A DNA stretch of 64,000 nucleotides from assembly GCF_963921235.1 (NCBI RefSeq), contig NC_086097.1, positions 152,646,001 through 152,710,000 of the forward strand, written 5' to 3'. The notes beneath the pieces are model-generated. The model made no database searches. It was not told where the DNA came from and worked only from the letters and a program-made list of their open reading frames with translations. A program made the position numbers and the translations under genes. The stretch is from Mobula hypostoma. Taxonomy: Eukaryota. Every line of letters begins with the position of its first letter. Position 1 is the stretch's first letter. This document shows, in pieces, positions 1 through 64,000 of this stretch.

Positions 1-110
1 CCAACGAGGCAGAAATATTTATCTTGCACCAGATTGGGTAATGATCACTCCCTACAGTTGCTTCTTGGTACACTAACCAATCACACACTGATGTAATGGA
101 ATTCGATACT

Positions 111-674
111 GTTGTTCGTCCATCACTGGCGTCGATGAGGACCTCGACACCATAATGATGGTGTCGAGACTAGCGCGTGATTTGGATTTAAGTGAGGGAG
201 AGTTGCTCAGCGTCAGCCTCACTCTCTCTTCCCAATTCCCATCTGGATCCAGTGGCAAGACAGAGTCTAGACAGCTGGAGATGGGACCTAGACGCAGTGG
301 ATGACCAGGACGTCTTCTGTGTCTTGTCCTGCTCTATACGTTCCACGACGCTTGCAGAGACCGCCTTCTTGACCGTTGGACCTTCCATTGATCTCGTCCG
401 CTCAATCCGCCGGAGTCTGTCTTCACATGCTGGGATAGACAACTCGCTATCTCACTGAGGGTTTGAGACCCATCGGCTACCCTCACCTGGTTTAGTCGGC
501 TTGTCGAAGCCGTTGCCCGGGTGGCTGCTGTCGCATGCAAACAGCTACGGGGAGCCACAGGTGAGAGCTGAGTGCCAGTTGGGGACCAAAGGTGGACTAA
601 CCACCCTGAAAAGATTGCGACGTGTTCCCCCACCAGAGGTGCTACCCCTCCCTGACACCCCATACACCCCACAC
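111..674 (-). mobile_element. 564-bp non-coding, non-autonomous retroelement (probably RTE-derived, 5'UTR plus 3' end)
   Basis: Clean insertion into the LINE endonuclease ORF, with 'act' on both sides (108-110 and 675-677). On the minus strand the 3' end reads ...gatggacgAACAAC with terminal stem-loops, as in RTE-clade tails. No meaningful ORF. Confidence 0.7.
480..670 (-). ncRNA. candidate HDV-like self-cleaving ribozyme at the 5' end of the 564-bp element
   Basis: Pairings found by eye on the minus strand: P2 cucucaccug/caggugaggg, P3 ggc/gcc, L3 starting ucccc, GGGCA, P4 cggcuu/aagccg, J4/2 acuaa. The candidate P1 GGGGUGU is at the element 5' end. Confidence 0.55.
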
Positions 675-1242
675 ACTAATGTAAGATCAAGCACAGATTC
701 TTTACCTGTATTAACGTCAATTCTAGTACTACTGCCATCATTTAGGCACACTAAATGCTCCTCATCTAGCAACTCCTCTATTACCTGACCATTGATGTCT
801 GTTCTGTCACTCCCCCATGATACATTATGTCCATTAAAATCACCACACCAAACAACGTTACTACTATTCTGCCCTTCTATCTCCTCAAGCTTGTTTAACT
901 CTAGTCTTTTGCATGGATTATAATAATTCACAATCACCAACGCTTTCCTTTCAGCCCATAGTTTTACTACCACATACTCTTGTTCACTTCCTACACCTAG
1001 TATTCTATAAGGAGTACCTTGCTTTACAGAAGTTGCACATCCTCCTCCTCCACCCTCTCTCCTGTCTCGCCTTACTGCCTCATAACCATATAAAACAAAA
1101 TCTAAATTAGGTTTTAACCAGGTCTCCTGGATACACACAACATCTGGCTTTTCTCTCCTACTAGCTATAAACTGCTTGAAATCTTGTCCATTAACAATCA
1201 GGTTTCTTGCATTCCATTGAAGAAGTAGCATTATTAGTAATA

Positions 1243-2407
1243 TCAGCCCACACATACTGTCTCTTGACTTGACTGTACCCTGAGTTCATCGTTTACTTCT
1301 TCCCATTTTAATCCTATCATATCCAAATGGTGCTCTGCAGCTTTCACAATAATCTGAATCCTTTCAGTTTTAGATTTGATTTCGTAAGTTGTATTTACCA
1401 CTCCTGCTATAAAGGTCACCAATTTCTTCTTCTCTATCCATGCATTCTTCTTATCTTGCCTTTCTTTAGCTGCCGCTTGCTCTTTGCTACATCCTCCCTC
1501 ATTCATTTTCTTCTGTCCTGCCAACTTGACTGCCTCAGCATGAGACTTTTTCCTTCACCGTTATCTGCTGCACCTCCACCTCTTTTTTCAACACTTCACA
1601 TCCCCAGTACACTACACTATGGTTACCTCCACAATTACAGCACTTTGGTCTCACTCCCTCTCCACATTTTCCGTATTCATGTTCCCCACCACACCTTGCA
1701 CATCTTCTCTTTCCTTTGCACACTTTGGCCACATGCCCAAACTCCTGGCAATTGAAACACCTCATAGGTTTTGGTATATATTCTCTTACATTGTATCTTA
1801 GAAATCCAAAATATAACTCCGTTGGAGGCACCTTATCCTCAAATTCTACCAGAACTGTTTCAGTCTCCCTTTTCTCTGCTCCCCTTGTCATTCTTTTCAC
1901 ACTCTTCACTGAACTACTCCTCACCCTCAAGTTCTCCAATAGCTCCTTCATATTAACACTGAGGGGAACCCCGGATATCACCCCCTTGCAACCATTGACC
2001 CTTTGTGCTCCAACTCTTACAACCCTGGACACTTTGACTTTCCCAACATTAGTCACCTTCATTGCCTTCTCCATCTGCTCTTCAGTTTTACATCCTATCA
2101 GCAGGTTTCCATCTCCTAAAATTCTTGCAGGGCTTACTTCCCTTACTTCTGATGATTTTTGTTAGCTTAAGCAGATCAATTTTCTTTACTCCCCCTTCCC
2201 CCTCAAATCTTACCACTACATTTAGCAATTTTGCCCTCGGGCCCTTCTCCTCAACTTCTCCTCCCTCACTTTCCAATCCACCTACACTAGACCCACCTCC
2301 TTTCTTTCTCTTCTATCCCATCACCTTCCTGTTCTTAGTCCCTCTCCCACCTCTTCCCACTCAAACTCCATGCTATTGCTGTCACCATCAGTCTCCCTCC
2401 CTGCCAT
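1243..2407 (-). pseudogene. LINE ORF1 gag-like nucleic-acid chaperone (frameshifted)
   Basis: ORF pieces 2088-2276, 1535-2074 and 1243-1524 carry the knuckles CFNCQEFGHVAKVC, CARCGGEHEYGKC and CCNCGGNHSVVYWGC. The start is approximate. Confidence 0.8.
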
Positions 2408-2482
2408 CCTATCAGAATTTGCAAGGAACCGTGTACAAATATCATTCCAGACCTATACAGGCCATCAGTCAATATTCCCACA

Positions 2483-2612
2483 GAGTGAGTGAGTGAGTGA
2501 GTGAGTGACAGTGAGAGTGAGAGTGTGTGTGTGTCCCTCCTCCCTCCTCCCTCCTCCCTCCTCCCTCCTCCCTCCTCCCTCCTCCCTCCTCCCTCCTCCC
2601 TCCTCCCTCCTC
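2483..2612. repeat. compound microsatellite (gagt)n, (gt)n, (cctc/cct)n
   Basis: Simple repeats directly visible at the 5' boundary of the LINE-I-like element. Confidence 0.95.
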
Positions 2613-2649
2613 CCCAACAGTTCCACTAGCCAGCCCCCATCCCCACAAC

Positions 2650-2809
2650 CACACTCAATCCCAGGGCCACTTATATTCCCAGCCCCAAAATGGGCATCAG
2701 GTGCTTATGGTTAAGTCAACCGAAACTTGGGACAGCCGGAAGACCGGGAGTCCGGAGTCCACGGACCGGATCGTGAACTGGAATGCGGACTTTGGACCGG
2801 ACCATGACA
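2650..2809 (-). mobile_element. terminal fragment of an LTR, same family as solo LTR 40272-41499
   Basis: Aligns by eye with 41340-41499 (atcaggtgc...gagtccacggaccgga...gaccggaccatgaca) and ends in TGACA. Confidence 0.75.
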
Positions 2810-3612
2810 AAAATAGGCCACAGTCAGCATGGTTTCCTCAAGAGAAAATCATGTCTTACAAATCTGATGGAATTCTTTAAAGAATTAACAAGTAGAATTG
2901 ACAAAGGAGAATCAGTTAATGTTGAGTACTTGGATTTTCAGAAGGACTTTAACAAGGTGCCACGTATGAGGCTGCTTAACAAGCTATGAGCACATGGCAT
3001 TGTAGGAAAGATTCTAGAATGGATAAAGCAGTAGCTGAGTAGCACTATAATGAGTGGGAGTATTATGAGTAATTTTGGGGCTCTTAGAAAGGATGTGCTG
3101 AAACTGGAGAGGGTTCAAAGGAGGTTCACGAAAATGACTCCAGGATTGAACGGCATGTCACATGAAGGATGTTTGATGGCTCTGGGCCTGTATTCACCAG
3201 AATTCAGAAGAATAAGGGGTAACCTCATTGAAACCTATCACATGGTGAAAGGCCTTGATCGTGTGGATGTGGAGAGGATGTTTCCTATGGTGGAAGAGTT
3301 TAAGACCAGAGGACACAGCCTCAGAATAGAGGGTTGTCCTTTTAGAATGGAGAGGAGGAAGATCTTTCTTTAGCCAGAGAGTGGTGAATCTGTGGAATTC
3401 TTTGCCACTGGCAGCTGTGGAGACCAGATCTTTAAGTATATTTAAGGCAGAGGTTTATAGATTCTTGAATGGTCAGGGCATGTATGGATATGTGGAGAAG
3501 GCAGGAGATTGTGGCTGAGAGGAAAATTGGATCAGCCATGCAGAAATGGTGGAGCAGACTTGATGGGGCAAATGGCCTAATTCTGCTCCTATATTGTATG
3601 CTGTTATGGTCT
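2810..3612 (+). mobile_element. CR1 LINE 3' fragment, internally deleted
   Basis: SQHGFLKRKSCLTNLMEFF...YLDFQKDFNKVP and LERVQRRFTKM...TRGHSLRIEG motifs, then a CR1-type 3' tail. Confidence 0.9.
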
Positions 3613-4393
3613 TAAAATATCTTCTGTCACTTTCCCTGACCTGACCAAGGAGCTTTGATCTGAAGCATTAATATTGTTTCTCCTTCTCCACAGTTTGATC
3701 TGCTTAGTGCTTCCAGCTTATTCTGTTTTTATCTTTGCAATCTGCTTTCATATTTAATATTTTAAGCCTGATATTATTTTGATATTTATGCAAGATAATA
3801 GTTGCTTTATAATGAGTTCCATTGAAAAATCGTACTTATGATATGATTCTTAAATCTGAACACAATAATTTGGAAAGTGTTCTACACTATTGAAATGAAC
3901 CTCCTTTCTTTATATCTACTTCTACTGAATAAATAAATTATTCTATTAGATTTTTGATTTTTATTTTCGCCTGTCCTGACTTTATGGATGGATGTCAAGG
4001 TATCACATCTCACAGAAATAATCCTCGATAAGCTGAAGTGCCTATTTCTGTGAGGCATAACCCCATGCAGAGTATCCAGAAGAAACACACACAATCACAG
4101 GGAGAACACACAAACTTCCCTTCAAACTTCCTGGACAATCCATATCTTTTGTTTTTATGTAAATCTTCCAATTTGGCTTCCTCAAATAAAAGTTAATAGC
4201 CTCGTGTATTCCCACATCCACCTTGACATAGCTCATTGTATGTCTTACTTCCATCCACTTAATCTACTGTCTACCAGTTGTACAACTGTGACATTTCATT
4301 CTCTGATTTTTTTATTCAATTCTTTGGGAAATATTGTGACACTAGTGTAGGTTTCTAATGTATTCCACACTTAGCAGATTTGTTTTATCACTG

Positions 4394-5059
4394 CAAACAC
4401 GAGGAATTCTGCAGATGCTGGAAATTCAAGCAACACATACAAAATGCTAGTGGAACGCAGCAGGCCAGGCAGCATCTATAGGAAGAGGTACAGTCAATGT
4501 TTCGGGCTGGGACCCTTCGTCAGGACTAACTGAAAGAAGAGACAGTAAGAGATTTGAAAGTGGGAGGGGGAGGGGGAGATCAGAAATGATAGGAAAAGAC
4601 AGGGGGGGAGGGATGAAGCTAAGAGTTAGAAAGTTGATTGGCAAAAGGGGTACAAGGCTGGAGAAGGGAAAGGATCATGGGACGGGAGGCCTAGGGAGAA
4701 AGAAAGGGGGAAGAGCGCACTAGAGGAAGATGGAGAGCAGGCAAGGAGTTATTGTGAGAGGGACAGAGGGAAAAAAGAGAGAAAAAAGGAAAAAAATAAT
4801 AAATACATAAATAAATAAGGGATGGGGTAAGAAGGGGAGGAAGGGCATTAATGGAATATAAGGTGTTGTTCCTCCAACCTGACTGTGGCTTCATCTTGAC
4901 AGTAGAGGAGGCCATGGAAAGACATATCAGAATGGGAATGGGACGTTTCGCTGAACACCTACGCTCTGTCCGCCAAAGAAAGCATGATCTCCCAGTGGCC
5001 ACACATTTTAATTCCACGTCCCATTCGTTCAAATGTTCATTTATTATTCTGATGAAGGA
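4394..5059 (-). mobile_element. Penelope-like element 3' end (minus) with a short inverted plus-strand piece
   Basis: Hammerhead-bearing tail 4394-4530 and GIY-YIG C-terminal remnant, then inverted RFAEHLRSVRQRK at 4944-5027. Probable TSD tatcactg at 4386-4393 and 5060-5067. Confidence 0.85.
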
Positions 5060-5959
5060 TATCACTGACCTCCCTGAACTTGATCATGTAAGTTGCTGTT
5101 GGACCAAATAAGTGACAAGAGAGAAACGAAAAATAATGAAGCAGATAATATGTAACTGAGGAGGTTGGCTAATTTGGAGAAAGGAAGTATGAAAATCTAG
5201 CAAATGTTAACTACAGAAAGAGTGCTCTGCTGTTGATTTTTACCAAATGAGATTCCCTCTGCAGTTTCAATGCACAAGCTTGTGGAAAACTCTGACTTGT
5301 TTTAAATTTTGTTGCCATCGGATTTTATACTGATTTGAAACAATTAGACAATAAATAAACTTTTCATTTTCTCATTGATGTTACACCTTAGAAATGAATA
5401 TTTAGGAAAGGAACATTAACAGTTCATATAGTGTGCTTCATCCATACACTTGTAATATCGGCTATTATTCACATAGTGCTCCTTTGTTATGCCATTATCT
5501 AGAGTGAGGTTCACCCACTTCCTGTTTTTCATTCAATCAATGAAGAGACTCAGTTTATTTTATTGTGTGTTTTCCTAAATCACTCTGGACACCATTTTCC
5601 TGAGCTAAAGTACTTAATTTATTGTGTTTAACTGTGGTGCTTACATGTTTCATCAATGCCACATCCTAATTAAATATTGAGTTGAATTGTGATAGCTGGA
5701 ATGGTAGTTCTGATGACTAACTGCACTCTGGACATGGCATGGAGTCCAACAACATGTCATTTGAAACCATTTGACTAAGCGTGACATCAAGGAGGAAGCA
5801 TCCTTATGTTTGTTAATGCTTACATGATGTCCATTTCTAACAACACGTCACAATAGGAATTGATTAACACCAATGCATCTGGCAACTTGGAACCTTTTAA
5901 AAATGAGATGGTAAAAATCATGTCTTGTATGTTTCCATCAGAGTGAAAGGCAAAGTTGG

Positions 5960-7520
5960 TAAGATTAAAGAATGTTGCTTGATGAGGGATATTGAGGACC
6001 TGGTTAGGAAACATAAGGAGATTTATGACAGGCATAGGTAGCTGGGCTCAAGCTGACTTTAAATGATATAGATGTACACTTAAGATATAAACTTGGAGAA
6101 CAATAAAAGGCCAGATATTTCTATAAGAACATTAGAAGTAAAAGTGTAGCAAGAGAGAGAATAAGGCTCAGTGTATTCATCCATGTCTGGAGCCACAGGA
6201 AAAAGTTGAGTTACCAAATGAATATTTCTCATCTGAATTTACTGTGGAGGAGGACATTACTGAATTTGAGAGAGGGAACAGTCATAGCCTGATGCAAATC
6301 AACATTAAAAAGGAGAAGGTTAGCAGGATCTCCCAGTGGCCACACATTTTCATTCCACATCCTGTTCCCATTCTGATATGCCTATCCACGGCCTCCTCTA
6401 CTGTCAAGATGAAGCCACACTCAGGTTGGAGGAACAACACCTTATATTCTGTCTGGGTAGCCTCCAACCTGATGGCATGAACATTGACTTCTCTAACTTC
6501 CGTTAATGCCCCACCTCCCTTTTGTACCCCATCTGCTATTTAGTTATCTTTTATTATCATATATATTTTTTCTCTCTGTCCTTTTTCTCCCTCTGTCCCT
6601 CTCACTATACTCCTTGCCCATCCTCCGGGCTTTCCCCTCCCCCTTTCTTTCTCCCTCGGCCTCCTGTCCATCCCATGATCCTCTCACATCCCTTTTGCCA
6701 ATCAACCTTCCAGCTCTTAGCTCCATTCCTTCCCCCTCCTGTCGTCTCCTATCATTTCAGATCTCCCCCTCCCCCTCCCACTTTCAAATCTCTTACTTTC
6801 TCTACTTTCATTTAGTCCTGACGAAGGATCTTGGCCCGAAATGTCGACTGTACCTCTTCCTATAGATGCTGCCTGGCCTGCTGCGTTCACCAGCAATTTT
6901 TATGAGGTTTTGGAGATCTTGAAATGCATAAAAGCAGAAAAATCACTGTGGCCTCTCCAGCTGTATATTAGAATGCTCTACCAAGCAACAAAGGACCTTG
7001 CAAAGATCTTTGTGCCTGCATTAGGTACAGGTGAAGTACCAGAGGGTGGCTGATGTTGTCCCTTTACTTAAGAAGGCCATTAAGGAAAAGCCTGGAAAAC
7101 ACAGGTCAGTGAGCATTGTATCACTGGGTGGAAAGTTAATGGAAAGGATTTTGAGGGACAGGATTAATTAGCATTTGGAAAGACAAGAACTGATTAGAAG
7201 TTATTCAGCATGGCCTTATGTGTGAGTTCATGCCTCACAAACTTGATAGATTATTTTGAAGAGTGAATAATAGGATGATAGGCTTGATCAGGGGTGGTGG
7301 AGATTGACAAGACCTTTGACAAAGTCCCACAAGGACAGAAGGTTAGAATACATAGGATCCAGTAGAAGGCAGAGGGTGGTAGTGGAAGAGCTAGTTTACA
7401 GATTGGAGGTCTGTGACTATTGTTGTGCCACAGGGATTGGTGCAGAGTTCTCTGTTGGTTTTTACCTATAATAATGACCTGGCTAAGAACATAGGTTGCA
7501 TAGTAAGTAACTCTGCAGTT
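5960..7520 (+). mobile_element. degenerate CR1 ORF2 fragment interrupted by a Penelope copy
   Basis: Decayed CR1 RT-region motifs (NEYFSS, VVPLLKK, QHGL, FDKVP). Confidence 0.75.
6323..6904 (+). mobile_element. 5'-truncated Penelope-like element with hammerhead tail
   Basis: Same sequence as 63457-64000 (QDLPVATHF...NIDFSNFR*, pyrimidine tract), with the hammerhead core ctgacga...gaaa at 6818-6841. Confidence 0.9.
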
Positions 7521-7524
7521 AACA

Positions 7525-7765
7525 CTATTTGCATTTGGCACATATCCCTCTAAACCTTTCCTGAACATGTACCTGTCCAAGTACCTTTGAAATACTGCTA
7601 ATATCCCTGCCTCAACCACTTCATCTGGCAGCTCATTCCACACACTGACCATTCCTGGGTGAAAAATTTGTCTTTCAGGTTCCTATTAAATCTTTCCCCT
7701 CTCACTGTACATCTATGCTGCATTATTCTTGATTCTCCAACCCTGGGGAAAAGACTGTGTATCCT
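7525..7765 (-). mobile_element. CR1 3' end fragment
   Basis: VSVWNELPDEVVEAGILAVFQRYLDRYM...LEGY, the CR1 ORF2 C-terminus. Confidence 0.85.
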
Positions 7766-9451
7766 TTGATGTTGCAGTGTTCACCGAGTTTGGCAATTAG
7801 CTTGCAGACGTTTCATCACCAGTCGAGGTGATGCCATGAGGTTCAAGCAGTCCAACTGTCATTTCTGATATATTCTTGATGTCAGGGAAGGTCACGCATT
7901 TCAGAACAACGGCTACCCACAGAATTTCATCAGGAGATGCTTACTAAGGAGAGAAATTCATGCAGACCTTATTCAACCTGTAATGAAATACGTGACAAAT
8001 CAAGACGGACCAATTCCTACCAGTAGTAAATGCTAGTGCTCTTGAGAAGGCTTTAAACTAGAATGGAAGAGGGAGTGGAATTTAAATTGCATAACTAAAG
8101 AGAGAAGAACAAGGAAAGAATGAACAGAGAGAACAGTAGAAAGCAAAAACACAAGGAGATTGAGAATGACAGGCAAATTGAGCAACAGTGTAAGTATGAA
8201 TAAATTTTTAAAAGGGCAAGCCTAAAGGAAAATGAAAACAGACAATAAGTCTGTTTAAATACTGTACAGTATGTTAGTACGTAAGAGAGGACTTTTAGTA
8301 TTACCCCTAGGTTAATACAGGCTCAGTGGGCCAATGCAGGTCCAGTTTCAACGTCCCAACATTGAAAATCAGCAATTCCTCCCCAACCCCCAACCCTCTC
8401 AGATTCTTGTCAACCATCTGAGTTTCTCGACCAGATTGTTTATGCTCCAAGTTCCAGTATTTGCAGTCTGTGTCTCAAGGGACCAGATTCTCTTCTGTTC
8501 CAATAAAAGTACGTGGCCTTACTTGGTAATATGATTTGTCAACCTTTATTTTAAAATATCCTCACTCACACTCTAACTAATTGATTTTTCTTCATTTGTC
8601 CTGGATGCACATATTATCTACTGTAGTATTTTAATAGCCCACGTAATAAACTGTGGCCAGTCATCTCCTTAATCGGAAGCACAAAAAATCTGCTAACAAC
8701 CAAGAAACTCAGGATGTTGAGGAACAGGATTAGTCATAATGCAGGCTTTTGACCTGCTGCATGACACACTGAGTACGTCATCAGCAACGCGACATGGGAC
8801 TTCTGTTGACTGGGATGTATATCCAACAGGCCATTGTGGACTAAGTTTAATGGCTCCGCCAGGGTCAGTGAGGTGTCACAGGCTCCAGAGTTAGAGTTCT
8901 ATGCAAGCAGCAGGAGTAAGGTCCAATGGCCCCCAGGGTTTATGAATTAGTGAAACTGGAGTTCGAGGCCTAGTATTCACTTGTTCCGACATCGATGGGT
9001 CTAGAGTTCAAGGCCTGGTTTTCAGTGATTGGTGGGTCCTGGGTTGATGCCAAGGATCAAGGCCCAAGAGCCGAATTAAGATTCTGGAAATTGAGGCCCA
9101 TTGGCCAGAGCCTTGGTCTGAGAATCTCTGTGAGTCCGCTGGGGAAGTCGAAGGCCCAGCATCTGCATGTCCACGTTCAAATACAAGTCCAAGTCCAGGT
9201 CTGATGTGGGTGGTGGCCAAAGAATACAAACTATCTTGGGGTTAGAGGACTGTGCATGTGGGCTTGTTTTGCTGTTGTTTATTGTGTTGTGTTTTGTGCT
9301 GTTCTGCTAAGCATAATAGGCATGTCGGAATGTGTGCCGACACTTGGGGGTCTGCCCCCCCAGTACACCTTTTTGTGAATTGGTTACTAACACACACAAC
9401 ACATTTTACTGTATGCTTCAGTATTCACGTGACAAATAAACATGAATCTTG

Positions 9452-10320
9452 AACGGTGGTTGGCCTGATCAGAGGGGATGACGAGACGGCCTACAGGGAC
9501 AAGGTCCAGCACCTGGCCGCGTGGTGTGCCAACAACAACCTGGCCCTTAACTCCCAGAAGACCAAGGAGATCATTGTGGACTTCAGGCATGCCAGGAGCC
9601 ACACTCACATCCCCATGTACATCGAAGGAGCTGTAGTGGAGTGTGTATCAAGCTTCAAATTCCTTGGTGTCCACATTTTGGAGGCTCTTACCTGGTCCCT
9701 GAACTCCTCCATCCTGATCAAAAAAGCGCAACAGCGCCTTTACTTCCTGCGGAGCATCAAGAAAGCTCACCTCTGTCCCAGGATACTGACGGACTTTTAC
9801 CGCTGTACCATTGAGAGCATACTCACCAACTGCATCTCGGTGCGGTATGGCAATTGTCCCCTATCGGACCGCAAAACACTCCAGCGTGTGGTAAAAACTG
9901 CCCAGCGGATTATTGGCACCCAATTGCCCACCATTGAGAACATCTACCATAAACGCTGCCTGGGCAGGGTGAAAAGCATTATCAATGATGCATCTCACCC
10001 TAACCATGGACTTTTTACTCTTCCTCCCATCCGGTAGGCGCTACAGGAGCCCTCCCACACCAGCAGGCACAGGAAGAGCTTCTTCCCTGAGGCTGTGACC
10101 CTGCTGTACCTCAAATCACAGCACTAAGCAGTATTGCATCCATGTTGTACTGTCTCAGTACTTTTATATTTGTGTGCTGTAGCACTTACTTTTTATTCGC
10201 AATTATTTTGTAAATAACACTGTTCTTTGCATTTCTGGTTAGATGCTAACTGCATTTCATTGGCTTTGAATCTGTACTCGGCACAATGACAATAAAGTTG
10301 CATCTAATCTAATCTAATCT
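9452..10320 (+). mobile_element. Rex1/Babar LINE, 5'-truncated (RT C-terminal half plus 3'UTR)
   Basis: ORF 9456-10037 reads WCANNNLALNSQKTKEIIVDFR...FKFLGVHI...KKAQQRLYFLR...IESILTNCI. It ends with AATAAA and a (tctaa)n tail at 10303-10320. Confidence 0.9.
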
Positions 10321-10624
10321 TAATATTCTAGCGTCCCCTTGTCCCTTGTGTCTCCTCTCCTCAAAAAATTTAAATAAGCACATGAATAAATGAAATATTA
10401 AAAAAAAATCTAAGCTAAATTCTGAAAATGCCCAGTAGGTCAGGCCCCATCTGTGGGAAGCTTCTTACAGCATTATTTGATTTTATTTTTACACATAATG
10501 GCTGCTTGCAATCTGCTTCCTCAGCCTTTCTGATTTCTTTCTCTGATCAAGCTACGTTCCCAAATAGCTGGTAAATCAAGTTTTTGGAAGGTCTTTCACA
10601 CATTTACTTGGTCAAGCAATGTCC

Positions 10625-11095
10625 CTTGTAAGTACTATCCATTTCTTTGGATGACTGCAGCTCTGAATAAACTCAGAAAGTGTGACACCATCCAGGACCT
10701 AGTAATCCATTCGATTAGTAACCTACCTTCTATTTTAACATCCATTACTTCCACCAGCATCCAACAGTCACTGTTGTGTGCATCAATGGTTAAATGAACT
10801 GCAATTACTCACCAAGCTTACTCTAACAGAACCTCCCCACCCATGGTCTTTACCACCTAAAAGCACAAGTGCAGCAGGCAATACTTGCAAATTCTCTTCC
10901 ATGGGGAATATATTGCTCTTCCTTTGTTGCCACTGGCTCAAAATCTTGAAACCCTCAGTCCATCACCTTTGTGCATGTTCCTTCACAGGAAACACTGCAA
11001 CAGTTTAAGAAATTAATTCTCCTTTTCTTTCTTTGGGGTAATGAGGAATAGGCAATAAATGTTGCCTTTTTAGCAATACCCATCTCGAGAAGAAC
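10625..11095 (+). mobile_element. old LINE (CR1/L2 group) 3' remnant
   Basis: Degenerate coding-like segment (gacaccatccaggac...) ending in ggcaataaatgttgcc. Confidence 0.45.
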
Positions 11096-14000
11096 GAATC
11101 AGTGACAAAAATTCTATCAGCAGAAGACTACAGTTGAAACCATGGTGCCTGAAAGAAGAATGATAGTGGGATTAGCAACATAAGCTTAAAGCCACACGAG
11201 TATAAACTGCAAATGTGAAAACTTTTACAGAGAACATAGAACAATACAGTACAAAAACAGATGCTTTGACCCAAAATATAATGCCAAGCGAATTAAATTA
11301 TTAATCAAATGCCCAACTCAACTAATCCCTTTTGTCTATACAATGTCCACATCTTTCATTTCAATCAGGTTTATGAACCTCTCCCACAGCCTCTTCAATG
11401 CCTCTATCATACTGGCTTCCATGCATGCATGTTTTTAACAGTGTGCCTGAGGGATATGCCTTCAGCGTCTGGAGATTTACAGGTAATTTGCTTGGCAACA
11501 CTTGGCTGAATTCACCATGGTAAACATTCTGCTGTGTCTCCAAAACTTTCCTTTTAATTTATTGAATCTGTTTTGTTGTCAGTGAGCTCATGCCAATTAA
11601 ACCGTGATTGCTCATTCGATAATTAGCATAATGATTTCAGTCAACAGTAACAGACTCATTGTATTTAACTGTCATCTAAAACTGAATTTTAAAAACAAAC
11701 TTAACAGAAGCTTTTACTCTTTATCAGGAATTAAGTGCAATTGACAAAATCAATTTATTCCTATCCCTAGCGACCCCAAGAAGCTATGGGGACTTCAATC
11801 TCACACTGTCGCAAATCCCGCCTTTTAGCAATTTAATATAACTGAATAATCTGTTAGACTTTCAGAAAATGCAGTTAACTTCAAGGTCACTTTCACTGAT
11901 ACTAATGCTTTATTTTTAAACTAAATTCAAATTTGCAAACTGCTGCACTGGGATTTAGGGTGAGGTTCATCTGCAGAGCCTGTACTGTATGCATAACGAC
12001 CGCCGTGCAAATACATGCAAAAATTGTGATTTAATGCGACCGTGAAAGCAGTCTTCTCCCTCTACATTGCCGGCAGCTTTCTTTTATTACTTAGTGCTCT
12101 CCACCATTATATTTAAAATGTCTGCACACTCTATAGGTTTTAGGGTCAATGATATCTCCATTGTATTTTCTCATCTTGGCATTATCATTTTTGGAATACA
12201 GACCATCAGCCACTTGATGCATTCAACCTTTTTTTATCATAAGGCCAGCATCTTGCCCAAGGCAATTAGGAGCAGCCTTCTTGAAGTGGAAGGCTTCTGA
12301 GTCTAACGTCTCACAGAATCATAGAATCATCTTGCCTGTTTGAAAGAGCAATCAAATTAATTTCATTTCCTGGCTCTTTCCCCTTCAGGTGTTTCTTTTT
12401 CAAGCATATATTCAATTTTCTTTTGAAAGTTACTATTGAATCTGTATCCACTGCCCTTTTAGGTAATTGTTTCCAAATCATTACCGCACACTGTGTAAAA
12501 ACAATTCTCTTCCTTTCCTCCTTTGCTTAAGACCATAAGACCATAAGACATAAGAACAGGATTCATACAATTGGAAGGCAAAGGATATTTTGAAGAAGGG
12601 TGTGCACAAAGGGTTCCTTTCCAATAATCATCAAGTTTGCTAAGGATGCCTGCATACATGTGTAACATTTGCATGGTCAAACTGATTAAATTTAAATTCC
12701 TGCACATATCCCCTCACAGCAGTGTCTTTTGCTGTGCTGCTGTGAACACAGGCATCAATGTTATGCATTAGGGTAGAAAGAAAAATATTCTGCTGGAGGG
12801 ATTTTTGTTATCAAATTTGATCTCCAGATATGATACATTCCCAAAAAAATAGATTTGTGGCAGTTGTAGTCCACGGCCATCAGAGACATATTCACTATCC
12901 TTGGGGTTTGCTTTAGCAGGATGTGGTACTTAAGTACATTAAAACCACAAGCCAAGCTTAGACTCGTTATACAGCAGCTTGCCTAAAAGAAAGATATACA
13001 AGAATAACCTAACCTTTGCAGGTAGGAATTCTGAACTATCTCATTATATGTGGAGCACTCTGTGATGTTTTTGAACCATAATACCTTTCTGTAACTTTGC
13101 ATTTTGGCCATTGCCCTTTCACCTTTGCTTCTGATACATTTTTAAGCAACAATTTCATAGCTGACTTAATAAACATGTGTTGTTTATTTTTCTGTTCAGG
13201 ATTTCATTTCGTTTAGCATATAGTTCGCTGACTGAGGAAGGTAAAACAGAAATGAATGTATTTTCTAATCAGAGGTTTTCCGTTGACCTTTCATGGACTT
13301 AGAGCTTGACAGTAAATATTTCAACTTCTGTCAACAAACTCTTAATGAAATGAGTTTGTTATTGTGGAATTACAAAACCATTGAAGCTGAGAATGTATGA
13401 TATTAAATTTAATGTAGATAGGTATTCCATTTTGACAATGCAATGCTCTATTTCATTTACCACCAGCGGCAGTGAGAACTGTAAAAGGGGTAGTAGGATA
13501 ACTACAATGAAATTGCAGATTAAGCACAACAACGCAAATACAATAAATCATTACAGGATTAAATAAATGGCTTGTTGCAGCTGAACGCCACAGGAATAAT
13601 TTAGACAGTAGAAGAAGCAGGGCTTTCACAATGGGCAAAATAAATTACTGCACTCAGTGTGATGATAGATCAAATGCACTAAGATGAACACACAAATGTG
13701 AATCATTTGGATTACATTGAGAGCATGCAGCTAAAGTATATTGCTGATGGTAGAGACAGAAAGACAAAGATTATCATTTGAGAGACACATACCAGTGATT
13801 ATGCACAGCAGTGATTCGAGAGAAATTTCCAGATGATTAAGGTGGCATTACTTTTTGGTTAATAAGTCAACCTTTCGGGAAGTGAAATTGTAAAGTGAAT
13901 AATGGTATTTAGGTTCAATCACAGCATTCACATCTGACAGACTTTTTACAGTTTAAACTCTATCTAATGTAAAATGAAAATAAACAAAGATATTTTACCA

Positions 14001-14399
14001 TTATCCCCCCTTCCTTTCCAATCTTGAAGAAGAGTCTCAGCCCAAAATGTTGACTGTGTATTGATTTCCATCGATACTGCCTGACCTGCTGAGTTCCTCC
14101 AGCATTTTGTGTGTGTTGCCGGGAATTTCCAGCATTTGCAGAATCTCTTGTGTATTGTCATTATCTGCAATGTTTCAGTAAAAAAACACATTTTTTCAGA
14201 AGGTGAAAGTGCATTTTTCACACACTATTATTCCCTTTCACCTCTTTGAAGGCGAGTTGGTCGACAGATTCTCCAAAATGGATGTGCTTCAGCTATTCTG
14301 CCTGTCAGATTGCTCACTTATTCAGCTCTCCATCATCTCTGGAAAAGTTTTGACATTCAGAAAACAAGCTAACATTCAAGATGTTTTGCAAATCTCATT

Positions 14400-17300
14400 A
14401 GTTCTTGTGGTCCTTCCATTGGTTGAGGTTCACCATGGATGTTGGACCTAGCTATCTACATTGCTGGTGCAGTGCTGTCTATGGCTGATGAGACCAATGC
14501 GAGAGTGGCTGTCTCTGTTTCAAAGGTCACATCTGTAAGTAGTTTCATCTCTGCTGGAGCTGCAGTGTTCCTTTATTGGGCCCATTTGTCTTCTACTGCT
14601 TTGAGAAATTTTTCCTTGCCTGACTTAAGGTGTTGTTTCAGGGTGCTTCATCTACTAGTTGTTCTCAGGACTCAATGTTGATGTCCAATGCCTTCATGCC
14701 CCGTTTGCTGACTTCAATGTAGTGCAGTTGTGGGTGGCCATTAGTTCTTGTGCCAGAAGCTAGCTCACCATCAAGGATGCGGCCACCCTGCACGCGGCAA
14801 ACACGGCCCAGCCAGTGCAGCCGATGCTGCCTGAGCGGGGTGTACCCGCTTGGGAGGCTGATGTGAGAGTGAACCTTAGCAATGGATACTCAGTCCCTGC
14901 AGGAGATGCCCATCAGTGTGCTGGTGACACAAGCGCTGTACACTGCCATCTTTGCTTTGACTGAGAGCTTGACTCAGATGCATGGGTTGAGGCAGGCAAG
15001 AGATGCTGCAGCCTTCCCAACGCACTTGTTGATTTTTGTGTCCAAGGAGAGGCTGTCACCAATGATGGACCACAGGTAAGTGAACTGATAAACAATATCC
15101 AGGTTGCAGTTATCTGTGGTACTGACTGGAGATGCCTCCATGTCTTGTCCCAAGATGTTTGTCTTTTTCAGGCTGATAATCAGAACAAATTCCTTGCAGA
15201 CCTGGGAGAAGCGATCCATCAAGCTCTGGAGGTGTTGCAGACTGAGGGTTGTGACTGCTGCATCGTCACCAAACAGCACGTCCCTGATCTTAGCCTCTTG
15301 CACTTTGCTTTCGGCTCTTAGGCAGGCGACATTAAAAAAGCCTGCCATCTAATCCAGTGTGGAGATGCAGCCCCTCTGTTGCAATGCCAAATCCATGCTT
15401 CAGGAGAGGGGCAAAGAAAATCCTTTAGAGCACTGGTGCAAGAACAGAAAATTGCTTAACACCGCTATTTGTATCAAAGAACACCAAAGAGCTGCCGTTT
15501 ACAGCACAGTCTTTTTCAGGCTGTTGTGGAATGACTTAATCAGGTTCTGTAGTCTTGGTGTGCAGCCTACCTTCGAGACCATCTGAAAAAGCCCATCTAT
15601 GCTGACCAAGTAAAATGTCTTGGTGAGATCACTAAGTGCAATGTAGAGGGGCTTCTTTCATTATCGACTTCTCTTGGAGTTGGCAGAGAGAGAAGATTAT
15701 GTCCACAATTGACATTCCAGCACAGAAGCCACACAATGACTGCAGGTAGGCACAATCAGACAACTTCTGTGGGTGGACCAAGAATACTCAGGTGAAGACT
15801 CTGCCAACAACATTCAAAAGGGAGATGCCCCTGTCATTGTTGCAGGCACTTTTCTCACCTTTCTTTTGTAGAGGATAATGATCTTGGTGTCACTCATATC
15901 CTGCAGTACAGGTTCTTTCTGCCAGCATTGACAGAGGACTTGGTGCAGTGGATGCAATAGGGTAGTCATGCTTGATCAGGTCTAGTGGATTCCCATCATT
16001 ACCTGGTGCCTTCCCTTAGGACGAGCTGCCAATGGCCTTACTGAGCGACTCTAGGGTCAGTTCTGCATCCAGTTCTTCCATTGTCAATAGGTACTCAATG
16101 ATGTCAGCTGTCAATGATGGTATATGAGTTAATTCTGGAGTAGAGGTCAGAGTAGTGTTCTAACCATCTCTCCATCTGTTTGCCCCTCTTTGTGATTACT
16201 TCCCCATTGATGGATTTGAAGGGAGCCATGGGCCAAGGATTTTCATGATGCCATCATACTGCCTATCAGTGCTGCGGTCTGGATGTCTTCACTGAGCTGC
16301 TTCCAGTACTCAATGGCACAGTGTTTGAACTTTACTTCTAGCTGCACTGAGTATCTGTAGGTTCCTCTCAGTTGGCGAATGCGTATACTCAGCCAAGACA
16401 GCACGATCGGCTTCAATGATGGGGGGTAATCTCATTATATTTCGCTTCAAAGTTCGAAGGTTCAGGGTTCAAAGGTAAATTTATTATCAAAATACATATA
16501 TGTCACCATTCATTTTCTTGTTTTCTTGGTTGATTCATTTCATTTGTTTTTGAGGTCTTCTTCCCAAAGGTAGCTTTAACTGCACTGTAGATGGTATTCT
16601 GCAGAAGTCCCATTTCTCTGTGACAGGTTTCCCAGGCTGCGCGGTGCTCAGTACTTTCTCGAAGGACTTAGCAAACTGCTCCAGCAGGTCAGACTGAAGC
16701 ATGTTGCTCAGGTCAACGTGAGGGTTCCCTTCTTATTTCGTGCAATGGAATTTCTTTGTCTGCATTATGACCTTGCAACACATCAGTGATAGTGCAATGT
16801 TGCAGTCTGCTCAATGGTAGGAATGTGTGAAAAGCACGCTGTCAAGGATGGAGCACTTGACCAGTATAAAGTCCAGTTGGTGCCAGTCTGGATCGATGGT
16901 GTCTCCAGCAAACCTTGTGTTGAACATTGGTCTGGAAGGATGAGTTGGTGATGCACAAAAATCCAGCAATCGCTGTCCACTCTCAATCATCTTGTCTACG
17001 CCAAAGTAACATGGGCAGGAAGACCATGAATCATGATCTGCATCCACCCTGGCATTGAAGTCAGCCAGGAGAACAAAATGCTCCTTGCTGGGGGTATTCC
17101 TCATGGTGTCTGCAACGTTCTCATAAAACTCATCCTTTGCCTCAAATGGGGAACAGTGACAAGAGTATCTGGACTTATGCTGGTGTTGAGGCAGAGAACA
17201 AGAGGTCATTCAGATCCAGATCCTGGTCCCACTATCTTCAACGATGTATTCCTCACTGCAAAGCCTACTTTATGCTCTCTGGATTTATCAGGGACCTTCC

Positions 17301-18330
17301 TTTGCCAGAAAAAGATGTTGTCTTTTTCCTTTAGTGTGTCCGAGTCAGCCAGACGCACCGCCTAGAGGGTGGCTATATCCACGTGAAGTCTCTTGAGCTC
17401 CTCATTTCTACTGATGTCTTGGAGGTTATCAAAGAGTCCAATCATCATTGTCCAAACACTTCACCATCCCAGTTTTAGAGCTGATCTCTTTTATTGTGTT
17501 GTCTTGCCTGATGCAGCATTTTCAGACTGCAGTTCAGATAATACCGAATGCCCATGCACCAGTTGAAGGAAACACATCAATGCAATAAACAGTTTTTTGA
17601 CTGAGGACTGCCCAGATTAAGGCAGGTGGTAGCTGTCCACTGAGATCCAAGAATCTCTTCCACCACTGGAAGCAACCCTGGTGCCATTCTCGACATCATT
17701 TGAATTTAGTGGCTTATAACTGCTGCTTCTCATGTGTCAATGTCATGAGGTGAAGCAGGCGTGTCGTCTCCTGAATAGTGTCTACACGGCAAGTCAATAC
17801 TCAGTCCAGGGCAGGATGGTATTGAAGAGCAAGCTGTTGTCCATGGAGTAGGCTCCCTCTCTCTTAGCAAATGAATCCAAAGAAACATCAGAGACTGATA
17901 CATGTTGGCACCAGCAACATCACAGGAGCTGCAAGTCAGCATTGACCTCAGCATAGCACTGCCTTAGGGACTCCAGTTCTGGATTTTTACTCGGGATGTA
18001 CTCCCAAAGCCTTCCCTATGAGTGTATTGCTGCAAGACAGTGAAAGTTCGAGATCAGTATTTTCCTTCTCCTAGATAAGCTGCTAACCTCGGTTGATGAG
18101 CTCCAAATGATTGGCCTCCAAATGAAGGCACCAGTAATGCTCCTTTGCCCCTTTTCCTGTCATTAGAAATGGTTCTGCCATGCTTGGTAGCTAATCCACA
18201 TGTGAAGGCCAGGATCTGAACTTGGTTGTCAGAGGCAACTTGAAATGCATGTCATTGGGAGCATTTAATAGACAGATGAAACTTTTGCTACTACCTGACC
18301 CCCATCCCCATGGGTAATGACAACCTTAAG
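14400..18330 (-). mobile_element. RTE (BovB/Expander-like) LINE, near full length, decayed
   Basis: EN pieces (KDEFYE...LLADFNARVDAD, HQLDFILV) and RT pieces (IRDVLFGDDAA...ISLKKTNILGQ...FTYL) form one long decayed ORF, with a 5'UTR-like region at about 17500-18330. Confidence 0.85.
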
Positions 18331-19495
18331 GAATCACTGATTAGTTACAATAAAGTAAATACATCTAAATTGTTCTCAAGCGTTTTCTAAACTTTTCTTA
18401 AAAATAGAGTTCTTGTGATATTTACCACTTCCAGTTAGTTACAAATGACAACTATATCCTTTGGCTTAACTTTGAAGATTCCCCATTGGTTTCTGTTCCT
18501 TCAGTTCAACTGATACCATTATCCTCAGCCATCATTACTAATATCCTTCTTCCTTTAAATGTATCCCAGAATGCGCCAAAAGTTAATTGCATCAATGTTG
18601 ATTGATGAAATGGCTCCCTTTAACACAATTTCTCAGCATATGATTTTCTACTATTTAATCCTTTTCAAATATTCAATAAAAGCTCTTCTTGTATGGCTCA
18701 CTCCATTGATTCTGATATCCACTCATCCTGAAGTCCTTCATTGATTGGAATAATCATTTCATTAATCTTATTCATTCAATTTAACTCATCAATAGCAATG
18801 TTGTTTTGGTTTTTGAAAGGACTTACTTTGAGTACTAATTTCCTTTAGTGCATTTGAGATATTGCAGCTCCATCTCATCATGCTCAGATGATAATTCAGT
18901 TATCTTTTGCTTACTTGACTGACTTGGAACAATTATAAATCCAGCTTGGTGGCTATCTAGTCAAAAGCTCTTGCCGAGAAGGAGTGTGAGTGTTTAAAAT
19001 TATATAGAGGGTGGACTACATGGAAAATAGTCCATAGTTTCCATTTAGGTTTACCACATCCTTATTCTGCTCAGATCCATTTTAGGGTTCCCATACTTCA
19101 CAAAGCAGGTCAAAACAAGTAGGAATTGCCGCTGGACGGAAGATTAGAATCAGAATCAGAATCAGGATTATTATCACTGGCATGTATTGTGAAATTTGTT
19201 AACTTAACAGCAGCAGCTCAATGCAATATGTAATATAGGAGATAAATAAATTAATAAATTGCAGTATACTTATATTGAATAGATTAAAATCATGCAAAAA
19301 CAGAAATAATATATATTAAAAAAGTGAGATAGTATTCAAGGGTTCAATGTTCATTTAGGAATTGGTTGGCAGAGGGGAAGGAGGTGTTCCTGAATCACTG
19401 AGTGTGTGCCTTCAGGCTTCTGTATCTCCTACCTGATGGTAACAGTGAGAAAAGTGCATGCCCAGGGTGCTGGGGGTCCTTAATAATGGATGCTG

Positions 19496-19961
19496 GATTG
19501 ATTCCTGGGATGGCAGGACTTTCATATGATGAAAGACTGGATCGACTAGGCTTATACTCATTGGAATTTAGAAGATTGAGGGGGGATCTGATTGAAACAT
19601 ATAACATTCTAAAGGAATTGGACAGGCTAGATGCAGGAAGATTGTTCCTGATGTTGGGGAAGTCCAGAATGAGGGGAAACAGTTTGAGGATAAAGGGGAA
19701 GCCTTTTAGGACTGAGATGAGGAAAAACTTCTTCACACAGAGAGTGGTGAATCTGTGGAATTCTCTGCCACAGAATACAGTTGAGGCCAGTTCATTGGGT
19801 ATAATTAAGAGGGAGTTATATAATCCCCTTGTGGCTAAAGGGATCAGAGGGTATGGAGAGAAGGCAGGTATAGGGTTCTGAGTTGGATGATCAGCCATGA
19901 TCGTAATGAATGGCGGTGCAGGCTTGAAGGGCCGAACCTATTTCTATGTTTCTATATTTCT
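19496..19961 (+). mobile_element. CR1 3' fragment nested in Rex1
   Basis: LIPGMAGLSYDERLDRLGLYSLEFRRLRGDLIETY... with a (tttctatg)n tail. TSD atgctg at 19490-19495 and 19962-19967. Confidence 0.92.
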
Positions 19962-20059
19962 ATGCTGCCTTTCTGAGACATCGGTCTTTGAAGATGTCTT
20001 GGGTGCTTTGTAAGCTTGTACCTATGATGGAGCAGGGTAAATTTACGACCCTCTGCAGC

Positions 20060-20605
20060 CTTTCTTCTTTCAAATCTTTTTATTATTATTACATTATTCA
20101 AAAATAACATGAGTACATCGACGTAAACAACACTTAGAATGTCTCAAGGAAAACAAAACATTATTTTAAGGATTGAAAATTTTTTGTGATCATAAAAAAT
20201 CCTACTAAGCAGAAAAAGTGGGAAAAAAACCTATTAGGTGTACATTCGGGAGCCATATGTCATACAAAAAGCTTCTAATGAAAAACATCAAGCCGCCAGC
20301 AAGAAAAAAACCCCAAAAATTTACAATTGAATCGTGGAGGAAATCTATCAATTAACTCAAATGATAATAACGAGCAAATGAACCCCATCTTTTCTCAAAA
20401 TCAAATAAAGTTTCAAAGGTTCGACTTCTAATTTTCTCCAAGCTAAGACATAGCATCGCTTGAGAGAACCATTGAGACAAGTGGGAGCTGATGTATCCTT
20501 CCACTTCAACAAAATGGCCCTCCTAGCTATCAATGTAACAAATGCAATAACATGTTGGTCAGACACAGAGATACCATGGATATTTTGAGGAATTATTCCA
20601 AAAGG
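20060..20605 (-). mobile_element. L1-clade LINE 3' fragment nested in Rex1
   Basis: IARRAILLKWKD ORF2 C-terminal motif and an A-rich tail. TSD cctctgcagc at 20050-20059 and 20606-20615. Confidence 0.85.
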
Positions 20606-22133
20606 CCTCTGCAGCTTCTTTTGGTCCTGTGCAGTAGCCCCGCCCCCCCCACCCCTTACCAGACGTTGATGAAACTTGTCAGAATGCTCTCCATGGTACA
20701 TCTATAGAAGTTTTTGAGTTTTTGTTGAAATACCAGATCTCTTAGTTTTATAACCCAGGTGATTGTTTTATTATAATCTTTCTTTGGAATTGCTGTGCTA
20801 TCCAGGAAGAGCTCAGGCATGTTACCATTAAGATTTGCTGGAAACTTATGTGGTGAACTAGGACATTTATTAGATTGCTATAGTAGGTAAAGTATGCAAT
20901 TCATTCATAATTATATCTGCAGCACCAATGAATGTCATGGGGCAATATGGACCAGAAACATTTATCATTGAAGGGTCTCGGCCTGAAACGTAGACTGTTC
21001 CTCTTCCTAGAGATGCTGCCTGGCCTGCTGTGTTCACCAGCAACTTTGATGTGTGTTGCTTGAATTTCCAGCATCTGCAGAATTCCTGTTGTTATCATGG
21101 AAGATTTCTGGGTTCCGGTGACAGCAAATATTTTGGAGTTCAGCTGAACATTCATACAATTAGGATAACCACTTGCAGGCAAGATGGGTCTTTAATGGTT
21201 GGGTATTTAAAAGATTAACATTATTTGCAGGACTCTGGGTATTTCTGTAAACACCCTAGATCATTCTGACAGGTTTTAGATACTTTTGTAGTATGGTCAC
21301 CTATTTATTGTTCTTGAATGATCATTACAAAAGCTCAATTCATAGTCACCCATCATTCTTACACAGGTCAGGGTTACCTTCACAAGACATAACTCTGAGA
21401 TGAGTATGATTCAGTGTCAATTTGCTCTACTTTACAGCTGCTTTTTTAGCTTCTATATTTGGCTATTGACCTAATTTTTTTTCTGATTTTATTTTGATTT
21501 AAAATTTTAGCACACGTAATATATGTAAATCTTTGCTCTATTATCATGATTAGATAAAAAATATATAGCTGGACTCATAGCATTATAACCATGTTCATGG
21601 ATTGGATTACATAGTCTTTTGTTATAGTCACAGCCAATAGAATAAAAAGACACTAATATAATCTTGTCATATTTTGTTACCACATGGAGCTTCATCTTAG
21701 CAGTGACAATCTAAATTCTGAGTCTAAATGTCACAAGTGCATATCCTACTCTTGGCAGTGTGAGAAAAAATCCATATTAATACTTGGACTACGGTGCTGG
21801 ATATGCATAGTTCTGAAGTGAACTAACCAGTATTTAACCCTGAACAACAGACTATTGATTATAAACAAGATGCTGGAAATTCACGCAACGCACACAAAAT
21901 GCTAGAGGAATTCTTCTTTCCTCATTCTTCCATTACCAGCATAGAATGCAACCAGGCCAGGCATCTATGGAAAAAAGTACATTCGACATTTTGGGCCAGG
22001 ATCCTTTGACAGTGATGAACTCTGAAACGGATGGTTGCGAACCTCGCTGCAAAAGGAGGATGGATGGGCATGGGGCTAGCAACTCCATCCCATAAAAAAC
22101 ACAGAGCCACAGAAAGACATCATCCCTGGGAGA

Positions 22134-23030
22134 GAATCAGAATCAGGTTTATTATCACCGGCATGTAACGTGAAATTTGTTAATTTAGCAGCAGCAGTTC
22201 AGTGCAATACATAATCTAGCAGAGACACAAAAAATAACAATAAATAAAATAAAACATAATAATAAATAAGCAAGTAAATCAATTACATATATTAAATAGA
22301 TTATTAAAAAAATGTGTGAAAACAGAAATACTGTATATTAAGAAAAGTCCATTCAGGAATCAGATGGCAGAGGGGAAGAAGCTGTTCCTGAATCTCTGAG
22401 TGTGTGCCTTCAGGGTTCTGTATCTCCTACCTGATGGTAACATTGAGAAAAGGGCATGCCCTGGATGCTGGAGGTCTTTAATAATGGGTGCTGCCTTTCT
22501 GAGACACCGCTCCCTAAAGATGTCCTGGTTACTTTGTAGGCTAGTGCCCAAGATGGAACTGATTAGATTTACAACCTTCTACATCTTCTTTTGGTCCTGT
22601 GCAGTAGCCCCTCCATACCAGACACTGATGCAGTCTGTCAGAATGCTCTCCACGGTACAACTATAGAAGTTTTTGAGTGTAGTTGTTGACATGTCAAATC
22701 GCTTCAAACTCCTAATAAAGTATAGCCGCTGTCTTGCCTTCTTTATGACTACATCATTGTGTTGGGACCAGGTTAGATCCTCAGAGATCTTGATGCCCAG
22801 GAACTTGAAGCTGCTTACTCTCTCCACTTCTGATCCCTCTATGAGGATTGGTATGTGTTCCTTCGTCTTACCCTTCCTGAAGTCCACAATAGGCTCTTTG
22901 GTCTTACTGATGTTGAGTGCCAGGTTGTTGCTGCGGCACCACTCCACTAGTTGGCATATCTCACTCTTGTACGCCCTCTCGTCACCACCTGAGATTCTGC
23001 CAACAATGGTTGTATCATCAGCAAATTTGT
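22134..23030 (-). mobile_element. Rex1 LINE, 5'-truncated
   Basis: KFADDTTIVG...WCRSNNLALNISKTKE...FKFLG...VESILTDCISVWYG, with a (tctgat)n tail at 22134-22145. Confidence 0.92.
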
Positions 23031-23185
23031 GCTAGCAAGCTCGCAAATGCTGTTATTCTTCCAGTACCCGCATAGAATGCACCCAGCTCACTAACCCTAA
23101 ATGTATGTCTTTGGACTGTGGGAGGCAACCAGAGAACACGGAGGAAACTCACACAGTCATGGGGAGAATGTATAAACTCCTTACA

Positions 23186-24076
23186 AATGTTCCCTCTGAG
23201 GTGTACCCATGCATTTATGTACACATCTTTTGCCACTAGCTCACAATAGTAGAGCTACTAGGACTTGATGTTTCAATCCCTATGGTAAGTTGGCACTCTC
23301 GATGTTGGCAGTGGGTTTGGAGTGGTGACAAGGAGGGAGGGTAGGTACGTCATCGGGGTCATCAGGTGGGCACCCTCCTTCTTTGACGTTTCGTTGATAA
23401 ACACACGACGTCTCCAGAGGGCTCAACGGTGCTACCTGGCGTCCCAGATACACCCCCCTCAGTTCCATACCCTCCTGTCTTCATCTTGCAACCCAGTTGT
23501 TGTCTTTCCTTTTAATCCAAATCCAATTGCTGCTTTCTTCTGCTGCATTTGACAAGGACTTGATTGCTTGTTGGAGGGAGTGACCCCTCACCCCCATCTT
23601 CTTCAACAGACTGGTCGTAGATGTAGCAACAAATCCGCTGCATCCCACTTCTACAGGGAAAACCTTGGTCTTCCAGCCATTCTGGGCAGCTTCAGTTGCC
23701 AGTTCAGAGTATTTGGTCTTTTTCCTCTCATAAGCTTCTTCGACACCATCTTCCCATGGTACTGTCAATTCCACAACATATGCCAGCTTGAAAGAATTTA
23801 GATTGCGCACAAAAGGCTGTCACCCTCTACCTCGTTGGCATGTTAAGTATATTTCACGAACATACACAATCACATTTCCTTTTCCGGTTTCTGATGTGGA
23901 TGGTGTTGACAACGTGGAGTTTGTGATGATTTGTCTGCAGATTCTAGAACTGGCTTATTTATACAGTTTTTGTTGAAGAAATTATTCAGTGTGCACATGT
24001 TGTTGTCACTGGCCAGAATATTACACAGCACAAGATTTTTGTGCACACTGGTCCTTGCAAATTAGAGTGAACATTG
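23186..24076. mobile_element. non-autonomous hAT DNA transposon (MITE) containing a HERO fragment
   Basis: TIRs aatgttccctct / agagtgaacattg and an 8-bp TSD tccttaca at 23178-23185 and 24077-24084. Confidence 0.85.
23270..23790 (-). mobile_element. HERO-clade non-LTR retrotransposon 3' fragment (restriction-like endonuclease)
   Basis: VVELTVPWEDGVEEAYERKKTKYSELATEAAQNGWKTKVFPVEVGCSGF...AAEESSNWIWIKR. Confidence 0.85.
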
Positions 24077-24421
24077 TCCTTACAGACAGTGGCAGGGATT
24101 GACATCCGATCTTCGAGCTGACATTGTGCTAACTGCTATGCTGCTGTGCTGCTCTTCCTTTGTTATCAGACCTCTCTTTATTAAACACTGTTGTGGGCAA
24201 GTAGCTTCACTTATGGAACAGGATTTCATTGATTTCCCTCTAGCTTGCATTTCTTAACATTCCGTGCTTTATTCTTTTGAATCTGCTGATGATTAGTCAT
24301 CTTAATTAGGATCATTATAATTACACAATAATCAGCTGTGTAATTATAATGATCCCTTTTCAGAAAAAAGCCAGCTCTCTGAATCATTGGGTCATTTCTG
24401 GCTTCTGCTCCTTCCCTTTTC

Positions 24422-24458
24422 GGTCCTGATGAAGGGTCTTGGCTTGAAACATCAACTG
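24422..24458 (+). ncRNA. minimal hammerhead ribozyme in an isolated Penelope tail
   Basis: gtc CTGATGA agggtcttggctt GAAA catc aac. The core is intact. Confidence 0.7.
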
Positions 24459-24759
24459 TTTACTTCCCTCCAAAGACGGTTCCCGACCTGCTGAGTTCCT
24501 CCTGCTGTTTTTGTGGGTTGCTCAAGATCTCCAGCATCTGCAGAAATTTTTGTGTCTCTGAATCATTGGGATACCCATTTTCAGAATTCCTCTCAGCAAC
24601 TCACAGCACTAGAAATAATCCAGGCCAAGAATTACATCAACTGTAATAAAGTCTGCAAACAGTGATCCATCTAAACTTTAGCATTCTTCTCCTTTGGAAC
24701 ACTTCTTTGTGAATCTTGATCATGGATGCCAAGTGTTAGAGTGGGCCAGATCTGTTAGT

Positions 24760-25572
24760 TAAATCAAATCCTTAGAAAGAAGTAACATAGGATTATAAGA
24801 AACTGCAAAAGTAAAAAGACCCAAATGGTAGTTATATATAGGCCTTTGAACAAGATATGGGATATAAATTACAATGGGAGACGGAAAAGGCACTTAAAAA
24901 GGGGAAAGTTACAATAGTCATGGGGAATTTCAATATGCAGGTTGATTGGGAAAATCAAGTTGGTGCTGGATCCCAAGGGGAGGAAATTGTAGAATACCTG
25001 CAAGGTGGCTTTTCAGAGCACCTTGTGGTCAAGCCCACTATGGTAAGGTAATTCTGGATTGGGTGTTGTGTAATGAACCAGATGTTATTAGGGAGCTTAA
25101 AGCAAAGGAACCCTTAGGAGGCAGTGATCATAATATGATAGAATTCACTCTGCAGTTTGAAGGGGAGAAGATAAAGTCAGATTACAGTTGAGTACAGGGA
25201 ACTACAGAGACACGAGAGAGGAGCTTGCCAAACAGTGAAGTCTGGAGTGCAAAAGCAAGGATGTTATGCTGAGGCTTTGTAAGGCATTTGGAGTATTGTA
25301 AGCAGTTTTGCTCATTGAATATTGATAGGCTTATCGAATATTGAAAAGCCTAGATAGAGTGGATGTGGAGAGGATGTTTCCTTCAGTGAGTGAGTCTGGG
25401 ATCAGAGGGCACATCCTCAGAATAGAGGATGTCCATTTAGAACAGAGATAAGAGGGAGTTTCTTGAGCTAGAGGGTGGTGAATCTGTGGAATTCATTATC
25501 ACAGATGGTTGTGGATGCCAAGTCATTGAGTATATTTAAAGAATATTTTACTAGGTTCTTGATTAGGCAGTG
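24760..25572 (+). mobile_element. degenerate, internally deleted CR1; its last part resumes at 29733-29870
   Basis: EN motifs IVMGNFNMQVDW and ILDWVLCNEP...LGGSDHNMIEF, then a 3'-end segment split by the younger CR1. Confidence 0.8.
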
Positions 25573-25913
25573 CAAAACGGCCAGTGAGTGAGTGAGTGGG
25601 CCAGTGAAGGAGTGGAGCTCTGAGGCTTTGACTTGAGAGATTCTGGCAGTTTTGGCAGTTGGACTGTGCAATCAAGTCAATCAAGATTTGAATAGCTCAG
25701 ACTCAGCAGAAAGCAGCTGATTGGGCAATCGAAGTCAGGTGACCAAACATTTTGAAAAGCTCAAACAAATAAATAGAGGAGTAGCTCAAGCGGAACGGCC
25801 TGTGGAAAGCGGCCAGTGAGTGAGTGGGCTAGTGAAGGAGTGGAACTTTGAGGCTTTGACTTGAGAGGCTTAGAAGAGGCGGAGGACGAGCTTGTTCCCA
25901 GTTAGTCTCTACA

Positions 25914-26823
25914 ATGACTCCTGAGATGGTGATGTGCCTCTCATGTGAGATGTAGCAGTCCTGGGGGAACTCCCCTCTCCCACAGAGTCACACCTGCCAG
26001 AAGTGCGTACGGCTGGGTGAACTGGAAGACCGTGTAAGGAATCTGGAGCAGCAGCTGGATGACCTTCGACTCATAAGGGAAAATGAGAGCTACAGGAAGG
26101 TAGTCGGAAGCAGGTCGTTAGGTGACAGTCAGAGGGGGGAAAGCGAAGGTGAGCAGACAGGTAGTGCAGAGCACCCCTGTAGCCATTCCCCTGAATAATA
26201 AGTTTACCATCCTGGATACTGTTAGCAGGGATGACCGACGAGGTGTGAGCCATGGTGGCAGGGCCTCCGGCACTAAGTCTGACCCTGTGGTGCGGAAGGG
26301 TAGGACAGAGAAGAGGAGAGCTGTTGTCATTGGAGACTCTATAGTCGGGAGCAGACAGGAGATTTTGTGGACGTGAGAAGGACACCCGCATGGTTTGTTG
26401 CCTCCCGGGTGCCAGGGTCTGGGATGTCTCTGACCGGGTGCACGACATCCTGGTACGAGAGGGAAAGCAACCAGAAGTTGTGATACATGTTGGTACCAAT
26501 ATGTTGGCAGGAAGAGGGATGAGGTCCTGAAGTGTGAGTTTCGGGAATTAGGCAGAAGGCTGAAGAACAGGACCTCAAGGGTGACGTTCTCAGGATTGCT
26601 GCCAGTGCTACGTGACAGTGATGGTAAGAATTGGAGGAGATGGCAGTTGAATGTGTGGCTGAGGAGTTGGTGCAGAGGGCCGGGTTTTAGATTTTTGCAC
26701 CATTGGGATCTCTTCTGGGGAAGGTGGGACCTGTACAGGTTGGATGGGTTGCACCTGAACTCGAGGGGGAGCAATATCCTTGCAGGTAGTTTTGCTAGCA
26801 TGGTTTAGGAGGGTTTAAACTAA
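25914..26823 (+). pseudogene. CR1 ORF1 (zinc finger, coiled coil, SGNH/GDSL esterase)
   Basis: CLSCEM...CQKCVRL, RRAVVIGDSIV, VVIHVGTN and DLYRLDGLHLN, with stops and frameshifts. Confidence 0.88.
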
Positions 26824-26959
26824 TTTGCAAGGGGGATGGGACCCAGAGCGATAGAGCAGTGAAAGAAGTGCATGGGGTAAAGCCAGATCTAACATACAGA
26901 GAGGCTTTGAGAAAAGAGAAACAGAATAAAGGGTGTAAAAGTAGTAAGGTAGAAGGGAT

Positions 26960-29620
26960 AAAGTGTGTGTACTGCAAGAAGCATCAGGAACAAAGGTGAT
27001 GAACTGAAAGCTTGGATACATGCATGGAATTATGATGTAGTGGCCATTACAAAAACTTAGCTGGCACCAGGGCAGGAATGGATTCTCAATATTCCTGGAT
27101 TTCAGTGCTTTAAAAGGAATGGGGGGGGGGGAGGGGAGGAGGGGTGGCATTACTGGATAGGGATACCATTAGAGCCACAGAAATGGTGGGTAATGTAGCA
27201 GAATCCTCTTTTGAGTCAATATGGGTGGAAGTCAGGAACAGGAAGGGAGCAGTTACTCTATTGGGAGTATTCTGTAGGCCCCCAGTAGCAGCAGAGATAC
27301 AGAGGAGCAGATTGGGAGGCAGATTTTGGAAAGGTGCAAAGATAACAGGGTTGTTATCATGGGTGACTTTAACTTCCCTAATATTGATTGGAACCTGATT
27401 AGTTCCAAGGGTTTAGACGTGGCAGAGTTTGTTAAGTGTGTCCAGGACGGATTCCTGTCACAGTATGTTGACAGGCCAACTAGGGGGAATGCCATACTAG
27501 ATCTAGTACTAGGTAATGAACCGAGTCACGTCACAGATCTCTCAGTGGGTGAGCATCTGGGGGACAGTGACCACTGCTCCCTAGTCTTTAACATTATCAT
27601 GGAAAAGACAGAATCAGAGAGGATAGGAATATTTTTAATTGGGGAAGGGCAAATTATGAGGCTATAAGGCAAGAACTTGCAGGTGTGAATTGGGATGATG
27701 TTTTTGCAAGGAAGTGTACTATGGACATGTGGTCGATGTTTAGGGACCTCTTGCATGGGTGACAAGTGAAGTGGAAAATCTAGTCAGGTGGAAGAAAGCA
27801 GCATACATGAGGTTTAGGAAGCAAGGATCAGATAGGTCTATTGAGAAATATAGGGTAGCAAGAAAGGAGCTTAAGAAGGGGCTGAAAAGAGCAAGAATGG
27901 GGCATGAGAAGGCTTTGGCGAGTAGGGTAAAGGAATACCCCAAGCATTCTTCAATTATGTGAAGAACAAAAGGATGACAAGAGTGAAGGTAGGACCAATT
28001 AGAGATAAAGGTGGGAAGATGTGCCTGGAAGCTGTGGAAGTGAGCGAGATCCTCAATGAATACTTCTCTTCGGTATTCACCAATGAGAGGGAACTTGATG
28101 ATGAGGACAATATGAGTGAGGTTGATGTTCTGGAGCATGTTGATATTAAGGGAGAGGAGGTGTTGGAGTTGTTAAAATACATTAGGACGGATAAGTCCCC
28201 GGGGCCTGACGGAATATTCCCCCGGGTGCTCCTGAGGTGAGGGAAGAGATTGCTGAGCCTCTGGCTAGGATCTTTATGTCCACTTTGTCCACGGGAATGG
28301 TACCAGAGGATTGGAGGGAGGTGAATTATGTCCCCTTGTTCAAAAAAGGTAGTAGGAATAGTCTGTGTAATTACAGACCAGTGAGCCTTATGTCTGTGGT
28401 GGGAAAGCTGTTGGAAAACATTCTTAAAGATAGAATATATGGGCATTTGGAGAATCATGGTCTGATCAGGGACAGTCAGCATGGCTTTGTGAAGGGCAGA
28501 TCGTGTCTAGCAAGCCTGATAGAATTCTTTGAGGAGGTGACCAGGCATATAGGTGAGGGTAGTGCAGTGGATGTGATCCATATGGATTTTAGTAAGGCAT
28601 TTGACAAGGTTCCACATGGTAGGCTTTTTCAGAAAGTCAGAAGGCATGGGATCTAGGGAAGTTTGGCCAGGTGGATTTAGAATTGGCTGGCCTGCAGAAG
28701 GCAAAGGGTCGTTGTGGAGGGAGTATATTCGGATTGGAGAGTTGTGACTAGTTGTGTCCCACAAGGATCGGTTCTGGGACCTCTACTTTTCATGATTTTT
28801 ATTAACGACTTGGATGTGGGGGTAGAAGGGTGGGTTGGAAAGTTTGCAGATGACAAAGGTTGGTGTTGTAGATAGTGTAGAGGATTGTCGAAGATTGCAG
28901 AGAGACATTGATAGGATGCAGAAGAGGGCTGAGGAGTGGCAGATGGAGTTCAACCCAGAGAATTGTGAGGTGGTACACTTTGGAAGAACAAACTCCAAGG
29001 CAGACTACAAAGTAAATGGCAGGATACTTGATAGTGTGGAGGAGCAGAGAGATCTGGGGGTACAGGTCCTCAGATCCCTGAAAGTTGCCTCACAGGTAGA
29101 TAGGGTAGTTAAGAAAGCTTATGGGGTGTTAGCTTTCATAAGTCGAGGGATAGAGTTTAAGAGTTATGGGGTAATGATGCAACTCTATAAAACGCTGGTT
29201 AGGCCACACTTGGAGTACTGTGTCCAGTGCTGGTCGCCTCACTATAGGAAGGATGTGGAAGCATTGGAATGGGTACAGAGGAGATTTACCAGGATGCTGC
29301 CTGGTTTAGAGAGTATGGAATATGACCAAAGATTAAGGGAGCTAGGGCTTTACTCTTTGGAGAAGGAGGATGAGAGGAGACATGATAGTGGTATACAAGA
29401 TATTAAGAAGAATAGATAGAGTGGATAGCCAGTGCCTCTTCCCCAGGGCACCACTGCTCAGTACAAGAGGACATGGCTTTAAGGTAAGGGGTGGGAAGTT
29501 CAAGGGAGATATTAGATGAAGGTTTTTTACTCGGAGTGGTTGGTGCGTGAAATGCACTGCCTGAGTCAGTGGTGGAGGCAGATACACCAGTGAAATTTAA
29601 GAGACTACTAGACAGGTATA
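26960..29620 (+). pseudogene. CR1 ORF2 (AP endonuclease plus reverse transcriptase)
   Basis: [68 protein letters not shown] and LVRPHLEYC. Confidence 0.92.
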
Positions 29621-31549
29621 TGGAGGAATTTAAGGTGGGGGGTTATATAGGAGGCAGGGTTTTGGGGTCAACACAACATTGTGGGCCAAAGGGCCTGTAC
29701 TGTGCTGTACTATTCTATGTTCTATGTTCTATCAAAGGTTATGGAGAGAAGACAGGAAAATGAGGCTGAGAGCATTAATAAATCAGCCATGATAAAATGG
29801 CACAGAGAATTTAAAGGCACTGAATGGCCTAATTCTGATCCTGTGTGTTATAGTCTGATGGTCTTATCCTGTTTAACGGCGATTGATTGGCAGAGTAGCT
29901 TGAATATGTACAAAAGTTATAAAGAAGTGATAATTTATAAAATTTATAAATGTTTTCCAATTTTTTGCAGTATGATCTTGATATTCTGAAGTACCATAGG
30001 CAATCAAATTCTGCTAAAACCATTTCTGTCTAATTATTTACTCATCCTTAATTGCAAACATCACTGGGGTAAAGACACCATAGAAATCACTTTTACATGA
30101 AAGTAGAGAGGAAAGGAGTTGAACACATTCAGCATAGATGTGTGATTACCTCGTAATTATGGTATTGTCCAGATGTGACACATGAGTATGATTTCTCAGA
30201 AGAAATGGCATTCAATGGCTTGAATTTAAATCTTGGCACAGCACATCATGAAAATAGAATTCAATAAATCTGGGAAATATGGGACAAAACCAATTGCTTC
30301 ACTAATATTCATCAAATATGTTAGCTGTGATCCCACACAGTTTGAGTTTAAAGTGACTCCAGCCCCAAAATACAAAGATGACCGTTTTTTTCCTCAAAGC
30401 AAATGGGAAATGGAAATTAAAAAAATATTTTCCTCTGTTGGAAAGATAGTAAGAATCAATTACAAAAACATGACTGATCAGTTACTCTCAAAAGCTCTCT
30501 ACCTTACACTTCGAAGAGACTTCTGAGTGTTTAAGTGTCTGATATTCTCAGAAATGTCTACAGTCAAATCTTCTTGTGTATAGTAAAGTTGTACAGGACA
30601 AAGCTGTCTGCAGAAGGCGTCAACAAGACAGAGCAAAGCCTCTCTGGATCAATCAGCTCAACAAAAGTGCCCTTTAGGACTTTGCTGAACCTCCTAATGA
30701 TCACTCTGGTGCATATCGTTACTTGTTACAACAGCCTTTCACTGCTGCTCCTCTGAGAAGCTTTAGCAATTTTCCTTACCATGTACACCAAAATAAAAAG
30801 CCTTGAAATTCTAACTTTAGCTGTGTGTCCAATGTGGCTTAAATGTTAATTATAAACAGAGAAGTCAAGTAAAACCATTGCGTGCTGCAGTCATATACTG
30901 TTTCAGAAACAATCTGGAGGGAACAGGAACAAAAGAAAATATGTTATACAACACATGCAGAGATGCAGTTTGCAGGCATAATTAGCATATCCTATATTTA
31001 TTTCCTTATTTACCTTTTTTCTTGCCACTGATTTCTCCATCTTCTGCTTTTGCTGCTGATTTTAAAAGGTGCTTCCTTCTAAATTTTTAAAGAACTCAAG
31101 CCACGTATTAATATTTAGTTGATAAAATAGTTTATTAGAAAGAGAAAATGGGTGCGTTCATGAATAATCACAAAAGTGATTTTTTTTTAGAAACACAACT
31201 CATTCTTTCAGATAGTGTATTCTATTGGAAGAAACAAGAGTTACCATTTCTGAGCTAAGCAAATTCAGTAAATTAATGTGCATTGAAGCATTCAGGGCCC
31301 TATTGAGTTCATATTATAATAAATGATACCATTAATGATTGTACCACTATACTACCATAAAATACTGTCAGGAATATTATTAAAAATGTTCACTAATATA
31401 GTGGATGAATTTCATATTACTCATATGAATTTCATATTATGGCATGTTTTTCACCATAGCTTAAGGACTGAAGTGGACTCTGTCAATTATCCAGTGTTAA
31501 ATTATGCCAAGGAGTGCAGCCCTCAGTTATGTGTCAACCCTATCTCAAC

Positions 31550-32145
31550 CCTAGCCACCCATTTGAATTCTACTTCCTGTTCCCATTCTGACATGTCAGT
31601 CCATGGCTTCCTCTACTGCCGAGATGAGGCCACACTCAGGTTGGAGGAGGAACACCTTATATTCCGTCTTATAGCAGGTAGCCTCCAACCTGGCATGAAC
31701 ATCTATTTCTCAAACTTCCAATAATTGCGTGCCCCCCCCCAACTCCTTCACCATTCCTTATTTCCATTTCCTTCTCTCACCTTATCTCCTTACTTGCCCA
31801 TCACTTCCATCTGGTGCACCTTCCCCTTCTCTTTCTTCCATGGCCTCCTGTCCACTCCTATCAGATTTCCCCTTCTCCAGCCCTTTATCTCTTTCACTAG
31901 TTAACTTCACAGCTCCTTACTTCACCACTCTCCCTCTCCTAGTTTCACCTATCACCTTGTACTTCCCCTCCCCACCTTCTTACTCTGACCTCTCATCTCT
32001 TTTTCCAGTCCTGATGAAGAGATTTTCTCGGAAATGTTGACTGTTTACTCTTTTCCATAGATACTGCCCGGCTTGCTGAGTTCCTCCAGCATCTTGTGTG
32101 TATTACTTTGATTTCCAGCATTTGTAGATTTTCCCTTGTTTGTGT
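31550..32145 (+). mobile_element. degenerate Penelope 3' fragment with hammerhead tail
   Basis: ATHLNSTSCSHSDMSVHGFLYCRDEATLRLEEEHLIFRL, with ctgatga...gaaa at 32011-32034. Confidence 0.85.
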
Positions 32146-32149
32146 TTCA

Positions 32150-32350
32150 GCTTTACTGCTGAGTCAGAACTTTGTGGGTTAAAGTTGCACTCGAGAGGTT
32201 TGAGGATATCAGTCTAGGCTTCTGCTTTGGCATTGTACTGATAGGAATGAGACAATAAACAAAGATCCTATCCTCTGTCACTGGTGTATTTCAAAGATCC
32301 CATGGCACTATTTTGTAAACGAGCAGGGAACTTATCTCTGGACTCCTGGA
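32150..32350 (+). mobile_element. Deu-domain SINE remnant (DeuSINE/SacSINE-like)
   Basis: aaagatcccatggcactattttgtaaacgagcagggaacttatctctggactcctgg resembles the conserved Deu domain, recognised from memory. Confidence 0.6.
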
Positions 32351-33649
32351 TAAAGACAACAGACAAATTATATATATTTGTCTTCCATTTTACAGGCAAC
32401 TGTCACCTAGTAACTGCTGACATTTGCTGCTGCACCTTACTGTTCCAAATGCAGTGGTCAGCAGATGGTTGCTGTTTTGCAGATTGCTCTCCAGTGCCGG
32501 ATAATGCATGTACATAGGGCTTCTCTTCTAAATTTTCACCCATATTCAACTTTTTATCTCTTTGATATTTGTAGGGACACATTATAACAGTAGCAGCACT
32601 ATAAGCATTCCGTCATTAGCTGCAAAGCACTTCAGAACATCCTGATGTTGTGAAGGTTATTATTACTGTTTTCTCATTTACACATGCTTGTTTAAAACAA
32701 CTTCCTCAGCCCTCTCGTGGAATTGATTCTATTAATTGCACTCTCTGAATGCTACAATTCTCGGCTTTGTCACTAGCTATTTGAAATAATGTTTCTGAAC
32801 TTTCACCAAAGCTCTGATCAGCCCTTTATCAATTGATCATCCCGTCATCAAAATATTATTTAACTTCTGCCTTGAGTGTTTGGGGAATGGGTTGGGATTC
32901 TCCAAAGACAGTGAGGTACTGAGGCCATACTGTGTGGCTGGAAATGAGTTGCATTGATAAGAAATTAACTGATGCTCCACATGACTTAAAATATCCCATG
33001 TCAAAGTGAAGGCAAGGAACTTTCTGGTCATATTTAAACCTTAAACAGCAGCAGCAAATGAATTAATACTCACAACATGATGAAGTGCTTTGGCCCAAAA
33101 CTTCGACTGTTTATCCCCCTCAATTGATGCAACCTGACTTGCCGAGTTCCTTCAGAATTTTGCGTGAATTTTTCTAGCATTTGCAAAATCTCTTGTGTTT
33201 ATGATTTGCTGCACCAAATTAATTATCTGGTTGTGAGTATATTGCTGCTAATGGGGCTTGCAGTGCAATAAAATGGTTATCATAATGGTAATACTTTATG
33301 AAGAACTTCATTTGCTGTGGGTACTTTGAGATATCCTGAAGTTGTGCAAGTCACAACAGGAAAACCTGAATTTATCTATCTTCTAAAGGCAGGTTGCTGC
33401 TACTGAAGTAGCTGCAGAGACACCAGAGTCTTTTTGTGTTGCAAGCATAAAAAATAACATTTATCAGCAGATCACCCTCAAATAAATGTGCTGTCCTCAG
33501 CAGAGTATTAAAGCATTTTTTGTGGCTAAAGGGATCAGGGGGTATGGAGGGAAGGCTGGATGATCAGCCATGATCATACTGAATGGCGGTGCAGGTTCAA
33601 AGGGCCGAATGGCCTACTCCTGCACCTATTTTCTATGTTTTTGTGTTTT

Positions 33650-34290
33650 TAATCAAAACTATAGAAGTTTATTTACAACACATAGAAACAAGAGAATCAA
33701 TACTTACAAGACAGTAATTACACTCAAATTACTCTATGGTTACTACCGTCTATAAAACAGTCTATACCGCAGGGGAATCACAATTCAGGGAAATCCCCCG
33801 ATGACCTTGTCGCAACTGTGTGCTCCCTCTGTAAGGACAGCTGGGCACACACGTATTCTCGGAAATAGGCAAGCAGTTGAACCGAGCAGCACCCTCCACC
33901 TCTCGCCGTCTAGACCCATGGATGGCCCAGGACCAAGCCCACCAGGAGATCCTCCTCATGCCCCATCCCTTTCCGCACTGGGTGCCCGTAGATGAGTAGC
34001 GCCGGACTAAAGTGCAGCCAGAATCTCAGTTGCAGCTCTCTGAGAATTCCAAAGAGGGGCTGCAACCTCTCGCATTCCGTGCATGTGTGGTACACTGACT
34101 CCTTCCACCCACAGAATCTACTGTTGGATGGGGTATCAGTGAACCAGTTCAGGAATATGTTATACACGACTGCCCGATCAACACCTTCTACCCCAGATCC
34201 CCAATGTGCAGGGGAAGCACCCCTCCGTAAAGAGACTTCCACTGGGGACCTCCGCCACTACCAAATAGTAGCATGGAGCACCAAGATGTG
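33650..34290 (-). mobile_element. Tx1/L1-clade LINE 3' fragment (zf-RVT region)
   Basis: FCGWKESVYHTCTECERLQPLFGILRELQLRFWLHFSPALLIYGHP. Confidence 0.8.
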
Positions 34291-34653
34291 TCCAGTTGGC
34301 AGAGTAAAGCAATAAGTATGCTTAATTGTCAAAGGTTAACCTCCAGTTAAGTACATCACACTGCCTCTCATAGAACCTAGATTGGTACAATACAACATGG
34401 ACTATTTGGTCCACGATGTTGTGCCACCCTTTCAGCATACGCTACAACCAACCTAAACTTTCCCTCCAACACAGCCCAGAGTCCTCTACTTCCCTTTTGT
34501 CTACGTCCCTATCTAAGGTGTCTTTTAAGTGTCCCTTATTTATCAGCCTCTATCACCATCCTCAGCAGTGCATTCCAGGCACCTACCTCTGACATCTCCG
34601 CTAAACTTTCCTCCACTCATTTTAAAAATATCCACTGGTATTAGCCATTGTCA

Positions 34654-37370
34654 CATAGAAACATAGAAAACCTACTGCACAATACAAGCCCTTCGGCCCA
34701 CAAAGTTGTGCCGAACATGTCCCTACCTTAGAAATTACTAGGGTTTCCCATAGCCCTCTATTTCTCATAGCTCCATGTACCTATCCAAAAGTCTCTTAAA
34801 TGACCCTATCGTATCTGGCTCCACCAGCCCATTCCACGCACTCACCACTCTCTGAGTAAAAAACTTACCCCTGACATCTCCTCTGTACCTACTCCCCAGC
34901 ACCTTAAACCTGTGCCCTCTGTGGAAGCCATTTCAGCCCTGGGAAAAAGCCTCTGACTATCCACACGATCAATGCCTCACATCATCTTATACACCTCTAT
35001 CAGGTCACCTCTCATCCTCCGTCGCTCCATGGAGAAAAGGCCGAGTTCACTCAACCTGTTTTCATAAGCCATGCTCCCCAATCCAGGCAACATCCTTGTA
35101 AATCTCCTCTGCACCCTTTTATGGTTGCCACATCCTTCCTGTAGTGAGGTGACCAGAGCTGAGTACAGTACTCCAAGTGGGGTCTGACCAGGGTCCTATA
35201 GAGCTGCAACATTACCTCTTGGCTCCTAAAATCAGTTCCATGATTGATGAAGGCCAATACACTGTATGCCTCTTAACCACACAGTCAACCTGCACAGCTG
35301 CTTTGAGTGTCCTATGGACCCAGACCCCAAGATCCCTCTGATCCTCCACACTGCCAAGAGTCTTACCATTAATACTATATCCTGCTATCATATTTGACCT
35401 ACCAAAATGAACCACTTCACACTTATTTGTGTTGAACTCCATCTGCCACTTCTCAGCCCAATTTTGCATCCTATCAAAGTTCTGCTGCAACCTCTGACAG
35501 CCCTCTACACTATCCACAACACCCCTAACCTTTGTGTCATCAGCAAACTTACTAGCCCATCCCTCCACTTCCTCATCCAGGTCATTTATAACAATCATGA
35601 AAAGTTAGGGTCCCAGAACAGATCCCTGAGGCACACCACTGGTCACCGACCTCCACGCAGAATATGACCTGCCTACCACCACACTTTGCCTTCTGTGGGC
35701 AAGCCAGTTCTGGATCCACAAAGCAATGTCCCCTTGGATCCCATACCTCCTTACTTTTCCAATAAACCTGGCATGGGTACCTTATTAAATGCCTTGCTGA
35801 AATCCATATACACTACATCTACTGCTCTTCCTTCATCAATGTGTTTAGTCACATCCTCAAAAAATTTGATCAGGCTCACAAGGCACAACACGCTCTTGAC
35901 AAAGCCATGCTGACTATTCCTAATCATATTACACCTCTCCAAATGTTCATAAATCCTGCCTCTCAGGATCTTCTCCATCAAATTACCAACCACTGAAGAA
36001 AGACGCACTGGACTATAATTTCCTGGCTATCTCTACTCCTTTTCTTGAATAAGGGAACAATATCCATAACCCTCCAATCCTCTGGAACCTGTCCCATCCC
36101 ATTGATGATGCAAAGATCATTGCCAGAGGCTCAGCAATCTCCTCCCTCGCCTCCCACAGTAGCCTGGGGTACACCTCATCCAGTCCCAGCGACTTACCCA
36201 ACTTCATGCTTTCCAAAAGCTCCAGCACATCCTCTTTCTTAATATCTACATGCTCAAGCTTTTCGGTCCGCTGCAAGTCATCACTACAATCACCAAGATC
36301 CTTTTCCATAATGAATACTGAAGTATTCAAAAAGTACCTCTGCTATTTTCTCCCGTTCCCTACACACTTTCCCACTGTCACACTTGATAGCTCCTATTCT
36401 TTCACGTCTTATCCTTTTGCTCTTCATATTCTTGTAGAATGCCTTGGGGTTTTCCTTAATTCTGCCCACCAAGGCTTTCTCATGGCCCCTTCTGACTCTT
36501 CTAATTTTCTTTTTAAGCTTCCTGTTATAATCTTCTAGATCTCTAATATTACCTAGCTCTCTGAACCTTTCATGAGCTTTTTTTTTCTTCTTGACTATAT
36601 TTACTACAGACTTTGTACACCACGGTTCCTGTACCCTACCATAACTTCCCTGTCTCATTGGAACGTACCTATGCAGAACTCCACACAAATATCCCCTGAA
36701 CATTTGCCACATTTCTTCCGTACCTTTCCCTGAGAACATTTGTTCCCAGTTTAAGCTTCCAAGTTCCCACCTGATAGCTTCATAATTCCCCTTACTCCAA
36801 TTAAACACTTTCTAACTTGTCTGTTCCTATCTCTCACCAATAATACTGTAAAAGAGATAGAATTACGATCACTTTCTTTATTAATCTCTTTATTGATTTA
36901 AAAAAGCTTAAATACAATCAAGAGGAGAATTAGTTCAAATGTATATCAGTAACAATATAAACCAAGATTAAGGTAGACATTGTCAAAATCATAGATATTG
37001 TTAAACTAGTATAAAATATATAATGAATAAAATGAAAATAACAATTCTCTTAACAGTTTGTGAAGGAAAAAAACATTGGGTTTTAAATGAAAACAAAAAA
37101 AAAAAACTACACTATATATAAAAAAAACAAAAAAAGGAACTGGGCAGTCAGAATTATGATCATTATCTCCAAAATGCTCTCCCACTGAGAGATCTGACAC
37201 TTGACCAGGTTCATTTCCCAATACCAAATCAAATAACAGTCTCTCCTCTTGTGGGCTTATATACATATTGTGTCAAGAAACCTTCCTAAACACACCTAAC
37301 AAACTCGGCCCCATCTAATCCCTTTGCTCTAGGGAGATGCCAATTGACATTTGGGAAATTAAAGTTTCAC
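34654..37370 (-). mobile_element. CR1 LINE ORF2 (5'-truncated), inserted in an older CR1 3' end (34372-34653 plus 37371-38560)
   Basis: ORF pieces with DLVLGNEPGQV, SQHGFVK, DFSKAFNKV, KFADDTKV and LVRPHLEYC. The tail (catagaaa)n is at 34654-34670. Confidence 0.92.
36872..37149 (-). mobile_element. short LINE (L1-like) 3'UTR fragment nested in CR1
   Basis: AT-rich block flanked by a 13-bp TSD agaattaYgatca at 36859-36871 and 37150-37162. Confidence 0.7.
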
Positions 37371-37638
37371 CATGGGAAAAAGGCACTGGATGTCCACTAA
37401 AAGCATCTTATCATCTTGTGCACCTCTATCAAGTCATCCCTCATCCTTCTTTGCTCCAAAGAGAAAAACCCTAGCTTGTTCAGCCATTCATTGTAGGTCA
37501 TACTCACTGATCCAGGCAGCATCCTTTGCAACATCTCTAAAGCTTTCAGATCCTTCCTATAATTAGGCAACCGTAACTGAGCCCAATACTCAAAGTGCGG
37601 TTTAAACAGAGTTTTCTAGAGCTGCAATATTACCTCTT

Positions 37639-38485
37639 ACAACACACTGGAGGAACTCAGCAGGTCGGGCAGCATCCGTGGAAAAGATCGGTCGATGTTT
37701 CGGGCCGGAACCCTTCGTCAGGACTGAAGAGGGAAGGGGCAGAGGCCCTATAAAGAAGGTGGGGGGAGGGCGGGAAGGAGAAGGCTGGTAGGTTCCAGGT
37801 GAAAAACCAGTAAGGGGAAAGTTAAAGAGGTGGGGGAGGGGAAGCAGGGAGGTGATAGGCAGGAAAGGTGAAGAAGGAATAGGGGAAAACACAATGGGTA
37901 GTAGAAGGAGGCGGAACCATGAGGGAGGTGATAGGCATCTGGGGGAGGGGCAGAGTGAGATAGGGATAGGGGAAGGGAGGGGGAGGGAATTACTGGAAGT
38001 TGGAGAATTCTATGTTCATACCAAGGGGCTGGAGACTACCTAGACGGTATATGAGGTGTTGCTCCTCCAACCTGAGTTTAGCCTCATCATGGCAGTAGAG
38101 GAGGCCATGTATGGATCCCTATTTCACTCTGCCCCCTTCCCCAGCTGCCTCTCACTTTCCTCATGGTTCCGCCTTCTTCTACTACCCATCGTGTTTTCCC
38201 CTATTCCTTCTTCACCTTTCTTGCCTTTCACCTCCCTGCTTCCCCTCCCCTACCCCTTTATCTTTCCCTTTACTGGTTTTTCACCTGGAACCTACCAGCC
38301 TTCTCCTTCCCACCCTCCCCCCACCTTCTTTATAGGGCCTCTGCTCCTTCCCTTTACAGTCTTGACGAAGGGTTCTGGCCCAAGCGTTGACTGATCGTTT
38401 TCACGGATGCTGCCCGACCTGCTGAGTTCCTCCAGCATGTTGTGAGCGTTGCTTTGACCCCAGCATCTGCAGAGTATTTTGTGTT
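37639..38485. mobile_element. Penelope-like inverted (palindromic) insertion, second subfamily
   Basis: Minus arm 37639-38112 and plus arm about 38115-38485, each with a hammerhead. 13-bp TSD aaYattacctctt at 37626-37638 and 38486-38498. Confidence 0.92.
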
Positions 38486-38659
38486 AACATTACCTCTTTC
38501 CTGTTGAACTCAATCCGCTGACTAATGTGTGCCAACACACCAAATACACAACCTTATCACATTCTCTGATAAAGACGTTGACACTGATAATTGAATTACT
38601 ATTTCCTAAAACACTCTTGGTCTCTTAATGTCTGTTAGGTCTGGACTCCATGTTTTTCC

Positions 38660-40262
38660 CCAAGCACAACTAATTAGAGGCAACCACATGGGCCCCAGCT
38701 ATGCCTGCCTTTTCATTGGCTATGTGGAACAGTCCGCGTTCCAAGCCTTCCCCGATAATTCTCCCTAAATATTTCTGTACTACACTGATGACAGCATTGG
38801 GGTTGCTTCATGCACCCATACCGAGCTTGTCAATTTCATCGACTTTGTCTCCAACTTCCACGCTGCCCTTAAATTCACTTGGTCCATTTACAATGCCTCT
38901 CTTCCCTTTCTCAATTTTTCTGTCTCCATCTTTGGAAACAAAGTATCTACCAACATCTTTTATGAACCTACAGATTCCCACAGCTATATTGACTATACTT
39001 TTTCCCACCCTGTCTCCTATAAAAATGCCATCCCCTTTTCTCAGTTCATTTGTCTCTGCTGCATCTGTTACCCGGATGAGCCTTTACTTTCCAGGGCAGT
39101 AGATAGTTTAAATCATTCAGCACAGACTAGATGGGCTGAAATCCCTGATTCTGTGCTGTACTTCTCCATGACATTAGAGATGTCTGCTTTCTTCAGATAA
39201 CAGGGCTTCCCTTCTTCGACCATTGCTGGTGGCCTCATCTACATCTGCTCCATTTCCCAGACATCCATGCTCACCTCATCTTCCTCTTGTCCTCACCTAC
39301 CACCCCATGAGACTCCATATCAAACACTTCATTCTCCACAATTTCTGCCATCTTCAACGGGACTCTACCATGAAACATATACTTACCTCACCTCCATTTT
39401 CTGCTTTCCACCGGGATCACTTCCTCCATGATTTTCTTGTTCATTCATCCCTCCCACTAATCTCCATCCTGGCAATTATCCCTGCAATCGACAGAAGTGC
39501 TTCACCTGCCCATTCACTTCTTACTTCACCTCCATTCTGGGCCCCAAACAGATCCTCCAGTGGAGGCAACAATTCACCTGAAAATCTGTTGGGGTTGTCT
39601 ACTGTATCAGTGCTTCCGACGTGGCCTGCTCCACCCTGGTGAGACCCAACGTAGATTGTGGACAACTTTGTCAAGCACCTCCGCTCCATCTACAAAAAGC
39701 AGGATTTCCCACTGGCCAGCCATTTTAATTCCTATCCCCATTCCCATTCTGGTATGTCAGTCCATCGCTTCCACTTCTGCCATGATGAGGCCACTCTCAG
39801 TTTGGAGAAACAACATCTTGTATTCTGTTTAGGTAGCCTCCAACCTGATGACATGAACATTGATTTCTCTAACTTCTGGTTGTTCTCCCCCTTCCCCATT
39901 CTCCAATTCCCCACTCTGGCCTCTTACTTCTTCTCAGCTGCCTATCACCTCCCCATGCTGTTCCTCTTCCTTCCCTTTCTCCCATGGTCCACTGTCCTCT
40001 CCCATTAGATTCTTTCTTCTCCAGCCACCTACCTTTTCCACATCATCTCCCAGCTTCTTACTTCACCTCACTCCCCACCACGCACCTGTCTTCACCTATC
40101 ATCTTCTATCTTAATCTCCTTTCCCTCCTCTCACCTTATCTGTATCTTTCCCCTTCCTTTCCTGTCTTGATGAAGGGTCTCAGCTCAAAATACCGACTGC
40201 TTATACATTTCCATAGGTGTTGCCTTACCTTCTGAGTTCCTGCAGCATTTTGTGCCTGTTCC
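38660..40262 (+). mobile_element. degenerate Penelope-like element (RT C-terminus, GIY-YIG, tail)
   Basis: Co-linear with 58340-59960 (MGPSYACL...SHSYIDY...PLVLTYHP...GETQRRL). Decayed hammerhead at 40163-40199 and a small CR1-tail insert at about 39095-39170. Confidence 0.88.
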
Positions 40263-40271
40263 TTGGCTATG

Positions 40272-41499
40272 TGTCACAATGGGGTGCTGGAAACAGACCC
40301 AAATGCATGACACAGAGACTGAAGTACAAGGAACAGGACTTGACTAGAGTAGGGACGTGACAGGATTCAGGCAAGGAGGAAGGACAAGAACGCAGAGCTG
40401 GGCTAGGGAAAGCAGGACCAGGACTAGGAACCATGGACTAGGAGACAAGGCTTGGACTCCAAGCCCGAGACTGGACAAGGACCAAGAACCTGGGTCTTGC
40501 CTCAGGCTCAGACCCGGAACCAGGCAAGGACATGACATGGCTTCAGGACAGGACATGGCTGGGATCTAGAGGCCTGAGTTTGGAGACAGGCTAGGGTTCT
40601 TGGGGCTGGAGGCCACAGGATCGTGGAGGCTTGGGTTCTTGGAGCTTGGCTGCGGGATCGTTGAGGCTTGGGTTCTTGGAGCTCAGAGACAGACTGGGAA
40701 CTAAACATCAACATAGAGCCGGGACTTATCCTTCGACAAGCCAGGACTCATCTTTAACACGACATTAACATGAGACAGGATAGATCATAGACATAGAGCC
40801 AGGACTTATCCTAAGACAAGCCGGGACTCAACTTCTCCACACCAAGATGGGACAGATCCACCTGTTGGGTAATGGCCAGGCTTACCCAACAGAGGCAAAG
40901 ACAAGACATGTCCTCCCACAGGGCAATGGCAAGATGGACTGACTTACCCCACACAGGTGAGGACAGGACAAGACATGACCCCCTCCATGGGGCACGGCAA
41001 GATGGCCTGACTTGCCCCACAGAGGCAAGGACAAGAAGAGACAAGCACCAAAGAACAACAGATAGTTCCATCTCTGCTCCAGGATAGCTCCAAGTCTCAG
41101 TTCGGCCAGCAACCTCGGCTGGCTACAGAAACAGCCAGATCCCTACCTAGCTCAGAGTGGCTGACAGCCACTCAGCTGGCCCGGGAAACAACCAAATCCT
41201 ACCACAAAGACAGATCTGACTACTGACAGAAAGGATCCATGAGGGGATGGTTCTCCAACACAGCCTAAAGATGGCAATTGGCTGCTCTAGCCTTCCACCA
41301 GCAGGTTGCTCCAAGGGGGACTGACAAGACAAACCAGCAGCCCATACTCAATCCCAAGGCTACGTATATTGCAAGCCCAAAGATGGGAATCAGGTGCCTT
41401 TGATTTAGTCAAACAAGGGACAGCTGGAAGACGCGGAGTCCTGAGTCCACGGACCGGACTGTGAACCGGAATGTGGACTTCACAGACCGGACCTTGGCA
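40272..41499 (-). mobile_element. solo LTR (about 1.23 kb) with internal tandem repeats
   Basis: TGTCA...TGGCA termini and a 5-bp TSD ctatg at 40267-40271 and 41500-41504. Confidence 0.88.
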
Positions 41500-43679
41500 C
41501 TATGTTTTAACACCTTCACATGCTTCCAATCCTTTTAAATCCTCTCATTACCCATAACCCTTTTTCAATATGCTATCACCATGTTTCACTCATTGGCTCT
41601 TTCCCCCTCCGGTTCTGGTTCCATCTGCCCTTTACCATTCCCATAATGGTTCCCATCCTCATTTTCTTTATTTAGATTCCAGCACAGGTAGCCTTGGTGT
41701 TCCTGCTTGTCAGCTTCTAGCTTACACCTCCAACATCACTCTCTTCTGGCTCCATCTGCCATTTTTAAGTCTGCCTCTACTGTTATCCACCTGCCTCTGG
41801 GTCCCAACTGCACCCCTCCACTTCCTTCCTGGCTTGATATGTCCATCGTCCATCGTCCTTCACCAGTACCTTGTCCACCAGTCAGTTTCTGGCCCCCATC
41901 TCATTACCCCTCCGTTTCTTCTTTTTTTATACTGGCTCTCTTGTTTTATTCCAAAACATTGGCAATTCCTTTCCTCCCTGACCTGCCTAATTCCTCCGAC
42001 AGATTGTTTGTTGCTCCAGGTTCCAGCATCTGAAGCTTGTTTTGTCTAACATGTCATCCTGGTGGCCAATTTGATGTTTATTGGCTTCCTGGTACTGCAT
42101 CTTGCATAGGCAAAATAACAGAGATATGATTTATCAACAGAACATACTTTATTGAACCAGTGACTCTAAGCTAACAGCATTATCTGGCACAACATAATCC
42201 AAGTCATAAACATGGTATAGTCAGTTCTCAAAGGTACAATTCCATTCACATCAGGATACATATACTGAGACCATCATATCCCAGACAAAAAAGATCTAGC
42301 AAAAAAGCTCAAATATGCACAGAGATGAAAATAAGGAACAAATCCAAGCCTTTTATCTTGTATATATTCCTGGCTAATTAGGGATGGAAGCCATGCTCCT
42401 TTTCATTCTTAACTTCCTCCCTTAATTTTGCTTTCAATTCATTTTTTTCCTACATTTGTTTCAATGTCAGGAGGAAGGTTACTGCTGCTGCGGGAAGTGT
42501 GGAAAATGCAAATCTAAAATGGTGTGTGTGCCGCATTGCATTCCTGCCCCTTTCAGCTTCCCATCCCAAGGAACGAACTATATGCTGTTAATGATTTACC
42601 TGCCACAGCAGAAGAATGTTTTCAAAAGGCAAAGAAACCATTAGGTGGTCTACAAAGGCAAGGTAATTTTCCTGTACCTGTCAACATTGATTGATGGCAC
42701 CCACAAAGGCACTGCATGACACCTGACAATTCAAAGAAATGTTCCTTACTTCACAGGACTCCTGAAAAAAATTGCATGAATAACAATACTAATGCCATTT
42801 TCTTCACTCTCAATATACTTCTGCCGCAACCAATTTACTCAATTAATTCCCCCATGTTACCCATCTTCCAACAGTATTTCTCTCCCGCACCCATTTTCTC
42901 CATTGCCATCGGATACCTATACAATCAGGATGAAAAATCCAAGAGCATGGAAAGAGCACATAACAGATTCAATATGGATTTTAAACAAGAAAGCAATTTT
43001 ATTGCTAAATCAAGAAGAATGGTGTTTACCATGTGAAGAGATGTTCCAAATCCATACTTTAAATGGGCTAATCTATATTTCAGCTTTTAAAGCCATATCA
43101 TATAGTAATTTTTTTGGATCCTGGCACTTTGTTCTCATCTGTTCTCAGTTCAAGGCACAGAGATAAGGTGTGCTCATTTCACCAGGTTACTGATCCCCTG
43201 CGGGTACTGAAGCTGTGTCCACGCAGCTACTTTCATGCAAAATGCATAGGCTCTAATACTGATTAATGTGTTATCTTCCCACATCTTAGAGTCTGCACAG
43301 AGCCTATCCATTCCTCCAAACCCCAAGTGAGCATACACGAAAGGCACTCAGATACATTTCTCATACTTTCTTACTCAGGGACTGTCCTTAAGCATCACAG
43401 GATTATTTTCAGGACTGGGAACATCAGTTTTCTCTGCCTGCCCCTGAGGTGCTGCAGTCTGCTGCGGTCACTCCACCACCATCACACGTCCTATGTGACC
43501 CATTGAGCTGCAGTGTGAGGCGGCTCACAGCAGGAAACGACTGGAGCTGCTTGTAGAATTTTCAGGCTCTCTCTGCGACTATGTGGGTTTCTTATCACAT
43601 CCCAAACGTGTGTTTGGCTGTGAGATTAATTGGCCACCTGAGTGTATTGTTGAATGATAGAAGGAGTCAATTTTAGAAA

Positions 43680-43784
43680 ACCTAGCACATTTAATTTTCC
43701 TACATTTGCACACTTGGCCCAGCAGTCGTGGAGCATACGGATCCCTTCTACCTTAGGCCACAAACTTATCAATCACCCCTCGTA
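43680..43784 (-). mobile_element. Tc1/mariner-like terminal fragment within a decayed SINE
   Basis: The reverse complement begins TA-CGAGGGGTGATTGATAAG, a mariner-type TIR start. Confidence 0.55.
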
Positions 43785-44012
43785 GGTGGATTTGCTGGGG
43801 AATGTGATGAGAATTGATTTTAAATTGGGATATGATTAGTGTAAATATATATTTATTGATCCATGAGGACTCAGTGTGCCAAGGCAATTGTTTCTATGCA
43901 GTAACTCTCAGAGAACTAGGACTTCCCGTTTTCTATTGTTTAGCAGCCCATTTTTAGTCTGATGACTTGATGTTCTGTGGAAGAAAGAGCTGTAAATTAT
44001 GAGAAGTTTAGT

Positions 44013-44091
44013 AGGGCTGCACGGTAGTGTAGTGGTTAGCACATCACCTTACAGGCCATTGACTAGAGTTCAATCCCCAGCACTGCCTGTA
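44013..44091 (+). mobile_element. tRNA-derived head of a V-SINE (HE1-like); body resumes at 50172-50326
   Basis: A-box-like tagtgtagtgg and B-box-like agttcaatccc. The downstream V-domain (ttcctcccacattccaaagatgtgcgg) and CR1-derived tail are at 50172-50326. Confidence 0.75.
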
Positions 44092-44494
44092 AGAATCAGA
44101 ATCGCAATCAGGTTTATTATTGGCATGTGTCGTGAAATTTGTTAACTTAGCAGCAGCAGTTCAATGCAATATATGATGTAAAAGAAAATAAATAGATTAA
44201 TCAATAAATCAATTACTGTATATATGTATATTGAATAGATCAAAAATTGTGCAAAAACAGAAATAATATATATTAAAAATGTGAGGTAGTGTTCACAGGT
44301 TCAATGTCCATTTAGGAATTGGATGGCAGAGGGGAAGAAGCTGTTCCTGAATCACTGAGTGTGGGCCTTCAGGCTTCTGTACCTCCTGCCTGATGGTAAC
44401 TGTTATGATATACTTGTACATGCACTGGTGAGCAGACGAATAATGTTGGTGCGCATGCACCATTGTTTTTATCTGAAATATCTGTCTCGAAACA

Positions 44495-44513
44495 TGGTGG
44501 CAGCGGTGGAGAT
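44495..44513 (+). promoter_or_regulatory. primer-binding site complementary to the tRNA-Leu 3' end
   Basis: TGGTGGCAGCGGTGGaGAT directly after the 5' LTR. Confidence 0.85.
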
Positions 44514-44622
44514 TGGAAAATTGCTTTTTTCAACCACAGCGCCTGATTTTTTCAACCTGCAGTTGGCAGCATAACAATAGTGCAACTCTGAAACATTGGA
44601 GGGTTAGTGTAAGAGTAGAAAA

Positions 44623-47600
44623 ATGTTGACCAAGACGAGCAACCAGCCACAGATAGAGACGGGTGCAGTAGCAATGCCTGGAGGTGAGACAGCAGAATCT
44701 CAGCGGCATCCAGCACCTGCAGGCGACCCCATGCTAGGGAACCATGGTCGGGGCGGAAGTCCTCACCCAGTCAGCAGCATCCGCCCACCACTGGCCGTGA
44801 CGGTCAACCGCGGAGTGATAGAGGGATGGAAGACATGGCAGCAGATGTGGACTAACTACAGCGTCGTAGCACAACTGCACAAACAAGTGTAAGGGTTTTT
44901 TTCTTTTATGTTACTGCGTAGGCTAAATAAAATGGCTTCTTTGTTATGTTATAATTGAAGTGGCTTCTTTGTTATGTTAACTGCTGAGAAAGTCCTCCTG
45001 CTAGCAGTTTGTTTGGATTATGTTGTTGATAAGAGGATGAATGAACCAATTGGGATAGATGTTATTCTTTCTCTGTGTCTGTAAGTTATTGTGATGCGCA
45101 GGATTTTGGGGAGAAGGCGCGAGAGAGAGAGGGAGAGAGGATGGACAAGATGCTGTGAGTCGCTAACGGGGTTGGACCCCGAGCAGGAGTCCAAGGTCCA
45201 GGGTGTTCAGCGAGGAGAGGAGACAGAGACGGACTCATGTAGAGCGTCTGGTTGACCACCGTTGTTGGTCCCAGGCAGCAGATCGAGGTGGTCCGAGGGG
45301 ATCACAGGGTGAAGAAGGAGGGTTCCAGGCTCCAACTGTTTATGCACGAAGAGATTGAACTTTGATAAGTGTGGCACCTTTTATTTTCCTTTTATATTTT
45401 ATCTCTATTCATTATGTAGTTCCAGTAATATCTATGAACTGTAAATTATTTAATCGTATCTGGTGTATTGTCTGTTATTTGGGCAGGGTGGAGTACATCA
45501 CACAGCATCCACACAAACTAATTACCCAGTTCGGTGGGGCTGAGGGCTGTTTCCATAGACGACAGCGAACTGAGCGACCCTGAGGCTGGCCAGGGAGGCT
45601 ACACAAGTTCCAGCATACCAGACAGCATTATTTTTACATACAATTGGACCATCAGGACTTGAGGTCTACAACAGCTTTGTGTTCACAGATGAGGCTGAAG
45701 GCCAAGACCTCGCAAAGATTTTAGCTGCATTTAACAGATATGCTATTGGTGAGAAAAATGAGACATATGAACGGTACTTGTTCAGCAAGCGGCAACAAGA
45801 ACAAGGTGAGACGTTTCTTGCCAGCTTTAGATCTCTTGCAAAGACATGTAATTTTTGCTCATGTATGTCAGACAGTCTGCTGAGAGACAAGATCGTACTG
45901 GGCACTAACGACTCCCAAACCAGAAAACGTCTGTTACAAGAGAGAAAGATATCGCTCAGTGACTGCATTGACATCTGTAAAAGCACAGAAATGGCTGAAT
46001 CACACCTACAAGCATTCAGTACATCTGCAGGTAGCAGGTCTGCTACTGTCCATGGGATTAAACCTCGCAGTAACAAGAAAGATTCAAAGCATCCTGGACA
46101 GAAGGCTAGTGCTAGTGGTGGAGCCAGAGCAAAAGGCACCTTGAACAGCCACAGAAGCAAAGTGAACCCTTGCAAGTACTGTGGCACGAGACATACAAGA
46201 GACAAGCATACGGACAGGTATGCAAGGCGTGTGGCATTGGAAATCACTTTGCAAAGGTATGCAAGCAGAAGCCTGTGCATGGGGTGGAAGCACAGAGCGA
46301 TGACCAAGCCAACAGTGACAGCAGCACCGAGTTTATCAACAACATCATACTTGTGGTCAACAGTTTGAAGACAACGGATGACGTATTCGCACAGATGCTC
46401 ATCAATGGAAAGCCAATAGACTTCCAAGTTGACAGCGGGGTGAACATTAATATTTTACCCCGCAAATACCCCGCAAATACTTGGAGGGAGTAGACCACAT
46501 ACTGAGACAATGCACAAAAAAGTTTATGATGTGGAAAAGACCACCATGGATGCAGAAGGGATGTGTAGAGTGAAATTGCGTAACCCCATGACGAACCACA
46601 AGTATTCTGTTGAATTTGTCGTGGTCACAGATGACTTTACACCATTGCTGGGAAGCAGGGTCAGCCAGCAAATGAAGCTGATTACAGTCAACAATGACAA
46701 CTTTTGCAGGGTGCATGCATCTACACTTAAAAAAAAATGCACACCAGAAGAACGCCATGCAGAGGTGTTTGATGATGCACTCGGGGAGCTTCCGGGTGCA
46801 GCCCACCTGCAGATTGATGAGGAAGTTCAACCCACAGTGTTACCCCCACGACGTCTGCCTCACGCTATGAAGCGGAAAGTGAAAGCTGAGCTTGATCAAC
46901 TGGTAGACCGCAAGATGATAGCTCCAGTCCTTGAACCTACAAGGTGGGTTAGCCAGTTAGTGGTGGCAGAGAAGAAGAACGGCAATCTTTGTAGATGCAT
47001 TGACCCTCGACCATTGAACAAAACGCTGAGGAGAGAACACTACCCCCTTCCAGTGATAGAAGACATTTTGCCAGATCTTGACCAGGCTAAGGTTTTCAGC
47101 AAGCTTGATATGAGTTCTGCATTCTGGCAAGTGAAATTGGACAGTGAATCAAGCATGCTCATCACTTTCAACACACCTTTCGGGTGGTATAGATGGCTCA
47201 GACTCCTGTTTGGAAGCAGCATTTCATCAGAGATCTTCCAGCGCAGGTTGCATCAGGTGCTGGGAGGACTATTGGGAGTGATCTGCGTCGCAGATGACAT
47301 TCTGGTGTACGGAAAAGGGGAAATGCAGGAAAAGGCAATCGCCAATCTTGATGTGAAACTTGATCAGCTATTACAGCGTTGTGCAGGGCAGTATATCAGG
47401 CTCAACAAGAACACATCTGTCTTCAGAGCGACAGAGATACCCTTTTGGGGGCATCTCACCACAAGTGAGGGACTTCAGCCTGATCCTAAAAGTCGCTGAC
47501 GTTCTCAACATGTCAGCACCCATGGATGTGCAGGGAGTGCAGCGATTGTTTGGATTTGTCAACTACCTGAGCCGTTTTCTACCATTTTTCTCAGATACCC

Positions 47601-49500
47601 TTGAGCCAATAAGACAGCTGACAAAGCCGGATGTAGCATGGGAGTGGTCAGCTGGGCAGCAAAACGCTCTCTCTAAGATCAAGCGGATGGTATCCGAAGC
47701 ACCGGTGTTAGCATACTACCACTCTAAGGAAGAGCTAACTATCCAATGTGACGCCAGCAGCAAAGGCCTAGGGGCAGCACTCCTCCAGAATGGACGTCCG
47801 ATCGCATATGCAAGCAGAGTGCTAACGGACACAGAAACGCATTACGCAGCGATTGAAAAGGAAATGCTCGCAATCGTTTTCGCACGAGCGTTTTCATCAA
47901 TACACTTTTGGCTGCTTCACAAGAGTACTCAGCGATCACAAGCCACTCAAAATGATAGTTAAGAAGCCGTTGGTGAAGGCACCAAAGCACCTACAAGGGA
48001 ATGCTTCTTCGCCTGCAGAGCTATGACTTCGACATCACCTACTGTCAAGGAAAGCTCATGCACATTGCGGATATGCTATTATGAGCGGTTAGTGGTACTC
48101 CAGGCCAGGAAAACAGCTTCGACAAAGTCAACTTGCTATCGCACCTGCCAATTCACATAGCAACAGCGAAAGATGACACTCTATAAGTGTTGAAACGTGT
48201 AATCTTCAGTGGATGGCCGAGCGAACATGCCATGCTATCAGAGCAACTTACACCTTACTATAGCTATAGGGATGAGCTCGCAGACCAAGACACCTTAATC
48301 TTCAAAGGTGAGCGTGTCATCATACCGCAAAATGAGCGAAAGCAAATGAAGGAAAGAATTCATTCGTCACACTAAGGCGTAGAAGGATGCCTCAGATGCG
48401 CACGCGAATGTCATTTTTGGCCAGGCATGAGTAGCAACATCAAGCAATATATTGCTACATGTGATATTTGTCGCACATACGAAATGAGTCAGCAGAAAGA
48501 ATCGCTTGTGAGTCATGAGGTACCTGCTCGGCCGTGGGAAAAGTTAGGTACTGACCTGTTTACATTTGAAGGAAAAGAGTACCTCGTCACTGCTGATTAC
48601 TACAGCAATTTCTTCGAGGTAGATCTTCTTTGTGATACGACCAGCGCAACCGTTATTCGCAATTTGAAGGCTCATTTTGCGAGATATGGTAGCCCAACAC
48701 AACTGGTTGGTGATAACGGGCCACAATACACGTCAGCAGAGTTTCACAGATTTGCACGAGAATGGGATTTTGAGCATTTGGGTAGCAGCACCGGAAATAG
48801 CAGAGTGAATGGAAAAGCTGAATCAGCAGTTAAAACAGCTAAGTGGATCCTCACAAAGAGCAACAAATCGCGAGCAGATCCCTACCTCGCACTTCTCGAA
48901 CATCGCAACACAACCTCGCAAGGGCTCAGCACAAGTCCTACCCAGCGTTTGATGAATGGCCGCACACGCACGCTCCTGCCTACAACAGCGAGTGTACTGG
49001 AACCCAGAGTTGTACATGAACGCGAGCGTATGAAACAACATGTCCAGCAGCAGGCCGACAATTACAACAAGACAGCCAAAGATCTTGTCCCACTTGACGA
49101 AGGGGATACCGTGCACATGCAACCCCTGGTGCAAAGTAAAAAGAATTGGGAGAAAGCAATTGTGTGTCGGCGCCTGATGAGCGTTTATATGTAGTTCAAA
49201 CCCCTTCTGCGATCTACCGACGTAATCGCACACATTGAAGAAAGACGGCCGAGGAACCGCCTGAAAAGCTAATCACATATGAACAGGCAAAACTAGGTCA
49301 AACAACCGAAATCAATGACCACAGTGCGCCTACCACATCAAATGCACACAGCCAAACACTAGCAGAGGCTAATGACATAACACAAACATTGAAACTTGCA
49401 AATAGCAAACAACAGGATTCGGACAAAACAGTAAAAACTTGTTCCGGCCACACAGCGAAAAGGCCACAATATCTAGAAGACTTTGTCCCACATCGAATAA
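44623..49500 (+). pseudogene. Gypsy gag-pol polyprotein (interrupted and frameshifted)
   Basis: gag (ETYERYLF, RDKIVLG, CKACGIGNHFAKVC), protease FQVDSG, RT (CIDPRPLN, FSKLD, VADDIL), RNase H (CDASSKGLGA) and integrase (GTDLF, DNGPQY, NGKAESAV). Confidence 0.93.
44888..45603 (+). mobile_element. solo LTR (716 bp) of an unrelated family inserted in Gypsy gag
   Basis: TGTAA...CTACA termini with a 4-bp TSD caag at 44884-44887 and 45604-45607. Removing it restores the gag frame AQLHKQVPAYQTALFLHTIGP. Orientation is uncertain. Confidence 0.92.
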
Positions 49501-50150
49501 TTGCATGAACAATAATTCTGTGATACTACTTGGCATTTTAATGTCATGTTTATACTCAAAGAAGGACCATGTCCTATTTGAGGTACTGTAGTTTGTAGTT
49601 TGAAGTTAAAGTCGAATTTTAGTATGTTTTATATTTTGTATGTATGCTCATACAAATGGAAATAATGAGTAGTATGTATTTGTGACAGGCAGAAGAGACA
49701 TAAGACATGATTAATGAATGCTTTGAAAGTTAATTCCATGAAAATACACTGGAAAGCAGACTTCAGAGAAATTGAGTTTAATTGTTAATACAATTGTTCC
49801 TTTTCTTTGTTTTGATAAAAAAGGGGGATGTTATGGTTTACTTGTTCATGTACTCGTGAGCAGGTGATTAAAGTTGGTGTGCATGCACCATTGATTTATC
49901 AGAAATATCTGTCTCGCAACAGTAACAGAGCATGCCCTGGGTGCTGGGGGTCCTTAATAATGGATGCTGCCTTTCTGAGACAGCGCTCCTTGAAGACGTC
50001 CTGGTACATAGAGCTTAGAAGAATAGAGGGCTATGGGTAACCTGAGGTAATTTCTAAAGTAAGTGCATGTTCGGCAAAGCATTGTGGGCTGAAGGGCCTG
50101 TATTTTACTGTAGGTTTTCTATGTTTTTCTACTTTGTAGTCTAGTACCCA

Positions 50151-50171
50151 GGTTAGGGTTAGGGTTAGGTT
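50151..50171 (+). repeat. short interstitial telomeric repeat, about 3 units of TTAGGG
   Basis: ggttagggttagggttaggtt. Confidence 0.8.
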
Positions 50172-51230
50172 ACACATTTCTCCCATGACCACATGGGTTT
50201 TGTCTGGGTGCTTCTATTTCCTCCCACATTCCAAAGATGTGCGGATTAGTAGGTTATTGGTCACATGGGTGGTCATTTGGCGACACAAGCTTGAAGGGCC
50301 AAAAGGGCCTGATACTGTGCTGTATTAAACATTCATTATTTTACTTTCTCTGTCATCACGTTGGAGCCATGGCATTCCAATGAAAATATACAACACACTG
50401 ACAAAGAACAGCTGCCTTTAGAAATGAAGAGAATAATATGGTGATGGTGGAAAATAATATAGATCATGGTGATTTCTGCTTGTGATTTTCACTGCCTGTG
50501 CCAATTTAGACTTTGAAAATGAAATAAGCCTTAATGTTCTACCTGCACACTTTGAAAAGCGGGAGTCTGGGATCTACTGACAGATTGAGAAGGCTGATCC
50601 CTCTACGATGGGTCTCTATGGATTCCAGTGTTCAGCACTGTCTTTGTTAAGATTCCCCAGCAGGATTCAAGAAGTCACTGATGTTGGTACAAATTAGAGG
50701 ATGAAGAGAACAAACGTACAAATAACTTATTTTGAAATTAGTTTGCCTTTAATCATTTACATATTTATTATTTTAGTTCATTTGACTTTTTTTATTCAAT
50801 TTAATTTCTAAAAATTTCCATGTGTTAACATTAGAAACATTTAAAGCCATTAAAGTCAATGACAAATTTACAGCAAAAAGATCCACTCGGAGCTTTACTG
50901 GCTGATTAAATCTCTCAGGAGTAGATGGGACATAGAGCCTGCTTACTTTATCACGAAGTGTATAGCAGGAACTTGAATGAGGCCACTGGATTTCACAGTG
51001 GACGGATGAGGAATGGATAGATATCATGTGCCATATCTACAAGGAAATTGGTAAATGTGTTTTTAATTATCACAAGTCTAAGTACAGAAAAAACCTTGTT
51101 TTGCCTACAGTTCTTCAGATCATTTAATCACGTTAGTTCATCAAAGTAGTACAAGGGAAAACTTCAACAGAAAGTGAAATAAATACTATAGTTACAGAAA
51201 AAGTTCAGTGCAATCAAACAAGAAGTGAAT

Positions 51231-51650
51231 AGGGCTTGTCAGGACTTGTCTACAGAGTTAGAGATCATGGAATGAGTGAGAGACAGTAACTTGTGCAGTT
51301 TACACACCAGTTTTAAAAAGCAAGGAGGACCTGTCAGCACTTGTCTGTAGAGTGGGAGACTGCAAAGTGAATTGAAGACAGTTGTTTGAGAAGTTTACGC
51401 GCTAGTTTTAAAAAAAACAAGCGAGGCCTGTCGGGACTTGTCTGCAGAGCGGGAGACTGTGGGATGATTTGGACACAGTTCTTTGTGGAGTTTACACACT
51501 AGTTTTAAAAAGCAAACCCAGCCTATCAGGACTTTTCTGAGGAGTTGAAGGTCGTGGAGTGAGTTGGAAACAGTTCCTTGTGGAGTTTACGTGCAAGATT
51601 TTCAAAGCGAGCAGGACACGCTGGAACCTGTCTACAGGGCAGGAGATTGC
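51231..51650 (+). repeat. about 95-bp tandem monomer array (4-5 diverged units) at the 5' end of a CR1
   Basis: Recurring unit cctgtcgggacttgtctgcagagcgggagact...acagtt...gtggagtttacacactagttttaaaaagcaa. Confidence 0.85.
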
Positions 51651-54395
51651 TTGGGTTATTAGTAACTTAACAAGGGCCAATTAAAATAATTGAGGTGAAA
51701 ACTGAATGGACATTGTGGGAGTGGGTCAGGGTTAAAGTGGAATCCATTGACTCAGCAAGCTTTGGCAAAAACAGGCAGAGGCTAAGGGTGCTGGGTATTT
51801 TGGAATCATTTAGTTGATGAAAAACTTAAGCTTAAGAGTTAGAGCTAAAGGTATAACAAAGTGTAGACAGGATGGTAGTTAAGGTAGTGGAATGTTCCAC
51901 TTGTTAGATGTGGGTTTGCAGGATAGCTAACCGTCTCCCTGATGTCTACATCTGCAGGAAAGGCACCTAACTTCTGCTCCTGACTGACAAGGTCAAAGAA
52001 CTGGAGCTGGAACATAGAAGAGGTGGTTTGATGTGGTTAAATCCAGAGAGTAAGCTTCATATAGTAGATTGGTGACTACCAAGGTGAAGTAAGAGGAGTT
52101 TACAGTCAGTGCAAGGTTCTCCTGAAAGCATTCCCCCTTAGCAACAAGTATACCCCTTGGGATATTACTGGGGAGGATAACCTGTCGGGGCACAGCAACA
52201 GCAGCCAGGCCAGTGGCACTGTGGCCGACTCTGAGGCTCAACGGGGAAGAGTAAAGTCAGACAGAGTGACAGTGATAGGAGACTCACTAGTCAGTGGGGT
52301 GGACAGGAGAGTCTGTGGTCACCAAAGAGATGTCAATATGATGTTTTTCCTCCCAGATGCAAGGGTCTAGGATGTGTCCAAGTGACTGTGGAATATTCTC
52401 AGGAGAGAGTGTGAGCAGCCAGAGGTCGTGGTGCTTATTGGCACCAATGATATGGGTACAAAGGGGGAAGAGGTCCTGTACAGTGAGGATAGGGAGTTAG
52501 GAAAGAGACTGAAGAGCAGGAGCTCCAAGGTAGGAATCTCTGGATGACTCCCAGTGAAGAATGCTAGTCAGAGTAGGAATAGGATGATAGCACAGACGAA
52601 TGAGTGATTGAGGAACTAGCGTGAGGCACAGGGTTTCAGGTTCTTAGATTATTGGAGCCAATTCTGGAGCAGGTATGACTTGTACAAGAAGGATGTGTTG
52701 GACCTAAACTGGCAGGGAACCAATATCCTGATCAGGAGATTACAAGTACTACTCATGAGGGTTTAAAACTAGTTTGGTAGGGGGTTGGGAACCAGAGCAC
52801 CAGAGGGAACATAATGGAGGACTTGCCCACTGAGTCTATAGGAGTAGATCTCAAAAATAGGAAGGATACAGTCTCTCTGATGGGATTGTACTACAGAACC
52901 CCCAGTAGCCCGCAGGACATTGAAAACAGATATGCAGGCAGATTAAGGAAAGTTGTGAAAATAATAGGGTTGTTTGCATGGGGGAATTAAACTTTCCTTT
53001 TATAAACTGGGACCTTCTGAGTGCAATAGATTTAGATGGGACAGAATTTATTAAGTATATCAAGGAGAGATTCTTAAATCAATGTGTCGATAGTGTAACA
53101 AGAGGAGAGTGGGTACTGGACCTGGTATTGAGAAATGAGCTTGGACAGTGGACCAACCTTTTAATGGGTGAGCAGTTAGGAAACAGTGACCACAACTCCT
53201 TAAGTTTTAAGATAGCTATAGATGAGAATAATTATGGACTTTGCCAGAGAGTATCAGATTGGAACAGGGCAAATTATGACAGCATTAGGCAGGAACTAGG
53301 GAGAGTTAATAGGGAACGGTTGCTTTTTGGCGAGTCCACATATGACTTTTGGAGAGTGTTTAAAGACCAACTGCACAGATTACAGGATCAGTATGTTCCA
53401 GTAAGAAGAAAGGACAAAGTTGGCCAGATAAGGGAACCTTGGGTATCGAGAGAGGTGATGAATTTAGTCAAGAAGAGAAAGGAAAAGTAGGTAAAACTTG
53501 GGAATGCAGAATCAAATAGAGCCCTGGAGAATTATAATGAAGTCAGAAGGAACTCATGAAGGGAATTAGAGAAGTCAAGAGGGGCTTGGCAAGTTGGATT
53601 TAAGAAAATCCTAAAGCATTCTATTCATACATCAAGAGCAAGAGTATAAATAGGGAGATAGTAAAACTATTAAAGATGAAGGGGGGAGCATTTGCCTAGA
53701 TGTGGAGGATATGGTTGAGGTCTTCAGTAGGTACTTTACATGAGGATTTTCCAGGGTGAAGGGCATGGAAGATAGAGAGCTCAGTACTGAGTGTATTAAT
53801 ATGCTTGGACATTTCAAGGTGAAGGAGGAAGTAATGTTGGATCTTTTCCAGAGCATTAAGTTGGATGAGTCCCCAAGGCCTGATGGGGTATACTAGGCTA
53901 TTGAGAGATGCAAGAGAAGAGATTGCTGACACTTGACCAATAGCCACAGGCAAGGTCCCAGATAAATGGTGAGTAGCTAATGCTGTTCCATTAGTCAAGA
54001 AGGGAACCAGGGATAATCCTGGAAACTATATACCTGTGAGTCTCGCATCAGTGCTATAGTAGTTACTGGAGAGAATTCTTAGGGATAGGATTAATGAATA
54101 TTTAGAAACCCATGGCCTAATTCTGGAGAGCCAGTTTGGATTTGTATGGGTCATGTTGTGTCTTACTAACTTGATTGAGTTTTTTGATGAGGTGATGAGG
54201 ATGAGTAATGAAGGTAGAGCTGTGGATGTTGTCTACATGGATCTTACTAAGACATTTGATAAAGTTTCTTATGGGGGGGCTCATCCAGAAGAGAAAGATG
54301 CATGGGATCCATGGTGAATTGCTCGCTTGGATTCAAAACTTGCTTGCTCATTGAAAGGCCTCTTCCTGTGCTGTACTCTTCAATGTTCTTTGATC
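51231..54395 (+). mobile_element. old CR1 with ORF1 esterase and ORF2 remnants, internally deleted, inserted in a Rex1 3' end (51045-51230 plus 54398-54990)
   Basis: VIGDSLV and VVVLIGTND (ORF1), MGELNFPFINW...LGNSDHNSL (EN), and RT remnants up to FDKVS. Confidence 0.85.
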
Positions 54396-56051
54396 TAACA
54401 TGGTGCAAGGTCATCATGAGATAGATTGTGAAGTCAAGTGTCCATTTTATTCTACTAGGGGATCACTCAATAGTCTTATATCAGCTGTCCTTGAGCCTGA
54501 TGGCACATGTTTTCAGTCTGTTGTATTTTCTGCCTAATGGAAGAAGGAAGAAGAGAGATTGTGGGAGGGGTGGGAAGGGCCTTTAATTATATTGACTGCT
54601 TTACTAAAGCAGCAAGGTGTAGATAGACTATATGGAGGGGAGGCCGGTATATCATGATAAGCTGAATTTTTTCCACAACTCTCTGCAGTTCCTTGTAGTC
54701 TCAAGCAGAACAGTTGCCATATGAAGCCATGCTGTACCTGGAGAGCATGCTTCCTATGGTCAATCTATAAAAATTAGTGAGTCAACAGGGTTATACCAAG
54801 TTTCTTCATCCTCCTGAGGAAGTAGAACGGTTAATTTTCTTGGTTGTTATTTCTACATAGTTGAACCAGAACAGGTTTTTGGTGATGTTTACTCTTTGTA
54901 CTTAAAGCTCTCAGCCAGCACCATTGACAGAAACAGAAAAGGGTACACTGCCTGCTCCGTCAGATCAATGACCAACTCTTTCCTTTTGCTGGAAATGGGT
55001 TGAAATTGCCCTTATGTAATTTCTTTCACACATTATCTGCAGGAGTTTACAAATCTGAAAAAAAGATATTGGCATTTTACAGAAGATTAAGCCACTCTAA
55101 TGATAAAGGTTGAGTGGGATTAAACTGGTCTCTGGACACAGAGTTGCAATGATCATCAGCAATTTGTGAGATAGTGTTGGACTATTAGAGAATGTCAGAG
55201 AACAGAGAGACTCTTTGAAAAAGAAAACAGATACTAAAGGGAAGATAACGAAACAAATGTTCTCAAGGATTGATTTAGTCAGTTGTAGATGGAGAGTATC
55301 CAACCAGCAATAAACTGATGGAGTATTGCTACAAGGGATCTGTCCTCTGGGGCTGTACTTCATTAGTCTACACACTTGCCACATACAACAAATTCACATT
55401 TATGTACAACATTTGACTTACATGAGTAACCAGATAAAGCTGCTGGACCAACAACTCTAAAACAAGGCATGAGCAATCTTAAAGATGCACTTTATATATT
55501 CCTAATATCTTGAGACTTCAAAGGCATAAGACATAAGAGCAGAATAAGGGTATTTGGCTCATCAAGTCAGCTCCACCATTCCATCATGGCTGATTTGTAA
55601 TCCCTCTTCACTCCATTCTCCTGCCTTCTCCCGGTAATATTTGACACCTTTACTAATCAAGAACCCATCGATTTTCGCTCTATATATATCTAAATAAATT
55701 GATTGGCCTCCAGAGCCATCTGTGGTAATGAATTCCACAGATTTAGCACCACCTGGCCAAACAAATTCTTCCTTATTTCTGTTCTAAAGAGGCATCCTTC
55801 TATTCTGAGGCTGCGCGCTCTGGTCCTTGACTTCCCCACTGTAGGAAACATCCTCTCTATGTCTATATGATCTAGGCCTTTCAATATTCGATGGGTTTCA
55901 ATTAAATCCCTCTTTATTCTTCTAAACTCTAGTGAATAGGGGCCCAGAGCCATTAAACACTCCTCATAGATTAACCGTTTCCTTCCCGGAATCATTCACA
56001 ATAACCTTCTCTGGACCCTCTGCTATGTTAGCACGTTCTTTCTTTCATAAG

Positions 56052-56204
56052 TAGCTAGCCATCTGGACACAAGCTGGGGTCTGATCAGCTCCGGCTGGGT
56101 CACCTGGAGGAGGTTATATGAAATTGAATGACCCGAAACACCCGATGATTCCAGGAACATCACTGAAGATGTGTCCAGAAGCATCAATAGATGTATGTAC
56201 ACAG
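56052..56204 (+). mobile_element. HERO-like 3'UTR fragment nested in CR1
   Basis: ctgatcagctccggctgggtcacctgg...gacccgaaacacccgatga...cactgaagatgtgtcc resembles fish HERO 3' ends (from memory). Flanked by ataag at 56047-56051 and 56205-56209. Confidence 0.6.
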
Positions 56205-58276
56205 ATAAGGGGCTGAAAACTACTCATGATACTCCAAGTGCAATCTGACTAATAAAGCCTCAGCAATACAGCTTTGCTTTTATATTCTAGTCCTTCCAAA
56301 ATGAATTTGCATTTGCCTTCCTTACCACCAACTCAATGTACAAGTTAACCTTCAAGGAACCCGGCATGAGGACTCCCAAGTTCCTTTGCTCCTCTGATTT
56401 CTGAACTTATTCTGTTTTGAAAATAGTCCTTTATTCCTCCCACCAAAGTGCATGACCATACATTTCTCTACACTGTATTACACCCGCTACTTTTTTGTTC
56501 ATTCTCCTAGTCTATCTAAATCCTCTGTAGACTCTGCTTTCTCAGCACTGCATGCCCTTCTACCTATCTTTGTATCGTCTGAAAACTTGGCCATAAAGCC
56601 ATCAATTCCATCATCCAAATCATTAAGGCAACACAGACAAAATGCTGGTGGAACGCAGCAGACCAGGCAGCATCTACAGGAAGAGGTACACTCGAAGTTT
56701 CGGGCTGAGATCCTTCGTCAGGATTAACTGAAAGAAGAGATAGTCAGAGATCTGAAAGTGGGAGGGGGAAGTGGAGATCTGAAATGATAGAAGACAGGAG
56801 GGGAGGGATGAAGCCAAGAGCTGGAAAGTTGATTGGCAAAAGGGATACAAGGCTGGAGAAATGAGAGGATCATGGGACGGGAAGCCTAGGGAGAAAGAAA
56901 GGGGGAGGGGAGCACCAGAGGAAGATATAGTGAGAGAGACAGAGGGAGAAAAAAGAGAAAGGAAGGGGAAAAATTAAAAATAATAATAAACAAACGAACA
57001 AACAAACAAACAAACAAACAAACAAACAAATAAATAAATAAATAAGGGATGGGGTAAGAAGAGGAGGAGGGGCATTAACAGAAGTTAGAGAAGTCAATGT
57101 TCATGCCATCAGGTTAGAGGCTACCCAGATGGAATATAAGGTGTTGTTCCTCCAACCTGAGTGTGGCTTCATCTTTACAGTAGAGGAGGCCATGGATGGA
57201 CATATCAGAATGGGAATGGGACGTGGAATTAAAATGAGTGGCCATTGGGAAATCCTGCTTTCTCTGACGGACAGAGCGTAGGTGTTCAGCGAAACGATCT
57301 CCCAGTCTGCGTCGGGTCTCGCCAATATATAGAAAGCCACATCGGGAGCACCGGACGCAGTATATCACCCCAGCTGACTCACAGGTGAAGTGTCGCCTCA
57401 CCTGGAAGGACTGTCTGGGGCCCTGAATGGTGGTGAGAGAGGAAGTGTAAGGGCATGTGTAGCACTTGTTCCGCTTACAAGGATAAATGCCAGAAGGGAG
57501 ATTGGTGGGAAGGGATGGGGGGGGGATGAATGGACAAGGGAGTCGCATAAGGAGTGATCCCTGTGGAAAGCAGAAGGGGGGGAGGGAAAGATGTGCTTGG
57601 TGGTGGGATCCCGTTGGAGGTGGCGACAGTTACAGAGAATAATATGTTGGACCCGGAGGCTGGTGGGCTGGTAGGTGAGGACGGTGGGGGGCACCCTATC
57701 CCTAGTGGGGTGGCAGGAGGATGGAGTGAGAGGAGATGTGCGTGAAATGGGAGAGATGCATTTGAGAGCAGAGTTGATGCTGGAGGAAGGGAAGCCCTTT
57801 TAAAAAAGGAAGACATCTCCTTGTCCTGGAATGAAAAGTCTTATCAGGTGCAGTGGAGACAGAGGAATTGAGAGAAGGGGATGGCATTTTTGCAAGAGAT
57901 AGGGTGGGAAGAGGAACAATCTCGGTAGCTGTGAGAGTCCGTAGGCTTATATTAGACATCAGTAGATAAGCTGTTGCCAGAGATAGAGAAAGAAAGATCA
58001 AGAAAGGGGAGGGAGGTGTTGGAAATAGAACAGGTATACTTGAGGGCAGGGTGAAAGTTGAAGGCAAAGTTGATGAAGTCAAATGGCTCAGCATGCGTGC
58101 AGGAAGCAGTGCCAATGCAGTTGTCGATGTAGCGAAGGAAAAGTGGGGGACAGATACCAGTATAGGCTTGGAACATGGATTGTTCCACAAAGCCAACAGG
58201 AGAAATTATTAAGAGTAAGGACTAATTCTGCTAGACGGAGGAGAGTGATGGTAGAGGGGAACTGGTTAGGTTTGGA

Positions 58277-59531
58277 ATCCGTCTAGCAGAATTAGTCCTT
58301 ACCCTTAATAATTTCTCCTTTGGCTCCTCCCACTTCCTCCAAACTAAAGGTGTAGCTATGGGCACCCGTATGGGTCCCAGCTATGCCTGCCTTTTTGTTG
58401 GCTTTGTGGAACAATACATATTCCGAGCCTATACTGGTATCTGTCCCCCACTTTTCCTTCGCAACATCGACGACTGCATTGGCGCTGCTTCCTGCACGCA
58501 TGCTGAGCTCGGTGACTTCATTAACTTTGCCTCCAACTTTAACCCTGCCCTCAAATTTACCTGGTCCATTTCCGACACCTCCCTCCCCTTTCTTGATCTT
58601 TCTGTCTCTATCTCTGGCAACAGCTTATCTACTGATGTGTACTATAAGCCTACGGACTCTCACAGCTACCTGGACTATTCCTCTTCTCACCCTGTCTCTT
58701 GCAAAAATGCCACCCCCTTCTCGCAATTCCTCCGTCTCTGCTGTATCTGCTCTCAGGATGAGGCTTTTCATTCCAGGACGAAGGAGATGTCTTCCTTTTT
58801 TAAAGAAATGGGCTTCCTTTCCTCCACCATCAACTCTGCTCTCAAATGCATCTCTCCCATTTCATGCACATCTGCTCTCACCCCATCCTCCTGCCACCCC
58901 ACTAGGGATAGGGTGCCCCCCGTCCTCACCTACCACCCCACTAGCCTCCAGGTCCAACATATTATTCTCCGTAACTTCTGCCACCTCCAACGGGATCCCA
59001 CCACCAAGCAGATCTTTCCCTCCCCCCCCCTTTCTGCTTTCCACAGGAATCACACACTATGTGACTCCCTTGTCCATTTGTCTCCCCCCCATCCCTTCCC
59101 ACCGATCTTCCTCCCGGCACTTATTCTTGTAAGCGGAACAAGTGCTACACATGCCCTTACACTTCCTCTCTCACCACCATTCAGGGCCCCAGACAGTCCT
59201 TCCAGGTGAGGCGAAACTTCACCTGTGAGTCCGCTGGGTGATATACTGCGTCTGGTGCTCCCGATGTGGCCTTCTATATATCGGTGAGACCCGACGCAGA
59301 CTGGGAGACCGTTTCGCTGAACACCTACGCTCTGTCCGCCAGAGAAAGCAGGATCTCCCAGTGACCACTCATTTTAATTCCATGTCCCATTCCCATTCTG
59401 ATATGTCCATCCATGGCCTCCTCTACTGTCAAGATGAAGCCACACTTAGGCTGGATGAACAACACCTTATATTCCGTCTGGGTAGCCTCCAACCTGATAA
59501 CATGTACATTGACTTCTCTAACTTCTGTTAA
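58277..59531 (+). pseudogene. Penelope RT (C-terminal half) plus GIY-YIG endonuclease
   Basis: GVAMGTRMGPSYACLF, RNIDDC, LPFLDL, VYYKPTDSHSYLDY and VIYCVWCSRCGLLYIGETRRRLGDRFAEH, with one frameshift near 59100. Confidence 0.93.
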
Positions 59532-59827
59532 TGCCCCTCCTCCCCTTCTTACCCCATCCCTTATTTATTTATTCTTCTCCTCCCCTCCTTTCTCTTTTTT
59601 CTCCCTCTGTCCCTCTCACTATATCTTCCTCTGGTGCTCCCCTCCCCCTTTCTTCCCCCCTAGGCCTCCCATCCCATGATCCTCTCCCTTCTCCAGCCTT
59701 GTATGGCTTTTGCCAATCAACTGTCCAGCTCTTAGCTCCATCTTTCCCCCTCCTGTCTTCTCCTATCATTTCTGATCTCCCCCTCCCCCTCACACTTTCA
59801 AATCTTTTACTATCTCTTCTTTCAGTT

Positions 59828-59864
59828 AGTCCTGACGAAGGGTCTCGGCCGGAAACGCCGTCTG
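59828..59864 (+). ncRNA. minimal hammerhead ribozyme (Penelope pLTR)
   Basis: agtc CTGACGA agggtctcggccg GAAA cgcc. The cleavage triplet is mutated relative to other copies. Confidence 0.6.
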
Positions 59865-60103
59865 TGCTTCTTCCTATAGATGCTGCCTGGTCTGCTGTGT
59901 TCCACCAGCATTTTGTGTGTGTTGCTTGAATTTCCAGCATCTGCAGATTTCCTCGTGTTTGCGGATCCAAATCATTAATATATAATGTGAAAAGAAGTAG
60001 TCCCTACATCAACCCTTGCGGAACACCACTGGTCACTAGCAGCCAACCACAAAAAGATCTCCTTTACTTCCACTCTTTGTCTTCTGCCAGTCAGCAAATC
60101 TTC

Positions 60104-60130
60104 CAGCACCTGCAGAATTCCTCGTGTTTG
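60104..60130 (+). mobile_element. 27-bp Penelope extreme-3'-tail insertion
   Basis: cagcacctgcagaattcctcgtgtttg matches the PLE terminus and is flanked by a 12-bp TSD cagcRaatcttc at 60092-60103 and 60131-60142. Confidence 0.85.
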
Positions 60131-60949
60131 CAGCGAATCTTCTATCCATTCTTGTAGCTTTCATGTAATACCATGGGCTCTAACTTTGTTTAGCAGTCTC
60201 ATATGCAGCACCTTGTCAAAGGTCCTCTGAAAGTCCAAGTAAACAGCATCCATTTACTCTCCTGGACTTCTTCTGAACTTGATTGGCACTGGTTAAATGC
60301 ATATTGCAGGTAACGGTATGCATCCGATCAAGCTTATTAATTAAAGCAAAGCTAATGCTTATATTTCATTGTGAGGACAGGTCGTGAGTATGCCAAAATC
60401 AGCAGATCTTTTGTAGCTTATCCATAGAGAAAAAAAAACTTCCATCTTTTCAATTCAGATTGTGTTTAAATGCAGCTATCACATATGGAAAGGCAGTGCA
60501 TCATCTAATCCCTTAAAGCCGCTGCTTCTTGTGGTGCTTGTGAATGTGTGACCTATATGTATAATGTACGTGACTATGCACAATACAGTTGGAGAGACTG
60601 GAATGATGAAAATGAACATGTTTTTGCAGTTCTCTAAGCCTTTCAGTAATTCATTATATTCCAGGCACACATACTGTTAGAATGCCAACTCACGCATACA
60701 TTATAGATTGGCAAAAAGAATAAAAGACTCAGTCTCAAAATACAACTGGCCATGTACATGGTACAAACATGAAGATTTATTTGTAAGCTGACAATATTGG
60801 TAAGCAAAAGAGAAAGCTTGAGACATCTACAACTTCATGGAGGAAAAAAAGCAGCAACTAAGTCTAAATTAGTTATATGCACAAGGAGGGGAAGCAACAG
60901 AGCTTGAGAGTACTTTATTTGACCAATCCATTGTCACGGAGAAGGATCA

Positions 60950-62110
60950 AGGATTCAATTTTTTTTACCACATACATTTACATTCATTAGGAATTTGCTG
61001 TGATGTGTTGACACTACAAAATATAGCAATATTCAAAAATTATAAAGAATAAAGAATAATATTTAAGATTCAAGATTCTTTATTTTCATTCTTCTGCACA
61101 CGAGTGTAAAGGAGAACAAAATGATTGTTACTCCAGATCAGATGCAGAAAAAAAAAACACAATAAGCATAAATAACACAATAAAAAAGCACAATAAAAAT
61201 AAATACATACAGTAAGATTAGCTTATATATATATAGACTTTACCTAGAGTAATTCTAACTACTGTACATTAGGTGATTGACAGGAAATAATATAGTAGTG
61301 GTAGTGGGGTGGGTTAATGGGTGGAGGTGTTCCTTAGCTGATGAGTTGGGGAAAGAAATTGTTTTTGAGTCTGGTGGCCCTGGCAAGGGTGCTGTGTATC
61401 CTTTTCTCTGATGTGCGTAGGATAAACAGTCCATGTGTAGGGTGGGTGAAATCTTCATGATATTGCTGGCACATTTATTTACATATGTCATTAATGGCAG
61501 GTAGGCTGATGCTGGTAATGCACTGGGAAGTTTTAACTGTTGTGTTCATTATTGAGGGATAGTGCAGAGCACACCAGGACACCAACATACAGGATATTCA
61601 AATTAACTTTATTGACAATCCTGCTTGTATATTATGTGAACTTCTCACATGTGGGAGCGACTAACTGAGTGGCATAGGAATAATACTACTAACTACCACT
61701 ACTTACTACATTAACTATCCATCGTAGAGCCCTCTTGTCTGCCTGATAGTATAACAATAAATTTAGAAGTCTGGATATGGAAGAAAATGTGTGTAAATAC
61801 ATAAATACCAACATGCATTTACAATGTTAACAACATAATAAAAAGGTAATAGATAGAGGGGGTGGGGTGGTAACGAGAATGGTTATTCAGATTAACTACT
61901 TGAAGGAAGAAATTTTTAACATGTCATGAAGTTTTTTTTTAATAGCCCTATAGTGCTCTTCAGAAGGGATCTCTTGGAAAAGGCAGTTTACCGGGAGGAT
62001 GGTGTCTGTAATGATTTTGCCTGTCTGCTTATTTGTCCTAGACACGTGTAAGTCTTGCAGTGATGGTAAACTACACCCAACGACTACAAGTCTATGCAGA
62101 GTGAAGTCAC
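60950..62110 (-). mobile_element. cluster of old Rex1-type 3' fragments
   Basis: (gattcaa)n-type tails and GCSLPSLQDLHVSRTNKQTGKIITD...LFQEIPS..YRAIK. Confidence 0.65.
61538..61710 (-). mobile_element. short solo LTR (173 bp)
   Basis: TGTTG...CTACA termini, 5-bp TSD ttaac at 61533-61537 and 61711-61715, and AATAAA on the minus strand. Confidence 0.78.
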
Positions 62111-62603
62111 CAAAGATCAAGTTAATGTAGAGTGATCAATGTTAGTGATTAAATACTCCAAGACAGTTAAAGGTATAGGAAAAATGCTAGAGGAGATGGT
62201 AACCCATATAAAGTAGGATGGAGAAAAGGCAACAGCAAGAAAGGAGCTTAATTTTGCAATCTAAGTGCAGTCAGAGGTTTTGAGCTTAAATAAAAGACAG
62301 TGAAAGATAAAACCATCTGTGTAGGTTATATATTTGGCCCTGAAATAATAATGAGAATGTAGAACACAGTATAATGCAATAAATTATAGCCACGTGTAAC
62401 AGGGGCTTTCAATAACCATGGGCAAATTTAAATTATTGCTGCATGAACACTATGTAACAATGTGGAGGACAAATTCATGGTGTGTTTGTGATGATCAGCA
62501 TGTTCAGAAAGCACCTAGAGAAACAAACTGTTTTGTACGTAGCAACACACATAAAAGTTGCTGGTGAACGCAGCAGGCCAGGCAGCATCTCTAGGAAGAG
62601 GTG

Positions 62604-62641
62604 CAGTCGACGTTTCAGGCCGAGACCCTTCGTCAGGACTA
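62604..62641 (-). ncRNA. minimal hammerhead ribozyme (Penelope pLTR), intact core
   Basis: The reverse complement reads agtc CTGACGA agggtctcggcct GAAA cGTC gact. Confidence 0.8.
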
Positions 62642-63933
62642 ACTGAAGGAAGAGTGAGTAAGGGATTTGAAAGTTGGAGGGGGAGGGGGAGATCCAAAAT
62701 GATAGGAGAAGACAGGAGGGGGAGGGATGGAGCCAAGAACTGGACAGGTGATAGGCAAAAGGGATATGAGAGGATCATGGGACAGGAGGTCCGGGAAGAA
62801 AGACAAGGGGGGGGGACCCAGAGGATGGGCAAGGGGTATATTCAGAGGGACAGAGGGAGAAAAAGGAGAGTGAGCGAAAGAATGTGTGTATAAAAATAAG
62901 TAACAGATGGGGTACAAGGGGGAGGTGGGGCATTAGCGGAAGTTAGAGAAGTCGATGTTCATGCCATCAGGTTGGAGGCTACCCAGACGGAATATAAGGT
63001 GTTGATCCTCCAACCTGAGTGTGGCTTCATCTTTACAGTAGAGGAGGCCGTGGATAGACCTATCAGAATGGGAATGGGATGTGGAATTAAAATGTGTGGC
63101 CACTGGGAGATCCTGCTTTCTCTGGCGGACAGAGCGTAGATGTTCAGCAAAGCGGTCTCCCAGTCTGCATCGGGTCTCGCCAATATATAAAAGGCTTACA
63201 CGGATAAGTGCTGGAGGGAGATCAGTGGGGAGGGATGGGGTGGACGAAGTGGTACACATGCCCTTACTCTTCCTCCCTTACCACCATTCAGGGCCCCAAA
63301 CAGTCCTTCCAGGTGAGGCAACACTTCACCTGTGAGTCGGCTGGGGTGATATACTGCGTCCGGTGCTCCCGATGTGGCCTTTTATATATTGGCGAGACCC
63401 GACGCAGACTGGGAGACCGCTTTGCTGAACATCTACGCTCTGTCCACCAGAGAAAGCAGGATCTCCCAGTGGCCACACATTTTAATTCCACATCCCATTC
63501 CCATTCTGACATGTCTATCCACAGCCTCCTCTACTGTAAAGATGAAGCCACACTCAGGTTGGAGGAACAACACCTTATATTCCGTCTGGGAAGCCTCCAA
63601 CCTGATGGCATGAACATCGACTTCTCTAACTTCCGCTAATGCCCCACCTCCCCCTCGTACCCCATCTGTTACTTATTTTTATACACACATTCTTTCTCTC
63701 ACTCTCCTTTTTCTCCCTCTGTCCCTCTGAATATACCCCTTGCCCATCCTCTGGGTCCCCCCTCCCCTTGTCTTTCTTCCTGGACCTCCTGTCCCATGAT
63801 CCTCTCGTATCCCTTTTGCCTATCACCTGTCCAGCTCCTGGCTCCACCCTTCCCCCTCCTGCCTTCTCCTATCATTTTGGATCTCCCCCTCCCCCTCCAA
63901 CTTTCAAATCCCTTACTCAGTCTTCCTTCAGTT

Positions 63934-63970
63934 AGTCCTGACGAAGGGTCTCGGCCTGAAACGTCGACTG
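63934..63970 (+). ncRNA. minimal hammerhead ribozyme (Penelope pLTR), intact core
   Basis: agtc CTGACGA agggtctcggcct GAAA cGTC gact, with helix I agtc/gact and a vestigial helix III. Confidence 0.8.
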
Positions 63971-64000
63971 CACCTTTTCCTAGGGATGCTGCCTGGCCTG

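Follow-up and report, generated by a model that had tools for sequence, protein, structure and literature searches.

Retrotransposons of the RTE clade carry HDV-like ribozymes and form bipartite elements (PMC5786205; PMC6765202, each for the part available), and in the available part of PMC5786205 RTE is one of four clades that form such elements and one of six with 5' ribozymes. The bipartite RTEs described there (RTESINE1/2, WALLSI3, MAR4_MD, Bov-A and RTE-N2_Lch) consist of an RTE 5' end and 3' end with no ORF. R2 ribozymes have, according to the part of PMC3774820 at hand, a 7-bp P1 and conserved P1.1, P3 and L3 nucleotides; they vary in J1/2 and P4, and P1.1, P3 and L3 make up a conserved 15-nt block. 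In drz-Agam-2-1 of Anopheles gambiae, a structured J1/2 is closed by P1.2, linkers are short and P2 is extended to 12 bp, and P1.2 and P2 together pinch P1 against P2 in an activating layout (PMC4908430, in part). In the design of searches, L3 has been taken to be an invariable element of the HDV active site, 7-8 nt long: the published descriptors specify an L3 of 7-8 nt with the form TYYHCG-N(0-1)-Y, a J1/2 of at most 51 nt in two RNAmotif versions and a P3' joined directly to P1' (PMC4870747 supplement).

We analysed a 64,000-nucleotide stretch of the Mobula hypostoma genome, hereafter the window. On its minus strand lies what is probably a worn copy of a high-copy mini-element, composed of an RTE 5' UTR and 3' end, whose first 190 nt would fold as a large HDV-like ribozyme and whose intact copies would likely be cut before G670. 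The family resembles the RTE 5'-end ribozymes in the order of its fold, its place at the first base of the element, its clade and its presumed release from a co-transcript (PMC5786205; PMC6765202, in the parts available), and differs from them in that its L3 is 26-29 nt long and contains a hairpin for which a docking site downstream is predicted, an arrangement that Ruminski et al. 2011 may also show. It shares its two-ended build without an ORF with the bipartite RTEs, and neither its ribozyme fold nor the 5'-3' stem at its junction is described in the available part of PMC5786205. With drz-Agam-2-1 it has in common the J1/2 closed by P1.2, the short linkers and the 12-bp P2; unlike here, the accessible text of PMC4908430 mentions no L3 insertion, and cleavage is shown there and predicted here. 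The 7-bp P1 and the conserved P1.1, P3 and L3 nucleotides recall R2, in which the variation lies elsewhere (PMC3774820, in part). The features, with homologous loci (L006, L012, L014 and L016) that are described below, are as follows.

111 to 670, minus strand: whole non-coding bipartite RTE-derived element of 560 nt, 5' UTR part (670-158) joined to 3' end (153-111)
664 to 670, minus strand: P1 5' strand GGGGUGU, with G670 as predicted G1 (cut site); seven of seven pairs with ACACCCC in L006, L012, L014 and L016
652 to 661, minus strand: second heptamer (661-655) and P1.2 5' arm (660-652) closing J1/2, from MFE and consensus folds
569 to 663, minus strand: structured J1/2 domain, 95 nt, with the P1.2 3' arm at 578-570, from the consensus fold
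557 to 568, minus strand: P2 5' strand (first noted as 567-558); one both-sided and one one-sided change among four homologs
546 to 556, minus strand: P3 5' strand (556-554) and canonical L3 part UCCCCGUA (553-546), with a TYYHCG start
527 to 545, minus strand: hairpin inserted in L3, arms 545-541 and 531-527, loop 540-532 the predicted docking strand, from stem and docking scores
519 to 525, minus strand: P3' GCC (525-523) and shortened P1' ACCC (522-519), ACACCCC in relatives
497 to 518, minus strand: GG of P1.1 (518-517), J1.1/4 GCAA and P4 (512-507 with 502-497), P4 paired in 24 of 24 cells
492 to 496, minus strand: J4/2 ACUAA with the catalytic-position C at 495, from contig comparison
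479 to 491, minus strand: P2 3' strand (first noted as 489-480)
423 to 430, minus strand: GCAUGUGA, conserved, predicted partner of the L3 hairpin loop, from duplex scoring and alignment
142 to 169, minus strand: 12-bp stem at the junction of the two halves, 169-158 with 153-142, from a shuffled-arm test
111 to 141, minus strand: RTE-type 3' end with an (AAC) tail, resembling the 3' ends of L012 and L006
671 to 677, minus strand: target duplication AGT (677-675, repeated at 110-108) and extra GTGT (674-671), from the contig joint and the host frame
675 to 1285, continuing at 109 to 2, minus strand: host site, the endonuclease part of ORF2 in a LINE unrelated to the element, from Pfam

The original prediction had read an HDV-like fold from the sequence, and each of its motifs was found at the coordinates given for it on the minus strand when the sequence was checked again. 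The order P1, P2, P3, L3, P3', P1', P1.1, P4, J4/2 and P2' runs across positions 670-479 of the window. P2 comprises 12 bp with one bulged C (568-557 paired to 491-479), P1.1 pairs C552-C551 with the GG at 518-517, GGGCAA occupies 518-513, and C495 lies within CUAA, a CNRA-type J4/2 present in all homologs. By HDV numbering, we take 553-546 to be the normal L3, 552-551/518-517 to be P1.1 and 495 to be the catalytic-position C; GGGCAAC and G-C-N-A-A presumably stand here as in the genomic HDV ribozyme. The loose order alone carries no meaning, since shuffling does not make it rarer: cores without P1 and with a P2 of at least 6 bp and a P4 of at least 4 bp number 15 in the window, and 30 dinucleotide shuffles average 15.4. 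With P2 of at least 10 bp and P4 of at least 6 bp, thresholds picked with the locus already known, the single core in the window is this locus and one of 30 shuffles contains such a core; with the L3 hairpin required as well, none of the 30 does. Single-strand MFE folding, a model that excludes pseudoknots, adds weak support (z of -2.3 for 476-570 and of -1.2 for 476-610). Rfam gave no HDV-family match at gathering score across the window, nor at E-value limits of 5-10 in positions 1-1500 of the window or in three intact homolog loci.

Metagenomes were searched with a pattern that fixed the P3 5' strand, UCC, P3', P1' and GG, and of the 18 matching loci six were homologous to the element by blastn and 12 were chance matches that were dropped before counting. 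Homologs with the same helices are only 68-77% identical. Prokaryote genomes gave five matches, none of them homologous, and the core pattern had none in viral contigs, where no relative of the L012 protein was found and none of 120 heptamer matches was followed downstream by a partner. A descriptor allowing an L3 of up to 40 nt and demanding a P1 of at least 6 bp is passed by L006, L012, L014 and L016 (four of the six homologs), all with a 7-bp P1, and two of these four lie in elements with an endonuclease-type ORF; the same long-L3 descriptor finds four chance cores in 137 unrelated loci. With L3 set to 7-9 nt, none of seven sequences passes. The proposed double-pseudoknot order of the HDV family is thus recovered in relatives when L3 may be long, and the hairpin in L3, suspected from the outset to be atypical, is so: the family's L3 of 26-29 nt compares with 7-8 nt published, and this L3 and a J1/2 of about 95-105 nt both fall outside the published descriptor ranges. 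The TYYHCG start is present in the window and in L012, L014, L003 and L017; L006 and L016 have TCCAAG. An L3 variant reading UCCAAGUA instead of UCCCCGUA (550-549) occurs in about 17% of contig depth in sequencing run X1 and up to about 75% in run X12; it is the variant of L006 and L016 and departs from the published TYYHCG.

ACACCCC occurs in all six metagenome homologs, though the search pattern required it, and the P1 5' heptamer, which lay outside the pattern, stands at the 5' end of four of the six. The expected P1 partner of 6-7 bp before GGGCA therefore exists in the family, with 7 bp to ACACCCC in four homologs and ACACCCC in the contigs. Pairs were counted on these four; the window was omitted because MAFFT misplaces it at P3'/P1', and L003 and L017 were omitted as degenerate. 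Among 142 cells 98.6% are paired (39-49% in slid controls), with both-sided changes in one P2 pair and two P4 pairs. When the window is included, two of the six P4 pairs show both-sided change, and one pair appears as C-G, G-C and U-A. P1, P3 and P1.1 are invariant across homologs, their 3' strands being fixed by the search pattern, and so provide no covariation; among about four lineages, both-sided changes are seen in P2, P4 and J1/2. Shuffling equalled the pairing and covariation score in 3-4 of 500 cases and the number of both-sided pairs in 28 of 500, counts that are weak because the alignment represents no more than about four independent lineages, L006 and L016 being 99% identical. U20, C21-C22, the GG, the J4/2 C and the CNRA motif are found in all four intact homologs, the first three fixed by the pattern and J4/2 not.

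Two GGGGUGU heptamers had been reported at the 5' start of the element; they lie at 670-664 and 661-655, and contig ends cluster at 664-674. Of 15 contig pieces that run into the 5' flank, taken from listings of the longest pieces, 13 have their end at 664-674, one at 661 and one at 652. The second heptamer pairs to the strand immediately before P2 and thereby forms P1.2, which appears in the J1/2 MFE of five of five sequences and in the RNAalifold consensus, with 95.8% of its cells paired. J1/2 has 24 consensus pairs, eight of which show both-sided change in at least one of four sequences. In folds computed before P1' exists, the first heptamer has an unpaired value of 0.25 in the window, 0.35 in L006, 0.99 in L012 and 0.66 in L014, and the second is mostly paired in four of four isolated folds (unpaired 0.06-0.29). 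Against the P1' of L014, the first heptamer matches throughout and the second fails at its last base. Since the second heptamer is taken by P1.2, the predicted folds suggest that intact copies are likely cut just before G670.

The window copy differs from the majority of contig depth at 17 positions, plus small gaps. Four runs have 8, 7, 4 and 1 contigs, respectively, with GGT inserted behind 520, which restores ACACCCC, and contigs that are clipped at 521 read on as GTGTGGCC, the full P1' partner; because most contigs are clipped at P1', the insertion counts do not equal the share of family copies. Together with the homologs, these contigs bear out the suggestion that P1' is shortened here (accc) and complete in relatives. 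Position 496 is A in the window copy and G in about 99% of contig depth (G74 to A), and the contig rows listed show no variant at 495. In the descriptor scan the P1 of the window copy is limited to a 4-bp GGGU/ACCC helix, three nucleotides of P1' being missing and 3-4 bp of P1 remaining, with an energy of -4.9 kcal/mol against -11.8 in L012. R2 ribozymes typically have a P1 of 6-7 bp, and a single P1 mismatch has been linked to loss of cleavage (PMC3774820, in the part available). From the loss of three P1' nucleotides and the change of G74 to A, the window copy is likely a worn, inactive one, a state that had been raised as a possibility from the sequence. An inner hairpin of J1/2 is disrupted at 616-614, where the copy departs from the family majority at three consecutive positions, perhaps as a subfamily mark or through one complex mutation. 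The same runs hold a second family, visible as loose contig ends at 521, 574 and 594, with a common core and different J1/2, J1.1/4 and P4; by eye its P4 is CCGCUU/AGGCGG and its P1' the full ACACCCC.

The L3 hairpin and one further base lie on the 3' side of an intact canonical 8-nt L3, before P3'. A stem of at least 5 bp can be formed in seven of seven sequences, irregularly in L014, and shows no both-sided change. We propose that its loop docks on a downstream site, as predicted from pairing with a GCRUGU motif 45-55 nt past P2, which is reached across two short hairpins (about 474-432). Both the stem and the docking pairs were scored by script and not on the alignment. Six consecutive pairs are available in seven of seven sequences, the site is the top duplex site in six of seven, and 1-19 of 1000 shuffled loops do equally well or better. 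The L006 family shows one both-sided change, U-A to C-G, and its loop binds the other targets less well by about 5 kcal/mol; GCAUGC is palindromic, and loop and target could therefore be a plain repeat in most lineages. The docking pairs are retained in L003 and L017 despite a degenerate P1 5' strand, P2 and P4. These two loci belong to a derivative family that lacks the 5' heptamers and keeps the L3 hairpin and docking site. Neither an L3 insertion nor this element was found in the literature searched; the supplement of PMC5786205, covered in part and mostly by motif, yielded no report of such an insertion, and the available part of PMC10879173 holds nothing on L3. An HDV-like ribozyme on an RTE is already known, and the L3 hairpin may be new, subject to the figures of Ruminski 2011 and of Webb and Luptak 2011, which may show one.

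L012, which comes from the contig of another organism, is a full element: the double heptamer and a 5' UTR of about 860 nt precede a frame of 1096 aa that encodes endonuclease and reverse transcriptase, and a short tail follows. From a second element of this type, L014 covers the 5' part and runs into a long ORF; L006 is bipartite like the window element, and L016 is a 5' piece 99% identical to L006. By blastn the window element is 68-75% identical to the 5' UTRs of L012 and L014. It combines the 5' UTR and 3' end of an autonomous element and has no ORF, as a bipartite non-autonomous RTE would, and L012 offers the autonomous relative, with one ORF for endonuclease and reverse transcriptase and a short 3' UTR. 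Window segments 310-168 and 145-111 resemble segments of RTE-1_PSi and RTE-3_AMi in the available part of the PMC5786205 supplement, and judged by this likeness of its sequence to named RTE ends, which was assessed by eye, the element is of the RTE clade. The L012 protein search had no named RTE protein among the 120 matches listed.

The stem at the junction of the two halves matches a pairing between the 5' UTR and the 3' end of the full-length element, and a 5'-3' stem is therefore predicted in the element RNA. No shuffle in 1000 was as good as the junction stem of the window. Its counterpart in L012 comprises 8 bp across about 3.5 kb, at the best-scoring site of the 864-nt 5' UTR (0 of 1000 shuffled arms as good), and that in L006 comprises 11 bp of different sequence (4 of 1000). 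RTE-1_PSi and RTE-3_AMi show, by eye, a 9-bp complementarity at the place of the junction stem (PMC5786205, in the part available). In L012 the 3' arm (8939-8946) overlaps the stop codon of the ORF, and after the 3' end comes a second, short copy of it. Just upstream of the L006 element, a long inverted repeat (2558-2676) has weak matches to microRNA models, all below gathering score.

In order to rationalise these features on the molecular level, we propose that transcription of the element would start at a host or LINE promoter upstream of it. ACACCCC would then pair with the first GGGGUGU as P1, and the second heptamer would go into P1.2, which together with the 12-bp P2 would pinch P1 against P2. 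With C495 as the predicted catalyst, the product would be a unit-length RNA starting at G1; such release from a co-transcript is what the known RTE, R2 and L1Tc ribozymes suggest (PMC6765202, in part). The L3 hairpin is predicted to point away from the core; pairing of its loop with the GCAUGU that lies about 50 nt beyond P2 would create a third pseudoknot, by which the fold would be braced or timed. Finally, the RTE protein of a full-length element may copy the RNA in trans from its 3' tail, with the 5'-3' stem holding the ends together.

The most serious competitor of this proposal, in our judgement unlikely, holds that the fold is real and non-catalytic throughout the lineage, the L3 hairpin disabling cleavage and the structure being retained for protein binding or for a role in a promoter or in translation. 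L3 belongs to the catalytic core (PMC4908430, in the part available), published descriptors permit no more than 7-8 nt there, and the degenerate L003 and L017 keep both hairpin and target, all of which would fit such a lineage; against it stand the conservation of U20, C21-C22, GG, J4/2 C and CNRA in four of four intact homologs, of which the first three are pattern-fixed, and the coincidence of element 5' ends with the predicted G1. That the HDV-like order is a mere chance pattern in a G+C-rich repeat we find scarcely credible, and it is already largely refuted: the equal frequency of loose cores in shuffles and window and the silence of Rfam would suit it, but the strong core is unique in the window and the same helices recur with compensatory changes in homologs as divergent as those above.

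If the ribozyme is real, G661 in the second heptamer might be the cut site in place of the first heptamer, or either of the two might serve. In L006, L012 and L016 each of them is fully complementary to ACACCCC, and isolated folds of the window and L006 partly trap the first; we nevertheless hold this to be quite improbable, because the second heptamer is mostly paired in four of four isolated folds with P1.2 in the consensus, is mismatched in L014, and is not where 13 of the 15 listed 5' ends lie (664-674), and because the first heptamer would be lost after one round of copying. More improbable still is that the window copy is active through another register, with P1 formed by 606-600/525-519 (7 bp), P3 by GGC/GCU (545-543) closing a canonical 8-nt L3, and the remainder placed between P3' and P1'. 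Such a P1 would have -12.1 kcal/mol against -4.9 for the damaged one, and GGC/GCU or GGC/GUU can be formed in all homologs. However, a local hairpin (-9.1 kcal/mol) holds its strand 606-600, the family has C where this copy has U603, the alternative P3 is weaker (-0.9 vs -2.6), and published descriptors place P1' directly after P3'. We therefore retain a cut before G670 in intact copies and a window copy that is likely dead.

A wider reading, which we regard as possible and rather doubtful, is that an unrecognised class of HDV-like ribozymes with three pseudoknots, missed by descriptors and Rfam, occurs in the RTEs of many animals. In this class the L3 hairpin would dock about 50 nt beyond the ribozyme and thereby hold back cleavage until the downstream UTR exists, and another long-range helix would link the two ends of the RNA and determine where the mini-elements are joined. 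Should cleavage occur in these RNAs, a large number of animal ribozymes will have been overlooked, extra domains can naturally be accommodated on the 3' side of L3, and the helix of loop and target would be a peripheral contact of a kind without description in the literature examined. Why RTEs give rise to two-ended mini-elements and most LINE clades do not is left unanswered in the available part of PMC5786205, and the 5'-3' stem provides an explanation that can be tested. As for the locus, it is a damaged copy of an ordinary sort.

The claim of a non-coding mobile element is supported by dispersed copies, a target duplication of 3 nt only and a simple-repeat tail. Contigs at 80% likeness number 11592, 9199 and 490 in three sequencing runs, and their depth is confined to about 110-670, a pile-up that marks the element as a high-copy repeat. 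Those departing from the element at 671 number 110, 113 and 116 in runs X1, X5 and X9. Parts of 60-720 are contained in 20 of 24 listed sequencing runs (12 studies), none of which contains half; the runs were available as contigs only, and their label 'RNA' is a guess. The small shares in runs X19 and X20 carry no information on habitat. Neither blastn nor nhmmer found a second copy of the element within the window, and as to an autonomous partner the window holds distant LINE pieces only.

The insertion lies in the endonuclease of the host LINE (Pfam PF14529, E 1.8e-14; PF03372, E 9e-13), whose protein has no significant match to that of L012. Uninterrupted contigs from three runs join 107 to 675, with three letters that fit either side, and the host reading frame runs as LDLTL up to 677 and VSNSI from 109 on the minus strand; joint and frame together indicate a 3-nt duplication and four extra 5' letters. 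These letters, GTGT (674-671, minus strand), lie between the target duplication and G670 and repeat the heptamer end. A 15-nt near-repeat (82-96, 670-684) was considered as the target duplication and rejected, since the uninterrupted contigs retain 97-107 and join 107 to 675. Reading these contigs as an empty orthologous site was also rejected, since they reach a depth of 507 in X1 and a LINE frame spans the site; a collapsed host-LINE family is their likelier source, and they therefore give no date for the insertion. The host LINE (window 2-2300, minus strand) is little decayed, with an ORF1 with zinc knuckles at about 2161-1243 and the ORF2 endonuclease from about 1231, and presumably resembles an I/Nimb-type element. 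The mini-element has the same sense as this LINE, which could supply its co-transcript. Elsewhere in the window, 56600-64000 and 37700-40300 hold several inverted pairs belonging to a repeat family of about 1 kb, with arms of at most 442 nt that are at most 97% complementary.
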